Assembly: GCA_964057225.1 (NCBI GenBank)
Contig: OZ059894.1
Location: 15,314,001-15,378,000, forward strand
DNA length: 64,000 nucleotides
Reading direction: 5' to 3'
DNA from: Auanema rhodensis
Taxonomy: Eukaryota; Animalia; Nematoda
Shown here: positions 1 to 64,000 of the stretch, one piece after another
Numbering within the stretch: position 1 is the first letter of the stretch
Layout of the letters: every line of letters begins with the position of its first letter
The notes under the pieces: generated by a model
Databases searched by the model: none
The model's input: only the letters and a program-made list of their open reading frames with translations
Told to the model about the DNA's origin: nothing
Position numbers and translations under genes: made by a program

Positions 1-2056
1 ATATAATATACAGAAATTACATTTAACAAATTCCAAACCTTAAGGAAATACAACTCTTCTTTTCTCAATTCTCCGATTTTGCGTTCAAAGTTTTTTTCCC
101 AACCGGACATTTTAACAGTTCGAATACCAACGACCATCTCAGAAGTAAGCTATAGATAATACATTAGAAAATAACTCATAAAAAGTAAAACAAACCTTAA
201 TTCTCTGGTCCTTTGCATGCATTAACTTTTCAGACATTTCACCAATTTTATTAGTAATACATTTATTAATTGGAACCAAAATAATAGCAGCTACAACGCC
301 AGAAATAAATGCAAGCCCAATCTGTAAAACTTGGATTTGAAGCATGAAGCATACAATATACACTAACCTCTCGATAAAGAAGATATAAAGCTACACACAT
401 TTGAACAGGTAAACTCCAGAAAGAATGAAATGAATTGAAAAAATTAACTATTCTATCAACATCGGTTGAAACAAAGTTTATAATTTTGCCTAGAAGTAGT
501 GAAATTAAGCGATTATGTGTAAACTAACAGTTAAAACCTGAAGAAAACTTCGAAACTTCATACATTGGTACACCCATTAAACGATCATATATGGAAGTTA
601 CAGTTGCTGCTCGAACTCTATAGAACATTTAATAAAGAAAATAAAAATGTACTAACCTAAGACTAATTTTTTGAACATAGTAATTAAAATTATTCGATGT
701 AATTGCTGCCAAGAATGAGGTAAGCACCATTAGTCCAGCAAATAAAAAGCATTCTCTCTTAAAGCAAATGTAATTTTCAATAATCATATCAATACTTACG
801 TATGAGTCTTGACTTTCTAAAGCTACAACTAAAAGATGAAGTAAAACGGGACCACCAAATGTGAAAATATCAGAAGCCAATCTTAATATACCAAGGGACA
901 CAAAATATAAACCAAAAGTATGATAAAGTGACCTAGAATTATTCTTTAAAAAATGAAGAAACATTAAAGGTTCAACTTACATTTTTAGTGAGTAAGGTTG
1001 AGCATCAGAATATAAAGTTGGAGAGTTTTCTATGAACTCTCTTTCTACAGTAGCGATTTGAAGAGATGGTGGTAAATTGAACAAATCATTTAACTTAAAA
1101 CAATAATTTTGTATAAAGATGCTGATAATATAATAACCGAGTTCAATTGTTTACGTCCTCCTTTTTTGATTAACTCGTTTGTCCAGCAAAAGAATATTTT
1201 AGAAAACAAGCCAGCATCTTCATCTGCATCCTCATTTAAATGTATATAACTATCCAACGGTTGATGATTATTAGACCTTCTTAAATGAATATCCTGTTTT
1301 ATGTTCAGTGCTCTTTGACTCTACCTATGAACGAAGAATTCAATTATATTTGCTAATATGAAAAACGCATGTATAACTGATATCACCAAGAATGACAAGG
1401 TTCTCGGGTCCCGAAATCCATATAAAATCCAACGATTGGCGAATATCTCATGAAAAACTTTGGAACCAAAAAAAGTGGTGATATGTAACATCTTTGAGCG
1501 TGTCCAACTGTAATTTTCCAATTTCACTATTCAGCATGAATGAAAATTGAATTCATTTGAATTTGTCGAAGCGTATCGAACGACAGTAATCATGTGCTTG
1601 CAATATAGCTTACCTGTTATATTGTACAGACTTTAACCAAAGAAAAGAGAAAGCTATCCAAACAACAGAAATAACTCCGTATTCAATCAGTTGAATCAAT
1701 TTCAGTTGATATGAAGTAAATATTGAGAAAAGTAAGGCAGCTATCAATAGTAATGAGCATAATGCACAAGCGACTGTTTTCAATATGAATAATCCCCGAA
1801 CACTTTTTCTTGTATAACGAGGGTATGTGCCCTATAAGTTAGTCATCATGATTTTCTTTATGAAATACTTTACCGAAACCCGTAGTAAACTGTAGATAAT
1901 ACATAGAAGAAGAGGAATTGATTCACTAACAACTGCACCGAATTCAGCACAAGGTGTTAATGTCATAGTATCTTCATCAATAATATATTTGGAATGGAAT
2001 GTCGTTCCATTGGCAAACCCACAAAACGTCCATATAGGATCGCCAGGGGAAACCAT
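1..2056 (-). CDS. ABCC/MRP-family ABC transporter, ABCC10(MRP7)-like; 5' part (TMD0, L0, start of TMD1), continues beyond the window start
   Basis: ATG at 2056 (MVSPGDPIWTFCGFANGTTF) follows a TTTTCAG acceptor. Spliced exons give EDADEDAGLFSKIFFCWTNELIKKG, LRLASDIFTFGGPVLLHLLV, GKIINFVSTDVDRIVNFFNSFHSFWSLPVQ, IGLAFISGVVAAIILVPINK..KDQRIK and GIRTVKMSGWE, all typical long-MRP TMD1 motifs. Confidence 0.9.
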
Positions 2057-4463
2057 CTTATAGAACTCTGAAAAGTTTAAAAAAATATATATAATATGTA
2101 TACATATATATATATATATATATATCACATTTTGTATTAGAATGAAAAATGCTAAGTATTGTATAACTCATTTAGACTTACTGACACAGCAAAATTGTCC
2201 CTATGCCTTGTTCAGATATTGCGTTTGATATTTAATTGTTAAGCTTCATAAACTTTTATCATGTTCAAACTTCAAACCAAAAACGGTACACACAGCACGT
2301 ACGTGTTTTCAATCTCACGCTTTGTTGAACATAAATTGTAAATAATATTTATTGTTCAAAATAAAGCATAAAACATAATGAAATTAAACATGAACATTAA
2401 GAGAAATAGAGTAAAAGTTCAATTAATAATTTGTTATTTTATGTGATATGAGAAATTCGGTAAAGCTAAATTAAATAGCCTAGCTGTTGCTAGGTTCATG
2501 TTTCGGTGAACTACGTTGATATTATGATTCCTGAATAGTTTTCACACCCTGGAGCTAAATATATCCGGTTGATTTCATTATACTTCAGAGTTCTATTCAT
2601 TTAGAAATCAACAGGTTTATCTACGTGCGAAAGATCCTCATTAAGTCATATTATAGTATTATTATGGGAGGGGGTGTAAAACAAAATATCTAGTTCAATT
2701 TTTGCGCATTCAAAGTAAGTCAAGAGTGATATAATATTTTTCATCTAGACAAAAATATAAAAATTTACGAAATTTTAAAGTTTGATGAGGTATCAGCAAA
2801 TTTGAGGGTACAGGTACGGATTGATGAAAATTGAACATCATACAGTAATTTAATTAGATTTGAAGTAGTAAATACATTTTGATCACTATATCAATTATAA
2901 TTCCATTTTAATATTAATTCATAAAATATATAGTGAAAATAAATTTTCATCCAAATATTTTGAAAGTGTTAAACTTATTTTCACTTTCTGATTGGCACGT
3001 AAGATTTCATGATGTTACGTGAAAAGTATCATTTCTATTTTTTTTGTAATTTATTGCGGTTGCTTTTATGATATAATGTTAATATTTATAGGATTTTATC
3101 GTCTCAACGACTAGCATGGTTGTTGTTCATTCAAACATACCTATTTGAATGTTACAGAATTGAGTTCTTCATATATTGAAAAACATCATTTGAACAAAAC
3201 ATAACTGTTGTTATCTAACAATGGTCAGTAATTGAAAAAAATTTATTTCATTCTTTTTCATCGAGATTCCTACTTGTCAACATCATTCCATAGTTTGCGA
3301 TACCAACAAAGATCTCATAGTGCGAGTCTATTTCGTATTTCATATGGCTACAAAATTTCCGTTTTTAAAAAATTACTCGGAAAATTCGGTGAGAACAAGT
3401 ATATGCGTAGCCATAACTATAATACTTTTAATATCTGTATGTACTTTTGCCGCTTTTCGGTTAGTTTGAGAGGTACTTCTATACATCCATATTATTGAAT
3501 ATTTCCCACATTTTGATATAATAAAAACAAATTCTAGACAAGATATCTTATTCTAATATTATAAAACGAATATATTTTATGTCGATGTCGTAAGGAAATT
3601 ATTTCATATAGTCATGTAACAAGCCAAAGAAGCAGGAGCAGTCGGATTATAATCTAAGTGACAACCAAAAAGGTTAAAAAGTTTCAAGAAGGGGGAGAGG
3701 ATGGAGAAGAGTGCAGTAGGCTCAATATCGCGTGGACAATGTAACATTTGAGCAGAACCGAAAGACTGACAGCTGCGAAGAAACAAAAAAGGAGGACAAT
3801 GCGCAATGAAAACGCAAGGATCACAAGAGTAGGAAAATAATTAGCTTTTAAATAGTTAAATATACGGTTATAATAATTTATAAGTTAATATGAAAGAATT
3901 AGAAGATGGGGATGGGCAATTTTGTGAAGTACGGTAAGCGATGAGTAAGGAAGAATGGGACAAAGGGGACCGATGATAGGGAGAAAGTGAGGATAAGAGG
4001 TCTCATTCAGGCTGTCGTGGCAGCCAAATTAAAGAGATAACTAGCCAATAGATCAGACATATTATTGAATGAATTGTATACGTATAGTAATTTACAATAT
4101 ATTAAATAGAAATCTATGATGTACAAGTGTTCATGAAGAAAATAAGTTCTCAAATATTTAAGTAAATCAAATCTAAATAAGGAAAAAAATCGTTATATAC
4201 TGCAAATGGTATATATGAGATAATACTAAGGTTTTATAATTAAATTATAGCTATATATGTATATACTTATATAGTTAGAACCGGGATGTCTAGAACTGTA
4301 CAAATGTTTGAGTAAATTTCGTTTTTTTCCTCAAAAAAAGAAAAGAAAATAAATACATGAAAAGATGTTCGCAAGAATTAAAATAAGCGACCAGTGCCTA
4401 GGTTGATAAAACAAAATATTATAAAGCCAATAAGGAATATAAATATTTGCTTCATGTTTTTGC

Positions 4464-6367
4464 TCATCCATTGAAACCTTCTAATAAATATTTGAGACAA
4501 AATTGAAAGAATTTTCGAAAAAGATTTTCAGCTTTTTCGTTAAAGCGATCCTGTAGCACTTCTTTGACCATATGTAAGAATGGATCTTCCATAGCTTGAA
4601 ACTGATTTGCTTTCATAGTTGACACCTGAAACAGATATAATTATAATTGGAAGAAAGAAAGTTGGCTTTAGAAATGAAAAATTGTGATTTTCTCATATTT
4701 TTACGAATTTAATCTAACTGGAAATACCTTTGTCCGATGCATCTTTCCCACTGACGTCAACCTATCACACGCTTGTTGCACGTCTCCAGGTTTTTCTTCT
4801 ACAGCAGATATTACGTCATCAAATACCTAAAAGCAAATCTCATAAAAGTCTTCAAAAAAAACCAATTTTGCATTTACGTCACAGAAATTACAGATGACAT
4901 GCAAAATAAAAAAAAAGGAAAATTCTTTTATGCATTAACATCACGAAAATGTCAAAAAGCATATCCCAATTCGTACAAAATTAGGACATGAGAAACTGAA
5001 GTGGAAAGAGAAGTAAAAACAACTTTTGCACAAACCTTAAGATAATTAGCTGATATTGCTTCAAACCCTGGATCTGAACATGAAGCCGTAACTGTACTAG
5101 CATCAACATTTTTCAGTTTTGGATACATTGAATGGTTTTCAGCCTGTTGGTTTAGATACCTAGAAATAAATTTTTTTAGTGATTGGTTTTATAACTGTTT
5201 TCTATTTTTATCTACACGTAAAGTAATTTTGTTTTTTAAATTTATATTATTCCATACATGTATGTATATATGTGTATGTGTGTACATGTATTTATACATT
5301 TTTTTGATTTTTGATATATTAAAATCATATCTTTATGTATGAACAAAATATAATCAACTGATAGATTCTTGAAATATCTCGTTTATTCTGTCGTCAAACA
5401 GCTTCTGATATACTATATTCACAGGGCAACTCATGCACGGAAATTGGATATCATGAATTCTTTTCCCAATATCTTTATTCTGTTTTCAAATAAAAATTTC
5501 GAAAACAAGTTTTGATTAGACAATGAGTAGAAAGTTACTGAATGTCATTGTATCACTACTCGATAATTCTCTGAGATTTGCGTCATTAGTTAAGCATTAA
5601 AGTTTACAATATGGATTGTTTAAATATTAATCCAAAAAAAAAGATGTTTAGACATATCCTGAGTGATTAGATTAAAGTTTAAATCAAAAAATAATCATAA
5701 TATTAATAAATATTGATAACAAAATACTGGACAATGTATCAAAAATCTGATGATCTTATAATGAATTATATATTTTCGATCATTGATATGTTTAAGATTC
5801 AGGAACAACAAATGAAAATCTCATAGTATCATCTGATTTCATTGAGAAATATGGAAAGAAACATTTTAAAAATATTTCTATAATATCTAAAAAAATAGAA
5901 TATTATGTGTAGTAAATGAAAAATAAAGAAAAAAATGACTACAATTTGAAGAAGTAAAGAACAAGACAAACAGAGACTAATTCGAATGATAACAGCATGA
6001 TTTTTCTCTCAACGATTTTTATATTTATATAAAATTTGAAAGAACAATTTTCAAAATAAACGAGAAAGCATTTTTCAGTTTACAGATGGAATATTTATGC
6101 AGATCAACGTGGACTGAGAGGACTGATTATGATGTCTTTTCAAGTTTATAATAATGAAAAATGTTTAAAGCCATACCTAGCTAACATGGATTTACCGCAT
6201 TCTTTTTCGTTACGTCGTATAGTTTTCCAATAATTTTTCAACGTGTATAGCTCACGGAAATTTGGAAATGGTAATCGACTGTCAACTGTTGGAGTTTCTG
6301 CAGCCGGAGGCTCTGGTGGTTCTACCTTTCCGGCTGGCTTTGCAGATACACTTGAGCCTGAGCCCAT
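4464..6367 (-). CDS. Nematode globin, isoform A (predicted N-myristoylated, MGSGSS); exons 6367-6177, 5159-5036, 4826-4728, 4625-4464
   Basis: Clean GT-AG splicing gives ...LKNYWKTIRRNEKECGKSMLAR|YLNQQAENHSMYPKLKNV..DPGFEAISANYLK|VFDDVISAVEE..RLTSVGKMHRTK|VSTMKANQFQAMEDPFLHMVKEVLQDRFNEKAENLFRKFFQFCLKYLLEGFNG*. It has the A12 Trp, proximal His F8 (GKMH) and an intron at the conserved B12.2 position. Confidence 0.9.
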
Positions 6368-8294
6368 GTGCTGTAGATGAAAACCAAGGTTTCAACTGGT
6401 TGCAATGTTCGAACACGAGCACACGCTAGCGTTGAAGTAGGAATAAGGAATGTCCGCTATGATGTAGAGGAATGCGGAGTAGGAGTGGCTGAGAAGGAAG
6501 AAGGTGTGAAAATGGAGAGTTCGACAATGAACCACCCACAAGGAGACCGACTAACAGAAACAAAGTAGGAACATTCGGTTTAGTATGTGGTTGTCAGAAA
6601 TCACGTTGCCGTAGTCGTCCTGTTCTCTTCAATGATTCAATTTGTCTGAGAGGAGAAAACGAGCAAGAATGGGAGTTAATGTAGAAAAATAGAACGAATA
6701 GTATGAAGGCTTGAGAGAGAGGAAAGAAGAATGAGACAGAAGTATGCTTTCTACCTTATTCGTCACAACATTAATTGGCTCCGCCTCAAACTAGCAGAAG
6801 GAACATTTATGAGAGATTGAGAGAAACAGAGAACTGACAACATCTGAGGTTGTTTCTTCGCTCAGGTGTTTAATTTATACATACATGTATATATCTATAA
6901 AGAATAAGTGTATTGAGGAAGAAATAAAGATAGAAAAAACCAACAGGTGTAGAAATACATAAGAATAAAAAAGAAAATAACAAAATAAACATGAAACAAC
7001 ATAAAACAATATGAGAAATTGATGTAGGGAACAAGCTAAATCATCTCTCCAGAAACTTTGTAAAAGAAAGGAGAGAGTTACATGAATAGTTAATAATAGG
7101 AAGTAAGGAAGGAGTAGCTTACAAAGTTTACTTACTATAAAGTATTCACATATTTTCATATATATACAATTATATTTTATAGTTTTTAACAGTTCAAACA
7201 TGAATTTTTTTCATTTTTTGGTTAGTTTTTGCAGCTTAAATCTACATCTTATATACATTCATATGTATGAAAAGATCATAAACAAATAAAAAGATATTTC
7301 TATTAATGCCTTCTTCCATCCACTTAATTGAGCTTTGAAAAGGATGAAATAAATATTAATGTTAACATTTCATTGATTTTTGATTTAATGAAATTGGTTC
7401 TAATATAAATGACGCAGTTTTTGTTCTGCGTTCTCGGCTAAGACCTGAATTATGCTTTTTCGCAAAATATTCTTCCTGGTTTTTCTTTACAATTAGTAAA
7501 TATTTAGGGTTGTTGAAAGAATTCAAATGAAAGAAAAATTTCCAAGCTTCTTCTGTCATTATTCATTAATCAGTTTGAGGTTGATGGTTACGTACAGAGG
7601 CAAAATCGAGATCAAAATCCAAGTGACAGAAATCATTGGCGGTAAATTGAAAAGGCAAAATTCTATGAATCGTCTCATCAACTAATGTTCAAGCTACAAC
7701 TTAAAATCCATAGAATTCCGATATATGTGGCATGATGTTCAGACACAAAAAACCTGAGATTGTGTAGTACATATGAATACATATGTATGTATATCTTTAT
7801 ATATATTAATATCATACATTTATATGTATGTATATACATATATAGGATAGAAATATATGTATAGAATCATAATTTCTATTCAATTAGTCTAGCATTACTA
7901 ATCATAGTGAAGGTAATGCTTGATATATTAGGCTTATTTCACATTCATTGCTACGACAAATGTTGAATTGTTCTCTAATATACCAAACAAACTATAGCAA
8001 ATAGTTGAATAAATTTTCATAAAAAAAAGTTTCAAATGATAATAATTGTTCTTGGATGACTTTTTAAAGTTGTTGTTTTATTATTATATTTTGTGTTGTA
8101 AAAACGTCAGAATTGCATAAGTGTCTTCTTATCTAATAATTACCTTTAATATATATTTTCGAAAAGAAAGAAAATTTCTCGAATTAGCTAGCCATTTGCT
8201 CAAAATAGTTTAAAAAAAAACATAAATATAACTAATAAATTATTTTGTTTTTACAAAAATAAATACTAAAAGTAATGTTCAAATACCAACTCAC

Positions 8295-8531
8295 CTTGAT
8301 AGCAAAATTTGTCCAGATTCTTGACTTTTCCTGTTAATTGTTTTCCAGTAATTTTTTAGCGTAAAGAAATCTCTGCAAAAATGTTTCCAATTTTCAATCT
8401 ATTTTTGGATATTAAGTCACTCACCTGTAGCTTTCCAAGCCGACTCTTTTGTCTAATTGTTTGATCGGTTCTGGTTCTGGTAAAGGTGCAGCTTTATCCT
8501 TATTTTTCTTCAATTTCTTGAAAACTGCCAT
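8295..8531 (-). CDS. Alternative 5' exons of the same globin (isoform B); exons 8531-8425 and 8372-8295, predicted to splice to 5159
   Basis: TTTTCAG-A-ATG start, then MAVFKKLKKNKDKAAPLPEPEPIKQLDKRVGLESYR|DFFTLKNYWKTINRKSQESGQILLSR. This is paralogous to isoform A (ELYTLKNYWKTIRRNEKECGKSMLAR) and ends in the same phase-2 AG|GT donor. Confidence 0.82.
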
Positions 8532-11500
8532 TCTGAAAATAAGAAAGATGTTTTCTATTTAGAAGAGTTATCTCTAAAAAAACTTTGAAAAGGGGGGTCT
8601 TTTACTTTTTTAAAATATTGTAATTCATCGATGACACAAAGAACTTCTAACTTTTTTCTTGTTTTTGAGGTAATAGCTTTCGTTTCAACGGCCCAAGTAG
8701 TTTTTAATTAGCTACAACTGATAATTCTCAATTAGGAACACGAAAACTCTGTCAAATTATTGGTTCAAAACTGTCTTAAAAAATACTTCAAACTTTTGAA
8801 TCGATCAACAGTTTTCTAAAAAATATTTTACTTACAAGGGCATTATATTTAGAATGTAACTGGACTCAGTTTTTTGACCTGAATCTATATAAATTATAGC
8901 TTTGATACAAAAATAAAGTGAAGAAGAGAGAGATAGAGAAAGAGAAAGAGAGAAAAATGGAGATAGTGAGATAGAGATAGAGAGAGAGAGAGAGAGAGAA
9001 AGAAAGAAAATGAATTGAAAGAGAAAGAGAACTTTAAAAAATGAATTGACAAGGTATGTATTGAAGTCAATTACAGATAATTAAAGATATATCTATATAT
9101 ATCTTTCTATATATATATATAGAGAGAGAGAGAATTTGGTTATTTATTGTTAGCAAATAAAATTAAAAAGAAGATACTAGAGACTAAAGAATTAGAATCA
9201 TATAATAGTTGAATAGCAAATCAATACGAGATTTTTTAAATAATAAATAGAATGAAAAATCATATTTATATTAATTCTTTGAGATGAAGAGAATGTTTAG
9301 AAAATGTTTGTTGTAGAGAAGAACAAGTTTGGATAAATTATATAGAATAGTTTAGAGATTTTCAGATAGTAATCAACTTGCTGTGTGCAGCAAAAAGATT
9401 TTTTCAGAAGAAAAGTAATCAAGTATTTGAAAATTCTGAGCGAAAAATCAATGAAACTACTTAAAACAAAGAATAAACGCCATTAAATATTCTCAGTTTT
9501 AATCATATAATATTTAAAATTATCATAACTTATGCAGTCTTGTTCTTTTGATTAAAATCTACAACATTTAAAGAAAGTATAATTATAAATAATTAAATAA
9601 TTCGTTTTAGTCATATTATATTAATAGATCATTGAGTCAAATGTTATTTGGCTTTACTGTATCCGCAGAATAGTCGACGCGTATTTTTTCTTCGAATTCT
9701 CTTCTCTTTCTTTCTTTCTTTCTTTTTATCTCTCTCTCATCCCTTCTATCACTTGTTATTTCAACAACTTTGCCATTCTATTCTCTTCTCTCAAATCAAC
9801 TTTCTCGCTCGAAATTCGCACGAAATCTGATTCTCTGCTGGTGATCCGGTTAAGGCTGCCCAGGTCAAGAAGCTATCGATGAAATTACAACACATTTGCA
9901 AGAAAAATTGAGAAAAAAGAAGTGAAGACTAGTATTAAAGATACTACTAATGTAGTTGATACAGAATGCAAATGCAGCATTTTTGGTTTCAAATCTTTTG
10001 GAATCTTGAAGTATCGTTGACATTTGAAAGGCTGATTGAAAAGAAGCTATTCCCTCTTTGTGTGCTAACTAAGTCCAATAGAAGTTTGATTAGAAAGATA
10101 AAGAGAACGACAGAGAGACTACTTGTATTCAGTGTAAGCTGAGCAAATATTCTTTTTTTTTTCTTATTCACCTTTATTATTACTTATTCAATCTTTTACT
10201 ACTATTCTATGATATTAAGAAAGCTTTTCATTCATTTTGATAGATTTTACAAGCTAATGAGAATATACATATGTGATGAATGCTTATGTAATTAAGAAAA
10301 AAATAAACAAACAACAATGTTTTTTCTTTTTTTTTACAAATATCTTGGAGACATTTCTAAATTTTTCTATCTATTTTTGATTTTTTAAAATTTTATTTTT
10401 CAAAAAAAAAAAAAAAAAAGATTTCAAATGAAATTGCGAATGATGTCGTCTTCTATCAAACGGCAAAACGACGACAGGATCTCATAGGCTCTGTTCGAGC
10501 TCTTTTTCGTCCAATAGAATAAATGAATAATGTATGAATTTTAGTATGTGAAGAACAAAAATAGCAACAGAAATAGTAATAGTACTGGTAAAATGAGTTG
10601 TAAGAATAGTTGAAATACTAGTAAAACTAAAAAAAAATAAAAAAAAAAAGACGAGCAAGAAGTAGTTCTAGTGGAAGCAATTTGACTTCAAAAAAAAAAA
10701 AGAATATTCAAAATGCTTGATTATGTCGTCGTTTCTGTTCTCTACAGTTGAATAATTTGAAAACAATTTTTTTCTTAAAAAAACAATATCAGAACAGCTG
10801 ACGATTTGTTTAGAATCATAAACATCACGATATGTATAACTATTTTATTGATCGATTTGATCAAATTGATGTAATTAATTATCTAAATAATGCTTTTAAA
10901 CTCAGAATATAAAGTATCCTACAAACTGAAAATTATTTATTTTTCATAGTTCGGAAAGAGAAAGTGTTCAGAGACAAAAAAATTAAAAAAAAACTGCTGT
11001 TGAATATATGATGAAAGCTTATTATAGTTTTGATTTTAACAATGAGTTTTCTTCAATTATTGACAAATATTATAGAATATACATACATATAGGCATTCAT
11101 ATACCTACCTATTTTGCTTTAAATGGTGAGAGTTAGTAGTAAAACGAAAATTTTATAGTAATATACGTACTTGAAAAAATGTGAGCGACGACGAAACTAC
11201 AAGCTTCTTCCGGATGAAGTACTGCAATAGTTATTCTGGAGCTATTAAGATCTGAAATGAGGTAAGAGTTTTCGAAATTTCAGAGATTTCATGACATGAA
11301 AAGAGCGAAGAAAATATAATTTGAAAACATCTGGATGTAGTTTTACGAATGAACAAAATTATTACATTTAGTTGATGGAAATGAAGAAAATGTTTAAAAA
11401 AATTGATGCAAATGAGTCCCGGCTATTGTTAAGAAGCATGTGGAGCATGGTGAAGAGCACAAAGAGCTTTGAACGTCCGAATTATCAGAAGAGGATTGAA

Positions 11501-14489
11501 AAGACGAAGAAGGAGTGAACTAGAGAAAAGAAAGCAGGACATGAGAGATGATGAGTATGAGCGAGATAAAAAGAAAGAAAGGAGAAAAAGAGAAAAAGTT
11601 TTGAAATAGTTTTCAAGAAGAAGACGAAGCAGAAGAATAGTTTTCTTTCTCTGTTCTATTCATTTTCTCAATTCAACGTTTTCGTTGCTTAAAATTAATG
11701 AGAATGAAAAGTATGTTGCAGAAAATATAATTGATCAGTTATAGTCATCAACATGGGAAAAATTTTAAAAATAAAATAAAAAAAACAAAATAATAATAAA
11801 AAAAATATTTAGAATACTACTACATAATTTGAAAATTAAATGAGAAAAAAAATATTTTTTCATATTATTTCAAAGGGTGGGGGGGGGGTGGAGGATATAC
11901 ATACATACATAATTTACAATCTTTCAAGGATAATTTGTAAAAACGAGATGATGAAGAAATATGTATAAGAAGAAGAATACAAAGGATATAATTTTGAAAA
12001 AGGATATAACTGTGGGTATGTGAGTGTGTCAAACATCACTTAGAAAATTACAAAAAGTTTGTAAGATACATAGTATGCTTTATGAATGGTATCTAGAATA
12101 GTAATAGCTGTTGAAATAATCTTGAAAATAGTGATTAATTTAATTTTTTTTTCAAATTACATATATATATTAAAGAAAAATTGATTTGATATTGCAAAAT
12201 AAAGAAATATTTATAGGATATGGATATAAACAACCGTTCATTACATAGCTAATAAACTGATATAGCTTGTGTAGTTCACGTCAAATTCACGTATAATACG
12301 ACGTAATGTAGACGTGGTATTTGACGTTGGAAAAAAGAAAACACAGACTGATAACTATTCGTAATAATTATGAGTTGATTTTGTTTGTAAAGAGCTGACA
12401 TAAATTGATGGGATATGATAGAAAAATGGTTATACATAGCAACGAAAGACCAAAATCAATAGGATAACATGAAGCTTGAGTGATGACATTATATATTTTC
12501 ATGTCCATCATGTCATATTCATGAGCAGCACCAATAAATATTTACGTCACCGTTAGAAGGACAAAAAAACAAGTACGGAAGAAATTAGTCTTATGTTTTT
12601 TTCACAGAAATAGATCAGGTTGTAAATGGCTTAGAATATGCTGTTATGTTGAAGTAAAAAAAATAATAAAACTAGCAATATTGAATTGAATTTCTGATAT
12701 AGCATATACATAATATATAGAAGACGATCGAATAGGTTGTTTCTTAGAATAATTAGTAGAAGTATGATATAAGGTTAAGGGGGAGGCCAGAAATAGGAAT
12801 GCATACAAGGTTTCATTCGTGTCTATGAAGCGTGTTCTAGAACTCCGGTCTTCTACGACCAGATGTCAATTAGTGAAGCATGTCATGTTATCTGTCCTTC
12901 GTTTGTGTGCGTCCCCCGGCTCTTCTCACTCCTTATTTCCTGAATTTCCTTCTTCATTTCTCTTTTGCAGGGTTTAATTTGCTGACCATTGCTCTAAAGC
13001 CATTGCTATCACTTCTTAAGCTTTCGGCTCATTGAACATGATCTCCTCTATCTATTTTGATCTTCCTTATTAACTTCATTGTTCTCTTATCAATGCATTG
13101 AATCAAGCTGATTCCAAAGAAGTAATTTGCAGCGAGGCATATGAAGGAACTCAATTACGAAAACAAAAATAAATAAAAGAACTTTTTGAGAAAAAGGAAC
13201 AAAAAACAAATTCTTGAAAATCAATGACTGGATCTGTCGAATGATAGTCTTGTTCTAACTTGTTGCTTAGGCTTCGACTTTGAAATATTCATACGTTTTC
13301 GACTTATGCTCTTAAACAACTAATGGTGGTCGGAGGAATATTTAATGAAAGAAAAGCTTCCGGTCTAAGAATCGGATAGAAAACTACTGCCAGCTGAAGC
13401 TGTGATTTGGAGCAAGAAAAAAAAAGATTTTTCTTTTCTCACTTCACGATTAGAGCTAGATGACATTGAAGGCGGCCATTCCCACGCCTGCACTTATACA
13501 CGCGGACCGAAACGAATGCATTTCTGCGTAGAATGTTTGTGAAGTGAAATTTGTGAAAAAATAATAATCATTTGAACGATTGAATTTCGCAGTAGAAATT
13601 GACAATTTTTCGCTTAAAAAAGTATTATTGTAAGGTTTCGACAAACTTTCTTACATCTACCTTGTTGGGAAAGAAATGGAAGCAGGATAAGGCAAGAAAT
13701 TGAAACAAAGACGAAAAATACAGAGATAGTGAGAGAATTAAGAAAATGCAAGAGATAAAGGGAATGTGAGTAGATGAAGAGAAAATGGTAAGAAACAGAG
13801 AAAGAGAGGATATGTGTATGAAGCATAGAAGCTATTTTCTAACAGCATTTTCTCTTTACGGAAAATGAGAGGAGGAGATTAATGTGAGGAAATAGATGGC
13901 TTCAGACCACAAAATGCCTGGACGCAACTGGTAAACCCAAGTGTGAACGAGCAAACAAAGCCAAATTCTTATTTCTTTCTTATTCAAATCCCCCTTTTAT
14001 CTTTCTTTTTTTTTGCCCCCCCCCCCCCCTCTTTCCCTGTCACAACCTGTTATGAAAGTTCCAAGCGCCGACTCTTTTTAAAAATCTAGCGAGAGCTACT
14101 TACGGATTAAAAACAGATATACAGCTAAAATAGAAACTAAGAACCAAATTCATAATGGGCGAGGAAGTTCGTTTGCTGTTGTTATGGTAGCCAGATACTC
14201 CATGAACAAGCGAACGATTAGAAGACATTGAAACGGAAACTTCGTGAATATCAGATCTGCTTCAATACATCCGACTTTTTGAATTTTTATCCTCTCAATT
14301 AAGAAACATTTGTATTGGCCTTTTTTATTTCCCGCTTTTGAATTAGAAAAATCTAAACTCAGATTCTGAAGAATTAATGAAGCTGTTTTCTTTTTTTTGG
14401 TCGACTTTAGACTAGGAATCATCCAACAGTTCTCGAATAAAGTTGGCCTAACAATTGAAACCTATCTTCTACTAAATTTTCATCAGCTG

Positions 14490-14493
<4 letters not shown>

Positions 14494-14528
<35 letters not shown>
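14494..14528. repeat. (AT)n microsatellite
   Basis: Direct AT run. Similar runs near 2105, 23657, 28560 and 48398. Confidence 0.9.
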
Positions 14529-14530
<2 letters not shown>

Positions 14531-17500
14531 CTACTCAGCTGAAATAAAGTAAGAGAATACTGATGCTTGTGTGACGTAACATACGATTAAAACAATGCTC
14601 GTAGTACGCTGATTGGTTGCAACAATTACATTGGTACTACTGGTCACCATCTCATGGGAGCATGAACTGAGAAGGCGGAAGTGAGTGTCCGAGCATTATA
14701 GCTTATTTAGAGAATACAAAAGCTGTAAATATATGAGAGAAGGAATAAGAATAGCTTAAAGCTAAAAATAGAAATATTGCAACGTTAGAAATGAAAATGA
14801 AGGTTTTTTACAGGATATACATATCATATAGAGTGACATAGACGTCAATATAATCAGCGAATATTATCAGATTTCTTATTTAGACGACGAAACTTCAACA
14901 TAACACCAGCTGTAAACCTAGCAGAGTGAACAAGCTGAGCTGCTTGATGCTCTTAAAACCTGTGAAGATCATGCAAAACTACAATTTGGACCTCCATAGA
15001 AGTCATGGTTGGAAGTCGTTTTTCGCTGTCAATGTGGATTCAATCTGTATGTCTGTCATCCGGAAAGAGACAGGGGACAACAAGCAAATCAAACGTGAAG
15101 AGAAAAGTATGAAGAGGAAAAAGAGATGGAGGAAATGAGGAAGAAATAGAGAGTAAAGGAGAGGCAAACAGTGACTAAGGGAAAGACGGAATAAAGAGGT
15201 AGAAATACTAAAAAGAGAGAGGGAGAGAGAGAGAGAGGTAGAGAGAGAAAGAGAAAGAGAGGGGTGTATAAAGATGGACGTGGCATCTGCCAGAAAACAG
15301 ATCACTCAAGCTAATCTATGTCTAGAAATAACAATGGCCAATCTAAATCAAACATATAATCCACCCGTTGCACGCTTTCACACGCTGTTAATAGCCAATA
15401 GTTCTTTCTCTTTGGAAAAGATGGAGGAAAAGAATTTCTCGTCAACTAACAACCTGAAAACAGATCAAAAAATGCAGAGATAGAGTGTGTGATAGTATAA
15501 AGAAGGATGAGTGCTCGAGCTCCTAATGAACTGCCTAATGTATCAAATGGCTAATCAAGCAAGGCGCGAAGATCAGCCTTGATACGAAGTTAAAAATTTC
15601 AAATTCGATGATTACAGCAGGACATTTGAAGAGATTCTTGACGAATAGGACGGAAGATATTCATCAGACGGTGCACGACAAAGCAATGATTCATAGCATA
15701 GCACATGAAGCCGTAAGCACTGAACGTCAACATGAGAGGGAAAATAAAGAGAGAAAGAGAGAGAGAAGGTGAGAGAGAGAAAGAGAAAGAGAGTAAAGAT
15801 AAGGGATAGAGTCGTAAGAGCAAAACGATGAGTTAGAAAGCAACAAAAAAGAGGAAAAAGCGATACTTGATTGAGAAGACGTCTTTGTGTATGCGCGACT
15901 GCAAATCAAGATGACTATGAGCTTTGACGTTAGCATATGACGATTGAAGTTAAATAAGAAAGCGATATGTTGTTCGGTCAGTTGAGTTCAAATTCTTTTG
16001 ATGTCCACATAGTTCATGTTTGACGAATTAACTATAAAAAATATATATTATATCATTTATATTTTTTTTTAAATTATTGAAAATAAGATTATAATTATCA
16101 AAATTTCTGGAAAATTAAGGAAGTACAAATAAGTGTAAAGAAACGTTTGAATTTGATCAGTTGAAGAGATCTCTCAAATATAACAAAATAGCAAGTGATG
16201 TGAGCAAAAATGATTGAATGAATGTTAATTATTTAAAAGAGAGCATGCTTTATATGATCATTGCAGTAGATTCTTAAAATAATTATACTAATTATTAGTA
16301 AGAATTTTCATTTTTAAATAAAATAATTGTAAATGGCTGAAAAGGTTTGCTGAACTGTACCAAACTCTGCGAAATCAACCGCGTTGCGTGAAAAAATTTG
16401 TAAAAAATGAAAAGAATATATACACGTGTTACGTCAAAATTTGAATGGTGCTAGTTGAATCAAAGAATGGTTTTGGAAAAAATTAAATCTGAATATAACA
16501 AGATGAGGAAGAGTTTCAATCTCGGAAAACGACTAATTTTATTGTCTAAACGCAGCATTTCGAGAGAATGAGGAGGTGAGGGAAAAGGGGTGAAGAAGGA
16601 ATAAGAGAGAGAATTAGAGATAAAATTATGTGTCAGATTGGGGATCCGCTCTCCTTTTCAATCCAATTCACTGTTCTCACATTGCGGATGCAAGCTTAAC
16701 AAGGGAGAAAAGCACAGGAAGAGGCAGCATGACGGACAGAAACGAGAAGTTTTGGGTTTGTTTTCAGAAGAGATTTGACTCAGAGTGCTTTACCACTATT
16801 GCTCTATGTGTGTGAATGTGTGACTTTTAGTTCACTGACATATGTATATGTTCTTATATTCATGGATTGATTTTAGTCAAATATGGCTATCTATCTACGT
16901 ATTCATGTAAGAAACAATGTATGCATTGACGTCTGATTCTGTTAACAAAGTTTTGAATCCCCAATAGAAAATGGACGACAACAATTCCCCGAAGGTCAAG
17001 TGCAGATAGCCTAAGGCTTTTTCATATTCTGTTGATAAAAGAGACAGTCAAAAAGGAAGAAAACTGCAGAGTTGTCATTGAAAGAGGAAGAACTTGATGC
17101 ACACATACACTTTCAATCGTCAAAGCAACATCATTCAAATCATACAACATGAAGACTGATGTGAACTGGTAGGATTTCATTTGAAGCTTCATTTAAGCAT
17201 GATGAAGTGTTGTGACGAAATGAAATCGCGCTTCTGTAACATACATATATGCCTAATAGGAGTTTGAAAAAGATAAGTAGGAAACGCTGAAGAAGTTTCT
17301 GCACGGATAACCTATCAGCTTCTCCTGTTGCTCTCCCTTTTCTTGTGAAAATTGTGAAAAATAACAATTGAATTTGAATGTAATTTGAGATGTCTGTGAA
17401 AGAATTCAATTAGAGATCTAACAAAAATATTGGATGGCTAGGCAGGATAGATGCTGCAGGAGGAAAAAGATGCAGTTAAACGGAATAGGCTTAGCACAAC

Positions 17501-18851
17501 GAGAAGTCTGAAGAAGGAATACACTGCCACATTCCTGTCTTCATCTTCTTCTCATTCATGTCTTCCTTCTGTTTTCTCGTTTTCTCCTCCAGTTATCTAC
17601 TTTGCAGTCTCAACAATGTCATTCTGAACGCAAGTGTAACGACCACCTCATAGTGCCTAAGCACATGCCAAGCACACTCACTTGTATCTTTTCATAGTTC
17701 AGTTTAGCTATCCATAGTTCAAAAAACGATGAAAGTGAAAATTCAACATCGCTTTTCATAATTTTTGAGATTAAATTAGATCTTTTTAATTATTTGCAGT
17801 TTATGTTAACATCGTCAAACTCATACAATGAGAAAACAAATGATACTAACATGGGATTGAAAAAATTAAATCTAATAAAAGAATAAATATTTTGCGTTTC
17901 CATCTAACTTCATCATTTGTCAGGAAAAAAAGATAAAATAAGCTCTATGATGGTGCTAAGAAAGTGCAATTCGTAGATACTACTCAACTTATCAATTTTC
18001 TTCAATTTTATTACATTTCTTTTTAAAAATTCTTATTTTTTTATGGAAAATGTGAATATACATATGAATATGATTGATAAATCAAAAAAAATCGTTTTTT
18101 TCGTGTATAAATGTCATTTTAAATAAATAGAAAAGTATAACTTTGAGAACGAAACGTGAAAAAACGTGGGAACAAATTCAAAAACAGAATAAGGATTTAA
18201 GATTAACAAGTAGCTTGGTAAGACACAAATCATAGTGCAAACTCAGCTAACAAAGAATAATATTTGAAGACAATGAAAGAAATATTTTATAACCGGAGAT
18301 TTGACTATAAAACAGATTTTTTCTGCCATTGTCTCTGCTTTTTTCTTTTTTCATGTCTATACCGACCTAAGAATATCCTGAAAGACAATATGCAACCAGT
18401 TGTGGGAGAAAGCGGAAACAGCAAAAGCAAGCTACTCCCGGTATAGCTACATGTATAGCTTGTGGTATTGCCACAAGTAAAATACGGAAGAATAGACAAT
18501 AGTAGTTAATGTGCTCCAGAGAATTTAGTAAGACTGGTGAGCTTCAATGTCAGTAAAAATTGGAAAATGGCCAAGTTCAGAAAAAGGTTTCGGCTAGAAA
18601 ATTGCTTACAATACAATGAATACTACTTGAACTAGACATAAGAAGAATAGAAACATGGTGACTTGAAAATTATAGAGAAGCGATTGAGAAACTGGAGAAG
18701 CCAATGATTTGAAATATGCAATTTAATAAGAAAACGTAAGCGGATAATATATAAACTGATAAAAACTTCTTATTTCAAGGCGATTAATCGAAAAAAAAAC
18801 AAATACAATGAGAAAAAAGTTCTTTTTCTCAATTATTCGTCGTTTTCTCAT

Positions 18852-18888
<37 letters not shown>

Positions 18889-20994
18889 TTCTGTTTCTCT
18901 GATCTCTCTCTCTCTCTTCCAATCTCACTCACTCCCAATCACTCAATTCTTCTTATTATATTAGCAGAGATTTAAACGAATAACTATTCTATGCCAAAGG
19001 AGGAGTGAGAAATAAGCATGTGTTCGGCAACGTGAGTCTTCAATTTTCACCCACCCTCTCCTCCTACTCCTTGGTTCACCATCTCGTACATGCTTTCTCT
19101 TCAATTCGTTTTCTATTTCTGCTTTTCGTTTGCATCTTTTTACCCCCCTAGTTTCTGTATATGTATGTACGTATGTGTATGTGTTCATGTGTGTGCCTCT
19201 TAGCATAAACAGAAAAATACGATGAAAAGAGGGTGGAAAAAATGTGCTTGACTGAATAGTTTCTTTTTTCTCTTACAATCAATAGATTGATACATATGTA
19301 TATATGAAATAACAAAAAAAAGCGTAAAGCTTGTTAGAGGCAAAAAAAAAAGGAAGAAGATTCTTTCAGCTTTTTTTCATGTACATGTACATACATATGT
19401 AGATGCATACATACATACATACATATACGCCTGATTCTACTATGTTTCTGCTTGCATTAAGTTTCTTCCAAGCCGACCTAATTACGTGATATAAATTTCA
19501 CGTCACGTGTGAAATTTGAATCGTATCATTTCGCACAGCGTTGACGTCTGAGATGGTTGCGTTTTTTTATTTCTCGGCATCATTGCAAACAGCTTTTCCC
19601 TTATTTGAAAGCTTTTAAAAGCGTTTCAACTCTAAGGGTAGATTCGAGGAAAAGATATATGAAGCGTAGTTTAAAATTTTTAATCGGAATAGGGGTAAAA
19701 TCCGGTCATCGTCATAATCCATGAGGCTAAATATAATAAGCTTCTGGTTATTCATTTTCAACATTTGTCTATTCAGCTTATCAGATAATGTAAGAATAGA
19801 AATGTATAATATACTATATACTATATACTATATACTATGTATATTAAATATATAAAGATTTTGAAAAAAAAGCAAAAAACCATAAAATCATCTAACGGTC
19901 CAATTAACAACTGACTTCAATAATATACATTTTCATTTTATACATTACAGAGAGAACAAAAATTAGGCTTGTTGATGATTTTCTTACGGAGAACAAGCCA
20001 CTATTATACGACAGATAAGTCAAAAAAGAATTACTCAAGCATGATTTGATGTTTTAATCGTTCGTTTCTCAAATGAAGCAGCAAGTTGGCTCTAGTCTTG
20101 AAGCATAATGAAACCTATCTCAAATGAACTTATTCTGAATCTTAATATCCATTTAAACTTAGACTAATACAAACAAAAGAATTTATTAATTGAAAACAGA
20201 ACAAAATTTTGAAAGAAAAATTTAAATGACGAATCAATTTCATGAGACAATTTAGCATCTCGAGCACTATATTGAATCTTTTTAAGCTTTTAATTTGCTC
20301 TGTTTTAAAACGAAAGATAAAGTTTAGTCTTTAATTAGGAAGGCAAAAGATTAATGAAGAAGTGTCAGTGAAAATTTATATGAAATTGTTTTTTCTATGT
20401 TTATAACAAAAAAAAAGAAAAACTTTGATAACAAATGATGTAAATAATTTCAAAACTGATGTTCAGGTATATATGATAACTTGTATTTTTGATATTTGTA
20501 GTTAAGATATCAACAGAAGCTGATTATTTTACTCATTATTTCAATATCATTTTATTTTTTCTTTATTAAATAAATAAAAGTACAGAATTCTTAATTAAAA
20601 TAAATAAACTCTTCTTTTTTCAAAAAACTTAAATAGTAAATTGGATAACAGGTGTATACAAAATAGAATTATAAGAAAAATTTGCAGAGAATATTTCGAT
20701 TTTTACAAAAAAATTATTCTAAAAAAATAGATTATTAAAAAAAAAGTATAACAAAGCAAACTAACAAGAATAGCACGAATAGCCCAAGCCATCCTCCTCC
20801 CCCCCCCCTTCCAACATATTTATGCTTTGTGGTCGTAACCATGTTTTTGAATGCAACCGATTGAATAAAGGCAATCAGTAAGGAAGAAGTTGCCTGATTG
20901 AATAGAAAAGAAGGAACACACAAGAAGAGAAAAAGAAGAACTGGGAGCAGACATTGAAGGAGAACGAAGGAAAGAACAAGAGATAGACAGAGAT

Positions 20995-20998
<4 letters not shown>

Positions 20999-21035
<37 letters not shown>
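20999..21035. repeat. (AG)n microsatellite
   Basis: Direct AG run. Further GA/CT tracts near 8975, 15215, 15755, 18853, 21250 and 23608. Confidence 0.9.
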
Positions 21036-21039
<4 letters not shown>

Positions 21040-23602
21040 TATGTGGAGAGTTGACGAAGTATGAGAAGAGGGATATGTAAGGACCAAAATTTACAAGAAG
21101 CATAAGATGATTTAACAAATAAAGAATAAATAAGAGACGAACAGTGAATCTTCTTTTCAAAAATTTGTATCCTCTTTATCTCTTTCACATTTACACTCCT
21201 ACTTCCCTCTACTTCCACCTACTTCCTTCTAGTTCTACTTCCCTCTAGTTTTCTCTCTCTCTCTTTATCCCCCTTTCTCTCCTTTTCTCTCTTTTTTTCT
21301 CTATCTCTTTTTCTCTTTTTCTTCCCCTCTCTCTTCCTCTCGCTTATTCTTTTTCGTCTTGTTCACTCTTTTAACAATCTGTACAAAAAGAAAACAATGC
21401 AAAAAACCAAAATCGGTTTTTTTCGTTGAGCTGCTACTGCATAGCCACATTTTCACCCAAAAATAAATAATATCAGAATAAGTTAGAGAAACAACTACCA
21501 GTTCGACCAACATAAGCAACATAATAATATCATATTATAGATTTAGATCATTACTGAACTCATGTGATAAGGGTAGAAATCTTGTATTCGCTCAAGAACA
21601 ACAATAATTTCAAAAAATTTCTCTTACAAACTAGCATTGGATGGATCGCTGACGAGTAACACGGATGAGCGACAAACGACGGCTTCTCTGCGTATGGGTG
21701 TGTGTGCATGTGAGAGGGAGAGGGAAAAAGAGAGCTTGAGAGAAGCCTCACACTCATTCGGTCCACAACCGAAATCAATAAATTTCGTAGAAGTTTTCAT
21801 ATAAGTGGAAACATATTACTCTTTCTTTGGATTAGGATCTTGAATGGTTTGAATAAATATTTGAAAGATTGTGAAAAAAAATTGAACTAGAAGTAAATGT
21901 TAAATGTTGCTAAGAGGAGGGAACCAATTTGCCATGCTTTTCCTCAGCAATTTACTCAAATAGATACACCTATGGTTTCTCAATATTTTCCTTAGAAACG
22001 TTATAAAATCACTTTGACTGTTTTATATGTTCTCCATCTTAAGCTTATTCGCTTGGTTTTCCCTTCATTTTTTCTTTTTTCAACCTCTTTTTGGGTTCTC
22101 TCTGACTAACTTCGAAGCTCTTATTCTTCTCTTCTACTCGTTTTCTTTCTCTTTTCTGAATCATAGGTCGTAAATATATTTATTGCCCCTGAAGTTTGTC
22201 GATTTGGAGCTCCAAAAACAAAAGTCAGTCTTTACATGGCATCCCAAGAGGTTTAGTCTCAGATGTTTTCGCGTGACCAAATCGCCAATATGAAGCCGAT
22301 ATCTGAAGCTGAAGTTACTTCGATTCAGACCTACGCGACTTGTCACGGAAAGCTGTCGTTGTGGCCGACCTTTTTTCAGAAGGCAGAAACTCTTATATTC
22401 TCTGAAGATGCAAGTTTGGGAAAGGAAAGGGAAGGAAGAACAGCTTTACTTATGCAATCGCTTTCCAAGTAGTCATGTGGAAATCTGGAGGAAGTTTTTC
22501 GGCTTTTAAATTCGAATTTCGAATATTAAGGTTGCAACCAGTAACTTTTCATTGAATAGGCTGAAAATTAAGATTTTTTTCAAACAGTAGCATCATTTTC
22601 TAGCTGATTCTGACTTGGGCAAACATCAAAAATACAAATAATATGATATCTTTCAATTAAAATTGAAAAATCAAAAAAAAAAACATAAATATTATATAAA
22701 GGAACTTCACTATATGACGTCATGTGTAAATATGAAAGAAGAAAAATAGATAATTATTACTAAAAAATATAAAAAAACATTATAATTCGTTATGAAAATA
22801 ATATTTTTTTAATATTGGCCACATAATTGATCAATCATATCAGTTTAAACTTTTTTTATAACTTGCACAATACGTGTTTGAATTTTTTTTCTTTAAATCG
22901 TCAGACAGATATGTATGAAGGGAATTTTTTTCAATTTATTACAATTATATATCTTGTATGACAGAAATAATTATTCATAATATATACAAATCTAAAATAA
23001 TCAGTAAATGAACAGGAATAACTTGCTGACGAACAACATATAAGCATCTAAAATACCGTCGTTGAACATTAGGTCTCGTCCGGAAACGGGAAGTTCGGTC
23101 AGATAAATCAGAAATCGTAAACAAGATCCAAATACAATGAATGTACTGGTTATTGTGTTTTAATTCTCTAGAGCAAAAAAAAATGTTTGGCTCTGAAAAT
23201 GCCGTCGATTTCGATGATATGTAAAATATTGGAAAAGCAAAAGATTTATGAGATGTGATTCAAACATTTAATACATAAATTAAAGTTTTCTTTGTTTATA
23301 GAAGAATTTTAACTATATTCTAGTATAAAACTATTTGATTTTTATAACATTAGAAATTTTATATAAGATTTTTCATATTTTTTTTATAAAATTTTGAAAA
23401 CAAAATCTATTTTCATTACATATTATTATTAATATTAATATATTGTTATATAGTATATATTCACAGTTATATATATAAATACATAATTAAACATAAATAT
23501 AACATTAGAAAGCTATATAATATAAAAGAATTTGTAACATAACTGAATATAATGACACCATTTTAAGATTTAAGGCTAAAAATATATTCAAAGGTTAATA
23601 AT

Positions 23603-23642
<40 letters not shown>

Positions 23643-24048
23643 AATTTTTTTGTGAAATATATATATATATATATATTAAAAAAATTTTTGGATATAAATA
23701 ATATTTTTATTGACCCATTCAAATGAATTTATGTTTATATGCACATTCATGCATACATCTGAATTCATATGAGTTCGTATATGAGCTTTTCAAACTTAAA
23801 TATGACCAGGTAAAAGCCTAAATGCAAAACAAATAGTAAAAAAGGAGAAAAAAAAATAAGAGAATTGAAAAAGACACAAACGTTACATACATCTGTAAGA
23901 TTAAGAGAGATGATGAATATAAGAAGAAATGGTGTATCACATATAATTTCACATAATAATGGGTTTATCATATCTCTTGAAGCTTATGATTTTATGGTAA
24001 AAACAGTAAACAGATTAACAAATTATAACAATAAATATTTTTTTTCAA

Positions 24049-25903
24049 CTACAACATTCCTGTGTCTTTCATATTTTCTTGAATTATAGTATCAATGACA
24101 CTATTAATAACTACAATTACTTGATCCGTGTCGGTAGCACAAGTTTCATGAACATAACTATAAAATAATTGTTTTTATTTTATTTATAAGATTTGAAAAA
24201 AACAAATATATGTATATATGACTATATTTGTTTTGAAATTATATATGTTACATTCGCTTTTTTTATACATATTTACGTTTTTAAAAAAAGAGGAGAATGA
24301 TCGTCAAAAGAACATTCCCCTGAGAAACACAGAGCAAAGGAAAAACGAGAAAACTTACGGTTTTCGACCATTTTTTACATTTGTCACAAATCGTCGTCGA
24401 ATGTATTTAACAGCAGCATTATACTCGTTTTCTCCTTCAAATAAGCTAACTATATAGTATATATATTAAACACTTAATACCTGTATAAGACGAAAAACAT
24501 ATATTAAGAGGAACTTGTTCAATTTTTTTCTCAAATAAATCTTTTTTATTCAAAAAAAGTATAATTGAGCAATCAGTAAAGTATTGACTATTAGCAATAC
24601 CAGAAAACAAATCAATAGCTTCTATTAAACGATTCTAAAAAATTATTTTTCAAGTTTTATATTAAAAATTATAATAATTAGTATCAATATATAATATAAA
24701 TATTTTAATATTTCTTACCGAACTATTATCCTCTTTTATAACTCTATCATATTCTGATATTGCTGCTATGTATATAATAGCATTACAGTCATCAAAGCAA
24801 TGAATCCATTTTCGACGTTCAGATCGTTGACCACCAACATCAAATACTCTACAAATTATTTATATCAAGCTTAATTATATAATAAAATACATATTTCAAA
24901 ATTTAACTTTAATTTAATTTCTATGAAATGAAAACATACTCAAAATTTATGCTACGAAATGTGAACATAAATTTGACGACTCCGGTGGTTGGTACTCTCG
25001 TATGCAAGATATCTTGCACAGTTGGCATGTAGTCTTTAGCTGCTAATCGCTCAATATTGTCGAAAAAGCTAGAATAATAGTAAGATTATATGAAGAAGTA
25101 ATTAAGAAAAAATGAATTTCTAGTTTTTATAGTGAGATTTGGGTTAATTGCTAAATATTGAAAATACATACTAGCCAGCTGATTCTGTCATATGAACTTC
25201 ATGACGATATTCAAATGCAGATTTAACTCCTGGATCATCCCACAGTTTAATCAAAGCATTCTTAAGTTCAGAACTGATTTCAAGTATTTCTTCTTCTTGT
25301 AGTTTACGAACTAATCGACCATGAGACTAAAAAAAAAATTTTTTATGTGAAATACATAGACATACTTATGTATATGTACAGTCATGTGTGATGAAAGTCA
25401 GACACCCCTATGTTAGAGGAAAACCTCCCACTATTTTTTTCCATTTTTTTGTAGTTTGTTTCAAATGATATACGGGTTTCTAAGAGGTGTCCGACTTTCA
25501 TCACACATGATTGTATGTAGTTTTTAAAAAAGAAAAGAAAATTGTATTACTTCTAAAGAAGGATTGAGAGGAATACGTTTTTCATCCAATAACACAAGTA
25601 TACTAGCAAGATTTTGAACAAGATTCGAAAATATGACACTTCGTTTTTCCATTAGCTCATTATCGGTGAAACCGTTATGATGTAAATATCTGATAATAAT
25701 AAAGAAAGTGAATAATTTACAAATTATTATGAAAGCTCTTACTTCATCTGTTTGAGACAAGTACTTTTTCCACTTTCTCCTGGTCCCAATAATAATAATT
25801 TTTGACGTAAATCGTTTTTCGGAGCTAGTTCTTTGTCAATTTTCTTTGATACCTCATTCTGATGCCGTCTTTCTTTCAACTCAGTAGATTCACACGACCC
25901 CAT
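24049..25903 (-). CDS. Heterotrimeric G-protein alpha subunit (nematode gpa type), 8 exons
   Basis: MGSC N-terminus (myristoyl/palmitoyl), G1 [20 protein letters not shown], switch [13 protein letters not shown]3 [18 protein letters not shown]4 [12 protein letters not shown]5 HETCATDT, C-terminus [12 protein letters not shown]. Confidence 0.95.
25379..25513. mobile_element. 135-bp MITE (Tc1/mariner-type) in an intron of the G-alpha gene
   Basis: 28-bp terminal inverted repeats CAGTCATGTGTGATGAAAGTCAGACACC / GGTGTCCGACTTTCATCACACATGATTG (2 mismatches), flanked by TA on both sides, with no ORF. Confidence 0.88.
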
Positions 25904-28778
25904 GTTCTGTAGAATATAATATGATTTTTGATAAATAGATAGATATATTCACATATTTAATAACTAAACAAATTATTTCTGCATGAAAAAGCACAAATAA
26001 ACCAAATGAGGACAGAAACCAAATGAACAACTACGAATGCAAATGGTAATATGGAGGATTGCACAATCTTATCTATGTTCAAACTATGTGAAGGAAAATT
26101 AGAAATCACGAAAATTTATAGAAATTCCGGATATCCGTAATACTATTGGCAATAATTTGAATAAAATTTCATAATTCATAGATTATACATTCGCAAAATA
26201 TCATATAAACGTTTAACAAACTCAGTTTTGGTTTCTCCAGAAGTAACAATGTATTCAGAATTAGAATATGTTTAAATAAATTCAGAACCTAAAAAGTACT
26301 TTAACAAAAAAAAAATTAAACCAATTTGGATTCTAATTATAAAATTGAAGTTATTATATTGAAGCATATTACATATTTACATATATATGACGATAATTGT
26401 TTATTTTATATTCATTTCATTACACTTCACTAGTTTTTTTAACTATAATTTATAAAAAAATAATATATAGTATATATAAAAATATTTTATCAATTTATAT
26501 CAAAATATCAACTTTTATGTTTCAAATATTTTATTTTAACAAATAGAAAGTAAGGGAGAGAAATCATTCAATTGGTTTGTTCAATGAAAATTATTCCTCT
26601 GTTAAATATAATTGATAGGAAATTTGGTTGGTGTTAGAGAGAGAGAGAAACAAATTGAGAGGGAGAAAGAGAAAGATAGAGAATAGCATAAGCTCACCAT
26701 CTATTTAGAAAATATTCCAGCAGATACATATATAAGCAAAATGAAATAAATTTGAGTTTATTCTTTATGTACAATAAAGAAAAAATGAGTTTTTTTTATA
26801 TTTCAAACCTATATAGTTATTTGATATTTTATTTTCAAAAGTATAGACTTTTATTTTTAAAAATAATTATTAAAGGTTAGAGTTAAATTAGATGGTTATG
26901 TATGAAATATGAAAATTATCAATATACGTATTAAACCTTATAAGGTTCATTATTTTTTTATTTTGAAATTTTAAAAAAGATTTTAAAATAAAAGAAATAT
27001 GAATACACAGCATAGTATAAGATAAATTGAAAAGTTTAACCTTTTATGTTGTTTAATTGTCATTTTAATCTCCATATATGTATGATCAAATGGTAACCTT
27101 TTTAATTATTTGTGTGGGCAGCAGAATCAAAAAAAAACTGATGGAGAATTAGAAATTTTTGTTTTTTTGAATATAAAGCATTACGTGTGAAAGAAAACAA
27201 TATTAAAAGATTATGATTGATAAAAAAGAATAAAAAAGAAAATTCTTAATTATTAATTAAATACAACACAATTTTTCAGAAAAAGCTGAATATTTTTAAT
27301 TTCAATGAGGTGTTAAAATAAAGATAAAAATATTCGTTAAGATAGACAGAAAACTAAACCGATGATACTTTCATGTACAATAAGCTTTTTGAAGCTTAGA
27401 AAGGTTATATTCGTGAAATAAAGTAGAAAACGTATAAAAACAATAAATTTTGTTAAATTTTGTTGGAATTTTATCATAAAAAGTTTGAAACTTTGATTAG
27501 AAACTGTGAGCGACAATCGGGTTACCAAGGAGACTCCTAGTTTCATATAAAGATTGATAACGAATAATTTAGATTGTCTTATATAGATGGTTCAATATAA
27601 GTACATGGTTCATGAGAACTTTAAATACAAACTGTTGTCCAGAGTTCATCATTACTTCTAACTTATCTAAAATTACGTTAAATTATAAAAAAAGTGGAAA
27701 CGAGAATAATATTGAGCCTGCTCCACCACAAGCTTTACAAGTCGGAAAGCAGGTAAGAGAATAAATGCTGTGAAATGCTGCCATAATAGGTTTATTTGTA
27801 ATTTTTTAAATGAGTTTGAAATAGAAAAAACAACTTTTTTAAATCTTTTTTGTTAATAAGATATTTACAAGATACAAATAAAATAACTACAACATGTGAC
27901 AATATATTTTGAAAGTTTCATTTTTGATAAACATCAAGTTTATGAAATTTTACGTTTATCCAACATTTTTACTATATATATATATTTACTATAAAAAAAA
28001 TGATTAAAATATATATAATTAGACAGGATTATGTAATGTTCATGATTTTCATCTATTTCATCAAAACTTAATGTGCATATAACTATTATTATTGCTAATA
28101 TAATAATTCAAAAACTCATATTTTTTAGAAGAAAATATGAAAAAATGATGAAAAGTAATATTGAATATGTGTATATATTACAAAAATAAAATTTTTTAAA
28201 AAATGATTGTACATAAATGGAAATACAAATATAGAGACATATAGAGAAGTAAGTAAGTATGTATCAAACATTGTATATAATCTACTACTAGTAAATATTA
28301 TAACTAATACTAATCTAATATTGAAAAAAAAATTAAAAATTTTGAAGATTATAACATCTGTAATTAAATATAAATTTAACTATATTACGTTATTTGATTT
28401 TTTTTATAGTTAATATTCATTCTAGAAGTTTATTTTCATTTTATGAATCTTATGCATACACACGATTAAATAGAATATGTGAATGTACATAGTATGTGCC
28501 TACATAAAAATTATTAAAAAGTATATTAATTATATTTACCAACTCTTAAAATAGAATATTATATATATATATATATATATTTCTTTATTAAACTTTTTCA
28601 AAATTATATTTTTGTTTCGAAATGAAAAGAATATCAAGAGAAAACAAATGAGAAAAGTGTGGTAAATCCTGATAAATCCAAAATTAGATGGACGCAACGA
28701 TGACGAGGGAAACTAATTCAAAGATTTTATTAAATAATATATTTATTATTATTAATTCTTTCTGTTAATATTCAATGT

Positions 28779-31732
28779 TTACATAACTGCATTGATAACA
28801 TTTAAATTTTGTCTATCATTATGAGCAAATTGTTGAGGACGATAAAGGGCATCACGAGGCAACATGTAGAGTGGCTTTCTGGCAAATTTCACTTGTGGAT
28901 GAGTATCACCGTATTTATTCATAGAAATTCCTATTGGAAGACGTCCATATCCTCTGAATTGGAGTGGAGCTCCTACTCGATATCCATACCTTCTGGTAGT
29001 ATAGTATCCTCTAACGGTAGTGTATACTGGAGCACGAGTTGTTTGAGCATAATATGGTGATCGGGTAGTAATGTAGTAAACTGGACGTTGGGTAGTTGTG
29101 TAATAATAATTTGGTCTGGTTGTTTGATAAACCGGTGGTCTGGTAGTATACACTGGTGGAGCTTGAGTATAGGTTGGTGGTGATGCTGGTGGTCCACGAC
29201 GTGGTCCTCGGATGAAGTCGAGGAACTTCTGGACGATTGGAGTAATGTTATTTAGGAATGGAATTCCAGGAATGTAGTCTCCCAATGTTTGGAAACCACA
29301 AGTAGCAGAGCGAACATTTGTAGTGAGGAGGTAGCAAGAGCTGCAAATCGAAAGGTAATGATGTAAAGCAGTTTCTTGAACTTACTTGCATGAAACTTTG
29401 CAATTTTCTTGCATGTATGTTGGGTTTCGTTGGCATTCTCCGCCGCGGGCCCATGATGGACAGCTGGGATGGAGATCGACACAAGCTAGAAGAAAATAAA
29501 TTTTTAAAATTCGATAAGGAAAAGTAAAACCTGGTCCATTCCAGTTACTTGGTCCAGTACAAATGTTACATGAAGGTTGACAGTATTCTCTCATGTAGAC
29601 AGCGTATTCTGGGCGGGCACAGTATCCACTATCTCTCCATACAACACAACAGTAATGAGAGTTCAAACAAGCTGAATATATAAACAAGGTTCAAATACAG
29701 TTGTTACTATAATTACTGTTTGATGGAGTTCCAGAAGTGGTGGTAGCTCTAGTTGTGGTAGTCGTAGAAGGTGTAGGTCTTGGAGTAGTGGTAGTAGTTG
29801 TGGTAGTAGTTGTAGTTTGAGATTGCTTAAATTGAAGCATTTTATGATTGTACAGTATATCAGAAAACTTACTGCTTGACAAACTCCATTAACACATACA
29901 GAATTGTAACAATTGTCTTCATCTATAATATCATTATTATTTTATTCGACAACTTTCTTTAAACTTACTTCTATTATATCCACGGCAGTTACCTCCAAGC
30001 ATGATTTTTGCAGAGCAACGTGGGTTTCCATGAGATAAGTCACAGAAGAGATATCTAAAAAGAAATTTATATTCTCGAATAAGTAATATTTTTCATTTTC
30101 CAAATAGTTTTAGATGTAACTTACTTGGAGTTACAACCGTTGATATTATTAGCTGCACATGTTGGTCGTGGAGCATACGAGAAAAGCTCATCTAAAATAA
30201 CCTCATTTTCGTAGAATTTCAATGTTTTTAATATATTTTTGTTATTTTTCAACTGTTTCTTCAAGACATACCAGTGTACATGTTTGTAAGTCCATCAGAA
30301 TTGGTTAATGGTCCGAAGGGCTGCATTTCACTGTTTCCGTTATGAACAGTGGAGAAGCATCTGGAGTCTGTTTGAGGATATTGTGTTTGTCTAGCATCTC
30401 TTGACTATCATGTGAAATATTTGGTTCAGAATTCCTTCTTATGATGTTACCTGCCAACGGAGTCTCCATTGTTCCCAGAGATAATCAATGAAAGAGTGAT
30501 GTTGATAGAAGATAGGATCATTGGTTGATCGAGTAGTTACCAACATGTCACCTTAAACAAATTTTTTTAAACTTTTCATAAGCAACTTTTCTTACCTCCT
30601 ACGAAATTGTGAGGATTTCCGTGAGTATATTCTAAAGCAGACCATCCAGCTCTAACTTGGCAACCCTGAAATGATTTTCTCAAATCACACGATATAATAA
30701 ACTATCTACAAACATTAGCTGGAGCAGTAGCAGCTAAAACTTGATTTATATCAGAAGTTCCCATTAATGTATTGATTTCAGAATCTGTGAAAAGTGATCC
30801 TTGTCCTTGAGAACGAGTAACAATACGAGAATTCTAGAATGTTATGTAAGATATAAATATATAATTAAATATTCCACAAACATCAAGAATTCTCCAGTTA
30901 GCAAATGCTCCGGTCACAACTTGGTTGTTGTTATTCGTGGATCCCATAAGTTCGTTACTCCACATTACTGATTGCCGAGGGTTTGGAAGACCGGAATCGA
31001 GGGATGAATCCCAGTATGGTATAGCGACATCAAGATCGACAGTACGAAGAGCAAATTCAAGTCTTGAACAAAAAGCTTAACTATTAAGTTTTTTTTAGCA
31101 CCTACCGTTTAAGGAATTCTCTGTGCCATGGCAAGAAAGCTGGTCCAGAGTGTGCACCAGGAGAAGTGCGGAACTCGGAATGAACTCTAGATATACGATC
31201 GTATTCACCATTGTTTTTGATAGTCCACATTGCGTTATGATATCTATAAGTAATAAATAACCTATAATTTTCTTCTATTTCAGGATTAACCTGGTTCTTT
31301 CATTATCTGAAAGAGCACGGTATTCTTTTCTATAAGCTCTTTGAACAACTCTTCCATTTACGGAACAAGGATTACCAGAACCTACAAGCACAAAATGATG
31401 AAATATTTAAATGTGATAATTACCTCCAAGGAATCCACAGAAGCATGAGAGAGTCATACATTGATCCTTGCTTTGAGGCTGTTGAGGAATAGCAGAGAGA
31501 CCATTAGCAAAAGTAGCGATAGCTGCTACTTTTGGTTTACCTTCAATACCCTGAATTCAGAAAAGTACAAAGCTAAATTATAGTTTGTTAATACTGCAGT
31601 GTTAGATTTCCAATTTGTAATCTGTTCACAGATAATACGAAGACTGGAAGATGGAGCTGATGCACAGTCTTGAGCTAGTACCAAGCTTGGTATAGACAGC
31701 GCCCATACGAGAGCTACAAGATAAGTTCTCAT
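28779..31732 (-). CDS. Secreted tyrosinase (tyr family) with C-terminal ShKT domains, Thr-rich linker and Pro/Thr/Tyr-rich tail
   Basis: Signal peptide MRTYLVALVWALSIPSLVLA. CuA region HSEFRTSPGAHSGPAFLPWHREFLKR and AIPYWDSSLD. CuB region LEYTHGNPHNFVGGDM..NDPIFYQHHSFID. ShKT motifs CLNSHYCCVVWRDSGYC..YMREYCQPSCNIC and CVDLHPSCPSWARGGECQRNPTYMQENCKVSC. Confidence 0.95.
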
Positions 31733-33318
31733 AGCTAAAAATAAAAATTTTCAAATTTAAAACACATTCAAAAACAATTTCAATAAAATCTTATAATGAA
31801 AAAGTGATGTCATAACTCTCCAACGTCAAGCATAGTGGTTAACCCATTGCTAAATGCTCGTGCGCATCCAGTATCACCCAGTTAAAAAGGCATTCGGTAA
31901 TCAAATTTGGGTCAAATAATTTAGCCAACAACTTCAATGTTGTAAGCATCGTATTATTAATATATCAGTTTTTTTTTAAATGGGTTAACAAGTTACTACA
32001 GGTACTTCCTAAGAAAACATAGTACCTTTTACTATATAATCACCAACCTTGAAATATATTATAATATCTTTTCCTATTCTGGCATTATAAAACTGTGAAT
32101 AACTTTTAAATACTATATCTATTTTTCTAGATCATTTGCGTGAGATGTCTAAGAATTCAGCATCTCCATGTGTTTTTCGTTTATCATTTTCGCTCAAAAA
32201 GATCACGGAACTGTCAGGAAGACTAAAGAAAATCCATAAACTGCTAATAAAATATTAACCTTTTTGTTCACCTGAACGTATTCAAAACAATGTAAATTCA
32301 TTTTTATGAACTGAGCTTCAACCTGGATTAAATCGACCCAGAGCAGGAAATGCAACCGGTCTGTCCAATAAGAACAATTAAAATGACATTAATCGCGCTT
32401 CCAGTATTGTTAATTTTTCAGAAACCATCTCTCCATCCCATCAAAATAATGACATCACTTTAAAAAACTGATGATGCGAATATACTAAGTATTTAATTCT
32501 ACTGATCGATGATTGTGGACACCGTTTATTGGTGTTAAACTGTTAAATATATCCGAATGCTTAAGAATAGAGATTAGAATACAATGTTTTTCCTTTTTTT
32601 CTAATTCTCAAAGCATGAACGTTTTCAAATGCAAGTTAAATAGCATAAATTTCGAAGAAGTACCGGTTAAGCTTATTATGGTTACACTCTCCATACAAAT
32701 AAATATATTTGCAGAGTTGTACAAATGCAAACTTTGATTTCAAGCATTTTTGAATTTTCGTATTTACCTGAAGTCAAACATGGACATTCTCATTATAATT
32801 CAAGGATTAACTTTGTTGCAAATGTATTAAGTATGTTTTCGGTTACAATATACGTGAACATACGCTTAGAAATCACGGACAATAAATTACGTATATGTTG
32901 AAAACAATTTTGTAAAATTTATTATTGCTCTAGTTATTCATAAATTTTAATCAATCTAAATATATAATAATATTCATCATCAACACTGTACAAGAAAATA
33001 ACTTTATCAAAATTTTCATTTTCATTTTCATTAATATTAATAGATTACATCATTAATATTTCATTGCAAAACTCGATATCTTTAGCTATATTTTAATGTA
33101 ATTCGAAGACTTGAAATTATTTCATATTTTGTTTTCTATTTTTGAGTGCCTGTGTTAGATATTTTCCTCATTTTCAGACTGTATTTCTTTAATATAATTA
33201 AGGAGGTAACTATGAGAATTCCTAATTTTGTTCTTCAAGATAAAAATTACGCTTGCTGCGTACGTGTGACATTTTCGTCTACACGGAAGTACATGCAAGT
33301 TTTTTTCATTTTTCAAAT

Positions 33319-34128
33319 ATGTCTGTTGCAACTAAAAGAAGATTTATCACCAACAAGGTAAATTAATTCGTATTATTGTGTAATTTTCATATTTAGGTGG
33401 AAAGTGAATTGTACGACCTAGTGGATGGGGATATTATTGCTCAAGTTAAAGGTGCCCGTGGAAATAATTTGCACGAGGTTTTTTCAAAGTTTGGACGCAT
33501 TGTAATAATTTTGTTCAAGGTAGAAGATGAATTTGGAGAAACTTATGTTGTTAGCATGCCTCAAAAATTTAGAAAAGCTGTTTGGATACGACGGGGGCAG
33601 TTTGTTATTATTAGGTCTATTGAAGAAGGAGATAAAGTAATACTGTATATTTTATTCACTTAATGGCTATTTCCATTTTTTAGGTAAAAGGAGAAATAGA
33701 ACATGTTTTAGATGAAGAAAATGTATTGTATATTAGAGATCTTAAAAAGTAATTTCTCTGTTAATGTTTACACGTTCACGTTTTTTTTAATTTAGATGGC
33801 CAGAAAGATTCGAAGAGTGTGCTGAGCAAATGACTAGGAATGCTAAAAGAGGTAATACCGGTGATCATCCCATGATTGATGACGATATGCTTCCTCCAAG
33901 GTATTTCTATCATAATTTTCTCTTAAAAACCTGTTATTTAGTGATAGCGACTACTCCGATGAAGATAATGATGATGAAGAGATGGATGAGGGAGATGAAG
34001 GTAAACTTTCTAGCATGTTGCTTAGCTGATATCTATTTTTAGAATATTCTGGCAGTGGCGAGGATGACAATGAAGATACTGAAGAAACGGAGAGCTGTAA
34101 TCCTAATAGAGCAGCTGCACCCGAATGA
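33319..34128 (+). CDS. EIF1AD: eIF1A-domain RNA-binding protein (EIF1AD) with acidic tail
   Basis: MSVATKRRFITNK|VESELY..IAQVKGARGNNLHE|VEDEFGETYVVSMPQKFRKAVWIRRGQFVII..IEEGDK|VKGEIEHVL..WPERF..DMLPPSDSD..NPNR matches the EIF1AD family signature. Confidence 0.93.
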
Positions 34129-35265
34129 AGTTTAAATTGTGATTATATAATAAATAAACTGATTTTTATACTATGTATTTCTTACACACATGAGGTTCAT
34201 TCCATGAAATATCTAGGTTACACGTAATTGAACTCTGGGAGGGGCTTAATTATCGTCTTCCTTGATCAAGCTTACATTTGGCCTATTGTCCTCGTCTGGT
34301 TCCTTGGGGGTGCAGTGATTAGCTGATTAGTTTATCTGCAGCGGTGATTACAAACCAGATTTATAGTTATAAGAAGAATTTGAGCCTACCATTTTATTTG
34401 CTAAGCTTAAGAAAAATGGCAATCTTCCCTAGTTTCCGTAAGAGGTGATTTTTTTCAATAACACTTTTCATCATTTTATACGCAGGACAATATAATTTTT
34501 CAATTCTTTCTCTTTTCCATGGCGCTTGACGGCCACGACACAACGAGAAGATTTATTAATCATCCCAACCTTTTCACTCGTTTGAAACAAATCGAAATTT
34601 TTAAAATATTGATTGATCAATAGCGATCGCAGGTCACTTCACTTGCTGTTCTATCACCCTGGAAATATTTTGACTGGTCACATGCACACCGATATTTCTT
34701 TAACAAAAGTTGATTTCATTTCTAATATTATGCCTAGCTAGTTTCAGTTTGTTGGTGCCTTTTGTACTGTTAACATGTATTTTTATGTTATCAGACAGAG
34801 GTTCTTCTTATCACTCTGAACGACTATCGATCTTCTGCGACTTAATCGCTCTTCTTTGTTCTGGATATGTATACCTTTTCTGTTAAAAAACTTTAGGTCT
34901 TCTTGTTTTCATAACAATTATTATTTTCCCAATTTAAACTTTAAATATTTATTTTTTATTCAAATTTTATTCAAATTTATCTTCTTGTGGTCCAATATCA
35001 GGAATACCTGTTTATCAATGCGGTCTTTTTGGGCTGTTAAATATGTGAATCAATCGTTTTATTCATTGTAATGGGACTCTCCTACTTCTATAGTTTTTGA
35101 AATTAGAAATTGCTATCTAGTTCTCTGGGTTATTTTGAAATTCCTGTTTTTAATTAATTACCTGCATAATAGTTTTATTGTAGTAACAGTAATAGTAATA
35201 ACCCAAATCGTGTCGATCTTCTAATGTTTAACTACCACCCTTTCTTCAGATCGTCTACTAAGAAA

Positions 35266-36150
35266 ATGGGCAACAGCAGCTCCCTTATGCTTCGAGAGGA
35301 AGAAATTGACGAAATCGTCAAAGAAACTGAATGTAAGTCTCCTTTTATGTTCAACTTTTGTCATCAAAATACGTTATAGTCAACAGGAATCAGATTGTTC
35401 GTTTGTACAGCAGATTTCTATCTCTTGACAAGAAAGGTAAAACTACTTTGAGACAATTGCATAGAGAAAGTATTCTTTTAAGGTCAGGGCTTTTTATCTA
35501 GAGATGATTTCCTTAATGTACCTGAGTTAGCTGTTAATCCTTTGGGAGATCGTATTGTTGATGCTTTCTTCACTTTAGCGTTAGTTATGCAAAATAGCTA
35601 TAAATTAATGTGGTACCTTTTAGTGGAGATAATGAGCAACAACTTAATTTCCGTCAATTTGTTCGCATCTTGGCTCATTTCCAGCCAATTAATAGAACTA
35701 AAAACAATTCTTTAAATAGTCGCAGTCAAAAATTACGATGTAAATTATCATTTCCCTTTTCTTTTTTTTACAAAAAGGTGTTTTTAGTTGCTTTTCAAAT
35801 GTATGATCTCAACAAGAATGGATATATTACTCGGGAAGAGTTTAAAGTTATTTTAAACAGTATGGTTGGTGCAAATATTACTGCTGAACAGGTATGGTTT
35901 TATTATTTTTGTAAATAATATTTAACTTATTTACCTAATATATATTGCTTAGTTTATTCTATTTTTGTAGCTTGACAAGATTGCTGATAGGACAATTGAA
36001 GAAGCTGATGGTGATCAAGATGGTAAAATTTCATTCGAGGAATTCTGCCGAGTAAGCATATTTATATTCAGAATTTTATAAAAGATCCCAATTTAGGCAA
36101 TGGAAAAGACTGATATAGAGGAGAAGATGTCCATTCGGTTCCTCAACTAA
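35266..36150 (+). CDS. CHP1: Calcineurin B homologous protein (CHP1-like EF-hand protein)
   Basis: MGNSSSLMLREEEI..QIVRLYSRFLSLDK..LSRDDFLNVPELAVNPLGDRIVDAFF..FAFQMYDLNKNGYITREE..QLDKIADRTIEEADGDQDGKISFEEFCRAMEKTDIEEKMSIRFLN*. A TTCAG acceptor lies 16 nt before the ATG. Confidence 0.95.
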
Positions 36151-38444
36151 GTAGTGATTTTCGTCTCAGTCCAATAACACTATCCTTCCTGCTTTTGTTA
36201 AGTATTCTCCTATATACACATACTTGTTGTTACTACACTGAGAAGAAAGTGGTTTTATAATATTTCTCCTTAATGAAATAATTTTTTTTAAAGAAAAGTA
36301 ACATTTCTTTGCATAATTATTTATCAAATTCTGTATATCATACGTATATATATTTATATTTGCCCCGGACAGTTTCATTCCAAGCAAATTTTTTCTAGTC
36401 GTCTTTTTTCAATTTGCCTTCGGTATACTTGCAACAAAGAGAATAAATTTTGAGTTATTACATCTTACTTTTCGCTAAAGAACTATGAATTCTTTGTATC
36501 TATTGTTAATGTTGTTCCCGTAAGTCTTAGTTTTCTCATAAGAAGGGGCGGGGTTCAGTGGGAGGAGTTTTATGAAATGACTTGTTTCGTTAGAACATGC
36601 AACTCCTTCGTATTGTTCTGGTAAGATATTAATATTTTTATGATTTTTAATAATATTTTCAAAATTATCTAATTTTTATTAATTTTTGGACAGTTTCTTC
36701 TTGTATGATAAAGGTTCATTGGGTTTATGTGTTGAGCGCGTGGCCTGACATCCTCGTTTCCGACAGTTTCGTTCCGTTCCCAGATATCTTTCTTTGAAGA
36801 ACATGATTTTTATGATAAAGTATTGAAGAAATGAAAAATGAAGTATATCTAGAATTACTCTTATTTTAACTTTGATCTTTATTTCATCTAACTTTCTTAT
36901 ATTATCTATTTCTCTCCGTTTTCTCCCAATTTTTGAAGAGCTGAAACAAACGGTTTGATATCAGTTTACGTTAAGAGAGACAATGTATAAACAGGAAGGA
37001 AGACAAATCTCTATGATTGGCTATCTAGTTGTCCGAAAAAGAAGTCATCTTTCTTAGTATCAGAAGACCTTGAGATATGGTTCCACATACACACTTACAC
37101 GACGATGACAAAGGGCAGTCTTGATAACGATGTGTCTCCAAATTTGGCAATCTATCTATTTCGAGTATATTGATTTCGTTTTGTTTGAATATAGTGAATA
37201 CGTAAATATGTATGCATGCAGATATGTAGGTGAGACCTGTTGTAGAGTCAAGTCGGCTTACTCTGAAAGCCGTTTCCTCATTTTCTGATCAGCTCCTTAT
37301 TCACATCATCTTTCAACTCGTTTGTACATTTTGCTACAACGGTACAAGTAGACGAACGGCGATAAAGACCACATTGACTACAACAAGATAGATGACCAGC
37401 TGTGCTGATGCACCAGATTCACTAGCTGATTTCATAATATATTCATTTAATTTAATATGACGAATATAGAGAGAAGAATGGAGAGAATAATTCGAGAGTT
37501 TAGCTTATTTATGAAGTTGTTCCACTTTTCTATCTCTTATATCCCATATTTCTATAATTCAATAATAATAATAATATCTTGTCTTGTATGCAAACATTGA
37601 ATGTGTAATCTATAGTAAAAATTATATTTTTTTAAAAAATAAATATACAAAAATAATTATTATACCTAATACTTGCCAAAACTAGTACATTACCTAAAAA
37701 AAATTATTTTTATCAATATTAAATGCAATTTTTCTTATTTGAGCTTTTAATAGGTCAAGCACCCTTAACATAAACTATTCGCAAAATATTACTTGGCCTA
37801 AATAATATTTCTACTTCATTTTGCGAGTTCATGAAACTTTTAGAAAAAAAAATAACAAGCAAAATCTTTTTTTTTACGGTATTTTCTTAGTTCATTGGAA
37901 TTTACTTCCTTCCCTCGTCATTGAGAACTTTCTCTGCCATATGCATAGGATTTGTTGAACCATTAAAATTTTTTTGCACATTATTTTATTTAGTACTTTC
38001 TACTTTTTTGGTATTTTTATTGCATACATGACATGAATCCAGTTTGAAGATTAACGCCATCTAGATCTGGCAAGTAGAAAAAAGATGGAAAGAGAAAGTC
38101 AATGAGGCAAAACACTGCCATCGAGTTCAAACATCTAAGATAGACATACTTTCTACTCCATTAAATAGCTTCTTCGGGATGATCATAGCGTTGACGTCAT
38201 AGCATTCATATGATATAATCATATAATTTGATAAAAAAGTTACACATAGCATACATATCTGTATCTATTTACATCGTACTAGTTCGTAAACTCGTTCGCT
38301 TGTGTTCTTTTACCCCATGAAACCCTTTCAAAAAATTTCTCTCCCTTTTTTGTAGACTAATTTGCCAAAACATGTGAAGAGAAAAGAAACAGAAACACGT
38401 AACTGTTTCTAAAAACTTCTGTTTTTTTAATTAATCAGAAAACG

Positions 38445-41400
38445 ATGTTACTTCCTCTCTTAATTGTCCATGTTCAAGTATTTTATGCACTACGGCAGAT
38501 GACCTTACATTCATTTCTTACAAAATCCGGAAGACTGTTTTCACTTCTATTTTAACAAAGTGATGAATTGAATGATGATGATGTTTACCTTTTATGTGAA
38601 GAGGTGTTCGTTCGACGGCGGCGTTGACGTTGACGGCTGATCATCGTATGATCTTTCTTCTCAATATGCCCCGTGGCTGGCTTCGAGGTCGGCAAGGTTC
38701 GAGGCTGAATCCTCAAAACGGTTGTAGTCTTCCAATTCCACAATTTCTCCAGTTTATTTTCGAATAAAGTAAGAGAAGACGGACGGAAGCCCTTGAAAAC
38801 GGGATTCTGTCTTTTTCAATGAACTTCTTGACAGTCAGTTCTTTATTGGCATTGTATAAGCTCATCGTCCACACGCGATTATTCACGATCTAGCTATGGC
38901 ATGATGTGAAAATGACTGTAGTTATGATTCGAAATTATTGAGAAGGACCAAGAATATTCAAGGACAGAAATTCCGAGATTAAGCATGTAATGTCTAGAAA
39001 TGTCATGAATATGAATAGCATTAAACTTGAAAATGTGTCAATCTATATAAATAAAAATAAATAAAATAAACCAATCATATATTCCCTATTTTCCAGATAT
39101 GCTACATTATTCAATGTATCCAGTCACAACTTAAACCTGCTATCAGAGTTCGATTGAACCGAGGAATATTTGAGCAAGCTTCATCCATAGTTGGTAAGAT
39201 TTAAAGTGAATCATCATTTTAACCAAAATGGCATTGATATGCAATCCGTTAGAACTATTAACTATATATTTGAAACAACCGATCAACTGATCTTTCAATT
39301 TTAAAATGATTATCAGCTTACACGTGAGATTTCACGTGGAGTATTTACATTTAAATAAAACAGCATTTAATACCATCAGTTCCAATGATCACTTCACACA
39401 TGTTGAATTTTAAAAAAATATGATCATGAATGAACTTTACAATAATGTATTGTTTCAGCGGGATTGGTAGAATACGAGGTTCCGAGAATACAAATTCCAA
39501 ACTCGCAACAATGCTTCACAGAAGGATGTGTTCAGGTATTACATACACGAATTCAACACAATATTTTCGAGAGAAAAATAATTCTTCTGCCATTTTTGCC
39601 TCATCTGGGCTACCTTAAGCATCTAACCAGTCTTGAAGATTCTGATGTTGTATTGAGAAGAAGTTAAAAACCTGTTCAATTCATTTTTTTTATTTTCAAA
39701 TGAGACATCAAGAATGAATTCCACTGATAATCTGTCAGCATAATTTAAAGTTGTTCTTTGAGCTCGAAACAGTATACGTCATGAAGTTGCGAATGTAGTT
39801 TTAACCTATTACAAGTCAGACGCATAAGGAAATAATCTAGAACATTCCTCGAAAAAATAAATTTCAAACTTCTGATGTGACGTCAAGGTTTTTTTTAATT
39901 CCAGATTCACTCATTCCATATGACGTCATTCCGATTGCCGCGTTCGATCTCATTCCAGCCTTCGCCACCTAATCAGTTTGCCCTTCGGGTAACTGATTTC
40001 GATTTCTTGTAAGTTCATAGAGAGCGGTCAGCACTAGAAATTTCTGACTACGTTAAAAAGATCAAGAGATAAATTAAAGGAGAATTAACAGAAAGATATG
40101 TTGCTGATTGCCAGGATTTATAGAACAGTCTAGGATATGAAAATCGTTGAAAAGGCATTTCGACTGAAATTTTAATTTTAACTCTAAAACAAAATTAAAT
40201 ATAATACTTTCTTTATTTTGTAATTAATATGTTGTGGGCCAATTTGAATGAAAATAAAAAACGTTCAAAAAGAGTCCATCGCTCTCCTTTAGCTCTTGTA
40301 TCCATAACATCCTTGACCCTGCAATGGAAATTCAAACGTCCTTTTTCTCGTTCTACACATTCCTCAGCGGCTAAGTCTTTCACAATAAGCGCATTGAACA
40401 TTCTAAGAAGCAGATTTTGAAGGTTCATAGGCAGAATATTATGCTATTCTCATTCAAATGTCAAGATTTTCATATGTATGTCTTTACATTTGACATCATT
40501 TTTGTATGTGGCAGAGTTGTGAAAAGCTAGATGGAGCAGAAAAAAATATATAGAATATATAATTCAAAGCACTTTTTCATTGTAGTGTGACAGGCCAACT
40601 AAGTGGAACTATTCAAGTTCTTCTTCAAATCCCTGTAGCAGGAAGTGTATATGTATCAGGTATGAATAACAAACAACTTTCATTTAACCATGTTATGCGA
40701 AATTAGGAAGAGGAATATCTGTAACAGCTTATTTGGATTTACAAAAAACATTCGGCGATGAACCATATCTTCGATTTTTATCTTGTGAACTTGACAGTGG
40801 TTTTGTCGATACACGAGTTGAGAATATGGGCATTTTTACGGAAACTGTTAATTCCAAATATAGAGTTAGTATATCAATAATTTTCAAATAATATCATCTT
40901 ACATTCATAGGGCACAATGTCTGAACAGTCTCGTTTGCAACTTGAACAAGCTATTTGTGCTAATATGAATCGTCTAGCCCAACAACATTTCTCAACTCGA
41001 TTATCCAGATTACCCAGTAAGCTATCGGCAAAAGATCTTGTGGAACTCCTGATCGCTGTAAGTGAAACTATTATCTTTTATTTTCATTTTCCTTCTTTTC
41101 AGGAAAATGGAAACGAAACTAAGCCAGAGCGAAGTACTCGTAAGCGATTATCGTATTTTCGCTTTAACCTATAAAATGTGGTTTTTCAGTTGTAAGCCGA
41201 AATCGTCGTGCAGCATCAGATGATTATTATGATGAAGTTGAGTCATCATCCGACTCTAATCACCATCAAACCACAACACCAAAGCAAGCATCGTTCTCAT
41301 CGCAAAGTTCAGGTAGTTCTAACATAGACCGAAAAAGAGTAGTTCCTTGCTTTAGGTGATTTAGGAGCTCTTACTATCAACAGAACTGATGTTAAAAACT

Positions 41401-42559
41401 TTTTCAATATGGTATTCTGCATATCCCCTTTTTTGATTTTTTCTTTTTTTTAGGAAAGACTATCTCATATTATGATTGATCTAACTCTTCTTGATGCTTA
41501 TTCAACTATGACAGAATTTACTGTAGGAATGGAAGGAGCAGTAACTTCAACAAAGACTCGTATGTGTTATTTTCTTGAAATGTTGGCAAAAGCTTAATAA
41601 ATTTTCAGCGGGGCTTCCACCTTTCAATCCACCATTCCCATTCAGACTGCCTGAAGTAGAGCAAATTCGCCAAGCTGAGATTGTTATATCAAATCATACT
41701 TTCAATAGTTTGTTATATCAAGCACACAGGTTGTAGAGTTATTTATATTTTTTGAAGTACATTCATCTATTGTTAGAACAAATTCTCTATTATTTCACGT
41801 TGATTCTAAGACACCAGTACTTGGAGGAACTCTAAAAACAACTTGTTCCTTAGATGAAGTATGCATTTCGGATCAAATTGAAGAGGTATTTTTCAGATTA
41901 ACTCATAAAACGTTTATAATCTTTGTGATTTCGTAGATAGGGCAGAAGTATCCAGGACGCAGTTTTGAACTAATAGTACGAACAACTAAGGCACCGACTG
42001 TAAGAATTGAAAAAGGTAATCTATCTTTAAGTAATTCGATAGTTAATTGTTCTATCTATTTTTAGATAATATCTATCTTGATATGTCTGGAAGATGTCTC
42101 TTCTTTTTAGAAGGGACCAGACAAAAAGTTGCAGTCTTACCTTTTGAAACTCTGGCTAGAATCCAAATGCAGACAGAGAATTCAGTTGTGAGAGGTCGGC
42201 TTTAAGGGAATATAACTTCAACATGTGATAACATGGTATTTCAGGACAGATGAAGATTCTTCGTTTGACGTTCTTGAATTCCTTAGACTTTTTCGGACTA
42301 AGCGTATCAGATTTGGAAGGTTTTCGTTCAACATTACAAACTGCCCTTGAGAATCTGATGAATAAGTTTATGGCTCGTGGAATATCATTAAATACAAAGA
42401 GTTTAAAGTAATCTACATGAAATAAATAGAAAAACTAAAAATTAAATTTTCAGAATTCCTCTCAAGTTTTCATCAGCTCATCTCTCACTTGAGCGAGATG
42501 TTATGATTCTTCAAGCAAATGTGGATTTATTTAATTCATTATATGCAACACAGGGTTAA
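38445..42559 (+). CDS. Secreted BPI/LBP/CETP (TULIP) family lipid-binding protein, multi-exon
   Basis: Signal peptide MLLPLLIVHVQ|ICYIIQCIQS, then PAIRVRLNRGIFEQASSIV, EYEVPRIQIPNSQQCFTEGCVQ, FALRVTDFDF, LSCELDSG, LEQAICANMN, EIVISNHTFNSLLYQAH, LKTTCSLDEVCISD and SAHLSLERDVMILQANVD. The first exon is less certain. Confidence 0.85.
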
Positions 42560-43071
42560 GTATATTGCAAAAGAAATTTTGTTACCATTTTCTCATCAAA
42601 ATTCGTTACATGAAAAGATTAAGCATATCTGATATTCTCTCAATCTTAATAAGTTCTCTTGGTATTCTAATCCAGCTCTGTTAAAAAGAAAGAGAGAAGT
42701 CTTTCGGATAGCTTTAGATATCGTTATATCAGAGTCATTTTCTGAATTCGGGTAATAATCATTGTAGTTCTCCACCTTTTCTTTCTTCTTTTCAAAATTA
42801 TTATTTTTTGTTTTTTTTTATTTTATTTATAAAGCTAGTATTAGAATCAGTTTATCTTTTATTAAATACTACAGAAATGTTTTTATATTTTGTCGTCAGT
42901 TGTGTATAATTTTCATTTGATAATCGTCAGAATAAATAAAATCTTCATATATATATATAGTTAGTTAATCTATAAAAAATATATTTTTGTACAAAATCTC
43001 TGAAAATATAGATTGAATATTGAAATACAACATGAAAATATATAAATATATTTATGTAATTATTAGCAACT

Positions 43072-46000
43072 TCAATTATGAATCAGAAGATGCTTAGCCA
43101 GACAATCACATCGCTTTTCTCCTTCACCAAATGTAAATGTCATTGGACCACGTCGTCTTCCAGCTGTAGCATGAGACGTCATAGTTGAATTACCGTATAC
43201 CTTGAAAGTATTCTTGACGAAATTATATGATGTTTAAGTTAATCGAATCATCAGGATGCTATTAACTATATGAAGGACACACATATTTCATATTAAAAGT
43301 TCATAATAAGATATATAATAAGATCGAATTATAGCACCACATTTCTCTGAAAGTCAAAACTGTTTTTAAGCTGTTTTAAGAAATAGTAATGAGAAGTATA
43401 CAGAGAAAGTATTCAAATTTTGTAAAAAAAAGACTTCAAACATCAAGCGTGCAATGTCCAATGTTCGACGAACATGTACTTGATTTTTAAACCTTTTTTG
43501 TTCCGATCATTGAAACATCGCGGATCGATCAAACAGATTTTTTTTGAATTCAATGAAAAAGAGAAAGTTATGACTATTAGAGTAAACATATACATACATA
43601 TACTCTTCATATCACGCTGGTAAAATTGGAAAGGTTCAGTTTAAAAAGTTAAAAAACCTACTCGGCTCATACGTTGAACTTTCTCATTTAATGGAATTGC
43701 TCTAGCTTGACGAAGTCGCGTTTCGAAATGAGAATGCTTCTCTGTTTGTGATTTCTGCGTATTACGAGCATTACTTAATCGTTGACGTTCTTCCAAATAA
43801 ATAGACTTCAATCGGTCTGAAAGCGCATCTGAAAGTCGGGCTGTGAGATTGGGAGTGCATGTGAGTTGAAGCATTGAAACTCCAGCTTAAGCAAAACATC
43901 ATAACGATGTAAAAGCTGATGGAAAGCTGTTAACATTGCCAGTTTCTGCCAATTAAAAACTGTATTTTAGCAGTTTATCTAGGCTCTCTGAATGAAATGT
44001 TTTTTTTTGCAGTTTTGTGCTATATTGTGAGACTTCTGAGCTAAATGCTTGAAACTGAAACGACACACAACTCAAAATGAACACAACAAAAGGTTAACAT
44101 TACAGAGGATTTCACAAACAGTTGGTGAATATAACAGACAGTGGCATATATTAACAACCAAAGCAGCTAAGCTAGTTATCACTTACCGTATAAGAACTTT
44201 TCCCAAGCATAGAATGTATGAAATTTAAAATTAACAGGATCAAGCCCATGCATTTTACAGAAATTCGCAACTAAAGATCGAACCAAAATTTTTTCTTGAA
44301 CCTTAAAATATTCAAAATTTAAATAGTAAATATTAAAAATAAAGTACTTTTCCATATTGGATTTGCATTCGTTTCAAATGAGTTAATTCTTGGAAGATGG
44401 ATTTCTCATGAATATAACGACGAGCAGCATCTTTGCCTTCAAATAATTAAATAAATATTTAAGCAAATTTGTTATTAAAAGGTGCAACCGATTAAAATGA
44501 ATAAGAAAAGAATAAATAAAACTTCACGTGAATTCACGTAAAATCTAACCTGTAGGACGGTCGTGGTGTTGTATTCCTTCCCAATCATCTTCGTAAATTT
44601 CCATTTCTTCTTCTTCCGTAGGATCTTCAGCTGTTTCTCGTCTGATAAGCATCATTGGTTTTGACTAAATAAATGAAGATACAGAAGTTGTAGAAAAAAA
44701 TATAAAAGCTTCTAACTTCATGATAGATGGGAACCAACATCGTTTCACAATAATGTTATTTTTGGAAGCAACAACTTTTAAGTACACCCACCTTGCTCTT
44801 GGTAGACTTCTCTTCACGCTCTTTCCCGGAAACATTATGTTTTTTCCTCGTTTTTGCTCCAGAAACTAATCGAAGATTCTTCCGTCTCTCCGGAGCGTTC
44901 CCGGTCTGCAATTATTATGAGATGCAGAAACGAAACTAATGATAAGTAATCAATACCTTAGCCCGAGGCTCACTCTTACTTCTCTGTTGTATACTTGGCT
45001 TTTGAGGACTTCGGTTTTCTTTAGCTGTCTCTTCATAAGCAGGTTCCATATCTTCTAGATCACTTGAATCAGATATACCAGGCAAATCCTTAAAAAAATT
45101 ATTAAAATAGTGTTATGCTTATGTGAATATACCGTAAAATCTGCAGAACTTGGACTTTTTATTTTTGAAGAATCTGCTTCTGTTGTAACATGTTTTTGAA
45201 CTCGTTTTCCTTCTGGTAACTTTCCGAATTGGAAACTCTTAAAGCATTAGAAACGTCAGAATAAGTAAGAAATTAGAGCTTAACCTTAATATTAGCAAGT
45301 TCCTTTGCTAGTTCCTTAGCGAAATGCACTGTAGTATCTTGAGTATTAACAGCTTGTAAATCAGTTGTTGACGTAGATTTTCCTTCCGGAGTTCGAGCAT
45401 CTGCGGAAGATACTCGTCTACCCTTCAAAGAATTAATTTAAGTTAGAAGATAATCTGAAAAACATACGGTAGTGTTAACAGCAGCATGAACATAATGACG
45501 ATTTTCTTCCCCTACATCTGAACTTCGACGACGATGCACACGTCCTCTTCGTTTACTTGAAGCCATATCAGTAACACTTTCTTCTCTTTCCAAATGTCTA
45601 CCAACCCGTAATTTTCCTACAATATTGTGAAAGACGAAATAAGAATTTTGCTCCAGAATTTAAACAATACCTTGTTCAATCTTTTCTTCGTACATTGATT
45701 TACATTGAAGTTTAGTTTCGTCATCCATGCTTTCCGACCGAGAAGCATTACATCTCATTCGCAGATATTCAACTATAACTTGATGATCTTTCCGCATAGC
45801 AAGATCTAAAGGTGTATACAATGTACCCTGAAATCCATTTCATTTTTTTTGCTTTCAAACGACAATCTGTTTAACCTTGAAAAGCATAAGAGGATTTACA
45901 AAACACCCGCGAGTGCATAAGAATACGACCATTTCAATATTTCCTGTGGCAGCGGCCAGATGAAGACACGTACGTCCTTCATGATTCTGTGTGTCAATAG

Positions 46001-47412
46001 ATGCAGGATTGAGAGCCAGGAACCATTCAACAAGATCTTCATAATGAGCAATATGTGACAGCAATTGTTGACATGCTAACCTTTTCCTCCGGCTTGCACA
46101 GCTTCATGAACAGGTAGGTCTCCTCGATAATTTTGAATTTGAAATGAGCCAGAATATTGCCTTAATAGCTTCAGCATACGAAGCTGGCCTTTTGCAGCTG
46201 CACAATGAGATGGAGTTCGAAGACGATTATCCTTCAAATACGATAAATTTACATTTTCATTTCAAACACTCACTTGATGATTTGGATTTGCTCCAAATGC
46301 TAAAAGTTTTTTGGTTGCTTCATAATGGCCAAATGTAACTGCATAGAATAAGGGAGTATGACCTGAGCGATCACGTAAATCAACATATGTTCTTGGACTA
46401 CATTCCATATAAAAGTCAACAATCTATATTGAATACGAAATAAAAAGAAAACATTTGAAATAGGTATACGTCATGAAATCCATGGCTTGCTGCACAATGT
46501 AAAACCGATAATTTATCCCGATCTACGACATGAATATCGCCACCAGCTTGCTTCAATGATTGAATTGCTTCTATATTTCCTGAATAAAAAAAACTTAGTG
46601 AATAGAAGTGTGTTGAAATATAAAAAACCATTGCTAGCGCTCCATAAAATGGGTGTTCGTTGGTCTATATCGACAGCATTTGGATTAGCTCCCGCTCTGA
46701 GAAGAATATGAAGGATTGATAATGACAATTCATGTGGTATATCTTCAGAAACAGTTGCATAATGTAATGGCGTTGAGTTCTATAAATTATTTTTCAAAAA
46801 CAAATATCAAATCTAATAAGTTTTATACTAGATGATCAGGTACAGATACACTTGCTCTTTTCTTAATTATATATACTAATGCTTCCAGTTGGCCACAGAC
46901 AACTGCCCAATGAACAGCTGAATGTCCATCTCTGTTGAAGAAAATTATTGACTAATGAAGTAAAATATCCTATTCCTACTTATCTACATGATTTAAGTTG
47001 GCTCCGTGTTCTAATAGAAATTGTATAGCATCTACTCGACCTGCCATTACAGCTAATAATAGTGGTGTATGACTGAAACAATAGAAAGAAAAGTAAATAT
47101 ATTCTCTTTTTAACGAGCAAAAAAAATATTTTAAAAGAAGAAAACGAACCCAGCTCTATCCTGGCTATCTACTAACGTTGAATCTTGATCATAAATTTGT
47201 TCTATTGTTGATAAATCCATTGTTTCTACGGCATAATGAAGAGCTACTCGATCATCGGGATCTTTCATTGATACCTCACTCTATTAGAAAAAAGAAAAAA
47301 CTTAAAGCTTAAAACTTATTAAAGAATAACATACGGGCATAGCTTGCAAAATGGTGTTTGCTTGCTCTAAATCTTGCTGATCCAGAGCCCTAATGAGAGA
47401 GAGTCCCGACAT
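43072..47412 (-). CDS. Ankyrin-repeat protein (inversin/NPHP2-like) with a long low-complexity middle and a conserved C-terminal region
   Basis: About 10 ankyrin repeats (RVALHYAV, HTPLLLAVMAG, GHSAVHWAVVCG, STPLHYA, RTPILWSASNG, LSVLHCAASHG, RTPSHCAAAKG, DLPVHEAVQAG, GRTCLHLAAATG, YTPLDLA). The C-terminus contains SIFQELTHLKRMQIQYGK and ends KRCDCLAKHLLIHN*. Confidence 0.88.
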
Positions 47413-48599
47413 TGTCGTCTCTAAACAAAAGAAATAAATAAATCAGAGAGCATATACATAGATATAATTTAAAAAACAAATAAAACAAGTTTTACATATA
47501 TAATATTGAATAATTTTAAGTTTTTAGAATCAAATTACGGTGTAATATACATATTATAACTTTTGACCAGTTTTTGAAATAATATACAAAGAGGTAAAGC
47601 ATGACGACCATGAATGTGTATCGAGAGAGGAGAGAGCGAGAGAATATCTAAAGAAAGAGGTAACAGAACAGCAGAGGCATTTGGCTTGTTGCCCGTAGCA
47701 ACTGAGAGAATAAACGAATGTTCTAAATCTGACTAAACCATTATTGTTTGTATAAAGTATGCCACTCAATTGTACATTATGCTTATCGTGTAAAATCAAA
47801 AAAAAAACCATTTTCATAATTAGAATAAGATTTTTCAGCTTTTTTTTTATTGTAACCATGTGCTTGCCATCTAGCAGGAAGCACAAACAAATAGTTTCTA
47901 AGTAAGCTCTGTTGTTATATATTTTTTTCATAAAATGTCAATCAATGTAAGTCGCAAAGAGATGAGAGAGGGAAGGGAAGCAAGATGTTTTAAGCTGATT
48001 TATTCCATAGGAATTCATAAATTATGGACATATTGCGTGATAAAAGTGGTAATCATCACAAACTTTATTAAAGATAGATGTTATGGCTATCTAAACATTT
48101 TATAATATTTCAATAATATACCACAAAACCACCTTTTTTTCGATGTAAATGTTAGCTGTACACATTTCGATAAGTTATCTATACTAAGTGAGAAATTAAT
48201 AGTATAATCAAACCAGAAATGATATGTAATTATGGAACTGGAATAAAGTTGACAACTAACTTGTGAACAACTTCACCGGAAACGTGCTCGTTGAGCATTG
48301 GAATGTTGAAAGCAGTCCGTCCCGAAGAAACGAAACATATATAAATGAATTATATAATATGAAAAGTATATAAATATATTTATTATTATCATAAATATTA
48401 TATATATATATATATATATATAATCATTAATGATTTCCTCAGTTTTGTTTATACCCCATTAGCATAACTTATATGAATGATTTCACTTACATAATATTTC
48501 ATTTATTAAAATAAATACAAGAGAACAGGTTGTATGAAGTAAATAAATTATTTATTTGTATTTATCTTCAAAATTTTATATTTTTAGTATGCAGCATGA

Positions 48600-49379
48600 T
48601 TATACACAAGAAAATATATACGACAATATCGAAATTAATGAACACGTGAAAGAAATATTAAAGATGTTAGCTGAATTACATAGATGTCCTTTACAACAAC
48701 ATACATTGTACACTTCATCATGATGTGAACGTTCAGTACATCCTTCACTCTAAAAATAATTAAAAAATGATTATTTTATTATATTCTATAAAGATGTAAT
48801 ACGTCATTGATAGACCAGATCAAAATTACAAAAAAGATCTAATCTATAAATTATTTAACCGTATGTTTTATGGCTTTTTAAATTGAACTGTTTTTGATTT
48901 CAAATGTTAAAACTAAAAATTGTTTGAAATACGATGATCTTACCGCACATTCAAAACCATTGAAGATTGCTGGATATGATATATGATTACAACCTTTTAC
49001 CATACCATGAGTTGGACCTTTGATAGATACTACAATGTATCAACAAATTTATAAATTATATAATAATTTTGAAATTACAATAATTTGCTGTGATTTTCTG
49101 ACAATATTCAGTCTCAACACATTCAGCTGTTGTAGATGGAACATTATATGGTTTACCAATAAATTCACCTAAATATTGTTTTAATTGGAGAATAATTTGA
49201 AAATATGCTTTTAGTAAACCTTGAACTGCTACATAGCATTCTACAGAATCATCATCGTTATACGAATTCATAGAACTTTTTGTATCCGGCGAACTTGAAT
49301 TTCTTAGTTCATCCGTTGGGATTGTAAAGCATGACGCTCGAAAAATGAATAAAATAAGCAAAATCAGTTTGCCGCTCAT
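48600..49379 (-). CDS. Ly6/uPAR (three-finger) domain protein, predicted GPI-anchored
   Basis: Signal peptide, then VECYVAVQG..ECVETEYCQKITANY..MVKGCNH..FECA|SEGCTERSHHDEVYNVCCCKGHLCN, followed by the hydrophobic tail SANIFNISFTCSLISILSYIFSCV*. Confidence 0.85.
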
Positions 49380-49653
49380 TAGCTCACAAATTGACCAGAC
49401 GGAGCCAAATGAATCAAGTTTTCTGATCAGCTGAAGAAATCAAGTAGCACTCATCAATTAGCTATATGAACGGGTAAATCACATAAAATGAAAGACATAA
49501 AAAGATTGTAAAATCTTGAGAAACCACAAAGATAACAGAAAAATTCAATATTTTTCTTCATAGTCTAGATATCATGTTCTCTTAATAAGTTTAGTTCGGT
49601 ATGTACTTCTGTGCTATATACAATAACGAGGAGATGTTTATTTATATAACAAG

Positions 49654-52600
49654 TTATAACTGATATGCATTTTCGATGTGATTTCGGAAATTTTCATCGC
49701 AATTCAATTGAATTTCACCCAGCTGAAACAAATATATTATGTGTTTCATATAGTATATGGATACCGAATCTGTTATTGTGGGCATTGTATTGTCAGTATC
49801 GACTATCCCTTCTTCAGCCTTAAGAAGAATGGTTAAATTTTATAAAAAAAAATAAGAAAAAAATATAATAATGTACCAAACAAGCATAGCAATCTCCACC
49901 CGTTTCTTCAATGCAATATTTACAAAATGTGGCTGGGCAATCAACACAATATCGTAACTGAGCTGGTTTCATGTATATCTGAATAATACATTATTATATA
50001 AGATATGCTTATACACTATTACTTCACACATAATGCATTGCCCTGTTCGAAATATTCTATCTAAGACTTGAAGCTTAAACCACGATCTAGGCGAAAGCCA
50101 ACTCCTGAAAAATAAATATTACATTACTGCTTTTTCGTGTTTATTTCAGCATACTTGTCGCTTCGTGAAGCATTGATCTTCCATCGTGTAACTGTGAATC
50201 TTATTCGTGATCGTGCTTCAGACCGAGATGTGGTACGGAGAAAAAGAATCTCAAAATCAGATTTTCACTAACAGTAATGAATAATATGAGATATGTGAAA
50301 AGGTACCTTATTATAAAAATAAATAAGACGAACACGATCACGTAATGGAAACATAAACGGCAGAAAATAATTTATGATAATTCTTTTTATCACGAAAGAG
50401 AAAATGACCTTTAAGCAAACATGTTGTTTTTAACAAAAAAAAATTTTCTCTTACTTGCATAACCAAAGATATGAAAAGTGGTATAAGTAGCCATTTGATT
50501 CGATCACCCAAGTTTGGTTGTTGAGGTAAAGTCAAGCAATGCTCATTGTTAACCTGAATACTAATTTTGCAAGATGATCGATAATATTTTACAGTTTCAT
50601 ACATGATCAACTTCAATTGTTCTGTTTATGTTGACCATCTTATTCAAAAATTCTGCAACAACTCCTTCTCCTAGTACTTGAAGTTGAGCTGTTTCTTCAG
50701 TTTCTTTAATTGTTTGGGATGATGTTACAATCTTGAATTAATTTTTAAAATAACCTTAAAGAATATGCTCAAATGAATGTGTACCTTATGTAAGAAACTA
50801 TAAAGATAATGATCAATTGCTATAACAAAAACAATAATTAAAGTTAGTATAATCCAGCGGTAAAATGGATGTTTAGCTTTCTCTATTTCACTGCTTGTTG
50901 GCCATCTGACAATAATATCTTTCTATTACGTATATAATCAAAATCTAACCCGAAAACATGTAAAAGTTTCCATTTTTGCATTTCCATATGGTTTATATGA
51001 ATTAAAGCTAATTCGCCATTTAATTGACGATCCTTATCTATTTCCCAGAAACTCCTGAAAGCCAATCGTCCTGAGCAACAATGTCAAATAGAAATTTTAA
51101 TGTAACTATAACTGTAACTAACTTTGACAGATACTGATTTTGAAACTCAATATCCGTATTATAATTATGAATCATGGTTACAACATCACGAAATATACGA
51201 TAAATAAAGAATATAAGTAATCCTTGTACAAATTGTTTCAAAGACATTAACATAGCCTATAACATATAATTAATATAATTAATAGTATAATAGTTATATA
51301 TTACCTTTGCATGTGATGCTGTATATCGAACCATTAATGAAATTTCTCCGATACTATAAATGAATTCAAACCTAGGATTCTCAACTCCAATCATATGAAT
51401 CTGAAAATTTTCTTCTTTATTTTTGCAAATATTTTTTACGAAAAAAAACTTATGAAAGATTGGTTAGAAAGAGATACAAATCATATTCATAATGTGATGT
51501 ATAATATAATATACATAATTCAATAATATAATATATTAAGAACAGAAAACGTTACATTTACTGCAGCTTCTCTATCCAATTCTTTTGTTAGATTTGCTAC
51601 TTCTAGTATTTCTAATTCCACAGAGGATCCTACGTTAGATTGTTCTAAATGATTCTGACATAAACTAAATGATTTTCTTCTTCTATCTATATCCTATAAA
51701 TTAAAATGTATAACATAGAAGTTTTTTTTTCTAATTTTACTTCACAAGCCGATTCCATATTTAGTTTGTTACATACAAGGTAGTTGAGTACAAAAGGCAA
51801 ACTTCCATAGCATTTATTCTGCAATTATTTATTTTTTGAATATTATTCTAATAAAATATATATTTTTTGAAATAAACTATTATTCTATTAAATTACTTGT
51901 ATACTTATAAAAACATCTCGACATGCTTCAACCCCTTTCACGAATATATCATTGCATTTCTGAGACATACGATGAGCTATTTTTCTTCCTATCTTAAAAA
52001 ATAATAATAACTTCAAATTTTAATGCTCCTTAGAAAGCAGTATCACTTCTGTTTTGAAGCGCGACCAGGCAGGCTTTGAGTTGGTTATATTAGCCATTTC
52101 ATCTTCTTTCATTTTTCTTATTTCATCGCTACTAGCTACACCCAAAGATCGTCTTTGTGCTAATATCTTCAAACAATAATTTATTATTTTTATAATTATC
52201 TTATTATTATAAGATAACCTGTAATTGTTTATCCGTTTCATCAAGAACTTTATCTTCTTTTGTATAATTTGGAGTTAATTCACTCATAAATGGAGCTATC
52301 AATTTTCTAACAAACGATGTTGCCTTCTTCAAAACTTTAAGGCCTCTATCTACAATTTGTTATATTATTATCTACACAATTAATATTAATATTTTAACAT
52401 ATTTTTTCAAAAATGTAAAAAAAAAAGATTTTGCTAACTTAGTTGAGTTTCTAGAACAACTTCCAATGGTCCGGTAAACATGGACACTCGATTTGAAATA
52501 ATCTTAAAGCATTGTTATAACTGAAACACAATACCATATTGAGAAACCTTTGCTTGCAAATCAAGATGGCAAACAATAATTTCAGCTGTTAAACGATAAT

Positions 52601-53328
52601 TTGAGACAATATTCTCTATAGGCCCTTCTCGTAAATTATCAAAAAGCATCATTGTAAGGGGAGCTAAATTTGAAAACTAGAAAATGCTTAAACATTATTA
52701 TATGCAACCTTGCCCATTTTTTCCTAAAGATCCCAGTAATACACAAAACAGAGCACATCGAAAGATCTACAAATGTTTGAAATGTAATTACTTTTTGCTG
52801 TCACTTTGCAATTAAAAAAAACATTTGCTACGGCTATTTAGTAATAAGAGTTGTATTAAACTTACCGCACTTGCTGAAAAAGCAAAAACAATCATTAGTA
52901 TCATAATCCATTTGAATAAAATTCGATAAACTGGATGAAAATCAGCAAAATTTAAGCGTTTCCATCCCATGTAGTAGATACATGAACAAACGATTAAGCC
53001 TATGAAGCCATTGACGATGATTCTCAATTTCTTGTAATCTGTGACTTCACTATAAAATAAAAATTAATTTATTTTTTACGTCTTGAAATGATCAAAAACA
53101 CGAAAAAATAATAGTAACAAGGGATAAAAAGGAATAGTAGACCATGATGAATTGTCAATGTGAAGATCAAGTTATTCATCTATTTCTTCACATTGCATGC
53201 AAACATCTCTGCAGTTCATACTTGCTCATCACTAACCTTCTTAGAAAATAATCCTCAAGAAATCCAACTTTTGTTTTTTTTCTTAATCTATCACGTCGTT
53301 CATCCACAAAGATACCACGAAATCTCAT
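49654..53328 (-). CDS. DC-STAMP-domain / C4C4 RING sperm membrane protein (SPE-42/SPE-49; DCST1/2, Sneaky family)
   Basis: MRFRGIFVDERRDRLRKKTKVGFLEDYFLRS|EVTDYKKLRIIVNG..., then FRCALFCVL, GPIENIVSNY, CNDIFVKGVEACRDVF, NYNTDIEFQNQYL, IAIDHYLY, NNEHCLTLPQQP, FMFPLRDRVRLIYFYNK. The C-terminal CIMCE-IYMKPAQLRYCVDCPATFCKYCIEETGGDCYACL is an 8-Cys RING. Confidence 0.88.
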
Positions 53329-53588
53329 GATTACTTAAGCCAACAAGCTTTCAAACCAAATGACGCTTCACGTTTATTCCACGTTTTACGGATTCCCAAG
53401 CTCATTAGCATAATATATAATATATACTTATATACATACATATACATAAATATATAATTTTGAACTCATTTTATAAAACAATAATGATTTTATATTTTTA
53501 TTTTTGAAAATAATAATAATAATAATAATAAATAGATGTATATATTTCTAGCTATTTTTTAGGTGAGGAAATTTAAAACTCAATTGTG
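52563..53588. repeat. Left arm of a 1026-bp inverted duplication (promoter plus exons 1 to part of 4 of the DC-STAMP gene)
   Basis: Reverse complement of 55778-56803. Paired coordinates sum to 109366 throughout (ORFs 52812-53027 and 56339-56554 are identical). No mismatch was seen in the blocks compared by eye. Confidence 0.95.
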
Positions 53589-53739
53589 GCAGATGTTTAG
53601 CCATTTAAGGGCATTTTTGAAGTAAAAACATGTCTTTTCTCACCAATTCGAAAGTTATAATATTCCTAATGATAATAGAGAATTTTCTTGGAAACTTGGA
53701 ACAAACTTCAGGAGAAACATGAGCAGATCCTAACAAACT

Positions 53740-54455
53740 CAACAATGAGACAGATTATTTTACTTTTGTTTTCCTTCCATTTCAAAGTTTAAGTTTGTTG
53801 CTCCATCAGTTACGCAAGCTATTATCTTGCTCATCAAATTTGGAGTGAGCGAATCATTTAACTTAATTTTCATCATTCGGGCTGACTGTGAGCCTGATAG
53901 ATCTATAACATCCCATATGAAGTTCATCCGTTTCTGAGTATCATAACTAATTGTGTGAGTGGTCACCGACAGCAAAGAGATAACTAGAATAAGAGTTACA
54001 ACATATCAATGAAATATAATTTTCAAAAAATAAAAAACTAACCTGTGTTTTCTGAACTCCATGCGTTAAACGTTAGCATACGTTTTCGCCTTTTCGCCTA
54101 TTTTCAAGACGTCCATCGCTTTTGTTCTTGATATTACAGAATAAGCAGGATTGAGTTTTTTAATCAACTCTTTTAAAAACTAGTTATCCATAACAGGTAA
54201 ATAAGCAGAACATATGAACTTGGTAAACATCATATTGACTTCATCCTGGGAACACTTGGGTGTGCTTTCAAAAAAATTTGACAGACTCTGCCTAGCTAAA
54301 TGCTTCAAGAATTTGCAATCAACCACATGCGTTTTCAGCATGGTTTTTGACCCAGAATCAGTGTACTTCTTCGAACATTTTCTACATTGGAAGAAGCCTT
54401 TCTCATCTTTTTGAGATCGGATATATTTAAAATACGTGTTGTACTTGTTTCCCAT
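53740..54455 (-). pseudogene. hAT-superfamily transposase remnant (BED finger plus N-terminal catalytic region)
   Basis: BED zinc finger FQCRKCSKKYTDSGSKTMLKTHVVDC, then FTKFICSAYLPVMDN*FLKELIKKLNPAYSVISRT (hAT motif, in-frame stop at 54180), LSVTTHTI and KIIACVTDGATN. It is frameshifted and truncated. Confidence 0.82.
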
Positions 54456-54660
54456 AATTAATTGAGAATGAATACGAAATGTAAGTTGAACAGGCAAACT
54501 ACGTGTTCACTATAGGACTCATAAAACAATTGGATTATGGAATTTACATAAAGTCTATAATTGTATCGATTTGTCTATAATCGTTTGCAAGTATAATAGG
54601 TACATATCATTTAATTTTTATTCTAAATTTTGAATTAGTTAAATAGTTTACTTAAATATC

Positions 54661-55109
54661 CATTTAACTTCAAATCATAAAATCTTCGAGTATTATTCAT
54701 TACCAAATAAAATATTATATAAAAAATATGAAATAGCTTTAATAACATTAGATAGAGAGATTAATAATTCAAAGTTAGAATCTAAACTGTTAATTCGTAA
54801 TACCAATATGAATGTTGATATAATTCAAAATAATAATATAAACCATGCAGATTATGAAAAAAAATAATAAAAATTTTATTTATAATATTTATATTAATTG
54901 CAACTTAATAAATTATTCATACATTAATGAAAACTACATTAATTCCTTGTATATAATAAGAAATATTGGCGACTATTACCATTGAGTCAAAACAATTAGT
55001 TTATCATAAAGTAACTAATGAAATAAAGAAAATTCATATTAGACTTGTAGATGATAAAAATGACTTAATTAAGTGTAATAACATAGATCTTTATTTAGAG
55101 GAAGTATAA
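54661..55109 (+). pseudogene. Maverick/Polinton minor capsid (penton)-like remnant, two frameshifts
   Basis: HLTSN..YSLPNKILYKKYEIALI, then IYINCNLINYSYINENYINSLY, then TIESKQLVYHKVTNEIKKIHIRLVDDKNDLIKCNNIDLYLEEV*. The order and wording match recalled Polinton penton motifs (LP..I.L...YEVAL / CNII..SY.NG / I.IRLTD.NG.LI). Confidence 0.65.
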
Positions 55110-55297
55110 TTTTATTATTATGAGATAAGCTTAAATCGTGAACCAAAAATTATTCCATTTATAAATTTTTGGTTCTCCTTAGTTAATTAATTTTTCTTTT
55201 TATAAGTTTTTGGTCTTTTAATTGTAGTTTGAATATTCTCATTTTCTCTATATTTTTATTATCATTTTGTGACAATTTTGAACTCTGATCGGAAGCA

Positions 55298-55462
55298 GCT
55301 ATTCGAGTCTAAATTTACAATACCTACTTCTCTTGGAAGTATTTCATCTGGCAAATTGTCTCTCATGAATATACCACAGAAATTCTTGATTTCTAGCATT
55401 TCTACTACTTCTTCGAGGTTGATGTTGGCCAATGGTTTAAGGTCTTTCTTCAGAGTACTCAA
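55298..55462 (-). pseudogene. Maverick/Polinton adenain-type cysteine protease, N-terminal remnant
   Basis: KPLANINLEEVVEMLEIKNFCGIFMRDNLPDEILPREVGIVNLDSNS matches the Polinton protease motif PLSN.DL..F.GVF.RD.LP..E.GI.NLD. It is truncated before the catalytic GTHW. Confidence 0.78.
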
Positions 55463-55777
55463 TTATTAAGGTTATTATTATTTATTGAAAATGTTGAAAA
55501 GCTGAAATTTGAAAAAAAACTGGGCACTGGGCAAAATGGACAACAGCTGCGCCAGTCATTTTTTGGTCATTTTTCAAAAATGACACATTTTGAGGAAATT
55601 AAGAAATGTTTTCACTTCAAAAATTGCTTTAAATGGCTGAAAATCTGAAAACGTCATTGGGGGCAAAAAGGTGCGCCAGAAACAACTTTTCACATACTAC
55701 TATTATTTATATTGAAATGTTACAAGCAAGAGCGGATCAGAAATCGGTTGTTCATTTCCGTTTAGAAGGATAAAAGA

Positions 55778-56803
55778 CACAATTGAGTTTTAAATTTCCT
55801 CACCTAAAAAATAGCTAGAAATATATACATCTATTTATTATTATTATTATTATTATTTTCAAAAATAAAAATATAAAATCATTATTGTTTTATAAAATGA
55901 GTTCAAAATTATATATTTATGTATATGTATGTATATAAGTATATATTATATATTATGCTAATGAGCTTGGGAATCCGTAAAACGTGGAATAAACGTGAAG
56001 CGTCATTTGGTTTGAAAGCTTGTTGGCTTAAGTAATCATGAGATTTCGTGGTATCTTTGTGGATGAACGACGTGATAGATTAAGAAAAAAAACAAAAGTT
56101 GGATTTCTTGAGGATTATTTTCTAAGAAGGTTAGTGATGAGCAAGTATGAACTGCAGAGATGTTTGCATGCAATGTGAAGAAATAGATGAATAACTTGAT
56201 CTTCACATTGACAATTCATCATGGTCTACTATTCCTTTTTATCCCTTGTTACTATTATTTTTTCGTGTTTTTGATCATTTCAAGACGTAAAAAATAAATT
56301 AATTTTTATTTTATAGTGAAGTCACAGATTACAAGAAATTGAGAATCATCGTCAATGGCTTCATAGGCTTAATCGTTTGTTCATGTATCTACTACATGGG
56401 ATGGAAACGCTTAAATTTTGCTGATTTTCATCCAGTTTATCGAATTTTATTCAAATGGATTATGATACTAATGATTGTTTTTGCTTTTTCAGCAAGTGCG
56501 GTAAGTTTAATACAACTCTTATTACTAAATAGCCGTAGCAAATGTTTTTTTTAATTGCAAAGTGACAGCAAAAAGTAATTACATTTCAAACATTTGTAGA
56601 TCTTTCGATGTGCTCTGTTTTGTGTATTACTGGGATCTTTAGGAAAAAATGGGCAAGGTTGCATATAATAATGTTTAAGCATTTTCTAGTTTTCAAATTT
56701 AGCTCCCCTTACAATGATGCTTTTTGATAATTTACGAGAAGGGCCTATAGAGAATATTGTCTCAAATTATCGTTTAACAGCTGAAATTATTGTTTGCCAT
56801 CTT
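55778..56803. repeat. Right arm of the 1026-bp inverted duplication
   Basis: Reverse complement of 52563-53588, running from CACAATTGAG to TTTGCCATCTT. Confidence 0.95.
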
Positions 56804-57082
56804 TTTTTACATACTACTAATAATATTTGCAATTCTATTGCTTCTGCTCTTTCCGTTGTATTTTCGAACTTTTTGATGACAATTTCATTCTTTCTCTCAC
56901 TATGTTGGCTTGGAAAGCAGATTTTCTTCAAATTAGAACTACATTTGTTGAAAAAAAATAAATATTGTGTTTTTTTAATGATAACTACACATGCATACTA
57001 CATTCCTAGACATATAGTTCGATTTCTTATGAAATGTAAGATTATAGCTTTCTCTACCGGATGTTTTTGCATACCCCTCTAG
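56038..57082 (+). pseudogene. Truncated, chimeric duplicate of the DC-STAMP gene 5' end
   Basis: ATG at 56038 mirrors 53328. Exons are identical up to AEIIVCHL (56803), then the frame reads through unrelated sequence (FLHTTNNICNS...) to a stop at 57082. Confidence 0.75.
56804..56824 (-). mobile_element. Displaced second terminus of the Maverick-like element plus its TSD copy
   Basis: TTTTTACATACTACT-AATAAT reads ATTATT-AGTAGTATGTAAAAA on the minus strand. That is the same 6-mer TSD and AGTAGTATGT terminus as at 55692-55707. Confidence 0.6.
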
Positions 57083-60000
57083 TCATACTAGTATCTGGAC
57101 GACCAAGATTGACCTTTCTTCTAAGCTTTCAACATCTTCAAAACATATAAAGAAATGGAAACTTAAATTTTAATGAAGACGAACGTTAGAAAATCAATTT
57201 TCTTTTCTGACCTCGTGCTCGGATGTCAGTGATGGATTTGCTTTATCTTCGGTTCAACTCTCCAAATGTAATGTATTTTATATGTTTTACATATCGAACT
57301 ATGATAGTTTTATCAAACCAGTTATATATTTTTTTTTCTTTCAATCTTTTATTTTTATTTTTTTTTTATAATTTGCATATTTTTATTTTTCTCTCATGAG
57401 ATTCATGCACTTTGATTGTTACCAACCTATCATTAAGTTTTCATTAATAACTATGTATGTATGTCGACTTTAGAACTAGATAATGATTCTGATTTGAATA
57501 TGTTCTTTCAACACCAGAAAGCGCATAGATTCATCTTTTTCAAAAATTCATGCAAATATTTCTATCTCGTCAATGCTTTGTTGCATCTTCACTTCATATA
57601 TCATGCCCAAACTCGTAATATTCGATATTCATTCCATGTTTTCAGTTAATATCTTTCTTTCGTTTTCATCTTATTTTGAGATTAAGTTTAGAGATCATAT
57701 AGCATATCAAAATCTAAAAAAAGTAGATAAAACCGTCACAATTTGAGAAGCATCCGATTAATCGTGCCAATCTTGATTTGATGAAAGCTTGGAATAAAGA
57801 GAAAGTATGGAAGTTTCAATGTATATATATAACATAACAATCTTCGAAATAAAAATATAGTATAATCATTGATTCATTAAACTGTGCATAACACAACGAT
57901 TTACTTTCTTTTCTTATTCAATTACTAATTCTTTTAAAATTTTTTATTTCTCATCTTCATCTTTTTCTATTATCTTATAATATTCCTTTTCCAGTTTTTC
58001 TTCATATCTTTTTTCAATACTAATATATTCATTCTACTAGATATTTCATATTTTGAAGAGCAGTGAAATTCAGTTGTCTAAAAATGCTCAAAAAAAATTT
58101 AAATTTAAGATTTTTAAAATGTTTCACATGAGCTATCAGCATGTACATCGTTTTTCTAATGAAATTGATAGACCGTTGAGAGCAATTGATGAGTATGTTG
58201 CTTTTCTTCAGTTCAAAAGAAATTGACAGATGGAGGATAAGCTGAAATTCCTTGAGGGAATTGGTAACCATCTCACAAATATTTACAACTTCCATCCTTT
58301 TGAAAGATATTCAACTTTCCTCTTTATATTTGCAATTTTCTTCAAAACTAAGATTATGTCGTCAAACATTCGCACAGTTATTCATCCAATTATGAAGTAA
58401 TTCATCTTTTTTAACAAAAAATATACTATTACATTCATTTATCCATTCTTAACAAAATAAAACAAATTCTAGCTCTATTCAACTGTAGGTAATACGTAGA
58501 TTTCATTAGTTCTGCTATGCTTTTTTTTTATCTTTTCTTCATACTCTTCAAGTAAACAAAAGCTTTTGTCCTAAACTTAGATTCTAGCGGCAACAGTTTT
58601 TCATCTTCTTTGCGTCGGTCATCAGTCTATCTAGGATTGATATTGACAGATTTAAGTCTGTTATTATTATTCAGATAAAAATAAGCAGCCATTTTGTTTT
58701 TTTTTCTTCATAACCTAATTCCGTTTTGCATACTTTTCATCGTTTTTTTCACAACAAAAGATACAAATTATCAGAACATTTCTCAGAGTTGTACTGGACA
58801 AAACAGAATACATATATATCGAAATATTTATTTTTTCATGAATGATTTTATATGGTTTCAATCGTTATTTTAACAAAAAAAAATCTTAATCAGCATCTGA
58901 GTTATAGTATTTGATATCTACTTTGCCTTTTTCGTTCATGTTTTGATAGAAATTCATTCTTAAAGAACAGATGTACGCGCAGATTTTTCCGGTAGAGGGA
59001 AGAAGAACATGCACGAACTTTCATCCTCCGCCCTTTTCACTTCCTCCATCTTCCGTTTATCACTTTTTTTCGAATCTCTCTCTCTCAATCGTTTCTTCTC
59101 TCCTTTTTCATTTCTTGCTCTACTTCTACCCCTTTTCGTAAAAGTTTAGCTTCAGTTCTAAACCATATGTTTTCTTAATTTTGAAATACTTTAAATATAC
59201 ATATGTATGTATCTATATATGTATAAGAAGTAAAACAACAAGCAAACATCATCCTAAATTCAATTATTCTATTTCATTTTATTATTGTAATCATTACTAC
59301 TGTACTTTCAGCGCCGTTATTTTACAAAAAAAATGTTTTTTTTTTATTTTTTAAAAATATTAATTGTTTTCTATTCATATATAATATATGTTTATAAGTA
59401 TATCATTATTTTAATAATAAAAATGAATAACAAAAACAAAAAAAAAACAAATAAATCAATTTCTCCACGTTTCAATTATTTGAAGAATAGGTTCTTCAGT
59501 TTGAATCATCTTCATGAAAAAAATGGAATAACTCACTTTTCATTCATTTTCAATATTTATATTAAAATAATATATATTATATGACTTTTAGTTGGATGTC
59601 ATTTTAAAAGAAATTCGATTTGAAACCTAAACAAATAAGAAATAGCTTGCATGTTCCATACATAAATACGTGCACAAATGGCTTAACCACAATTCATGTT
59701 GAAGTTAAAATCTACTATAATTTTGCATTTTTTTAACATATAATTTCAAATTATTATTTAAAAATAGCATGTTAAGATTATAATTCCAAGAGTATGACTA
59801 TCGAATTTGTATTTGTTAAAAATACAAACATGTATGGAACTATTTTTTTCCTCAAAAATATATGGATAATCTTGATTGAGATATGAAACCGAGTTAAGGA
59901 TAGTTTAACAGAAAATGCATATTTCTCAGCAAATACCATATATTTTGAAGATTTTCAATGAAACATTTTAAAGACCAAGCAACAATATTCTTATTTTATT

Positions 60001-60381
60001 GATAATATTATTTTTCTTTTCCGTTTAAAAGGTCAGCTTCTATCGAACAAACATTCATATTTCAGCACCTTAAAGCTAAATTCCCTTCAGGGCTGACATC
60101 TTTGTCACCATCATTCATATACATGTGTATATCCTCATATTTTACATTGAAACATCAAAAGATAAAGTATTCTTCAAATCATATTTCAATAATATTGAAA
60201 TATAACAGCATTTGTTTTCTCAAAATTTATTAACTATGCTATAAGTACTTTGAAGCTATTTAACTATTATTAATTTTTCATGTTTAACATTTCTTTTTGT
60301 TTTTGATAAATGTTTCTATTAAATAGTTTCTTCTTATAATTCTATATTTTATATTTTATAACTATAATCATATAATTATAG

Positions 60382-61146
60382 AACTGGCGTTCAAACCAGA
60401 GAATGTGATGGTGACAATTGACGATGAGGATGATGATTCTTTAGATTTTGATATATCTATTTCAGGGTTAGTGTTCATTGTTTTTTTATCAAAATATCTG
60501 AAAACATTCATTAAATCGTAAAAATACTTTTATTCTTGCATAGCCCTTAATCTATAAGACTTTAATATAGATATAACGTAATAGTTGCAGGCCATCCTAT
60601 ATTGGAGATGTTGTCACCATAGAGAGTGTAGAACATGAAAGAACTTATATATTTCAACGAGGGTATGTTATTTACTGAGAATTACTTTAATATTTTTTTA
60701 TTATAATTTTAATAGTATTACTATGCTAATCTACATATCTATAATCCATTTTATACGTAAGAATTGAACAAATATTATGAAACGCTTAGACGAAATGAAT
60801 GTACCTAAATGTATTCAACCAGTCAATGCGTTATTTAATTTAAAAATAATCCAAAAATCTTTTTTTCACGTTCACGTTTATTCGCGTAATCCGTGGAGAG
60901 CTTATTGAACTATTGTAGCATATTCGATAAACAATCAGTACAAAAGTTAAATTATTTTATAAAATCTTTATAAAACATTAATTTTTATATATATTTTCTT
61001 CTTAATATATATTTAAATATAAAACTTAAATATGCTTTAACTAATTTTATTTCAGAATAGCATGTTGTGCTGTTTGGTCATTCGTCTTCGTAATATTCAT
61101 CACAGTGATACTTCTCGTATCAAATGTTAAAATATCAACTGGTTAA
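60382..61146 (+). CDS. Small uncharacterised protein with an acidic patch and a C-terminal transmembrane helix (5' end uncertain)
   Basis: Three phase-compatible GT-AG exons (60382-60466, 60591-60662, 61056-61146): LAFKPENVMVTIDDEDDDSLDFDISISG|PSYIGDVVTIESVEHERTYIFQRG|IACCAVWSFVFVIFITVILLVSNVKISTG*. Confidence 0.55.
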
Positions 61147-62444
61147 TATATTTGTAAACTCAATATAAATTACAAATTTAGAAAATTTTTATTAAAACAC
61201 ATGAGGATATTCTACTGAATTTATCTAGCATTTCATATTTTCTTTGATGTTTATACTTATTTTCATGATACTCAGTAATTGCTTCTTCAAATGGAAATGT
61301 AAATGAATATTTTGTTTCTTGGAATTGAATAAAGAGTTTAACATCATGTTATCTATGTTAATATAATACTTATAAAACAATTAAAGAATATTGATGAATT
61401 ATCATCATCATCTTTATCTATGAAACGAGTTTTTTCTTTCCTAAATTGATCCATATTGGCTTTATACAAGTGATACGAAGAAGATAACTGACTGATGTCT
61501 TATACTCATGTTCTTCTCCATTTTCATTTTTTTCTTTTCTTAATAAGTTATTGAAAAAAATAAATATTTTCCGATAGACGTCTGTTTTTCGTTTTATTTA
61601 TTATTATCCCTACTTTTTCCATCTCAATATTTAAACTTTTCTTTAAAACTTTCTATTTTGATATTAACAAACGATTAGTTATTCTGATTTTAACTAAACA
61701 GACAAACATGAGGGATATAACAAAGCATACAACTTCTAACACTAACTGAAAAATAGGAAGGAAAGGGTGAACAACTAGACCAAGTTTAAATTATCAGAGT
61801 CACATACAATGAATAATATTTGAACAGGAAGTATTTTCTTCAAATAATCTTATTCTAAAGAAAGATGATGAAAAATCTGTGAACAAAAGAATAGCTATTC
61901 TCTCTTTTACTCATATCGTCATTCTACATGTGCCTCTGAAATGAGAATCTTTTTAACGAACGACTATGATACACGACGTCGTCTATCTAATCCAGATGCT
62001 GGCAGATGCTCAAAGTATTGTTTGCTTTTCTTGCCAATATGTCCAACCGAACCTTTCACACATTTTGATCTGAAAAGTTGTATTCAGTATGTCTTCTTAG
62101 TTTATTATTATTCTTTGAAATTTGAGTTGTATCACTTCTATTTCAACATTTTTCCACGCATCCTGTTATTTCTCAGGAACATCAAAACTGTTTTCGATCA
62201 TAGATTACGACACAGCATTCTCAACAAGAAATCCTAACTGAGGTTAAATACTGATCTTGAAGCTTTTTGAGTTTTAATATGTTTCTTTAACCGTTATTCT
62301 GTACAATTGTATTTTCATCATCACGATCAGATTATCTACTAACCGTTGAACAGTTTGTGTGCTAAACGAGTTTACGTTCTCTCCTTAGGAGCAGAATTAA
62401 TCGTCTTTACGTGACTAGACTTGGTCATCGTTTCCTTCATTCTG

Positions 62445-62455
62445 CCCCCCCCCCC

Positions 62456-62520
<65 letters not shown>

Positions 62521-62600
62521 CCTTCCTCTCTCTCTCTTGATCCCTCTTCCTTTCTCTCGTTCTCTTTCTCTCTCTTTATATCCTTCCCTCTTTTGCTCCT
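62445..62600. repeat. Poly-C plus (CT)n microsatellite / polypyrimidine tract
   Basis: Direct C run followed by about 25 CT units and degenerate CT sequence. Confidence 0.9.
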
Positions 62601-64000
62601 TCTTCAAAAACTTCTTTTTCTATCTTTCATCTCCCCGCTGCCTTTTCTCTATATCTTTTGCTTTCACATCCATCTCTATATCTTTAATTCTAACTCCTCT
62701 GTCCTCTTAGCGAATCTGTTGTTGAATTGAGCTTCTAAGCTCAGCTACTCTACTGATTCTTGGCTTAATCAAAAAAACTTTGTTACCGTAGTACATTTTT
62801 TAATGTTTTTTTTTTCATCCTAACCTCATCAATATCATTTCCATTTTCTTTATTTTAAGTGTCTCTTATCCAAATATGAAGCTATGTTATGTATTCTTAG
62901 ACAATTTCATTTATCAAATTAACTTTAACAAAAGAATTTATCAAAATATATATCTATTTATATTGCAAATTTTTTTAATTCAATAATACATCTATTGAAT
63001 AACGGTATTAAAATTATTATTTTTATTTATTTCTTCTTGTAACATCTTATTCACTATACTCTATTTCATCCATATGAAACATTTGGATATTATTTTTTTT
63101 GAAGTTAGAAGACAAGTTTAGTAATCCCAAGTGTTTTCTCATAAGTAAATATTGATCATAATTTTTCATTTTTCTTGATGATAGTACATAACTAATCTTA
63201 TTCTAAAAATGATTTCATTCTTTAATCCCTTACAAATCAGTTTCTGATTCTTCCTCAATGATTTTTTGATCCTTATGATCTGTTAAACTTTTCCTAAACT
63301 TCTTTTGAGTTTCTTGGTCAAAATCTTGATTTTTACTTTTTATTTTTAACCGAGTAATCATAAAACTATTCTTCTTCCAACCTTTAACATCTGGTACTTA
63401 TTTATATAAAAATGATCCTTTTCAATCTTTTACATAATTTTTTTATTATTATGTAAACATAATGAAACTTTTCAATTTATGTGAATTATATTATAATAAA
63501 AAATATTCAAACATCGTTCAAATCTTATCTATTGCAACTAGCTCTACTAACTTTATTATATAACCTATGCTCTATTAAGCCTATTTTAATGTTCTTTTTT
63601 TATTTAAAAAAAGGTCAAAAATGAAAATAGGCTATTCACATCCGGGCAATCTGCTAACATAAAGCCCTAAAAACTAACACACAAGTCTCATATCTCAATT
63701 TCAACGTTTTTTTTCGGAATATTTGGATATTTTAGCCAAACATATCAGTTTTTTCTATCAATTTCTATATCATATCACCTTATTTTAGCATACATTTTCT
63801 TTAATCTCTAAGTATGAAACAAACTGGTTTCTTTCTTTTTTTTTGAAAACAAAAAAACGGACATAATTTGATCCAGACGAACCAAATTTAGACATCACTT
63901 GTGGAGTTTCACCACTATTTATTTTATGTTATTTTTTTCTATTATTCACATGAAAAAAAAAGCAACAATGAGTAGATTTTTGATTTAATTATAACAATTT

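What the first reader, a model, noticed from the sequence alone, without database searches (positions are those of the whole stretch)
53589..55701. Maverick/Polinton-like viral element whose only visible recombinase is a hAT transposase
Seen in sequence: one ~2.1 kb unit bounded by inverted repeats holds a BED-finger hAT transposase remnant (-), a penton-like remnant (+) and an adenain-protease remnant (-). No retroviral-type integrase, pPolB, major capsid or ATPase remnant is visible. Established knowledge: Mavericks have 5'-AG termini and 6-bp TSDs and integrate with an rve integrase, whereas hATs make 8-bp TSDs; nematode Mavericks are known to carry cargo genes. Inference: the 6-bp TSD says this copy was integrated by Maverick machinery. 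The hAT gene is then either stable cargo of a Maverick lineage (a virus-like vehicle for another transposon, or a hAT-Maverick chimera) or a nested insertion later trimmed by deletion. A recurring hAT-plus-capsid architecture would be an element type I do not know to have been described.
Basis: partly seen in the sequence, partly recalled or inferred. Interest (0 to 1): 0.8.

Follow-up and report, generated by a model that had tools for sequence, protein, structure and literature searches.

The report
Maverick fossil with nested hAT transposon
This 2-kb stretch is the decayed remnant of a virus-like Maverick transposon, likely in a roundworm, into which an unrelated cut-and-paste (hAT) transposon likely jumped once before deletions and a local inversion scrambled it, so it is ordinary genomic debris rather than a new hybrid element.

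Summary
The anatomy is largely real, but the novel reading is not supported. The unit has Maverick AGTAGT...ACTACT ends. It holds a truncated adenain-type protease, whose full-length relatives fold like adintovirus adenains, and a frameshifted gene that is only weakly supported as penton-like. It also holds the 5' half of an intron-containing hAT transposase (BED finger, RNase H-like piece). The 6-bp target duplication (AATAAT) is not at the stated coordinates. It appears only after undoing an inversion that left a perfect 1,026-bp inverted duplication of host DNA and stranded the last 15 bp of one terminus at 56804-56818. Contigs of four DNA runs (three studies) decide the main question. Other hAT copies stop resembling the window at 54535-54608. 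The one other copy of the penton-like region starts resembling it at 54599 and has 1,818 unlike bases upstream. In three runs no contig other than this locus bridges the hAT/penton-like or the terminus/53644 junction. So the hAT and the Maverick are separate families in this genome, and their union is seen once. Best reading (about 85%): one-off nested hAT insertion, then deletion, then a recent inversion. Low interest.

The parts
52563..53588 (+). Left arm of a 1,026-bp inverted duplication of host DNA; inferred to be the native copy
   Evidence: 1026 of 1026 bases complementary to 55778-56803
53590..53636 (+). Inner part of the second Maverick terminal inverted repeat, cut by the inversion breakpoint; about 38 bases between it and the stranded tip are missing (inferred)
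   Evidence: 40 of 47 bases complementary to 55601-55647
53644..53792 (.). Unassigned piece; 53644-53705 is shared with 3-4 other contigs that run on unlike the window to the left of 53644. By eye it may be a scrap of the hAT C-terminal region (recalled motif, untested)
   Evidence: Loose ends and record 9; no Pfam family in 3 minus frames or 5 plus-strand pieces
53793..54595 (-). 5' half of a hAT transposon: end near 54595-54608, ATG at 54455, BED finger, in-frame stop and frameshifts, 59-nt intron 53984-54042, RNase H-like piece ending at VTDGATN; the rest is deleted
   Evidence: paralogous contigs at 89-91% identity that leave the window at 53793, 54535 and between 54598 and 54608
54643..55109 (+). 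Intronless, about 155-codon gene in three frames (breaks near 54865 and 54975, no start codon); penton-like on weak evidence
   Evidence: Relatives P0003-P0005; Atlas lead; negative Pfam, PDB and fold searches
55110..55303 (-). Unassigned AT-rich stretch, possibly the tail of another Maverick gene converging on the penton-like stop (inference)
   Evidence: Six-frame translation; no Pfam family in the one minus frame scanned
55304..55462 (-). N-terminal third of an adenain-type (Polinton PRO) cysteine protease; similarity ends before the catalytic residues
   Evidence: 71% identity over 51 aa to P0001; alignment A2; fold search of P0002
55500..55701 (-). Intact Maverick terminus beginning AGTAGTATG, with short subterminal repeats; repeated elsewhere in the genome
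   Evidence: summed depth 779 against about 46 for this locus in run X1, bin 55521-55596 (not a copy number)
55702..55707 (-). First copy of the 6-bp target duplication (AATAAT on the minus strand)
55708..55777 (-). 70 bp of original host flank, carried along in the inversion and not duplicated
55778..56803 (-). Right arm: inverted duplicate of 52563-53588
   Evidence: contigs in runs X1, X5 and X9 end exactly 30 nt inside each arm
56804..56818 (+). Stranded outer 15 bp of the second Maverick terminus (ends CATACTACT)
   Evidence: 14 of 15 match to 55687-55701; 0.04 expected by chance
56819..56824 (+). Second copy of the 6-bp target duplication (AATAAT)

Best explanation
This is a dead, internally deleted Maverick (Polinton) copy into which an unrelated hAT transposon likely inserted once, and which was likely then trimmed by deletions and flipped by a recent local inversion. 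Step 1 (end motif and hexamers shown; enzyme inferred): a Maverick integrated through its own family's integrase, leaving AGTAGT/ACTACT ends and an AATAAT duplication. Step 2 (inferred from paralogous contigs): an intron-bearing hAT of a family present elsewhere in this genome inserted just upstream of the penton-like gene, in the opposite orientation. Step 3 (truncations shown; order inferred): deletions removed most of the protease, most Maverick genes, the hAT's catalytic C-terminal part and its 3' end, fusing what was left to the second terminal repeat at 53643/53644. The deletion that took the hAT's 3' end must postdate the insertion. Step 4 (structure shown; mechanism inferred): much later, since the arms are 100% identical while element copies differ by 9-15%, a staggered-break or template-switch inversion flipped most of the element and 70 bp of flank, duplicated 1,026 bp of host DNA in inverted orientation, and left 15 bp of terminus plus one hexamer behind. 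Nothing here is predicted to make a working enzyme or to move now.
For: laid contigs of 4 of the 11 runs listed (3 studies) at 80% likeness; one search checks the arithmetic. (a) In bin 54609-54684 the summed depth equals this locus plus one paralogue in X1 (83.0 = 31.3 + 51.7), X5 (120.2 = 60.3 + 59.9) and X9 (25.8 = 8.32 + 17.5). In X1 that paralogue (2,032 nt) starts to match at 54599 and has 1,818 unlike bases before it. So no other contig crosses from the hAT into the penton-like gene. (b) A hAT paralogue (2,598 nt) matches 54212-54535 and runs on for 2,270 unlike bases. Another matches 54577 onward and stops by 54608. A third matches 53793-53952 and has 673 unlike bases beyond 53793. (c) In bin 53545-53620 all depth comes from this locus in X1, X5 and X9, and 3 (X1) and 4 (X5) contigs begin at 53644 with loose ends, so the terminus/53644 junction is also seen once. 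(d) A 964-nt contig spanning the hAT/penton-like junction has no differences from the window and a depth like that of single contigs (31 in X1, 60 in X5). (e) The hAT gene has an intron and 34% GC against 19% for the penton-like gene; intact Maverick genes are described as intronless. (f) The end motif and 6-bp duplication are Maverick-type, not the 8-bp hAT type. (g) A cut-and-paste transposon jumping into a nematode Maverick is already modelled for a MULE (bioRxiv 10.1101/2022.07.12.499685, passages).
Against: The classic proof of nesting (both hAT ends and an 8-bp duplication) is missing: no second hAT end was found in the window, and no 7-of-8 match to four candidate octamers in 53589-53850. 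No whole genome was available, so copies were seen only as short-read contigs. These drop rare variants, miss copies under 80% alike, and are filtered; only 32 of 296 pieces and 24 of 258 loose ends were displayed. What the paralogues' unlike bases encode was not read. One copy cannot tell whether the hAT entered before or after this Maverick integrated. X10 covers the locus only in part, and its depths were not checked. The penton label is weakly supported.
Confidence: 0.85

Rival explanations
1. The hAT inserted into a parent Maverick elsewhere, and this copy was integrated already carrying it, so the Maverick acted once or briefly as a vehicle for the hAT; sibling copies were lost or are too diverged to see.
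For: The hAT lies between the two Maverick termini, and the 6-bp duplication is Maverick-type. The hAT and penton-like parts differ from their nearest paralogues by similar amounts (about 9-11%), so the ages do not order the events. Nematode Mavericks carry cargo.
Against: No sibling with either junction in three runs. The hAT family exists independently in the same genome, which makes local insertion the simpler route.
Confidence: 0.09
2. A stable hAT-Maverick chimera in which the hAT transposase replaces the integrase, as a piggyBac-like transposon does for the herpesvirus in Teratorn.
For: The hAT is the only recombinase gene recognisable in the 2.1 kb, and the inner inverted repeat happens to begin with CAG, as many hAT ends do (recalled).
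Against: The duplication is 6 bp and the true ends are AGTAGT/ACTACT. The CAG repeat is the inside of the Maverick terminus, and the octamers beside its two copies differ. The hAT has its own end inside the element at about 54595-54608. Both families occur apart, and no second copy has the architecture.
Confidence: 0.02
3. The inversion and inverted duplication are an assembly artefact, so the order of parts and the target duplication are misread.
For: Perfect 1-kb inverted arms are typical of misassembly, and the outer junctions were not tested.
Against: Both inner junctions are present without mismatch in contigs of X1, X5 and X9 (three studies). These contigs end exactly 30 nt inside each arm, as expected where a real repeat branches, and have depth like neighbouring contigs in X1 (44, 46) and X5 (61, 62). 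One run may be the source of the assembly. An artefact would not explain the stranded 15-bp terminus with a matching hexamer.
Confidence: 0.04

Closest known systems
Maverick/Polinton elements, defective copies (Barreat and Katzourakis 2021, PMC8097293, passages; nematode Polintons, Jeong et al. 2023, PMC10748475, passages)
   Same: (AGT)2//(ACT)2 end motif, 6-bp target duplication, terminal inverted repeat of about 100 bp, adenain-type protease, intronless viral genes; 96% of vertebrate copies are described as degraded fossils
   Different: About 2.1 kb instead of 13-25 kb; no pPolB, integrase, ATPase or major capsid recognised; carries a hAT fragment; one terminus split by an inversion
MULE inserted into a nematode Maverick, origin of msft-1/tlpr-1 (Widen et al., bioRxiv 10.1101/2022.07.12.499685, passages)
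   Same: A host cut-and-paste transposon landing inside a Maverick
   Different: There the MULE captured a cargo protease and moved on; here the hAT lost its 3' end, and no capture or further movement is seen
hAT transposons (Hermes; PMC10368747, passages)
   Same: BED finger, RNase H-like catalytic piece, repeated short motifs near the end
   Different: Only the 5' half and one end survive; no 8-bp duplication left
Teratorn, a piggyBac-like transposon fused with a herpesvirus (PMC10175614, start of abstract in the search listing; the herpesvirus part is recalled)
   Different: Teratorn is a stable composite with the transposon's ends outside (recalled); here the ends and duplication are the Maverick's and the combination is seen once
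Inversions with inverted duplications from staggered breaks (Ranz et al. 2007, PMC1885836, passages); Polinton-linked inversion at C. elegans eri-6/7 (PMC11414722, passages)
   Same: Inversion flanked by an inverted duplication of unique host DNA; a Polinton remnant at a rearranged host locus
   Different: At eri-6/7 several Polinton copies are involved and the repeats come from the termini; here one breakpoint is inside the terminus of a single copy and the duplicated DNA is host

Membership tests
Maverick/Polinton | Terminal inverted repeats with (AGT)2//(ACT)2 or (AG)3//(CT)3 end motif | tested here: met
   motif; one terminus is split by the inversion
Maverick/Polinton | 6-bp target site duplication | tested here: met
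   AATAAT, 6 of 6, only under the inversion model
Maverick/Polinton | Adenovirus-like maturation protease | tested here: met
   Truncated remnant; (fold test done on relative P0002)
Maverick/Polinton | Minor capsid (penton) gene | tested here: inconclusive
   Atlas lead below its recognition threshold; negative
Maverick/Polinton (autonomous) | pPolB, rve integrase, packaging ATPase and major capsid genes | tested here: not met
   No match in the pieces scanned against Pfam, and 2.1 kb cannot hold them; the copy is filed as a deleted remnant, not as an autonomous member
Maverick/Polinton (autonomous) | Full-length relatives with the same termini encode integrase and pPolB | not testable with these tools
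   No genome held; viral contig scans empty
hAT superfamily | N-terminal BED zinc finger | tested here: met
   PF02892 E 0.0013, 19.2 bits, just under the 20.6 cut-off
hAT superfamily | RNase H-like DDE catalytic domain | tested here: inconclusive
   The piece up to the second aspartate motif matches DUF659 and ZBED1 RNase-like clusters; Pfam and PDB negative; the rest, with the glutamate, is deleted
hAT superfamily | Two terminal inverted repeats and an 8-bp duplication | tested here: inconclusive
   One end inferred near 54595-54608; no partner end or octamer found, consistent with deletion
Stable hAT-Maverick composite (proposed) | Independent copies keep hAT, penton-like gene and protease joined | tested here: not met
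   No contig other than this locus bridges either hAT junction in X1, X5 or X9; limited to copies at least 80% alike

The most novel reading that the evidence does not exclude
A nematode Maverick lineage propagated while carrying an intron-containing hAT transposon as a passenger, so Maverick particles would be a vehicle for horizontal transfer of hAT elements, and this locus is the one surviving trace.
Probability: 0.08. Interest if true: 0.55.

Novelty: new member of a known kind. Interest (0 to 1): 0.14.

Why it matters
As read here it matters little. Degraded Mavericks and transposons nested in transposons are common. It is a tidy small example of a Maverick remnant at the breakpoint of a recent inversion with a 1-kb inverted duplication, and it shows an unnamed Maverick family with AGTAGT ends in this genome. 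It would matter if a second, independently integrated copy carried the same hAT, because that would show a virus-like element ferrying a cut-and-paste transposon. I found no such case for hAT and Maverick in searches (listings and abstract starts, plus the passages cited), which do not cover most subscription journals.

Tried and rejected
No whole genome was held, so genome-wide BLAST was impossible. Word-based protein searches with the BED-containing piece (0 of 6 candidates) and the C-terminal penton-like piece (0 of 10) found nothing, which is weak evidence. Viral contig scans were empty for the protease, penton-like pieces, the hAT piece and the hAT end motif. The Maverick terminus pattern gave 7 metagenome loci; none shares more than the 18-22-nt pattern or short AT-rich matches, and tblastx found nothing, so all 7 were dropped as chance. 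PDB sequence searches gave no informative hit. The model of P0003 had pLDDT 42 and no match at E<=0.001; this is no evidence either way. P0006, the fourth hit, is a repetitive protein and was dropped. Reading the CAG...CTG inner repeat as hAT ends was rejected (no 8-bp duplication; it is the inside of the Maverick terminus). hAT-driven alternative transposition as the cause of the inversion was rejected because neither breakpoint is at the hAT end. The lower depth of this locus than of its paralogues in X9 (5-12 against 14-18) might mean polymorphism, but the tool warns against reading depth so, and it is not used. Earlier-findings searches by sequence and by the combined words found nothing on this element. 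No supplementary files were consulted; Polinton coordinates in the supplements of PMC10748475 might include this family.

Full report
Setting. The window is about 30% GC and holds short-intron animal genes (ShK, EF-hand and G-alpha exons). A nematode host is an inference from this and agrees with earlier unreviewed notes on the same genome. No whole genome is held.

Boundaries. Self-comparison of the window gives only two non-trivial repeats. One is a long inverted pair whose exact arms are 52563-53588 and 55778-56803, 1026 of 1026 bases. The other is a 47-bp pair, 53590-53636 and 55601-55647, 40 of 47 alike. The 15-mer ending CATACTACT occurs at 55687-55701 and, with one mismatch, at 56804-56818, immediately outside the right arm; 0.04 matches are expected and 0 of 100 shuffles reach two. 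Both lie on the plus strand. They are followed by ATTATT and AATAAT, which are reverse complements. One rearrangement explains all of this. Originally: host arm, 70 bp of host, AATAAT, element beginning AGTAGT and ending ACTACT, AATAAT, host. An inversion then flipped the 70 bp, one hexamer and nearly all of the element, duplicated the arm, and broke the second terminal repeat, leaving its last 15 bp in place and losing about 38 bp. (AGT)2//(ACT)2 with a 6-bp duplication is the commonest vertebrate Maverick end type (PMC8097293, passages). Inversions flanked by inverted duplications of unique DNA are the staggered-break signature (PMC1885836, passages); template switching would give the same product (recalled). 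Contigs of runs X1, X5 and X9, from three studies, carry both inner junctions without mismatch and end exactly 30 nt inside each arm.

Genes. The minus-strand piece 55304-55462 is 71% identical over 51 residues to P0001, one of 2 hits among 12 candidates. P0001 and P0002 weakly match Peptidase_C5, and a P0002 model (pLDDT 56) matches viral adenain-type proteases, including MELD virus protease and Terrapene adintovirus adenain (11 matches at E<=0.001). Similarity ends before the His-Asp-Cys positions (alignment A2; residue roles recalled). The plus-strand gene 54643-55109 runs through three frames. Its first part has three unnamed short relatives at 60-70% identity (3 of 4 hits kept). Its penton label rests on motifs I recall and on an Atlas lead: viral hypothetical clusters at 0.96 and a cluster in which 21% of members carry PF21507 V18-19 at 0.95, with recognition below threshold; that V18-19 is a virophage penton is recalled. 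Pfam, PDB and fold searches did not confirm it. The hAT piece has a BED finger just under Pfam's cut-off, a 59-nt intron, and a catalytic-domain fragment that the Atlas places with DUF659 and ZBED1 RNase-like clusters, with 10 of the 10 best family-bearing hits in one family or clan and recognition 3097. It carries a stop and frameshifts and ends after VTDGATN at 53793. Two stretches, 53644-53792 and 55110-55303, remain unassigned.

Is the hAT-Maverick union recurrent? Eleven DNA runs hold the stretch; I laid four at 80% likeness. This locus appears as contigs without mismatches at single-contig depth, including one of 964 nt across the hAT/penton-like junction. Related contigs at about 89-91% identity cover parts only. 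One hAT paralogue matches 54212-54535 and continues with 2,270 unlike bases. One matches from 54577 and stops by 54608. One matches 53793-53952 and continues with 673 unlike bases past 53793. The single paralogue of the penton-like 5' region starts at 54599 with 1,818 unlike bases upstream. Only 32 of 296 pieces are displayed, so I used the depth table, which sums all contigs. In bin 54609-54684 the total equals this locus plus that one paralogue in X1, X5 and X9, and in bin 53545-53620 it equals this locus alone. Hence no other contig crosses either junction. Another contig joins 54965 to 55296 in X1 and X5 (depths 47 and 69, shorter side 29 letters), which suggests a second, differently deleted Maverick remnant with penton-like and protease sequence side by side. 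The terminal 55521-55672 region is matched by many contigs. Limits: short-read contigs, a filter, an 80% floor, and unread unlike sequence.

Mechanism. Shown: the ends, the hexamers, the truncations, the arms, and the separate occurrence of the two families. Inferred: integration by a Maverick integrase; hAT insertion upstream of the penton-like gene; deletions, one of which removed the hAT 3' end together with Maverick interior and so came after the insertion; and a late inversion, dated only by 100% arm identity against 9-15% divergence among element copies. Not resolved: whether the hAT entered before or after this copy integrated. The 8-bp hAT duplication (PMC10368747, passages) cannot be shown because one end is gone.

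Comparison. It works like any degraded Maverick, and most described copies are such fossils. It meets the end, duplication and protease criteria and fails the autonomous gene set, so it is filed as a deleted remnant. A cut-and-paste transposon entering a nematode Maverick is already proposed for a MULE, and Polinton-associated inversions are described at C. elegans eri-6/7. A virus adopting a cut-and-paste transposase is known as Teratorn (listing), but the test for such a composite was not met here.

Verdict. Observation partly confirmed, with corrected boundaries. Interpretation partly supported: the mundane branch holds. New member of a known kind; interest 0.14.

Noticed in passing
window 52563-53588 and 55778-56803: A perfect 1,026-bp inverted duplication of host DNA with a 2.2-kb spacer; it contains what looks like at least one host exon (about 56310-56510 on the plus strand of the right arm), so an antisense copy of host exon sequence now sits beside the gene.
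   Followed up: partly
window 51500-52400 and 56825-59150, minus strand: Exon-like, charged, coiled-coil-looking frames on both sides suggest that one minus-strand host gene spans the locus. At the modelled empty site one frame is open 59 codons before and 19 after, another 22 and 21. Whether the gene is disrupted or splices the whole structure out is unknown.
   Followed up: partly
window 55521-55672: The Maverick subterminal region, with short repeated motifs, is matched by many contigs (summed depth 779 against about 46 in X1), so a family of Maverick ends or miniature derivatives exists in this genome.
   Followed up: no
window 54965-55296 (joint): A separate contig in X1 and X5 joins penton-like to protease sequence across a different 330-bp gap: likely a second deleted Maverick remnant.
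   Followed up: no
window 28779-29690, minus strand: ShK-domain exons (E 5e-17) next to a 200-codon Thr/Pro/Tyr/Arg-rich frame, as in a secreted or surface protein.
   Followed up: no
window 1-64000: Cumulative GC skew rises to about 46 kb and then falls; many AG/TC microsatellites. Probably reflects gene orientation; not examined.
   Followed up: no
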